This document shows, piece after piece, positions 1 to 4,707 of a DNA stretch of 4,707 nucleotides. This stretch comes from a virus. Its lineage: Duplodnaviria; Heunggongvirae; Uroviricota; Caudoviricetes. The position numbers were made by a program, and so were the translations under genes. The stretch's first letter is position 1; each line of letters starts with the position of its first letter. The stretch lies in the IMG/VR virus record IMGVR_UViG_2740892370_000009. One strand, written 5' to 3'. The notes under the pieces were generated by a model, which was not told the origin of the DNA, did no database searches, and saw nothing but the letters and a program-made list of their open reading frames with translations.

Positions 1-2
1 GA

Positions 3-749
3 GTGGCGCTAAACGCGGGGGCATCATCGACAGTATCAGAGGTGCGCCCTTCATCGCCTTCCGGTGCAGAAGCCACAGGCGTCACAACACTGCTCTCTTA
101 CCTTGCCAGCGAGTCAGAGGGAAGCCTGAAAGTACAGGGATGGTCAGCCAGTGGCGGCAGGGCAGAAGTGGTCAGCGATGCGGAGGGAACCGGAGGTAAG
201 GCAGTGAAGCTGACCAAGGAGGCCGGTAAAAGCAGCTGGGTGCTGGAGTACGCCGCGGGCAACGGTGCGGCTCTGTTACAGAAAGGGGGGCAGATTCGCT
301 GCCGCTTTAAGGTTTCGGGAGCGCTGGCTGCGAACCAGTATGTTATGGCGTTTTACTGGCCGGTCTCTTCACTGCCACAGGGCGTTGCCCTGACCGGAGA
401 CGGGGGGAATAACCTGCTGGCAGCGTTCTACATCCAGACAGATGCAAAAGACCTGAATGTGATGTACCACAATGCGAAAGTGGCGACAAACAACCTGAAA
501 CTGGGAACCTTTGGCGCATTTGATAACGAATGGCATACGCTGGCTTTCCGCTTTGCCGGGAATAACAGCCTTCAGGTGACGCCGGTTATTGATGGTCAGG
601 ATGGCACACCGTTCACGCTGACGCAGTCACCGGTCAGTGCCTTTGCGGCGGATAAACTGCATGTGACAGACATTACCAGAGGTGCGACTTACCCGGTACT
701 GATAGACAGCATTGCGGTGGAAGTGAACAGCACAGACACTGCGGCATGA
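3..749 (+). CDS. C-terminal 248 aa of a large late-region protein, 5'-truncated by the window edge; possibly the C-terminal domain of the NanS-p-like esterase family ORF that sits between Q/stx and the lysis genes in Stx-type prophages
   Basis: Open frame running from the window edge with no start codon, ending at TGA 747-749. Gly/Ala/Thr-rich soluble sequence with no hydrophobic segments. The position directly upstream of the holin module matches the large late ORF of Stx-type lambdoid phages. The family assignment is from synteny and memory, not a computed match. Confidence 0.7.
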   Translation: MALNAGASSTVSEVRPSSPSGAEATGVTTLLSYLASESEGSLKVQGWSASGGRAEVVSDAEGTGGKAVKLTKEAGKSSWVLEYAAGNGAALLQKGGQIRCRFKVSGALAANQYVMAFYWPVSSLPQGVALTGDGGNNLLAAFYIQTDAKDLNVMYHNAKVATNNLKLGTFGAFDNEWHTLAFRFAGNNSLQVTPVIDGQDGTPFTLTQSPVSAFAADKLHVTDITRGATYPVLIDSIAVEVNSTDTAA

Positions 750-884
750 TAAAAAAACCGCCATCGACAGGAATGGACGCTGGCGGTGGTGATACCTATG
801 GAGAAAAAATAAAGGAACGATACTTTCGTACTCTGGTTTTTTAATGAAAACAGTTCTTATTGTCAACAATAACGGAAAGAAATT

Positions 885-1064
885 ATGACATTTCTGAACC
901 AGTTAATGCTGTACTTCTGTACGGTGGTCTGTGTGCTGTATCTCCTTTCGGGTGGGTACAGGGCCATGCGTGACGTCTGGCGCAGACAGATTGACAAAAG
1001 GGCCGCTGAGAAAATCAGCGCCAGTCAGTCAGCCGGAAGCAAACCCGAAGAGCCGCTCATTTAG
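885..1064 (+). CDS. Small 59-aa protein with an N-terminal hydrophobic helix and a charged C-terminal tail (hypothetical small membrane protein); too short to appear in the supplied ORF track
   Basis: ATG 885-887 preceded by GGAAAGA (875-881). Hand translation: MTFLNQLMLYFCTVVCVLYLLSGGYRAMRDVWRRQIDKRAAEKISASQSAGSKPEEPLI, stop TAG 1062-1064. A hydrophobic stretch (LMLYFCTVVCVLYLL) followed by a basic/acidic tail is typical of single-pass phage membrane peptides. Confidence 0.45.
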   Translation: MTFLNQLMLYFCTVVCVLYLLSGGYRAMRDVWRRQIDKRAAEKISASQSAGSKPEEPLI

Positions 1065-1104
1065 CGGCAACTTTCTTAATCACACCTTTCGACGAGAAAA
1101 TCCC

Positions 1105-1377
1105 ATGTCAGAAATTACATCCCTGGTCACTGCTGAGGCAGTGAAGGAAGTCCTGCGCTCTGAAGAAGTCCTGAGTGCACTGAAACAAAAACTTCGCCAT
1201 AACCTGGAAGCGCGTCTTGATGCAGAGGTTGATGCCATTCTGGATGAGCTGCTTGGTGTACAGGCAGAGCCACCGACTGAAGCGGGAGATACCACCGCAG
1301 AGAGCGGTGAAGTTCAGCCTGAATCACCGGTCGCCGATGCGACTGAACCTCAACCCGAATCGGTCATGATGCTGTAA
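1105..1377 (+). CDS. Hypothetical acidic 90-aa protein ([52 protein letters not shown]...), predicted helical N-terminus and an acidic Pro/Glu-rich C-terminus
   Basis: Internal ATG at 1105 of the 931..1377 track ORF. The upstream extension (MCCISFRVGTGPC...) overlaps the 885..1064 ORF and looks non-protein-like, so the shorter start is preferred. Weak SD-like GAGAAAA at 1094-1100. Stop TAA 1375-1377. Confidence 0.5.
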
Positions 1378-1388
1378 CGGGGAGTCAG

Positions 1389-1418
1389 GGCCATCAGTAA
1401 ACAGCTGCTGGCCTTTTT
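1389..1418 (+). terminator. Putative intrinsic terminator / attenuator hairpin immediately upstream of the holin gene
   Basis: Stem GGCCATCAG (1389-1397) pairs with CTGCTGGCC (1405-1413), 9 bp with one mismatch, around a 7-nt loop, followed by TTTTT (1414-1418). It lies 36 nt upstream of the holin start. Confidence 0.45.
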
Positions 1419-1453
1419 CATGTTGTGAGCTTCCGGATTGCGGGAGACGGGGT

Positions 1454-1669
1454 ATGTACCAGATGGAAAAAATCACAACAGGTGTGTCATACACCACGTC
1501 AGCGGTGGGAACGGGCTACTGGTTCCTGCAGTTGCTGGACAGGGTTTCCCCGTCTCAGTGGGCGGCAATAGGCGTGCTGGGGAGTCTGCTGTTTGGGCTG
1601 CTGACATATCTGACGAACCTGTATTTCAAGATTAAAGAAGACCGGCGTAAGGCGGCACGGGGAGAGTAA
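1454..1669 (+). CDS. S: Pinholin, phage 21 S21-like, with dual-start motif (71-aa antiholin form from ATG 1454; 68-aa holin form from ATG 1463)
   Basis: RBS GGGAGA (1442-1447) 6 nt upstream of ATG 1454. N-terminus MYQMEK gives Met1 and Met4, the S21 71/68 arrangement. Two transmembrane domains: a weakly hydrophobic Gly/Ser/Thr/Ala-rich TMD1 ([22 protein letters not shown]) and a strongly hydrophobic TMD2 ([23 protein letters not shown]), with a basic C-terminal tail ([13 protein letters not shown]). Stop TAA 1667-1669, 4 nt before the endolysin start. Confidence 0.9.
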
Positions 1670-1673
1670 GCTG

Positions 1674-2207
1674 ATGAGCAGGAAACTCCGCTATGGTTTA
1701 TCGGCTGCCGTTCTGGCGCTGATTGCCGCAGGTGCTTCTGCGCCTGAAATCCTCGACCAGTTTCTGGATGAAAAGGAAGGTAACCACACCACGGCATACC
1801 GTGATGGTGCGGGTATCTGGACCATCTGTCGTGGTGCCATTCTGGTGGATGGTAAACCTGTCGTTCCGGGCATGAAGTTGTCGAAGGAAAAATGCGACCG
1901 GGTTAACGCCATTGAGCGTGATAAGGCGCTGGCATGGGTGGCGAAAAACATCAAAGTGCCACTGACTGACCCCCAGAAAGCGGGTATTGCGTCATTCTGT
2001 CCTTACAACATTGGCCCAGGTAAGTGTTTCCCGTCGACGTTTTATAAACGAATTAATGCAGGAGATCGAAAAGGTGCCTGCGAAGCGATTCGCTGGTGGA
2101 TTAAGGACGGTGGCAGAGACTGCCGTATTCGCTCAAATAACTGTTATGGTCAGGTATCCCGTCGTGACCAGGAGAGCGCTCTGGCGTGCTGGGGAATCGA
2201 CAGATAA
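1674..2207 (+). CDS. R: SAR (signal-anchor-release) endolysin, T4-lysozyme-like muramidase (GH24), phage 21 R21 type
   Basis: RBS GGAGAG upstream of ATG 1674. N-terminus MSRKLRYGLSAAVLALIAAGASA is a basic cap plus an Ala/Gly-rich weakly hydrophobic segment, i.e. a SAR domain. Glu35, Asp44 and Thr50 (EGNHTTAYRDGAGIWT) fall exactly at the T4-lysozyme/R21 catalytic triad positions. There is no Cys in the SAR segment, which suggests the R21-type mechanism and not the P1 Lyz disulfide-isomerisation type. Stop TAA 2205-2207. Confidence 0.92.
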   Translation: MSRKLRYGLSAAVLALIAAGASAPEILDQFLDEKEGNHTTAYRDGAGIWTICRGAILVDGKPVVPGMKLSKEKCDRVNAIERDKALAWVAKNIKVPLTDPQKAGIASFCPYNIGPGKCFPSTFYKRINAGDRKGACEAIRWWIKDGGRDCRIRSNNCYGQVSRRDQESALACWGIDR

Positions 2208-2315
2208 GCAGAATATTTTGCTGAAAAATGACGTTGGCCAGCGCGGGCGGATAACACGAAATCCTGCGAACTGGCAAAATGTAAGTGAATAAAGTTAGGC
2301 AGATTATTTCACGCA

Positions 2316-2347
2316 GAGGCACCGTAATGGTGCCTTTGTCATTTCTG
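2316..2347 (+). terminator. Terminator-like hairpin in the R-ant intergenic region
   Basis: AGGCACC (2317-2323) pairs with GGTGCCT (2329-2335) around loop GTAAT, with a possible extra G-U pair (2316/2336), followed by the U-rich tract TTGTCATTTCTG. The T-run is interrupted, so termination efficiency is uncertain. Confidence 0.35.
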
Positions 2348-2481
2348 CGCTTCGCACAAGCGTAAATAAACCAAAGAACCTTTCAGGATGAGCCCTGGTG
2401 GATAACCGGCAGTGGTCTGGTTAACCCTCTTTGGGCTGGTTATTCCTGTGCGCAGGGTTCATCACTAAAAGGAAATAACCG

Positions 2482-3051
2482 ATGAATATGATGACCGTGC
2501 CGTTTCACGGCGATTCTCTTTATGTGGTTAACCATAACGGCGAACCATACGTTCCCATGAAACCTGTCGTTGCGGGGATGGGGCTGGCCTGGCAATCACA
2601 GTTGGCTAAGTTAAGACAGCGTTTTGCGTCAACTATAACGGAAATCGTTATGGTTGCTGAGGATGGGAAACGACGCAATATGGTGTCCCTGCCGCTTCGA
2701 AAACTTGCAGGCTGGTTACAAACCATCAATCCCAACAAAGTAAAACCCGAAATCCGCGGCAAGGTAATCCAGTATCAGGAAGAGTGTGACGATGTTCTCT
2801 ATGAATACTGGACGAAGGGTTTTGTCGTTAATCCCCGTCGAATGAGTGTGATGGAAGAACTCAATCAGGCTTGCGCTGACATGAAACGGGATAAAAACAT
2901 TGCCAGTGTGTTTGCTACCGGGCTGAATGAGTGGAAACAGGTTAAATCCGCGCATGTATCAAAAATCCGCACATTGATAAACGAAGCGAATCTGCTGATT
3001 GATTTTGTCCTGGCTGATACAGACAAAGGGAAAATAACAAAGGCGGATTGA
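2482..3051 (+). CDS. Phage antirepressor-like protein (Ant N-terminal-domain-like, AntA/P22_AR_N-type), 189 aa, embedded between endolysin and spanin genes
   Basis: RBS AAGGAA (2469-2474) 7 nt upstream of ATG 2482. Soluble protein with no hydrophobic segments. The N-terminal motif MTVPFHGDSLYVV..GEPYVPMKPVVAGMGLAW..QLAKL is what I recall for the N-terminal domain of phage antirepressor (Ant) proteins, and this gene position (between R and Rz) is known from Stx-type prophages. The family call is from memory, not a computed search. Confidence 0.75.
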   Translation: MNMMTVPFHGDSLYVVNHNGEPYVPMKPVVAGMGLAWQSQLAKLRQRFASTITEIVMVAEDGKRRNMVSLPLRKLAGWLQTINPNKVKPEIRGKVIQYQEECDDVLYEYWTKGFVVNPRRMSVMEELNQACADMKRDKNIASVFATGLNEWKQVKSAHVSKIRTLINEANLLIDFVLADTDKGKITKAD

Positions 3052-3200
3052 TGGAGTGGTGGCTAATGATATCGGATAAACTCATAACGCTGGCGAAGAT
3101 CCTCTGTGTAATCGTCGGCATTTCATTTTTAGTCATTCTGGTTGCCATTTTCTTTTCCACCGCTTGGCGAGTCCTGACGTTATCGGGACTGGTGGGGTGA
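3051..3200 (+). CDS. Candidate small hydrophobic membrane protein (49 aa; alternative start at ATG 3066 gives 44 aa)
   Basis: Its ATG (3051-3053) overlaps the ant stop TGA (3049-3051) in an ATGA coupling arrangement. Hand translation: MEWWLMISDKLITLAKILCVIVGISFLVILVAIFFSTAWRVLTLSGLVG, stop TGA 3198-3200, 7 nt before the Rz start. One strongly hydrophobic helix. It fills what would otherwise be a 156-nt gap in a tightly packed cassette. Below the ORF-track size cut-off. Confidence 0.4.
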   Translation: MEWWLMISDKLITLAKILCVIVGISFLVILVAIFFSTAWRVLTLSGLVG

Positions 3201-3207
3201 AAGAGAG

Positions 3208-3675
3208 ATGAACCGTGTTCTGTGTGTGGTGATTATTGTCCTGCTGGTAGCCTGTGGTGCACTTAGTCTGGGGCTGAATCATTACCGCGATAACGCCATA
3301 ACCTACAAAGAGCAGCGCGATAAAAAAGTCAGTGAGCTGGAGCTGGCAAATGCAACCATTACTGATATGCAGCAGCGCCAGCGTGATGTTGCTGCACTTG
3401 ATGCCAGATACTCGAGGGAATTAGCCGATGCGAGAGCTGAAAATGAAACTCTGCGTGCTGATGTTGCCGCTGGTCGTAAGCGCCTGCGCATCAACGCCAA
3501 CTGTCCAGGCTCCTTGCGTAAAGCCCCCATCACCTCCGGCGTGGATAATGCAACCGGTCCCCGACTGGCAGAAGCCGCTGAACGGGATTATTTCATCCTC
3601 AGAGAACGGCTGATGGCAATGCAGAAGCAACTGGAAGGAGCACAGGAATATATCCGTACCCAGTGTATACCGTGA
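3208..3675 (+). CDS. Rz: Rz inner-membrane spanin (i-spanin), 155 aa
   Basis: N-terminal transmembrane helix (MNRVLCVVIIVLLVACGALSLGL) followed by a long charged, predicted coiled-coil periplasmic domain (QRQRDVAALDARYSRELADARAENETLRADVAAGRKRLRI...). Contains an out-of-frame embedded lipoprotein gene, as lambda Rz does. Stop TGA 3673-3675. Confidence 0.9.
   Translation: MNRVLCVVIIVLLVACGALSLGLNHYRDNAITYKEQRDKKVSELELANATITDMQQRQRDVAALDARYSRELADARAENETLRADVAAGRKRLRINANCPGSLRKAPITSGVDNATGPRLAEAAERDYFILRERLMAMQKQLEGAQEYIRTQCIP
3428..3613 (+). CDS. Rz1: Rz1 outer-membrane lipoprotein spanin (o-spanin), 61 aa, embedded in the +1 frame of Rz
   Basis: MRELKMKLCVLMLPLVVSACAS has a signal peptide with lipobox V-S-A-C. 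The mature part is Pro-rich (CVKPPSPPAWIMQPVPDWQKPLNGIISSSENG), closely resembling lambda Rz1 as I remember it. It lies entirely inside Rz (3208-3675) in a different frame. Translation may start at ATG 3428 or ATG 3443. Confidence 0.85.
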   Translation: MRELKMKLCVLMLPLVVSACASTPTVQAPCVKPPSPPAWIMQPVPDWQKPLNGIISSSENG

Positions 3676-4138
3676 TGTTTTGTTACGAAGGTGTTACTGG
3701 TAACGTTAAGGTAATTTAACAAAGAGTCAGTTCCGGACTTTATAGTGTGCTCAGTTCATGGCCAAAAACGATTTCTGTGATAAATATTTTGAATATTATT
3801 TACAGGTAAATGGAGTGGGGCGCATGGATAGAAATATTACAATAGAGTATGAAGTATATGCCCGTATTGTATGGGCAGAGAAGGCAAAAACATGGTAATT
3901 CCGTGTGTTGCCATGATACCTGATTGGCAGAATTGTTGTTTGGTTTTGAGTATATAGTCAGCGTCTTTTGTTCGGTAATTGCTCTTTCAATTAAAATGCC
4001 AGATATGATTTGCTTTTCTTTGTTGTTTAGTTTTTTTGTATATTATTTTTATTGTTTTTATATAATTAGTTTTTTATTGTTGTCTTATTAAGGACGGTAA
4101 ATTCAGGATGGCAGTCTGTAGATAAACGGAGGTTACTT
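3676..4138. promoter_or_regulatory. AT-rich non-coding island (about 460 bp) upstream of the PerC-like gene; probable promoter / H-NS-type silencing region of a horizontally acquired moron
   Basis: No ORF of 61 aa or more on either strand. Composition shifts sharply from the flanking genes: 4021-4080 has only 7 G/C in 60 nt. Contains T-tract/A-tract repeats (e.g. TTTTTATTGTT recurring at about 4044 and about 4071) typical of curved DNA. The downstream gene has its own strong SD. Exact -35/-10 boxes cannot be assigned confidently by eye. Confidence 0.45.
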
Positions 4139-4453
4139 ATGCTACATGATCACCTGGCAGAATGTCTGGAGAAAAAAGGACTGTACCGGAGAGCAGCTGA
4201 ACGATGGGCAAAAGTGATGGTACAGCTAAGTGATGACCAGAAAAGAAAAGTGGCGGCACAGAAACGAGCAGAGTGTTTGCGTAAGGCGCGCCGGACTCCG
4301 GTTTCACCGGTGAACCTGACCGAAATAAAACAAGCGGTCAACAGACTACATTCTGAGTTGGGAATGGGATTTGAAGAGCGGCGGGTATTCCGACGATATA
4401 AAGGGACAGGAGAACAGAATACGTCCGGAAACGCGCGGTCAAAAAAATGCTAA
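4139..4453 (+). CDS. PerC-family-like transcriptional regulator (Pch-like prophage-encoded regulator), 104 aa, basic
   Basis: Strong RBS GGAGG (4128-4132) 6 nt upstream of ATG 4139. Small, highly basic protein (MLHDHLAECLEKKGLYRRAAERWAKVMVQLSDDQKRKVAAQKRAECLRKARR...). Size, charge and the RAAERWAKV-type N-terminal motif match what I recall of PerC/Pch regulators, which in enterohaemorrhagic E. coli are carried on lambdoid prophages downstream of the lysis genes. Stop TAA 4451-4453. Product assignment is moderate confidence; the CDS itself is well supported. Confidence 0.7.
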   Translation: MLHDHLAECLEKKGLYRRAAERWAKVMVQLSDDQKRKVAAQKRAECLRKARRTPVSPVNLTEIKQAVNRLHSELGMGFEERRVFRRYKGTGEQNTSGNARSKKC

Positions 4454-4490
4454 AAAATATCTGAGAGAGTTATTGCCTGTTACCATAAGA

Positions 4491-4516
4491 AAAAGCGACT
4501 TTAGTGGTCGCTTTTT
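4491..4516. terminator. Putative bidirectional intrinsic terminator downstream of the PerC-like gene
   Basis: AAAAAGCGAC (4490-4499), loop TTTAGTG, GTCGCTTTTT (4507-4516): a short GC stem (GCGAC/GTCGC) flanked by an A-run on one side and a T-run on the other, so it is symmetric and could terminate in either direction. Confidence 0.45.
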
Positions 4517-4678
4517 GTGTCATATATAAGTCGTTTAAGTAAACCTGTCTGAACAGGTGCTCTGGTCGTGTTTGTCTTTGTTGGGTACAAATTGAGAATA
4601 TTTTTCATTAATTAATCTTCTTCTGCAGGCTTCAATAACCCACGCTTAGACTGGCCCCCTGAATCTCCAGACAACCAG

Positions 4679-4698
4679 TATCACTTAAATAAGTGATA
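4679..4698. repeat. Perfect 8-bp inverted repeat with 4-bp spacer (TATCACTT-AAAT-AAGTGATA); candidate protein-binding site
   Basis: Read directly from the sequence at the 3' end of the window. The dyad symmetry is typical of a dimeric DNA-binding-protein operator. Its context is cut off by the window edge. Confidence 0.4.
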
Positions 4699-4707
4699 GT
4701 CTTAATA

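Follow-up and report, generated by a model that had tools for sequence, protein, structure and literature searches.

The stretch of DNA analysed here (the window; 4,707 nucleotides, IMG/VR record IMGVR_UViG_2740892370_000009, a virus of the Caudoviricetes) carries a gene resembling the antirepressor gene ant in the midst of its lysis genes, and raises the question of what such a gene is doing there and how its expression is controlled. The 189-aa ORF (2482–3051, + strand, ATG start) was located between endolysin R, which ends at 2207, and the spanin genes Rz/Rz1. The 274-nt gap between R and ant (2208–2481) held at the coordinates given by an earlier sequence-only reading. The genes of the region are as follows.

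1454–1669, + strand: holin S, P21-type class II (Pfam Phage_holin_2_1, 7e-33; RefSeq annotation of the identical locus).
1674–2207, + strand: lysozyme/endolysin R (Pfam Phage_lysozyme, 3e-24; RefSeq annotation of the identical locus).
2482–3051, + strand: ant (d_ant), 189 aa, of the Bro network (P22_AR_N plus ORF11CD3).
3051–3200, + strand: 49-aa hydrophobic ORF (phrog_4906, 1.8e-32; RefSeq-annotated).
3208–3675, + strand: spanin Rz (Pfam Phage_lysis, 1e-46).
3428–3613, + strand: Rz1, embedded in Rz (Pfam Rz1, 4e-19).

The class II holin, the lysozyme-family endolysin and Rz with its embedded Rz1, all on one strand, identify a lysis cassette of the P21/933W type; from its hydrophobic N-terminus and PMC8136144, we infer that R is SAR-type. 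The position of ant had been read as a departure from the usual lysis cassette. In fact S-R-ant-Rz is the standard annotated layout of the 933W-type Stx phages and was already known: 933W, Stx2 phage I, VT2-Sakai, Phi24B and 7888 carry the same gene, named d_ant in PMC4426718, in the same place with 94–100% protein identity, and the order was present in 694 of 5426 complete E. coli genomes. The literature found on ant of these phages describes neither the structure nor the family of its leader, and the sole mention of the leader in the literature searched is as an unexplained P22 small RNA. The gene order is nothing new; the added value lies in the leader family.

The borders of the inserted segment were defined by blastn against two relatives without ant (L237 and L238). 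Homology to the window extended over 1900–2293, through R, then stopped, and was regained at 3205 in L237 or at 3069 in L238, which retained the small membrane ORF. The proposal that ant was inserted as a module is borne out by this comparison. The 49-aa ORF directly follows ant and precedes Rz, and its ATG shares bases with the stop codon of ant (TGATG); it also occurs without ant in PhiR12_1, and is a separable neighbour outside the ant module. The segment between R and ant was resolved into the following elements.

2208–2293, + strand: post-R spacer, common to relatives without ant and outside the swapped module (blastn, L237 and L238).
2294–3051, + strand: swappable cassette of terminator-like hairpin, small hairpin P0, structured leader and ant ORF (left border 2293/2294; right border 3069 or 3205).
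2313–2346, + strand: terminator-like hairpin, CAGAGGCACC / GGUGCCUUUG, stem 2314–2323 / 2329–2338, loop GUAAU (inverted repeat; about -18.8 kcal/mol).
2347–2363, + strand: small hairpin P0, GCGCUU-CGCAC-AAGCGU (-7.2 kcal/mol).
2363–2496, + strand: conserved structured RNA leader (R1 model match; folded core 2376–2473).

The same cassette layout was found in P22 and in loci of Salmonella, Photorhabdus, Providencia, Yersinia and Symbiopectobacterium. Both the hairpin and the iterated motifs first noticed in the gap are real, the hairpin at 2314–2338 with a tail to 2346 and the motifs at 2400–2446. The tail UUUGUCAUUUCU is U-rich and interrupted, and the hairpin was not called by a simple consensus terminator scan; a G+C-rich hairpin with a T-run occupies the matching position in nearly all related loci. 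P0 takes the form GCGC..GCGC, GUGCA..UGCAC, UUGCUC..GAGCAA, CUGCCA..UGGCAG or ACGCC..GGCGU in other loci (covariation judged by eye). Folding of the 274-nt gap gave -97.6 kcal/mol against -75.6 kcal/mol for shuffled sequences (z = -4.8; 0 of 200 shuffles as good). The earlier description of a structured region upstream of ant was correct as to strong structure; its terminator-like hairpin and iterated motifs are parts of a conserved leader cassette that non-Ant genes use as well.

Folding analyses predicted that the leader forms one long irregular hairpin of about -40 kcal/mol, composed of two stacked helices and a basal helix that takes up the ribosome binding site of ant.

2387–2463, + strand: helix P1, GAUGAGCCCUG (2387–2397) with CAGGGUUCAUC (2453–2463), from the RNAalifold consensus.
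2400–2446, + strand: helix P2, GGAUAACCGGC (2400–2410) with GCUGGUUAUUCC (2435–2446).
2468–2473, + strand: Shine-Dalgarno sequence AAAGGA of ant, predicted to pair with CCUUU (2379–2383) at the base of the leader hairpin (minimum-free-energy structure).

The consensus structure was the minimum-free-energy fold for most members. When 34 diverse leaders were aligned with MAFFT, 94.6% of the cells in the consensus helices were paired and 15 of 25 pairs had changed on both sides; none of 500 shuffles equalled the observed covariation, and slid alignments were only 33–53% paired. P1 was 97% paired over the 34 leaders and had compensatory changes in the three innermost of its pairs; P2 showed two-sided changes in 9 of its 11 pairs (93.7% of cells paired). 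Stacked together, the two helices make up about 22 bp, broken by an asymmetric internal loop. About 13% of the paired cells were G-U, which would be C-A mismatches on the opposite strand, and R1 scores fell from 134 bits on the forward to 23 bits on the reverse strand; the conserved element thus points to an RNA of the + strand.

The core of the Shine-Dalgarno sequence, AAGGA, lies 7 nt upstream of the ATG at 2482. The predicted pairing probability of its AGG was 1.0 in the window and averaged 0.81 over the 34 leaders. The basal pairs are invariant, and covariation is for that reason unable to confirm them. The apical region GCUGGCGAGCC.UCGA.GGG is unpaired and nevertheless conserved in most members. 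Simple occlusion does not explain this conservation, which hints at a specific ligand or partner.

The iterated motifs GGATAACCGGC (2400–2410), CTGGTTAACC (2417–2426) and GCTGGTTATTCC (2435–2446) are strands of the inner helix P2, except that the proximal copy CUGGUUAACC (2417–2426) is a weaker alternative partner for 2400–2410. A two-state switch, in which the 5′ strand GGAUAACCGG would choose between the proximal and distal copies as its partner, was considered and set aside: the proximal hairpin had only 2 compensatory pairs and a stability lower by about 7 kcal/mol in 33 of 34 sequences, leaving the switch a minor possibility. Control by a leader peptide was rejected as well, as the mini-ORF ATG AGC CCT GGT GGA TAA (2388–2405) has no usable Shine-Dalgarno spacing and its ATG is missing in L004.

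The distribution of the leader was followed with a covariance model, R1, built from 30 sequences that did not include the E. coli/Stx-type rows; its E-values are approximate owing to a shortened calibration. The window matched R1 over its full length (positions 1–137) at 2363–2496, on the + strand only, with 47.4 bits and an approximate E of 1.5e-12. P22 scored 127 bits, and L003 and L004, likewise not used in training, matched at E of about 1e-11 to 1e-12. The window leader belongs to a divergent subtype (ATGAGCCC, longer P2). A DNA pattern of the leader detected at least 120 copies in IMG/VR; copies are present in P22, ES18, HK544, the 933W-type Stx phages and more than 100 viral contigs. 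At least 60% of 124 copies had a lysis gene in the 3.5 kb upstream of them, on their own strand. Across the family, 17–24 nt separated the leader motif's end from the start codon, and in the window, as in the family, the leader ends just 5′ of the Shine-Dalgarno sequence and the start codon, on the same strand.

In the enterobacterial phages that carry it, the genes behind this leader vary. Downstream of 54 distinct leaders were found Phage_pRha (20), KilA-N (16), ORF11CD3 (15), P22_AR_N (5) and HNH_3 (5), as well as P63C (4), Bro-N (3), AP2 (2) and ANT (1). The Bro network is reportedly one of domain-shuffling phage DNA-binding proteins, said to have been described by Iyer et al. in 2002.

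No Rfam 15 family overlapped the leader (window at E ≤ 1; 2200–2520 at E ≤ 10; L117 3300–3650 at E ≤ 10; 15 related loci at the gathering threshold), and identity with an immunity RNA of the C4, CI or isrK type was dropped for this reason; neither the window nor the related loci gave a C4 or isrK match. Outside the leader, the Rfam matches were confined to isrJ/isrI/isrN/SIB/int-alpA.

A gene of this kind could be expressed from its own promoter or from the lysis transcript. A sigma-70 scan of the whole window, limited to the consensus, found 0 promoters where 4.9 were expected by chance, and inspection of 2335–2385 by eye showed poor hexamers only; an own promoter for ant was rejected on these grounds, though a weak, activator-dependent or otherwise non-canonical one between 2340 and 2385 may escape such a scan. 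Organization as a moron, with its own promoter and terminator, was discarded too, given that no sigma-70-like promoter was detected by the consensus scan and that the gene is preceded, not followed, by the terminator-like hairpin. Neither an antisense promoter nor a C4-like or sar-like RNA was found by the promoter scan and Rfam. Transcription of ant was also sought in papers on the Phi24B and Salmonella prophage transcriptomes and by locus tags, where nothing was found.

Together these data favor a reading of 2294–3051 as a late-operon accessory cassette with a leader-throttled Bro-network gene (probability about 0.6). The cassette would consist of the terminator-like hairpin, the small hairpin, the conserved leader of ~100 nt and the Bro-network gene. 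Because no promoter of its own was detectable, ant would most likely be transcribed only within the Q-antiterminated late transcript, together with S, R and Rz. The base of the leader hairpin is predicted, on thermodynamic grounds, to pair with the Shine-Dalgarno sequence, so that the ant message would be made and translated weakly or conditionally. As genes of the Rha, KilA-N, P22_AR_N, Bro-N and HNH kinds can stand in for one another behind one leader, the factor that opens or cuts it would have to be generic, of host or phage origin, and not the downstream protein. The folding model thus suggests that the leader probably keeps the genes behind it from free translation.

The identity of the encoded protein bears on the first competing explanation, namely that ant is a true antirepressor, made late with the lysis genes and binding CI-type repressors of its own or co-resident prophages, the cross-talk proposed in the sequence-only reading. 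Profile searches upheld the original description of the protein as Ant-like: the 189-aa ORF matched P22_AR_N (PF10547) at 8.5e-45 over residues 5–113 and ORF11CD3 at 2.6e-6 over residues 122–164, matched phrog_524, 'anti-repressor Ant', at 3e-112 (profile positions 7–210 of 317), and was 48% identical to authentic P22 Ant over residues 1–126. An Ant annotation is carried in many records, the median copy number of this region in EHEC genomes is 2, with a maximum of 11, and trans-acting antirepressors that coordinate prophages are known in Salmonella (PMC3121763).

Against this, the P22_AR_C half of P22 Ant is missing: the domain was not found by Pfam search of the protein, which at 189 aa is shorter than full-length P22 Ant (~300 aa), and the gene sits between R and Rz in the late operon, not in an immI-type region controlled by Mnt/Arc and the antisense RNA sar. 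The predicted fold, a putative KilA-N/APSES-like DNA-binding domain followed by one long helix, also speaks against a repressor-binding role, as does the occurrence of Rha, KilA-N and HNH genes at this position behind the same leader. Searches by sequence of solved structures gave no real match to the 189-aa protein, and the defence-system and NCBIfam libraries gave none. P22_AR_N and ORF11CD3 are both Bro-network domains, appearing in a 10-family list for that network (PMC10111431), and ORF11CD3 also follows other N-terminal domains behind the same leader. A phage near lysis would have little obvious gain from derepressing a neighbouring prophage.

In Phi24B, the ant gene that was assayed is another one, located upstream of Q, and in the literature found d_ant is a putative antirepressor on grounds of sequence only. 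The link of d_ant to the microRNA-size RNA 24B_1 is in silico only (PMC4426718); targeting of d_ant by 24B_1 was rejected, as no complementary site with ≤3 mismatches was found on either strand of the window. A true antirepressor is unlikely, and a DNA-binding regulator is the better supported candidate description of the protein.

The early suggestion of an N-terminal-domain-only, shortened Ant did not hold. The protein is instead a member of a stable family of about 188 aa with two domains (P22_AR_N plus ORF11CD3), uniform at 187–190 aa across Enterobacterales (2359 hits), and a dN/dS of 0.12–0.23 places the family under purifying selection. Full-length Ant relatives from six genera all lay beside lysis cassettes, of unrelated endolysin and spanin families. 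In IMG/VR nearly all of 80 copies matched residues 1–189, with few shorter matches (L051, L052 and L116).

The second competing explanation, also improbable, sees in the leader mainly a site of RNA processing or a small RNA that acts in trans, rather than a translational occluder; a nuclease cut in the late polycistronic RNA would switch the downstream cistron on or off, or the excised hairpin would act elsewhere. The P1 and P2 stack, ~22 bp with an asymmetric internal loop, resembles RNase III sites of phages (T7 R1.1, lambda N leader), and the apical loop is strongly conserved although unpaired. Moreover, the P22 copy of the leader is P22F, a discrete 89-nt small RNA of P22 infection reported in 2026, abundant at 2054 reads per million in the cytosol and validated by RT-PCR (PMC13397905). 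It ends 6 nt before the rha ATG. However, P22F ends in single-stranded flanks, unlike the stagger that RNase III leaves across a helix, and a stable hairpin resistant to decay would yield the same reads. P22F could be such a nuclease-resistant decay fragment.

A third explanation, very unlikely in our judgement, would assign the conservation to the DNA, as a recombination linker or homing site for swaps of Bro-network/HNH cassettes. One leader does precede many non-homologous genes, HNH endonuclease genes are among the cargo, the border of the swapped module falls immediately 5′ of the cassette, and tandem cassettes occur in four loci (L005, L133, L146 and L147). But a homology linker has no need of helices kept by double compensatory changes, and the G-U pairs, the collapse of R1 scores on the reverse strand and the accumulation of leader RNA in vivo as P22F all argue against it. 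The DNA-linker and RNA roles are mutually compatible. That ant is a functionless, decaying remnant of a longer Ant, as its shortness beside the 300-aa P22 protein and a degraded copy in Serratia symbiotica (L026) might suggest and as the sequence-only reading had allowed for, is scarcely credible given the uniform two-domain architecture, the dN/dS and the full-length matches of nearly all IMG/VR copies.

The reading as a leader-throttled late-operon cassette has a direct counterpart in the leader-rha cassette of P22. There, rha (orf201) follows the lysis genes 13-19-15/Rz1 in the late operon in the same order as here, terminator hairpin, P0, leader, Shine-Dalgarno sequence and gene; the leader is of the same RNA family (R1, 127 bits in P22 versus 47 bits here), and the gene is from the same domain-shuffling network as ant. 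The two differ in the N-terminal domain (Phage_pRha in P22, P22_AR_N here) and in placement, since the P22 cassette follows Rz whereas that of the window splits R from Rz. The Rha phenotype is reported to be IHF-dependent (cited in PMC4936722); no IHF site WATCAANNNNTTR was seen by eye in the leader.

In P22 Ant/sar, P1/P7 c4 and P4 CI, control of antirepressor or Bro-network genes at the RNA level is the rule (PMC12197685, PMC10111431). P22 Ant, under the antisense RNA sar, has its N-terminal domain in common with ant at the 48% identity given above. In contrast to these systems, the protein here is without P22_AR_C, the gene is outside an immI-type region, and the control element would be a cis hairpin in the 5′ leader. 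The isrK-orf45-anrP-isrJ locus of Gifsy-1 offers another likeness, with an antirepressor-like gene, anrP, that adjoins the Q/late region and whose transcript is made yet kept untranslated by intramolecular RNA structure (PMC4825925). Some leader copies are immediately preceded by terminators of the isrJ type (L133; weakly in L117). The two nevertheless differ, in that the isrK and C4 models match neither the window nor related loci, and activation of anrP requires, besides an upstream ORF, a short RNA acting in trans, a mechanism for which no counterpart was identified here.

Hairpins that sequester the ribosome binding site are also found in the lambda N leader, which contains an RNase III site, and in the free-standing and intron homing-endonuclease genes of T4 (such as I-TevI), with release through RNase III or an internal late promoter. 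There is no sequence relation to the leader described here. By analogy, a stable hairpin that takes in the Shine-Dalgarno sequence would limit translation of a potentially harmful gene in a long phage transcript; HNH endonuclease genes are among the cargo of the leader.

These findings bring scattered 'antirepressor', 'Rha', 'KilA' and 'homing endonuclease' annotations together as cargo of one cassette type under shared post-transcriptional control, and provide a testable handle on how such genes are tolerated in late operons. They also explain some annotation errors, such as that of P22 rha, whose annotated start falls inside the leader, and they advise caution, as 'Ant' in Stx-phage lysis cassettes is a putative and not a demonstrated antirepressor. 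More tentatively, and with less than even odds, the leader may represent an uncatalogued, Enterobacterales-wide class of regulatory RNA that gates potentially toxic Bro-network/HNH genes of late operons through a common host or phage factor recognising the invariant AUGAGCC / GGGCUG / GGUUCAU core and the apical loop, and whose excised form, P22F, may act in trans. If so, ant of the Stx phages would be controlled in step with lysis and toxin release.

Every gene of the window was carried on the + strand, and the 189-aa ORF (ant; d_ant in the Stx-phage literature) was located between the endolysin and spanin genes:

3-749, + strand, NanS-p-type esterase, C-terminal part
885-1064, + strand, DUF1378 gene
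1105-1377, + strand, DUF826 gene
1454-1669, + strand, P21-type class II holin
1674-2207, + strand, endolysin R, lysozyme family
2208-2481, + strand, R-ant gap, 274 nt
2482-3051, + strand, 189-aa ORF (ant)
3051-3200, + strand, 49-aa hydrophobic ORF (phrog_4906)
3208-3675, + strand, Rz, with embedded Rz1 at 3428-3613, + strand
4139-4453, + strand, PerC-family gene (Pfam 5e-44), after an AT-rich stretch

The sequence 5' of the PerC-family gene (~3960-4100) was very AT-rich, and this gene lies between the lysis genes and the prophage HNH and terminase genes.

All elements listed in the sequence-only reading were present where it had placed them and its description was accurate, but the gene order it had thought unusual was already known and is ordinary in Stx phages. 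The S-R-ant-Rz order is not new: at least 80% of a 2.3-kb query was covered in 258 phage records, including Stx2 phage I (its record labels the gene 'ant ... regulation of host cell lysis'), VT2-Sakai, Min27, BP-4795 and Shigella phages 7888 and 75/02. Phages of the 933W type were 96% identical to the window across the lysis region, and prophages in several complete E. coli genomes, from an O103:H2 isolate and stool, clinical and cattle isolates among others, were 100% identical over the 844 bases tested. Of 5426 complete E. coli genomes, 694 matched this 844-bp region over at least 80% of its length; genomes with any match had a median of 2 and a maximum of 11 places. In several Stx2a phages (LC616031-LC616035, LC727872) S to Rz matched in two pieces (~2.9-3.6 kb versus 1.6-2.3 kb), which suggests an extra ~1.3 kb insertion between S and Rz, possibly an IS element.

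A direct functional test of the lysis-cassette ant was not found in the literature; the Phi24B ant knocked out by Fogg et al., located before the qut site, is a different gene (PMC3064807). The 20-nt RNA 24B_1 was proposed to target d_ant from sequence complementarity alone (PMC4426718). The window contained no 24B_1-like site with ≤3 mismatches, and the full 20-mer and its complement were absent at the same threshold; TAACGTTAAG (3703-3712, + strand), downstream of Rz, equals the first 10 nt of 24B_1 from Phi24B in the same sense, probably by chance.

Profile searches upheld the Ant-family similarity (Pfam P22_AR_N, 8.5e-45, residues 5-113; PHROG 524 'anti-repressor Ant', 3e-112) and added a Pfam ORF11CD3 match (2.6e-6, residues 122-164). 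A search of a large database returned 2359 relatives at E≤1e-5, and the P22_AR_N + ORF11CD3 architecture was present in all 120 of the 120 best, which were nearly all 174-199 aa and came from Escherichia, Salmonella, Photorhabdus, Xenorhabdus, Serratia, Providencia, Proteus, Sodalis, Arsenophonus and Hamiltonella. Decay of the gene to a remnant was ruled out by a dN/dS of 0.12-0.23 among E. coli alleles, and the shortened, N-terminal-domain-only Ant proposed from the sequence was ruled out by this uniform two-domain family of similar length. Authentic P22 Ant aligned only with residues 1-126 (48% identity), and, unlike P22 Ant, the 189-aa protein had no Pfam match to P22_AR_C. Because the similarity is limited to the N-terminal part, 'antirepressor' is, as judged from these alignments, a label carried over from a single common domain, and the name had been over-read. 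None of the defence-system or NCBIfam models matched the protein; an AlphaFold2 model (mean pLDDT 74; about 80-87 in the N-terminal domain) predicted an alpha/beta domain at residues 16-112 and, after it, one long helix (123-179).

In the ant-less relatives Stx1_9793 and PhiR12_1, homology to the window extended from inside R to 2293 and was then lost, resuming at 3205, just 5' of Rz, in Stx1_9793 and at 3069 in PhiR12_1, which kept a homologue of the 49-aa ORF. At the site of the ant module both carried a different terminator hairpin (AAAAACCCCG...CGGGGTTTTGTGTTT) together with a small hydrophobic ORF. Since they hold other content between shared flanks, the R-Rz junction is a cassette site; of the 'intergenic region', the initial 86 nt (2208-2293) are R flank and not ant's. 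The ATG of the 49-aa ORF (MEWWLMISDKLITLAKILCVIVGISFLVILVAIFFSTAWRVLTLSGLVG) overlaps the stop codon of ant (TGATG), and 7 nt separate the end of the ORF from Rz. The ORF is present without ant in PhiR12_1 and replaced at that spot by a different small membrane ORF in Stx1_9793, a pattern suggesting that this lysis cassette conserves a small membrane protein just 5' of Rz. A direct repeat on the + strand (AGCGCGGGCGGATAAC, 2240-2255; AGCCCTGGTGGATAAC, 2391-2406; 81% identity, 151 nt apart) ties the conserved spacer after R to the 5' strand of P1 and P2 in the leader; its upstream copy also occurs in relatives without ant, and the repeat may be due to chance.

The most interesting part of the finding is the structured region upstream of ant, which is well supported as belonging to a large leader family. 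The gap RNA was predicted to fold at -97.6 kcal/mol versus -75.6 +/- 4.6 for shuffles (z = -4.8), in keeping with the structure first noticed there. The terminator-like hairpin was also real (CAGAGGCACC-GUAAU-GGUGCCUUUG, 2314-2338, about -18.8 kcal/mol); its tail is U-rich but interrupted, and it was not called by a simple terminator scan. Three further elements follow:

2347-2363, + strand, P0, small hairpin between terminator and leader
2387-2397 with 2453-2463, + strand, helix P1
2400-2410 with 2435-2446, + strand, helix P2

The iterated motifs of the sequence-only reading were real as sequence and correspond to the 5' strand of P2 (2400-2410), its 3' partner (2435-2446) and a proximal look-alike (2417-2426). 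Across loci, changes in P0 were compensatory on a by-eye reading.

Six genera yielded full-length Ant relatives (41-76% identity), always adjoining lysis genes, and the neighbouring endolysins and spanins belong to different families:

Salmonella: holin, holin, unrelated 183-aa endolysin, gap, Ant, small lipoprotein
Providencia: holin, 157-aa endolysin, gap, Ant, Rz/Rz1
Photorhabdus and Yersinia: holin, R, Rz/Rz1, gap, Ant
Symbiopectobacterium: S, R, Rz/Rz1, Bro-like gene, Ant
Serratia symbiotica: degraded Ant copy between R and Rz

Their noncoding leader consists of a G+C-rich hairpin with a T-run, then a ~100-nt conserved element reaching the Shine-Dalgarno; relatives that have just the N-terminal domain of Ant in common and occupy other contexts were without it. 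A DNA pattern drawn from an alignment of these leaders (ATGAGCCT..GGGCTG..GGTTCAT), outside which the E. coli subtype falls, matched at least 120 IMG/VR stretches, 97 of the listed matches being distinct.

RNAalifold analysis of a MAFFT alignment of 34 diverse leaders predicted one long irregular hairpin comprising a basal helix, P1 and P2. In this alignment 94.6% of helix cells were paired, 15 of 25 pairs varied on both sides and 59 cells were double changes; none of 500 shuffles reached the leader value on any measure, and moving partners by 1-3 columns reduced pairing to 33-53%. The signal was mostly in P2 (9 of 11 pairs compensatory). A two-state switch through the proximal copy (2417-2426) was not favoured: only two pairs were compensatory, though 92% were pairable, and the proximal hairpin was ~7 kcal/mol weaker in 33 of 34 leaders. 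Because G-U pairs made up ~13% of paired cells and reverse-strand scores were weak (23 bits versus 134 forward), the constraint acts on the + strand RNA.

As an independent membership test, covariance model R1, built from 30 leader copies with E. coli/Stx-type sequences left out, matched the window at full length (2363-2496, 47.4 bits, E=1.5e-12); it also recovered Salmonella and Photorhabdus copies kept out of the model and scored the P22 leader at 127 bits. No Rfam 15 family covered the leader in scans of the whole window (E≤1), of window 2200-2520 and of related locus L117 at 3300-3650 (both E≤10), or, with the gathering threshold applied, of 15 related loci. Two models that pick up the immunity RNAs P1 c4 and P4 CI, which lie within Bro-network genes (PMC10111431), are C4 and isrK; neither matched it in these scans. 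It is thus well supported that a family matching no Rfam 15 family is common to ant and P22 rha.

The leader's almost invariant AUGAGCC opens a mini-ORF (2388-2405, + strand; ATG AGC CCT GGT GGA TAA, elsewhere mostly ATG AGC CTT TGA) that is probably untranslated, having no usable Shine-Dalgarno spacing and no AUG in the Photorhabdus copy. A weak leader-model match outside the window, in locus L001 (1585-1707, + strand; 26.7 bits, E=1.5e-4), just 5' of a TerB-family gene that follows the prophage tRNA cluster, may be a degenerate copy or chance. Rfam isrJ matched L133 (2478-2553, - strand, 54 bits) ~70 nt upstream of a leader copy and, weakly, L117 upstream of the leader (3546-3610, - strand, E=0.038); the terminator hairpin before many leaders may be the 3' end of IsrJ-type small RNAs.

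The elements of P22 run 13-19-15/Rz1, terminator, P0, leader, rha. Small RNAs of P22 infection surveyed in 2026 included P22F, an 89-nt species that begins with AAUGGGCC and finishes with GAAGGCA, its 3' end lying 6 nt short of the start codon of rha; it was reported at 2054 reads per million in the cytosol, validated by RT-PCR and of 'no known function' (PMC13397905). Its sequence is exactly the P22 leader, so, in a homologue, the leader RNA is both present and stable in vivo. P22F may be a functional product or a stub that resists decay; the searchable literature did not describe its family, structure or gene association. The curated GTG start of P22 rha (orf201; BK000583, locus L239, 1776-1845) falls within the leader's apical loop. 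An N-terminus typical of the family (MNELIANHDFDFRQ...) and a Shine-Dalgarno sequence, GAAGG, favour an ATG 23 codons downstream, and the annotated start is probably too early.

The analysis established the module borders, the conserved leader structure and its position flush with the ribosome-binding site. Most members were predicted to take the consensus fold as their minimum-free-energy structure (mean -40.5 kcal/mol), with the Shine-Dalgarno AGG predicted to be paired at a mean probability of 0.81, and 1.0 in the window (CCUUU 2379-2383 with AAAGG 2468-2472). Translation of ant would thereby be held low or conditional. A promoter scan detected no sigma-70-type promoter in the window; with the terminator-like hairpin upstream, this makes the Q-antiterminated late promoter the probable source of ant transcription. 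A specific partner is suggested by three invariant blocks, AUGAGCC, GGGCUG and GGUUCAU, and by an apical loop that is both unpaired and conserved. Precedents for translational control of this kind are the leader of lambda N and, in T4, the RBS hairpins of homing-endonuclease genes. Another is Gifsy-1, where the anrP message is translationally silent (PMC4825925).

Behind 54 distinct leaders the Pfam domains were Phage_pRha (20), KilA-N (16), the C-terminal domain ORF11CD3 (15), P22_AR_N (5), HNH_3 (5), P63C (4), Bro-N (3), AP2 (2) and ANT (1), and known carriers include rha of P22 and BTP1, ES18, and the KilA-N genes of HK544, 2851 and Stx2-1717. Tandem same-strand cassettes, each gene with its own leader, occur in L005 (2955-3094, 3880-4015), L133, L146 and L147, as a Bro-like gene then Ant (Symbiopectobacterium) or an HNH gene then a Rha gene (L133, L147). 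Because the cargo varies, the factor opening or cutting the leader would be generic. For at least 60% of 124 leader copies, a small panel of lysis genes gave a same-strand match no more than 3.5 kb upstream. In Stx phages, ant is one of several cargo genes known for the leader cassette, which, given this varied cargo and location, is a general feature of enterobacterial lambdoid late operons.

Follow-up and report, generated by a model that had tools for sequence, protein, structure and literature searches.

Evidence for a conserved gene encoding a single-helix membrane protein between ant and Rz in the lysis cassette of a Stx-type Escherichia coli prophage

The DNA analyzed here, in the following referred to as the window, is a stretch of 4,707 nt from the late region of a lambdoid (Stx-type) prophage of E. 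coli. Its lysis cassette is located on the plus strand and comprises S (1454..1669), a phage-21-type class II holin or pinholin of 71 aa (PF04971, E = 7e-33), and R (1674..2207), a lysozyme with a hydrophobic N-terminus, i.e. a SAR-type endolysin. An R21-like SAR assignment has been published for the endolysins of Stx phages (PMC8136144). Further downstream on the same strand lie Rz (3208..3675; PF03245, E = 1e-46), encoding the i-spanin, and embedded within it Rz1 (3428..3613; PF06085, E = 4e-19), encoding the o-spanin lipoprotein. R and Rz are separated by an insert, which starts behind a structured leader containing a terminator-like hairpin with a U-rich tail on the plus strand (2313..2344; z = -4.0 for 2208-2350). 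The insert consists of ant (2482..3051, plus strand), coding for 189 aa with P22_AR_N and ORF11CD3 domains and representing variable cargo, and of the small coding sequence studied here, orf49 (3051..3200, plus strand, stop included). The gene list of the window further contains the C-terminus of a DUF6645 protein (3-749), DUF1378 (885-1064), DUF826 (1105-1377), and PerC (4139-4453). The 1.3-kb stretch of ant, orf49 and Rz occurs with 100% identity in many STEC chromosomes, and at least 80% of it is found in 641 of 5,426 complete E. coli genomes and, by the same criterion, in 242 phage records, mostly of Stx-converting phages.

The frame of orf49 runs over 49 codons from the ATG at 3051-3053 to the TGA at 3198-3200 and encodes the peptide MEWWLMISDKLITLAKILCVIVGISFLVILVAIFFSTAWRVLTLSGLVG. 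Coordinates and size are thus those given in a first-pass annotation of this DNA, and the distance of 7 nt to the Rz start noted there (bases 3201-3207, followed by the Rz ATG at 3208) is likewise correct. The annotation had also described an ATGA stop/start overlap with ant. An overlap does exist, but the stop codon of ant occupies 3049-3051 and the sequence is TGATG, in which only one base (A3051) is common to both genes, and not the four-base ATGA. A Shine-Dalgarno-like sequence, AAAGGCGGA, is present within the 3′-end of ant (3039..3047, plus strand), 3 nt before the ATG at 3051. Its pairing with the anti-Shine-Dalgarno sequence amounts to -7.1 kcal/mol, comparable to the sites of S, R, ant and Rz (-5.6 to -8.1), and it is homologous to a stronger GGGAGGA motif that precedes alleles without ant. 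A second in-frame ATG at 3066 (M6), from which an alternative form of 44 aa would be made (3066..3200, plus strand), is preceded by a GGAG-type site, GGAGTGGTG, with -6.0 kcal/mol. Homologs of 43 aa begin one codon further downstream, at the position aligning with I7 (ATA, 3069-3071). In mononucleotide shuffles of the 170-nt stretch, an ATG-initiated ORF of at least 44 codons appeared in 1.9% of cases. The length of the frame is therefore only mildly unlikely by chance, and it is the conservation which has to carry the argument for a real gene.

The single strongly hydrophobic helix that had been recognized from the peptide is borne out by two analyses. The overall GRAVY value is 1.68, with the best 19-residue window (Kyte-Doolittle) reaching a mean of 3.27 at residues 17-35, and AlphaFold2 models one unbroken helix from residue 2 to residue 44 (mean pLDDT 88.8). 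From the conserved lysines K10 and K16 on the N-terminal side of the hydrophobic core (approximately residues 17-36), an N-in/C-out insertion is inferred, which would leave a tail of 13 residues rich in Trp, Ser and Gly at the periplasmic face. An i-spanin like Rz has an N-terminal transmembrane anchor and, behind it, a periplasmic coiled coil of about 100 aa reaching to the o-spanin, which orf49, with only about 13 residues after its transmembrane core, does not match. Along one side of the helix, small residues (C19 and G23, both invariant, and the nearly invariant S25) form a face that suggests packing against another membrane protein or against a second copy of the peptide.

Conservation was analyzed in 167 loci collected from IMG/VR and phage records, to which divergent homologs found by protein searches were added. 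A core of 42 codons is free of stops and indels in all 167 loci, which represent 20 distinct DNA alleles, and by tblastn the peptide aligns in one piece over at least 80% of its length in 276 of 276 matching phage records. Such interruptions in otherwise homologous regions had been named in advance as the observation that would speak against a gene. Pooled over the alleles, dN/dS according to Nei and Gojobori is 0.40 in the frame of orf49, compared with 0.78 and 1.28 in the other forward frames, and falls to 0.24 in the transmembrane part. The bias towards synonymous substitutions, also proposed beforehand as a check, is evident against homologs with 52-74% amino acid identity (dS 0.54-0.86), where dN/dS lies between 0.21 and 0.35 (p 7e-5 to 7e-3) and the shifted forward frames give values of about 0.6-2.1. 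In detail, the divergent homologs L176 and L173 compared with the window yield dN/dS of 0.21 (Fisher p = 7e-5) and 0.24 (p = 7e-4), respectively, at a dS of about 0.8, with 0.9-2.1 in the two remaining forward frames. Comparisons with L005 were left out of account. Conservation of the C-terminal codons may in part be due to the ribosome-binding site of the downstream gene. One comparison deviates: two alleles, L170 and L003, differ by 17 non-synonymous and 3 synonymous substitutions (dN/dS about 2.2), a pattern which relaxed or diversifying selection fits better than a housekeeping role in lysis.

Length and stop position of the family are kept in five contexts, namely behind ant genes of the P22_AR_N type, behind ant genes of the KilAC/ANT type, behind a 60-aa and behind a 31-aa transmembrane ORF, and in phiP27-like cassettes. 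The family consensus reads M[SP]DKLITLAKILCVIVGISFSLMLVAIF.S..W..L..SG[LM][LV]G, with K10, L11, I12, K16, C19, V20, V22, G23, F26, L30, V31, W39, L42 and G49 as invariant residues. Alleles without ant mostly comprise 43 aa, start with MSDK and carry the strong GGGAGGA site in front, and an N-terminal extension (MEWWL or MGWL) is confined to ant-linked alleles. In three loci the third codon of this extension is a stop (ME*WL), so that only the start corresponding to M6 is usable. The conserved unit is consequently a core of 43 aa, of which the first five residues of orf49 are not a part, and the ATG at 3066 may be the functional start here as well. These observations also bear on the translational coupling to ant that had been proposed from the overlap. 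Coupling by termination and reinitiation is plausible in the window, but about half of the related loci lack ant and have the gene behind other small ORFs with a strong Shine-Dalgarno sequence of its own, and the three loci with the stop at codon 3 point the same way. Among family members at large such coupling is not conserved; it reflects the local gene arrangement.

The first-pass annotation had regarded the ORF as unannotated and of a size that is missed by annotation thresholds. This holds for older records, since the gap is left empty in the RefSeq entry of phage 933W (NC_000924) and in VT2-Sakai, and is historically right for thresholds, but no longer applies. An identical protein is listed by RefSeq/PGAP as WP_000455402.1 (“hypothetical protein”), and the HMM of PHROG 4906 matches residues 1-49 on profile positions 1-49 of 49 with E = 1.7e-32. 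Two divergent homologs (P0064 and P0071) match the same profile with 2e-19 and 8e-11. An allele of 48 aa with 88% identity, located between ant and Rz as well, is ORF50 of phage BP-4795 and XECs191 of E. coli O157:H7 Sakai, and it appears as EDL933_1392 in a re-annotation of EDL933 (supplement of PMC4765031). XECs191 is one of the “novel genes” of strain Sakai described by Hücker et al. 2017 (PMC5597208). In LB medium, the strand-specific data of that study gave sense signals with an RPKM of 30.0 in the transcriptome and 12.6 in the translatome, an RCV of 0.43 and a coverage of 0.55; the RIBOseq criteria were reached, with a weak signal near threshold in uninduced cultures (PMC5597208). The product was predicted to be an inner-membrane protein with one transmembrane helix and was labelled “real” by the classifier, and a weak promoter (LDF 1.7) was predicted for the gene (PMC5597208). 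The RIBOseq signal of XECs191 may be affected by the mapping of reads to multi-copy prophages. Being listed in RefSeq and PHROGs and covered by two EHEC translatome papers, orf49 belongs to an already known family of hypothetical proteins. A function label is absent from the records WP_000455402.1, PHROG 4906, EDL933_1392, BP-4795 ORF50 and XECs191, no match for orf49 exists in Pfam or NCBIfam, and a literature search including the accessions found no study addressing what the ORF between ant and Rz does in Stx phages.

Taken together, the intact frame, the synonymous-biased substitutions, the retention in several contexts and the published strand-specific RIBOseq data for the Sakai allele make it very probable that orf49 is a real protein-coding gene for a small membrane protein and not a chance ORF, in agreement with the initial proposal.

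The surroundings of the gene vary considerably. R and Rz were both located in 152 loci. In 76 of these, the R-Rz gap has about 1 kb and holds ant together with an orf49 homolog, as in the window. A gap of 486-492 nt with a 60-aa transmembrane ORF (phrog_1115/4493) and an orf49 homolog is present in 68 loci, one of 604-703 nt with further small transmembrane ORFs (phrog_6632 and a 28-aa relative of phrog_4493) in eight, and one of 289 nt with a 43-aa homolog alone in a single locus. Where ant is frameshifted (four loci) or interrupted by IS1 (four genomes), the small ORF is intact. In 156 of 164 loci, either 7 nt separate its stop from the Rz start or the two codons overlap as GTGA (distance 2 nt); in the other eight, further ORFs lie between the homolog and Rz. 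The most divergent homologs (L173 and L176; 69-71% amino acid identity) reside in a different, phiP27-like cassette with the order Phage_holin_8, Phage_holin_3_7, GH108 endolysin without N-terminal transmembrane segment, ANT-domain gene or 60-aa ORF, 31-aa transmembrane ORF, 44-aa homolog, small lipoprotein (phrog_7528), HNH and terminase, and without Rz. In every context the gene is found downstream of the endolysin gene and upstream of either Rz/Rz1 or a small lipoprotein gene, and a terminator-like hairpin follows the endolysin gene in all three contexts inspected (window, L003 and L173). In the prophages Qin and DLP12 of K-12, R directly overlaps Rz, which indicates that a lysis cassette can do without any insert. 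Within the variable accessory insert behind the endolysin gene of the late lysis cassette, the 3′ element, orf49, stays constant, and the gap after this gene is observed to be a hot spot for several unrelated single-helix microproteins.

As to its function, the most likely role, although a tentative assignment, is that of a non-essential modulator of lysis or envelope disruption. Under this proposal the Q-antiterminated late transcript, which also carries S, R and Rz/Rz1, would probably be the only source of the orf49 product, as inferred from the lack of an own promoter, the upstream terminator-like hairpin and the tight fit between the adjacent genes. Translation would probably start at the ATG at 3051, by reinitiation after ant or from the Shine-Dalgarno-like site, and/or at the ATG at 3066. 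Acting through helix packing of its C19/G23/S25 face, the inserted peptide might tune the timing or efficiency of lysis via a target independent of the holin type, for which membrane energisation, the spanin step and a host protein are candidates. A generic target is to be expected for any lysis function, since the family accompanies both cassettes with pinholin, SAR endolysin and Rz and cassettes with canonical holins, GH108 endolysin and no Rz. In favor of the proposal, orf49 encodes a membrane protein inside the cassette, and the position behind the endolysin gene is kept in two cassette types. A precedent is provided by phage P2, in which a membrane protein is encoded by lysA, located between K (endolysin) and lysB (spanin); lysA is non-essential, and its mutants shift the timing of lysis. 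LysA resembles the orf49 product as a membrane protein encoded between endolysin and spanin genes in a late lysis operon, whereas it is about three times larger, has several transmembrane segments and shows no sequence relationship (no Pfam/NCBIfam match). The dispensability of the insert in Qin and DLP12 and the 17 to 3 ratio of substitutions between L170 and L003 speak against a role in lysis. On the same side, morons without a link to lysis typically occupy such late-operon positions as well, and the same gap harbours ant genes.

The main rival explanation, which we regard as possible, is that orf49 encodes a moron-like cargo microprotein unrelated to lysis, serving for instance superinfection exclusion or the modulation of host membrane proteins, and that it resides in the R-Rz gap only because this gap tolerates insertions. 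The contents of the gap are consistent with this, as ant genes of two unrelated families and the small transmembrane ORFs phrog_1115/4493 and phrog_6632 are found there, and the orf49 module recurs in an unrelated cassette type. The high dN/dS between L170 and L003 is a pattern common in conflict genes. Further support comes from the RNA and ribosome footprints detectable in uninduced Sakai cultures, which can also stem from spontaneous induction. The anatomy of the locus, however, is not that of a moron, given that the terminator-like hairpin is located upstream and not downstream of orf49 and that Rz follows after 7 nt. A simple consensus scan, which is crude and could miss a weak promoter, revealed no sigma-70-like site on either strand between 2100 and 3800, a region including the whole R-Rz gap, and the prediction for Sakai was a weak promoter only. 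Searches with the PADLOC defence models gave no family at E <= 1 for orf49, a divergent homolog or the neighbouring small ORFs.

It is unlikely that the peptide itself is without function and that the ORF merely delivers ribosomes to the start of Rz or persists by linkage. Several features would suit such a translational bridge: the close spacing or overlap with Rz in 156 of 164 loci, the location of the Rz ribosome-binding site within the last codons of orf49, and the coupling of the orf49 start to ant. A bridge would need an open frame only, yet dN/dS is about 0.2-0.35 and 0.24 in the transmembrane part; moreover, other ORFs precede Rz in eight loci, and the phiP27-like phages have no Rz.

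That orf49 serves specifically as an antiholin or regulator of the phage-21-type pinholin S, or controls the release of the SAR endolysin, is, in our estimation, quite improbable. The association as such is seen among close relatives: the window and each of the 167 loci retrieved with them possess an S21-type holin and an R of 177 aa. A stable transmembrane helix bearing a face of small residues could also fit onto the helices of the pinholin. But the family is not tied to one holin type, as it occurs with the S21-type pinholin in the window and with Phage_holin_8 and Phage_holin_3_7 in L173 and L176, and these homologs in cassettes without a pinholin, which are under purifying selection, make a dedicated pinholin antiholin unlikely. 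Conversely, the S21/R21-type cassettes of K-12 prophages lack orf49, and S21 encodes its own antiholin through a dual start. Small membrane regulators of SAR-endolysin-based lysis have been described with the “releasin” gp25 of phage Mu and the antiholin/pinholin S21-71 of phage 21 (PMC9239132). The window likewise carries a SAR-endolysin-based lysis system; unlike these regulators, to which it has no homology, orf49 has a very hydrophobic transmembrane segment that is not SAR-like and Gly/Ala-rich, and its homologs also occur with a non-SAR endolysin.

That the real feature is an RNA element or lies on the other strand, where a 72-aa antisense ORF spans 2942-3160, is highly improbable. All seven divergent alleles do keep one antisense frame open over the core, with a pooled dN/dS of 0.42, but this openness follows from the NTN-rich codons of the sense frame. 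Start, stop and length of the antisense ORF vary by context (9 to 173 aa, counted from its first start codon), and it runs into unrelated flanking genes. Its orientation is opposite to that of the late operon, the RIBOseq signal in the literature comes from the sense strand, and Rfam gave no match in the window apart from a chance snoRNA hit (E = 0.79). With these varying boundaries the antisense ORF was rejected as a gene.

Other origins of the ORF were rejected as well. It is not the remnant of a longer C-terminus of ant, as it matches phrog_4906 only and none of the ant families, and as homologs are located behind complete ANT-domain genes and behind ORFs other than ant. With hhalign probabilities of 0.1-1.5%, it is neither a duplicate of the N-terminal transmembrane segment of Rz nor a paralog of the neighbouring small transmembrane ORFs. 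A type I toxin of the Hok/Ldr/TisB kind does not agree with an internal gene of a late operon that shows no promoter on either strand and no Rfam match.

Bacterial regulators such as MgrB, AcrZ, MgtS and SafA and type I toxins such as Hok and TisB are proteins of 30-50 aa with a single transmembrane helix that act by helix packing or membrane perturbation. Size and single helix are shared with orf49, but their genes reside at chromosomal or toxin-antitoxin loci with own promoters, the toxins with antisense RNAs, whereas orf49 lies inside a late operon of a phage, and neither a promoter nor an antisense RNA gene was detected for it. The closest parallels in the phages are phrog_1115/4493 (60 aa) and phrog_6632 (31-47 aa), which share the R-Rz gap, a similar size and the single transmembrane helix and travel with orf49 homologs, but are not homologous to orf49 (hhalign probability at most 1.5%). 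We consider it a speculative and rather unlikely extension of the lysis-modulator proposal that orf49 and these unrelated proteins form an unrecognised class of holin-type-independent lysis modulators. If so, such microproteins would tune the time or the completeness of envelope destruction and thereby, in Stx phages, affect the moment at which toxin and virions are released, possibly by acting on membrane energisation, the spanin step or a host membrane protein.

Since the lysis cassette of Stx phages controls the release of virions and toxin, a conserved membrane protein within it is a legitimate target for deletion. The present analysis reveals no new kind of element and offers a modest target for work on the lysis timing of these phages. 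What it adds to the known hypothetical protein family is an explicit test for purifying selection on orf49, the definition of the conserved unit as 43 aa independent of ant, Rz and the pinholin, and the recognition of the gap behind the endolysin gene as a hot spot for unrelated single-helix microproteins.

The distribution of PHROG 4906 is that of a narrow family of temperate phages of E. coli and Shigella, and about 2,000 E. coli genomes have the gene. When 1.84 billion representative proteins were searched exhaustively with an HMM, only 28 matches were obtained, all of the same family, and the phage matches to orf49 all came from E. coli or Shigella phages. The single match in a collection with one genome per species was a 328-bp contig of “Xanthomonas pisi”, which looks like contamination from E. 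coli.

Several uncharacterised and mutually unrelated single-helix micro-ORFs, tightly packed, make the gap behind the endolysin gene a hot spot. Homologs of orf49, the 49-aa single-helix membrane protein gene, are accompanied there by ORFs of three kinds in varying combinations, namely a 60-aa ORF (phrog_1115/4493; ...ISRALAFAIKWVAVGVAVSPMLYGLAKLVIALKS), an ORF of 31-47 aa (phrog_6632; ...WKFLLVWSIPFLWVVSQLIVAIKG) and a 28-aa ORF (MSAELIRAMAFAIRIVAIAVLVWAIRWW). Such micro-ORFs were located in the comparison loci L003 (2319-2501), L004 (1825-2365), L146 and L173 (3903-3998). Next to the orf49 homolog, on its downstream side, the phiP27-like cassettes encode a lipoprotein of approximately 51-60 aa (phrog_7528), which lies at the position otherwise occupied by Rz/Rz1 and is encoded at 4140-4322 in L173 and at 3019-3174 in L175, where it corresponds to phiP27 L32. 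This protein carries the lipobox LLVGC and three further cysteines, and candidate roles include an o-spanin-like function, exclusion, or something else.

Within the orf49 family, several variants were detected. The divergent homolog P0071 (L170, 3749-3880) differs from its nearest relative (L003, 2516-2644) by 17 non-synonymous and three synonymous substitutions, and the resulting dN/dS of approximately 2.2 indicates relaxed or diversifying selection in this lineage. The length and transmembrane character of the protein are kept. In the IMG/VR contig L007 (positions 275-991 of the R-Rz gap), ant is frameshifted close to its end, which creates an in-frame ant-orf49 fusion (...DKGKYKGGLMEWWLMISDK...), from which a 238-aa membrane-anchored Ant is predicted; either genuine variation or an error in sequencing could account for the frameshift. 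In the L030 class, comprising three loci with a gap length of 995 nt, codon 3 of the 49-aa form is a stop (ME*WL), so that only the 44-aa form starting at M6 remains. The single match in a one-genome-per-species collection was L006, a 328-bp contig assigned to “Xanthomonas pisi DSM 18956” (NZ_JPLE01000251.1).

The stretch of about 140 nt after the stop codon of the lysozyme gene R (window 2208-2350) is highly structured, with a folding energy of -51.3 kcal/mol (z = -4.0 against shuffled sequences) and a hairpin with a U-rich tail at its 3′ end. Its first 90 nt or so are shared with the ant-less relatives, which possess a terminator at the same place that is stronger than that of the window. 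Searching this stretch against Rfam gave no matches; it could represent a 3′UTR-derived sRNA or serve to insulate the insert.

The window harbors two further conserved small genes immediately upstream of the holin gene, encoding DUF1378 (885-1064; 59 aa, with a single hydrophobic helix) and DUF826 (1105-1377; 90 aa), and uncharacterised small proteins are thus found on both sides of the lysis region. Downstream of Rz, a PerC-family regulator is encoded at 4139-4453 (PF06069, E = 5e-44), and proteins almost identical to it appear among the “novel” translated genes of the two EHEC translatome papers, as X030 for EDL933 and as XECs104 for Sakai. The region upstream of perC (3900-4100) is very AT-rich and contains a hydrophobic ORF of 55 codons (3924-4091), which has the look of a by-product of base composition in a promoter or regulatory region rather than of a gene.

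Insertion sequences were observed within ant in some strains (IS1A; H1-H4, for example NZ_CM147701.1, 3754021-3756098) and within the DUF6645 gene of L001 (IS600; 897-2053); in these interrupted strains, orf49, R and Rz are undamaged.

Follow-up and report, generated by a model that had tools for sequence, protein, structure and literature searches.

The window analysed here, 4707 bases of late-region DNA from a lambdoid E. coli prophage that resembles Stx phages, very probably carries a pch cassette with the pchB allele, which has its own host-controlled promoter and its own terminator, encodes a LEE activator, and probably also receives late read-through. The gene, its position, and its function are already known, and the copy described here is an ordinary one of the well-studied pchB, which ranks among the best-known cargo genes of EHEC prophages. 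Its identity and family, as well as the borders, composition, terminator, and conservation of the cassette, were determined by the comparisons reported below.

Phage context and borders of the cassette

The window begins with the C-terminal part of a NanS-p-type esterase gene (DUF6645, 3-749), which is followed by genes for DUF1378 (885-1064) and DUF826 (1105-1377), the P21-type holin gene S (1454-1669), the lysozyme gene R (1674-2207), an Ant-like antirepressor gene with a P22_AR_N domain (2482-3051), a membrane ORF of 50 codons (3048-3200), and Rz (3208-3675), within which Rz1 is embedded (3428-3613). A preliminary description of this DNA had placed the pch gene 3' of the lysis genes, and the order S-R-ant-Rz/Rz1-pch agrees with that placement. 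Between the lysozyme gene and Rz (2208-3200), a 274-bp gap is followed by the Ant-like gene and the membrane ORF, which split the lysis cassette of the window, as they do in many Stx phages. The first 3653-3665 bases of the window are similar to 396 phage records, mostly of Stx-converting phages, at 90-97.5% identity, and the similarity of these records ends at 3653-3665. The closest complete genome is that of strain 2011C-4315, which is 99.8% identical over 3600-4707, including the final IS2 end. A search of the pch gene and its neighbours with PADLOC returned no defence-system match.

The borders of the cassette were located by comparison with Stx2a_WGPS2 (locus L086), a phage without pch. 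BLASTN similarity to this genome spans positions 3512-3665 of the window and restarts at 4625, and the 959-bp pch cassette (3666-4624) takes the place of 465 bp that lie between the Rz and DUF3950 genes of Stx2a_WGPS2, in which Rz is followed by a 362-bp gap and then by DUF3950. The left neighbours in that phage (Ant, small ORF, and Rz/Rz1) are those of the window, and the right neighbours (DUF3950, HNH, and TerS) are those of the pch locus. Presence or absence of a cassette between the same flanking genes is the pattern of a moron, and in the window it is found, with identical flanks, together with a terminator belonging to the cassette and a deviant G+C content. Positions 3666-4624 are a cargo (moron) module between the lysis and the DNA-packaging genes, and the moron-type character suggested in the preliminary description is upheld by the presence and absence in related phages, the composition, the terminator, and the ability of a homologous upstream fragment to drive a reporter.

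The same comparison bears on the proposal that the AT-rich region in front of the gene is a phage packaging site (cos, with IHF bends) and does not serve pch regulation. The region does sit between lysis and terminase genes, which is where cos is located in lambda. This proposal is extremely unlikely and was rejected, since the region lies inside the cassette, and that cassette is absent from related phages that have the same HNH-TerS-TerL packaging genes; moreover, the region accompanies pch in three prophages whose packaging modules differ and at a locus that adjoins tRNA genes.

In the prophages Sp4, Sp11, and Sp14 of E. coli O157:H7 Sakai, pch is located directly after Rz and ahead of the packaging genes. 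Of 5426 complete E. coli genomes, 673 (12%) contain the module (3760-4530); together they have 1881 copies (median of 3 per genome), and all copies were annotated as ‘PerC family transcriptional regulator’. In the phage collection, no complete phage genome with pch was found, and two short fragments were the only matches. At two IMG/VR loci, the module is joined to other DNA, namely to a tRNA gene cluster at approximately position 3750 of the window (L062, at about 2440-2640) and to unrelated sequence at approximately position 3698 (L039, at about 1850-2050). These two junctions indicate that the module is able to move or persist without the lysis genes.

The pchB gene, its terminator, and the adjoining IS2 end

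The pchB gene occupies positions 4139-4453 on the plus strand and encodes a protein of 104 amino acids with a pI of 10.3 and 25 lysine and arginine residues versus 12 aspartate and glutamate residues. A GGAGG Shine-Dalgarno (SD) sequence is located at 4128-4132 on the same strand, 6 nt 5' of the ATG, and is kept in all four aligned loci; the small basic protein with a strong SD of its own that had been described from the sequence was thus seen correctly. The protein matches the PerC profile PF06069 with a score of 148.8 bits (cut-off of 22.6 bits; E-value of 5.4e-44), and residues 1-89 align to positions 1-89 of the 90 in the model, which is the whole model. A full HMMER scan yielded 84 representative clusters; 75 of them were aligned, and all 75 pass PF06069. 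The core residues of the family in this alignment (D4, A7, L10, E11, G14, R17, R18, A19, A20, R22, W23, and C46) are all present in the protein of the window.

Comparison with the proteins of strain Sakai gave 104 of 104 identical residues for PchB (ECs_2182) and 103 of 104 for PchA (ECs_1091). The assignment to the PerC/Pch family that had been proposed on first reading, together with a similarity search as the means of checking it, is therefore supported both by the match over the whole PF06069 model and by the complete identity to Sakai PchB, and it can be sharpened to the pchB allele of PchABC, the group 1 pch genes of EHEC within the PerC family. The pchA, pchB, and pchC genes differ only at nucleotides 16, 172, and 183 of the 315-bp coding sequence (PMC5931665), and the window has C, G, and C at these sites (4154, 4310, and 4321), which is the pchB state by the definition of that study. 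Over the 1-kb locus, three differences from Sakai pchB were counted in about 1010 aligned nucleotides. The exact protein sequence occurs on at least 1000 contigs and is named ‘PchABC family transcriptional regulator’ in UniRef.

Conservation of the coding sequence and of the upstream region was assessed in 85 pch loci, which comprise 59 distinct sequences. Only 7 of the 315 sites in the coding sequence are variable, and the variation is synonymous at five of the seven. Judged from these counts, the coding sequence appears to be under strong purifying selection, and the upstream region is variable by contrast.

A hairpin of the form A5-stem-loop-stem-T5 is located at 4490-4516, between the convergent pchB and DUF3950 genes, and was identified as a bidirectional intrinsic terminator. 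Its stem comprises 10/11 bp. The plus-strand fold has an energy of -14.7 kcal/mol (z-score of -4.2), with none of 200 shuffled sequences as stable, and the minus-strand fold has an energy of -11.9 kcal/mol (z-score of -3.8). The element is invariant among the Sakai pch paralogues. A consensus terminator scanner overlooked it, since the stem is lengthened by pairing between the A and T runs. The terminator that the preliminary description had attributed to the gene is accordingly present.

The minus-strand gene beyond the terminator belongs to the DUF3950 (YlcI/YnfO) family, and only its 3' part (4535-4646) remains in the window, since it is cut by an IS2 element whose left end occupies 4647-4707 on the plus strand. 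The window diverges from uninterrupted loci at 4647, and the uncut gene is found in locus L002 at 8936-9160, which corresponds to positions 4535-4759 on the scale of the window. In locus L001, the IS2 transposase gene lies directly downstream, and DUF3950 is a truncated pseudogene beyond IS2. The same IS2 insertion is present in strain 2011C-4315, and the DUF3950 gene is intact in most other pch loci.

The upstream region and the transcription of pchB

The regulatory gap between the end of Rz (3675) and the start of pchB (4139) comprises 463 bp (3676-4138, plus strand) and has a G+C content of 0.333 (33%), compared with 0.515 for positions 1-3675 and 0.492 for the pchB gene. The G+C content is 0.117 over 4021-4080, and the minimum for the whole window, 0.10, is reached in the 60-bp windows starting at 4019, 4031, and 4032. 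The gap of roughly 460 bp with a sharp drop in G+C noted earlier is therefore real. The lowest values (10-12%) belong to an AT-rich patch at 3981-4075 (plus strand), which is rich in T-tracts, including five T-runs, and contains degenerate repeats of about 22-25 nt. Among the 59 distinct loci, this patch is the most variable part of the cassette. It exists as two allele classes that are 59-74% identical (approximately 67%), and the flanking DNA is 93-100% identical; the B type is found in the window and in Sakai pchB, and the A/C type in Sakai pchA and pchC. The only gap segment free of variation is an AT-rich element of 43 nt at 3763-3805 (plus strand), which shows no variable site among the 59 distinct pch loci and, on the basis of this conservation, may be an operator or promoter element.

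The invariant element forms the start of a 46-codon ORF (3758-3898, plus strand), the remainder of which varies freely. That this ORF is a real small-protein gene co-transcribed with pchB, which would make the gap coding, is quite improbable. It does match PHROG 2157 over its full length (E-value of 2e-37), is unbroken in the majority of the 85 loci, and appears in some deposited genomes under the name ‘hypothetical protein’, but PHROG 2157 may merely mirror the repeated annotation of near-identical prophage DNA, RefSeq makes no call, and there is no SD-like sequence within 20 nt 5' of the ATG. Furthermore, the 59 distinct copies contain 22 nonsynonymous versus 5 synonymous variants, distributed 9/12/5 over the three codon positions with no third-position excess, and one copy has lost the start codon and two are frameshifted. 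The ORF probably represents no functional protein gene; as it lacks coding constraint and is uncalled in RefSeq, the gap is most likely non-coding, as the preliminary description had it. A search of the window against Rfam returned a chance snoRNA-like match alone (E-value of 0.79).

Promoter searches gave few candidates. A sigma-70 consensus scan of 3500-4707 found no promoter, and a position-matrix scan of the gap found weak candidates only, none of them convincing and none shared by the two allele classes. A perfect TATAAT at 4061-4066 is missing from the pchA and pchC alleles, and a weak TTAACA-19-TATAGT pair at 3716/3741 is kept in all four aligned loci. For promoter activity and its regulators, we rely on the literature. 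The primers published for ‘PpchA’ (PMC10101121) map to 3641-3661 and 4118-4138, so that the homologue of the cloned fragment is 3641-4138. In E. coli BL21, sfGFP is expressed from this fragment at a high basal level and is induced by butyrate (PMC10101121), and the same native pch promoter was employed for reporter work in PMC7279287. These published assays concern the pchA allele, whose AT patch is about 67% identical to that of the window. The reporter work settles the existence of a pch promoter, and, the fragment tested being the pchA homologue, this would extend to the window by analogy. The inputs reported for pch are LrhA, Lrp/butyrate, LeuO, and NtrC, and pch is expressed and host-regulated in uninduced EHEC (PMC4456613, PMC13012123).

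The position of the promoter within the gap depends on the role assigned to the AT patch, which could be either promoter DNA or a U-rich leader. If the promoter were near 3716-3760, the patch (3981-4075) would be a U-rich 5' leader that exerts its effect through the RNA (via stability, binding of Hfq or an sRNA, or translation) and would be neither a promoter nor an H-NS nucleation site. We consider this possible but doubtful. It would fit the location of the sole never-varying gap segment (3763-3805) and the retention of the weak pair at 3716/3741 in the four aligned loci. The region needed for LrhA activation, which would likewise suit such a leader, was reportedly placed by Honda et al. in 2009 about 400 bp 5' of the pchA start codon. 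Post-transcriptional control of pchA (PMC7769764) is a further point in favour of a leader. However, the natural locus in which the module is joined to tRNA genes at about 3750 is without positions 3716-3746, conservation within the cassette is lowest in the patch, which a functional leader would not usually show, Rfam contains no matching family, and the leader fold is no more stable than shuffled sequences.

The last of these points comes from the analysis of published translational control. In pchA, mRNA structure hides the SD and blocks translation, and pairing of the sRNA DicF in the coding region relieves the block (PMC7769764, PMC7873438). Folds of the pch leader and early coding sequence that pair the SD region were no more stable than shuffles (z-scores of -0.6 and -0.9), and when Sakai DicF was scanned along the pch mRNA by duplex energy, 34 of 100 shuffled DicF sequences scored as well; no DicF site is claimed. 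DicF genes (RF00039, 75-77 bits) are present in Sp4 (L003, 733-784, minus strand) and Sp11 (L004, 46582-46633, plus strand), alongside pchA and pchB, which places the published activator sRNA and its target on one element; DicF was not found in the scanned stretch of Sp14. The sRNA STnc100 (RF02076) occurs in all three pch-carrying Sakai prophages (L003, 14746-14936; L004, 33710-33882; L005, 31951-32123), where it adjoins the prophage tRNA genes and lies 5' of the large nanS-p-like ORF in front of the lysis genes. Just 5' of the prophage tRNA genes is a gene for an AraC-type regulator, ECs_1087 in the case of Sp4, which we take to be perhaps PsrA/B-like. Co-occurrence of psr and pch genes has been described (PMC10877973).

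Transcription may also reach pchB from the late operon. The gene is co-oriented with this operon, and no hairpin plus T-run was found between Rz and pch, so that late read-through probably occurs upon prophage induction. We infer that Q-modified late transcription probably runs into pchB after induction, in addition to transcription from the gene's own promoter. After SOS induction of strain PA20, log2 values of 1.74 for pchB, 2.99 for pchC, and -0.33 for pchA were reported (PMC5931665). In Sakai Sp4, the holin-R-Rz-pchA block (L003, 17131-21376) is inverted relative to the Q antiterminator gene, which is not so in Sp11 and Sp14. The PA20 response, in which pchB and pchC rise and pchA does not, is consistent with read-through, the inversion having been read in Sakai. 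Copies of IS629 and ISEc8 flank the inverted block.

Carried further, the same observations would make pchB the last gene of the late (lysis) operon, with no independent unit and with expression on induction only. Its orientation is that of S-R-Rz without an intervening terminator-like hairpin, its transcript rises with that of pchC in PA20, and the scans of the gap found no consensus promoter. We nevertheless regard such exclusive dependence on the late operon as very unlikely, because the homologous gap fragment is sufficient for reporter expression in phage-free strains (PMC10101121, PMC7279287), pch transcription answers host regulators in uninduced lysogens (PMC4456613, PMC13012123), Sakai pchA is functional although inverted relative to Q (PMC4764244), and the cassette has a composition and a terminator of its own. 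The favoured reading remains a host-controlled promoter supplemented by read-through; the independent transcription proposed in the preliminary description stands insofar as the homologous fragment is active alone, and it has to be qualified insofar as late transcription is probably added to it.

The AT-rich composition had also prompted the suggestion of silencing by H-NS, which for pch itself is plausible from base composition alone. Matches to TCGWTWAATT, a high-affinity H-NS motif, were not enriched (15 matches versus 12.9 expected). In the literature examined, no documentation of H-NS occupancy or silencing at the pch promoter was found; the statement in PMC4764244 on phage-borne virulence genes and H-NS is general and not specific to pch. 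The cloned pch promoter fragment is leaky, with its high basal activity in BL21 (PMC10101121).

Related systems and the action of Pch

The closest known counterpart is Sakai PchB (ECs_2182, Sp11), which has the identical protein, the same type of AT patch, leader, and terminator, and the same site behind Rz. The two loci differ in that the packaging module of the window is HNH-TerS-TerL (HK97-like) and its DUF3950 gene is cut by IS2, whereas the terminase of Sp11 is lambda-like. Sakai PchA (ECs_1091, Sp4) and PchC (ECs_2737, Sp14) share 99% of the protein sequence, the cassette, the SD, the terminator, and the site behind Rz; PchA differs by L6V and PchC by V58M, both have the other AT-patch allele (approximately 67% identity), and the pchA block is inverted in Sp4. 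Like bor of lambda, a classical moron at the lysis/packaging junction, pch is an additional gene 3' of Rz that is present in some phages and absent from relatives, and that has a deviant composition and a terminator of its own; bor, however, encodes a lipoprotein and is transcribed against the late operon, whereas pch encodes a regulator and runs in the direction of that operon.

PerC of the EPEC plasmid pEAF belongs to the same Pfam family and has the N-terminal motif AExLExxGLYRRAAxRW, and PerC and Pch are both LEE1 activators (PMC4764244, PMC4456613). In contrast to the prophage cassette of the window, EPEC PerC is plasmid-borne and is encoded by the third gene of perABC, behind the AraC-type PerA. 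PerC-family members are 28-53% identical to the protein of the window, and EPEC PerC is a distant one.

A further likeness is to the ANR family (Aar and Rnr; NF033650), with which PchB appears to share a three-helix N-terminal core. Of the 75 PerC representatives, 70 match the ANR model NF033650 below its cut-off (best E-value of 2e-8), over nearly the whole of its 54 positions. The protein of the window reaches 13.6 bits (E-value of 0.046), short of the cut-off of 32 bits; as far as sequence can tell, it is related to the ANR family and is no member of it. Some PF06069 proteins are named ‘ANR family’ by NCBI, so that the sequence link is implicit in the databases, and in the ANR literature examined, PerC/Pch were not discussed as ANR relatives.

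An AlphaFold2 model of PchB, built from the alignment of the 75 representatives, has a pLDDT of 84, and of more than 95 for residues 1-50. It contains helices at 5-12, 16-29, and 33-50 and a fourth at 61-73, followed by a disordered basic tail. A sequence search found no solved structure for PchB, and comparison of the model with the PDB gave no fold match at an E-value of 0.001 or less and no likeness to a helix-turn-helix. A phage ‘ANR family transcriptional regulator’ superposes at 0.6 Å rmsd on residues 1-44 of the model, with an E-value that is non-significant, as is expected for so short a domain. From the profile matches and the model, the three-helix core of PerC (residues 1-50, nucleotides 4139-4290) appears to be common to the ANR family. 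At 12 kDa, the protein of the window is larger than the ANRs, which measure 4-10 kDa (PMC10148876), and it adds the fourth helix and the basic tail after the core. Members of both families influence virulence genes that H-NS controls (PMC4764244, PMC10148876). ANRs are anti-activators that act by protein-protein contact, whereas Pch activates and reportedly occupies DNA.

For the function of the protein, we again draw on published work. PchA, PchB, and PchC activate LEE1/ler, and PchB gave the highest ler::lacZ expression among five Pch proteins (PMC5931665). Pch occupies LEE1, reduces H-NS/StpA binding, and de-silences virulence loci together with Ler (PMC4764244); besides LEE1, other AT-rich virulence loci are also bound by Pch. 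In the mechanism that we propose, the 463-bp AT-rich gap would supply pchB with its own host-controlled promoter (LrhA, Lrp/butyrate, and NtrC), the strong SD would provide for translation (in pchA it is masked by the mRNA structure that DicF opens), the bidirectional hairpin would end the pch transcript, and read-through from the late operon would add pch transcription after prophage induction. Pch at LEE1 and at other AT-rich virulence loci would then lower the occupancy by H-NS/StpA and lead to de-silencing.

ANRs contact AraC-type activators, H-NS, and Ler (PMC10148876), and the likeness to them suggests a protein-contact component in Pch action. We tentatively put forward, as a rather unlikely extension, that Pch de-silences LEE1 partly via direct contact with H-NS/StpA or Ler and that the AT-patch alleles are exchangeable promoter cassettes. 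If the former were true, Pch would not be purely a DNA competitor, and if the latter were true, the pch paralogues would differ in regulatory input according to their AT-patch allele. The dimorphic AT patch may also underlie the reported differential regulation of pchA versus pchB.

The modest residual value of this locus lies in the position of the promoter, in the dimorphic AT patch, and in the PerC-ANR likeness, which offers a testable mechanism based on protein contact. PchA, PchB, and PchC feed into the LEE virulence programme of EHEC as master inputs, and the presence of a pchB copy makes it likely that the host belongs to an attaching-and-effacing lineage and that the prophage is relevant to its virulence.
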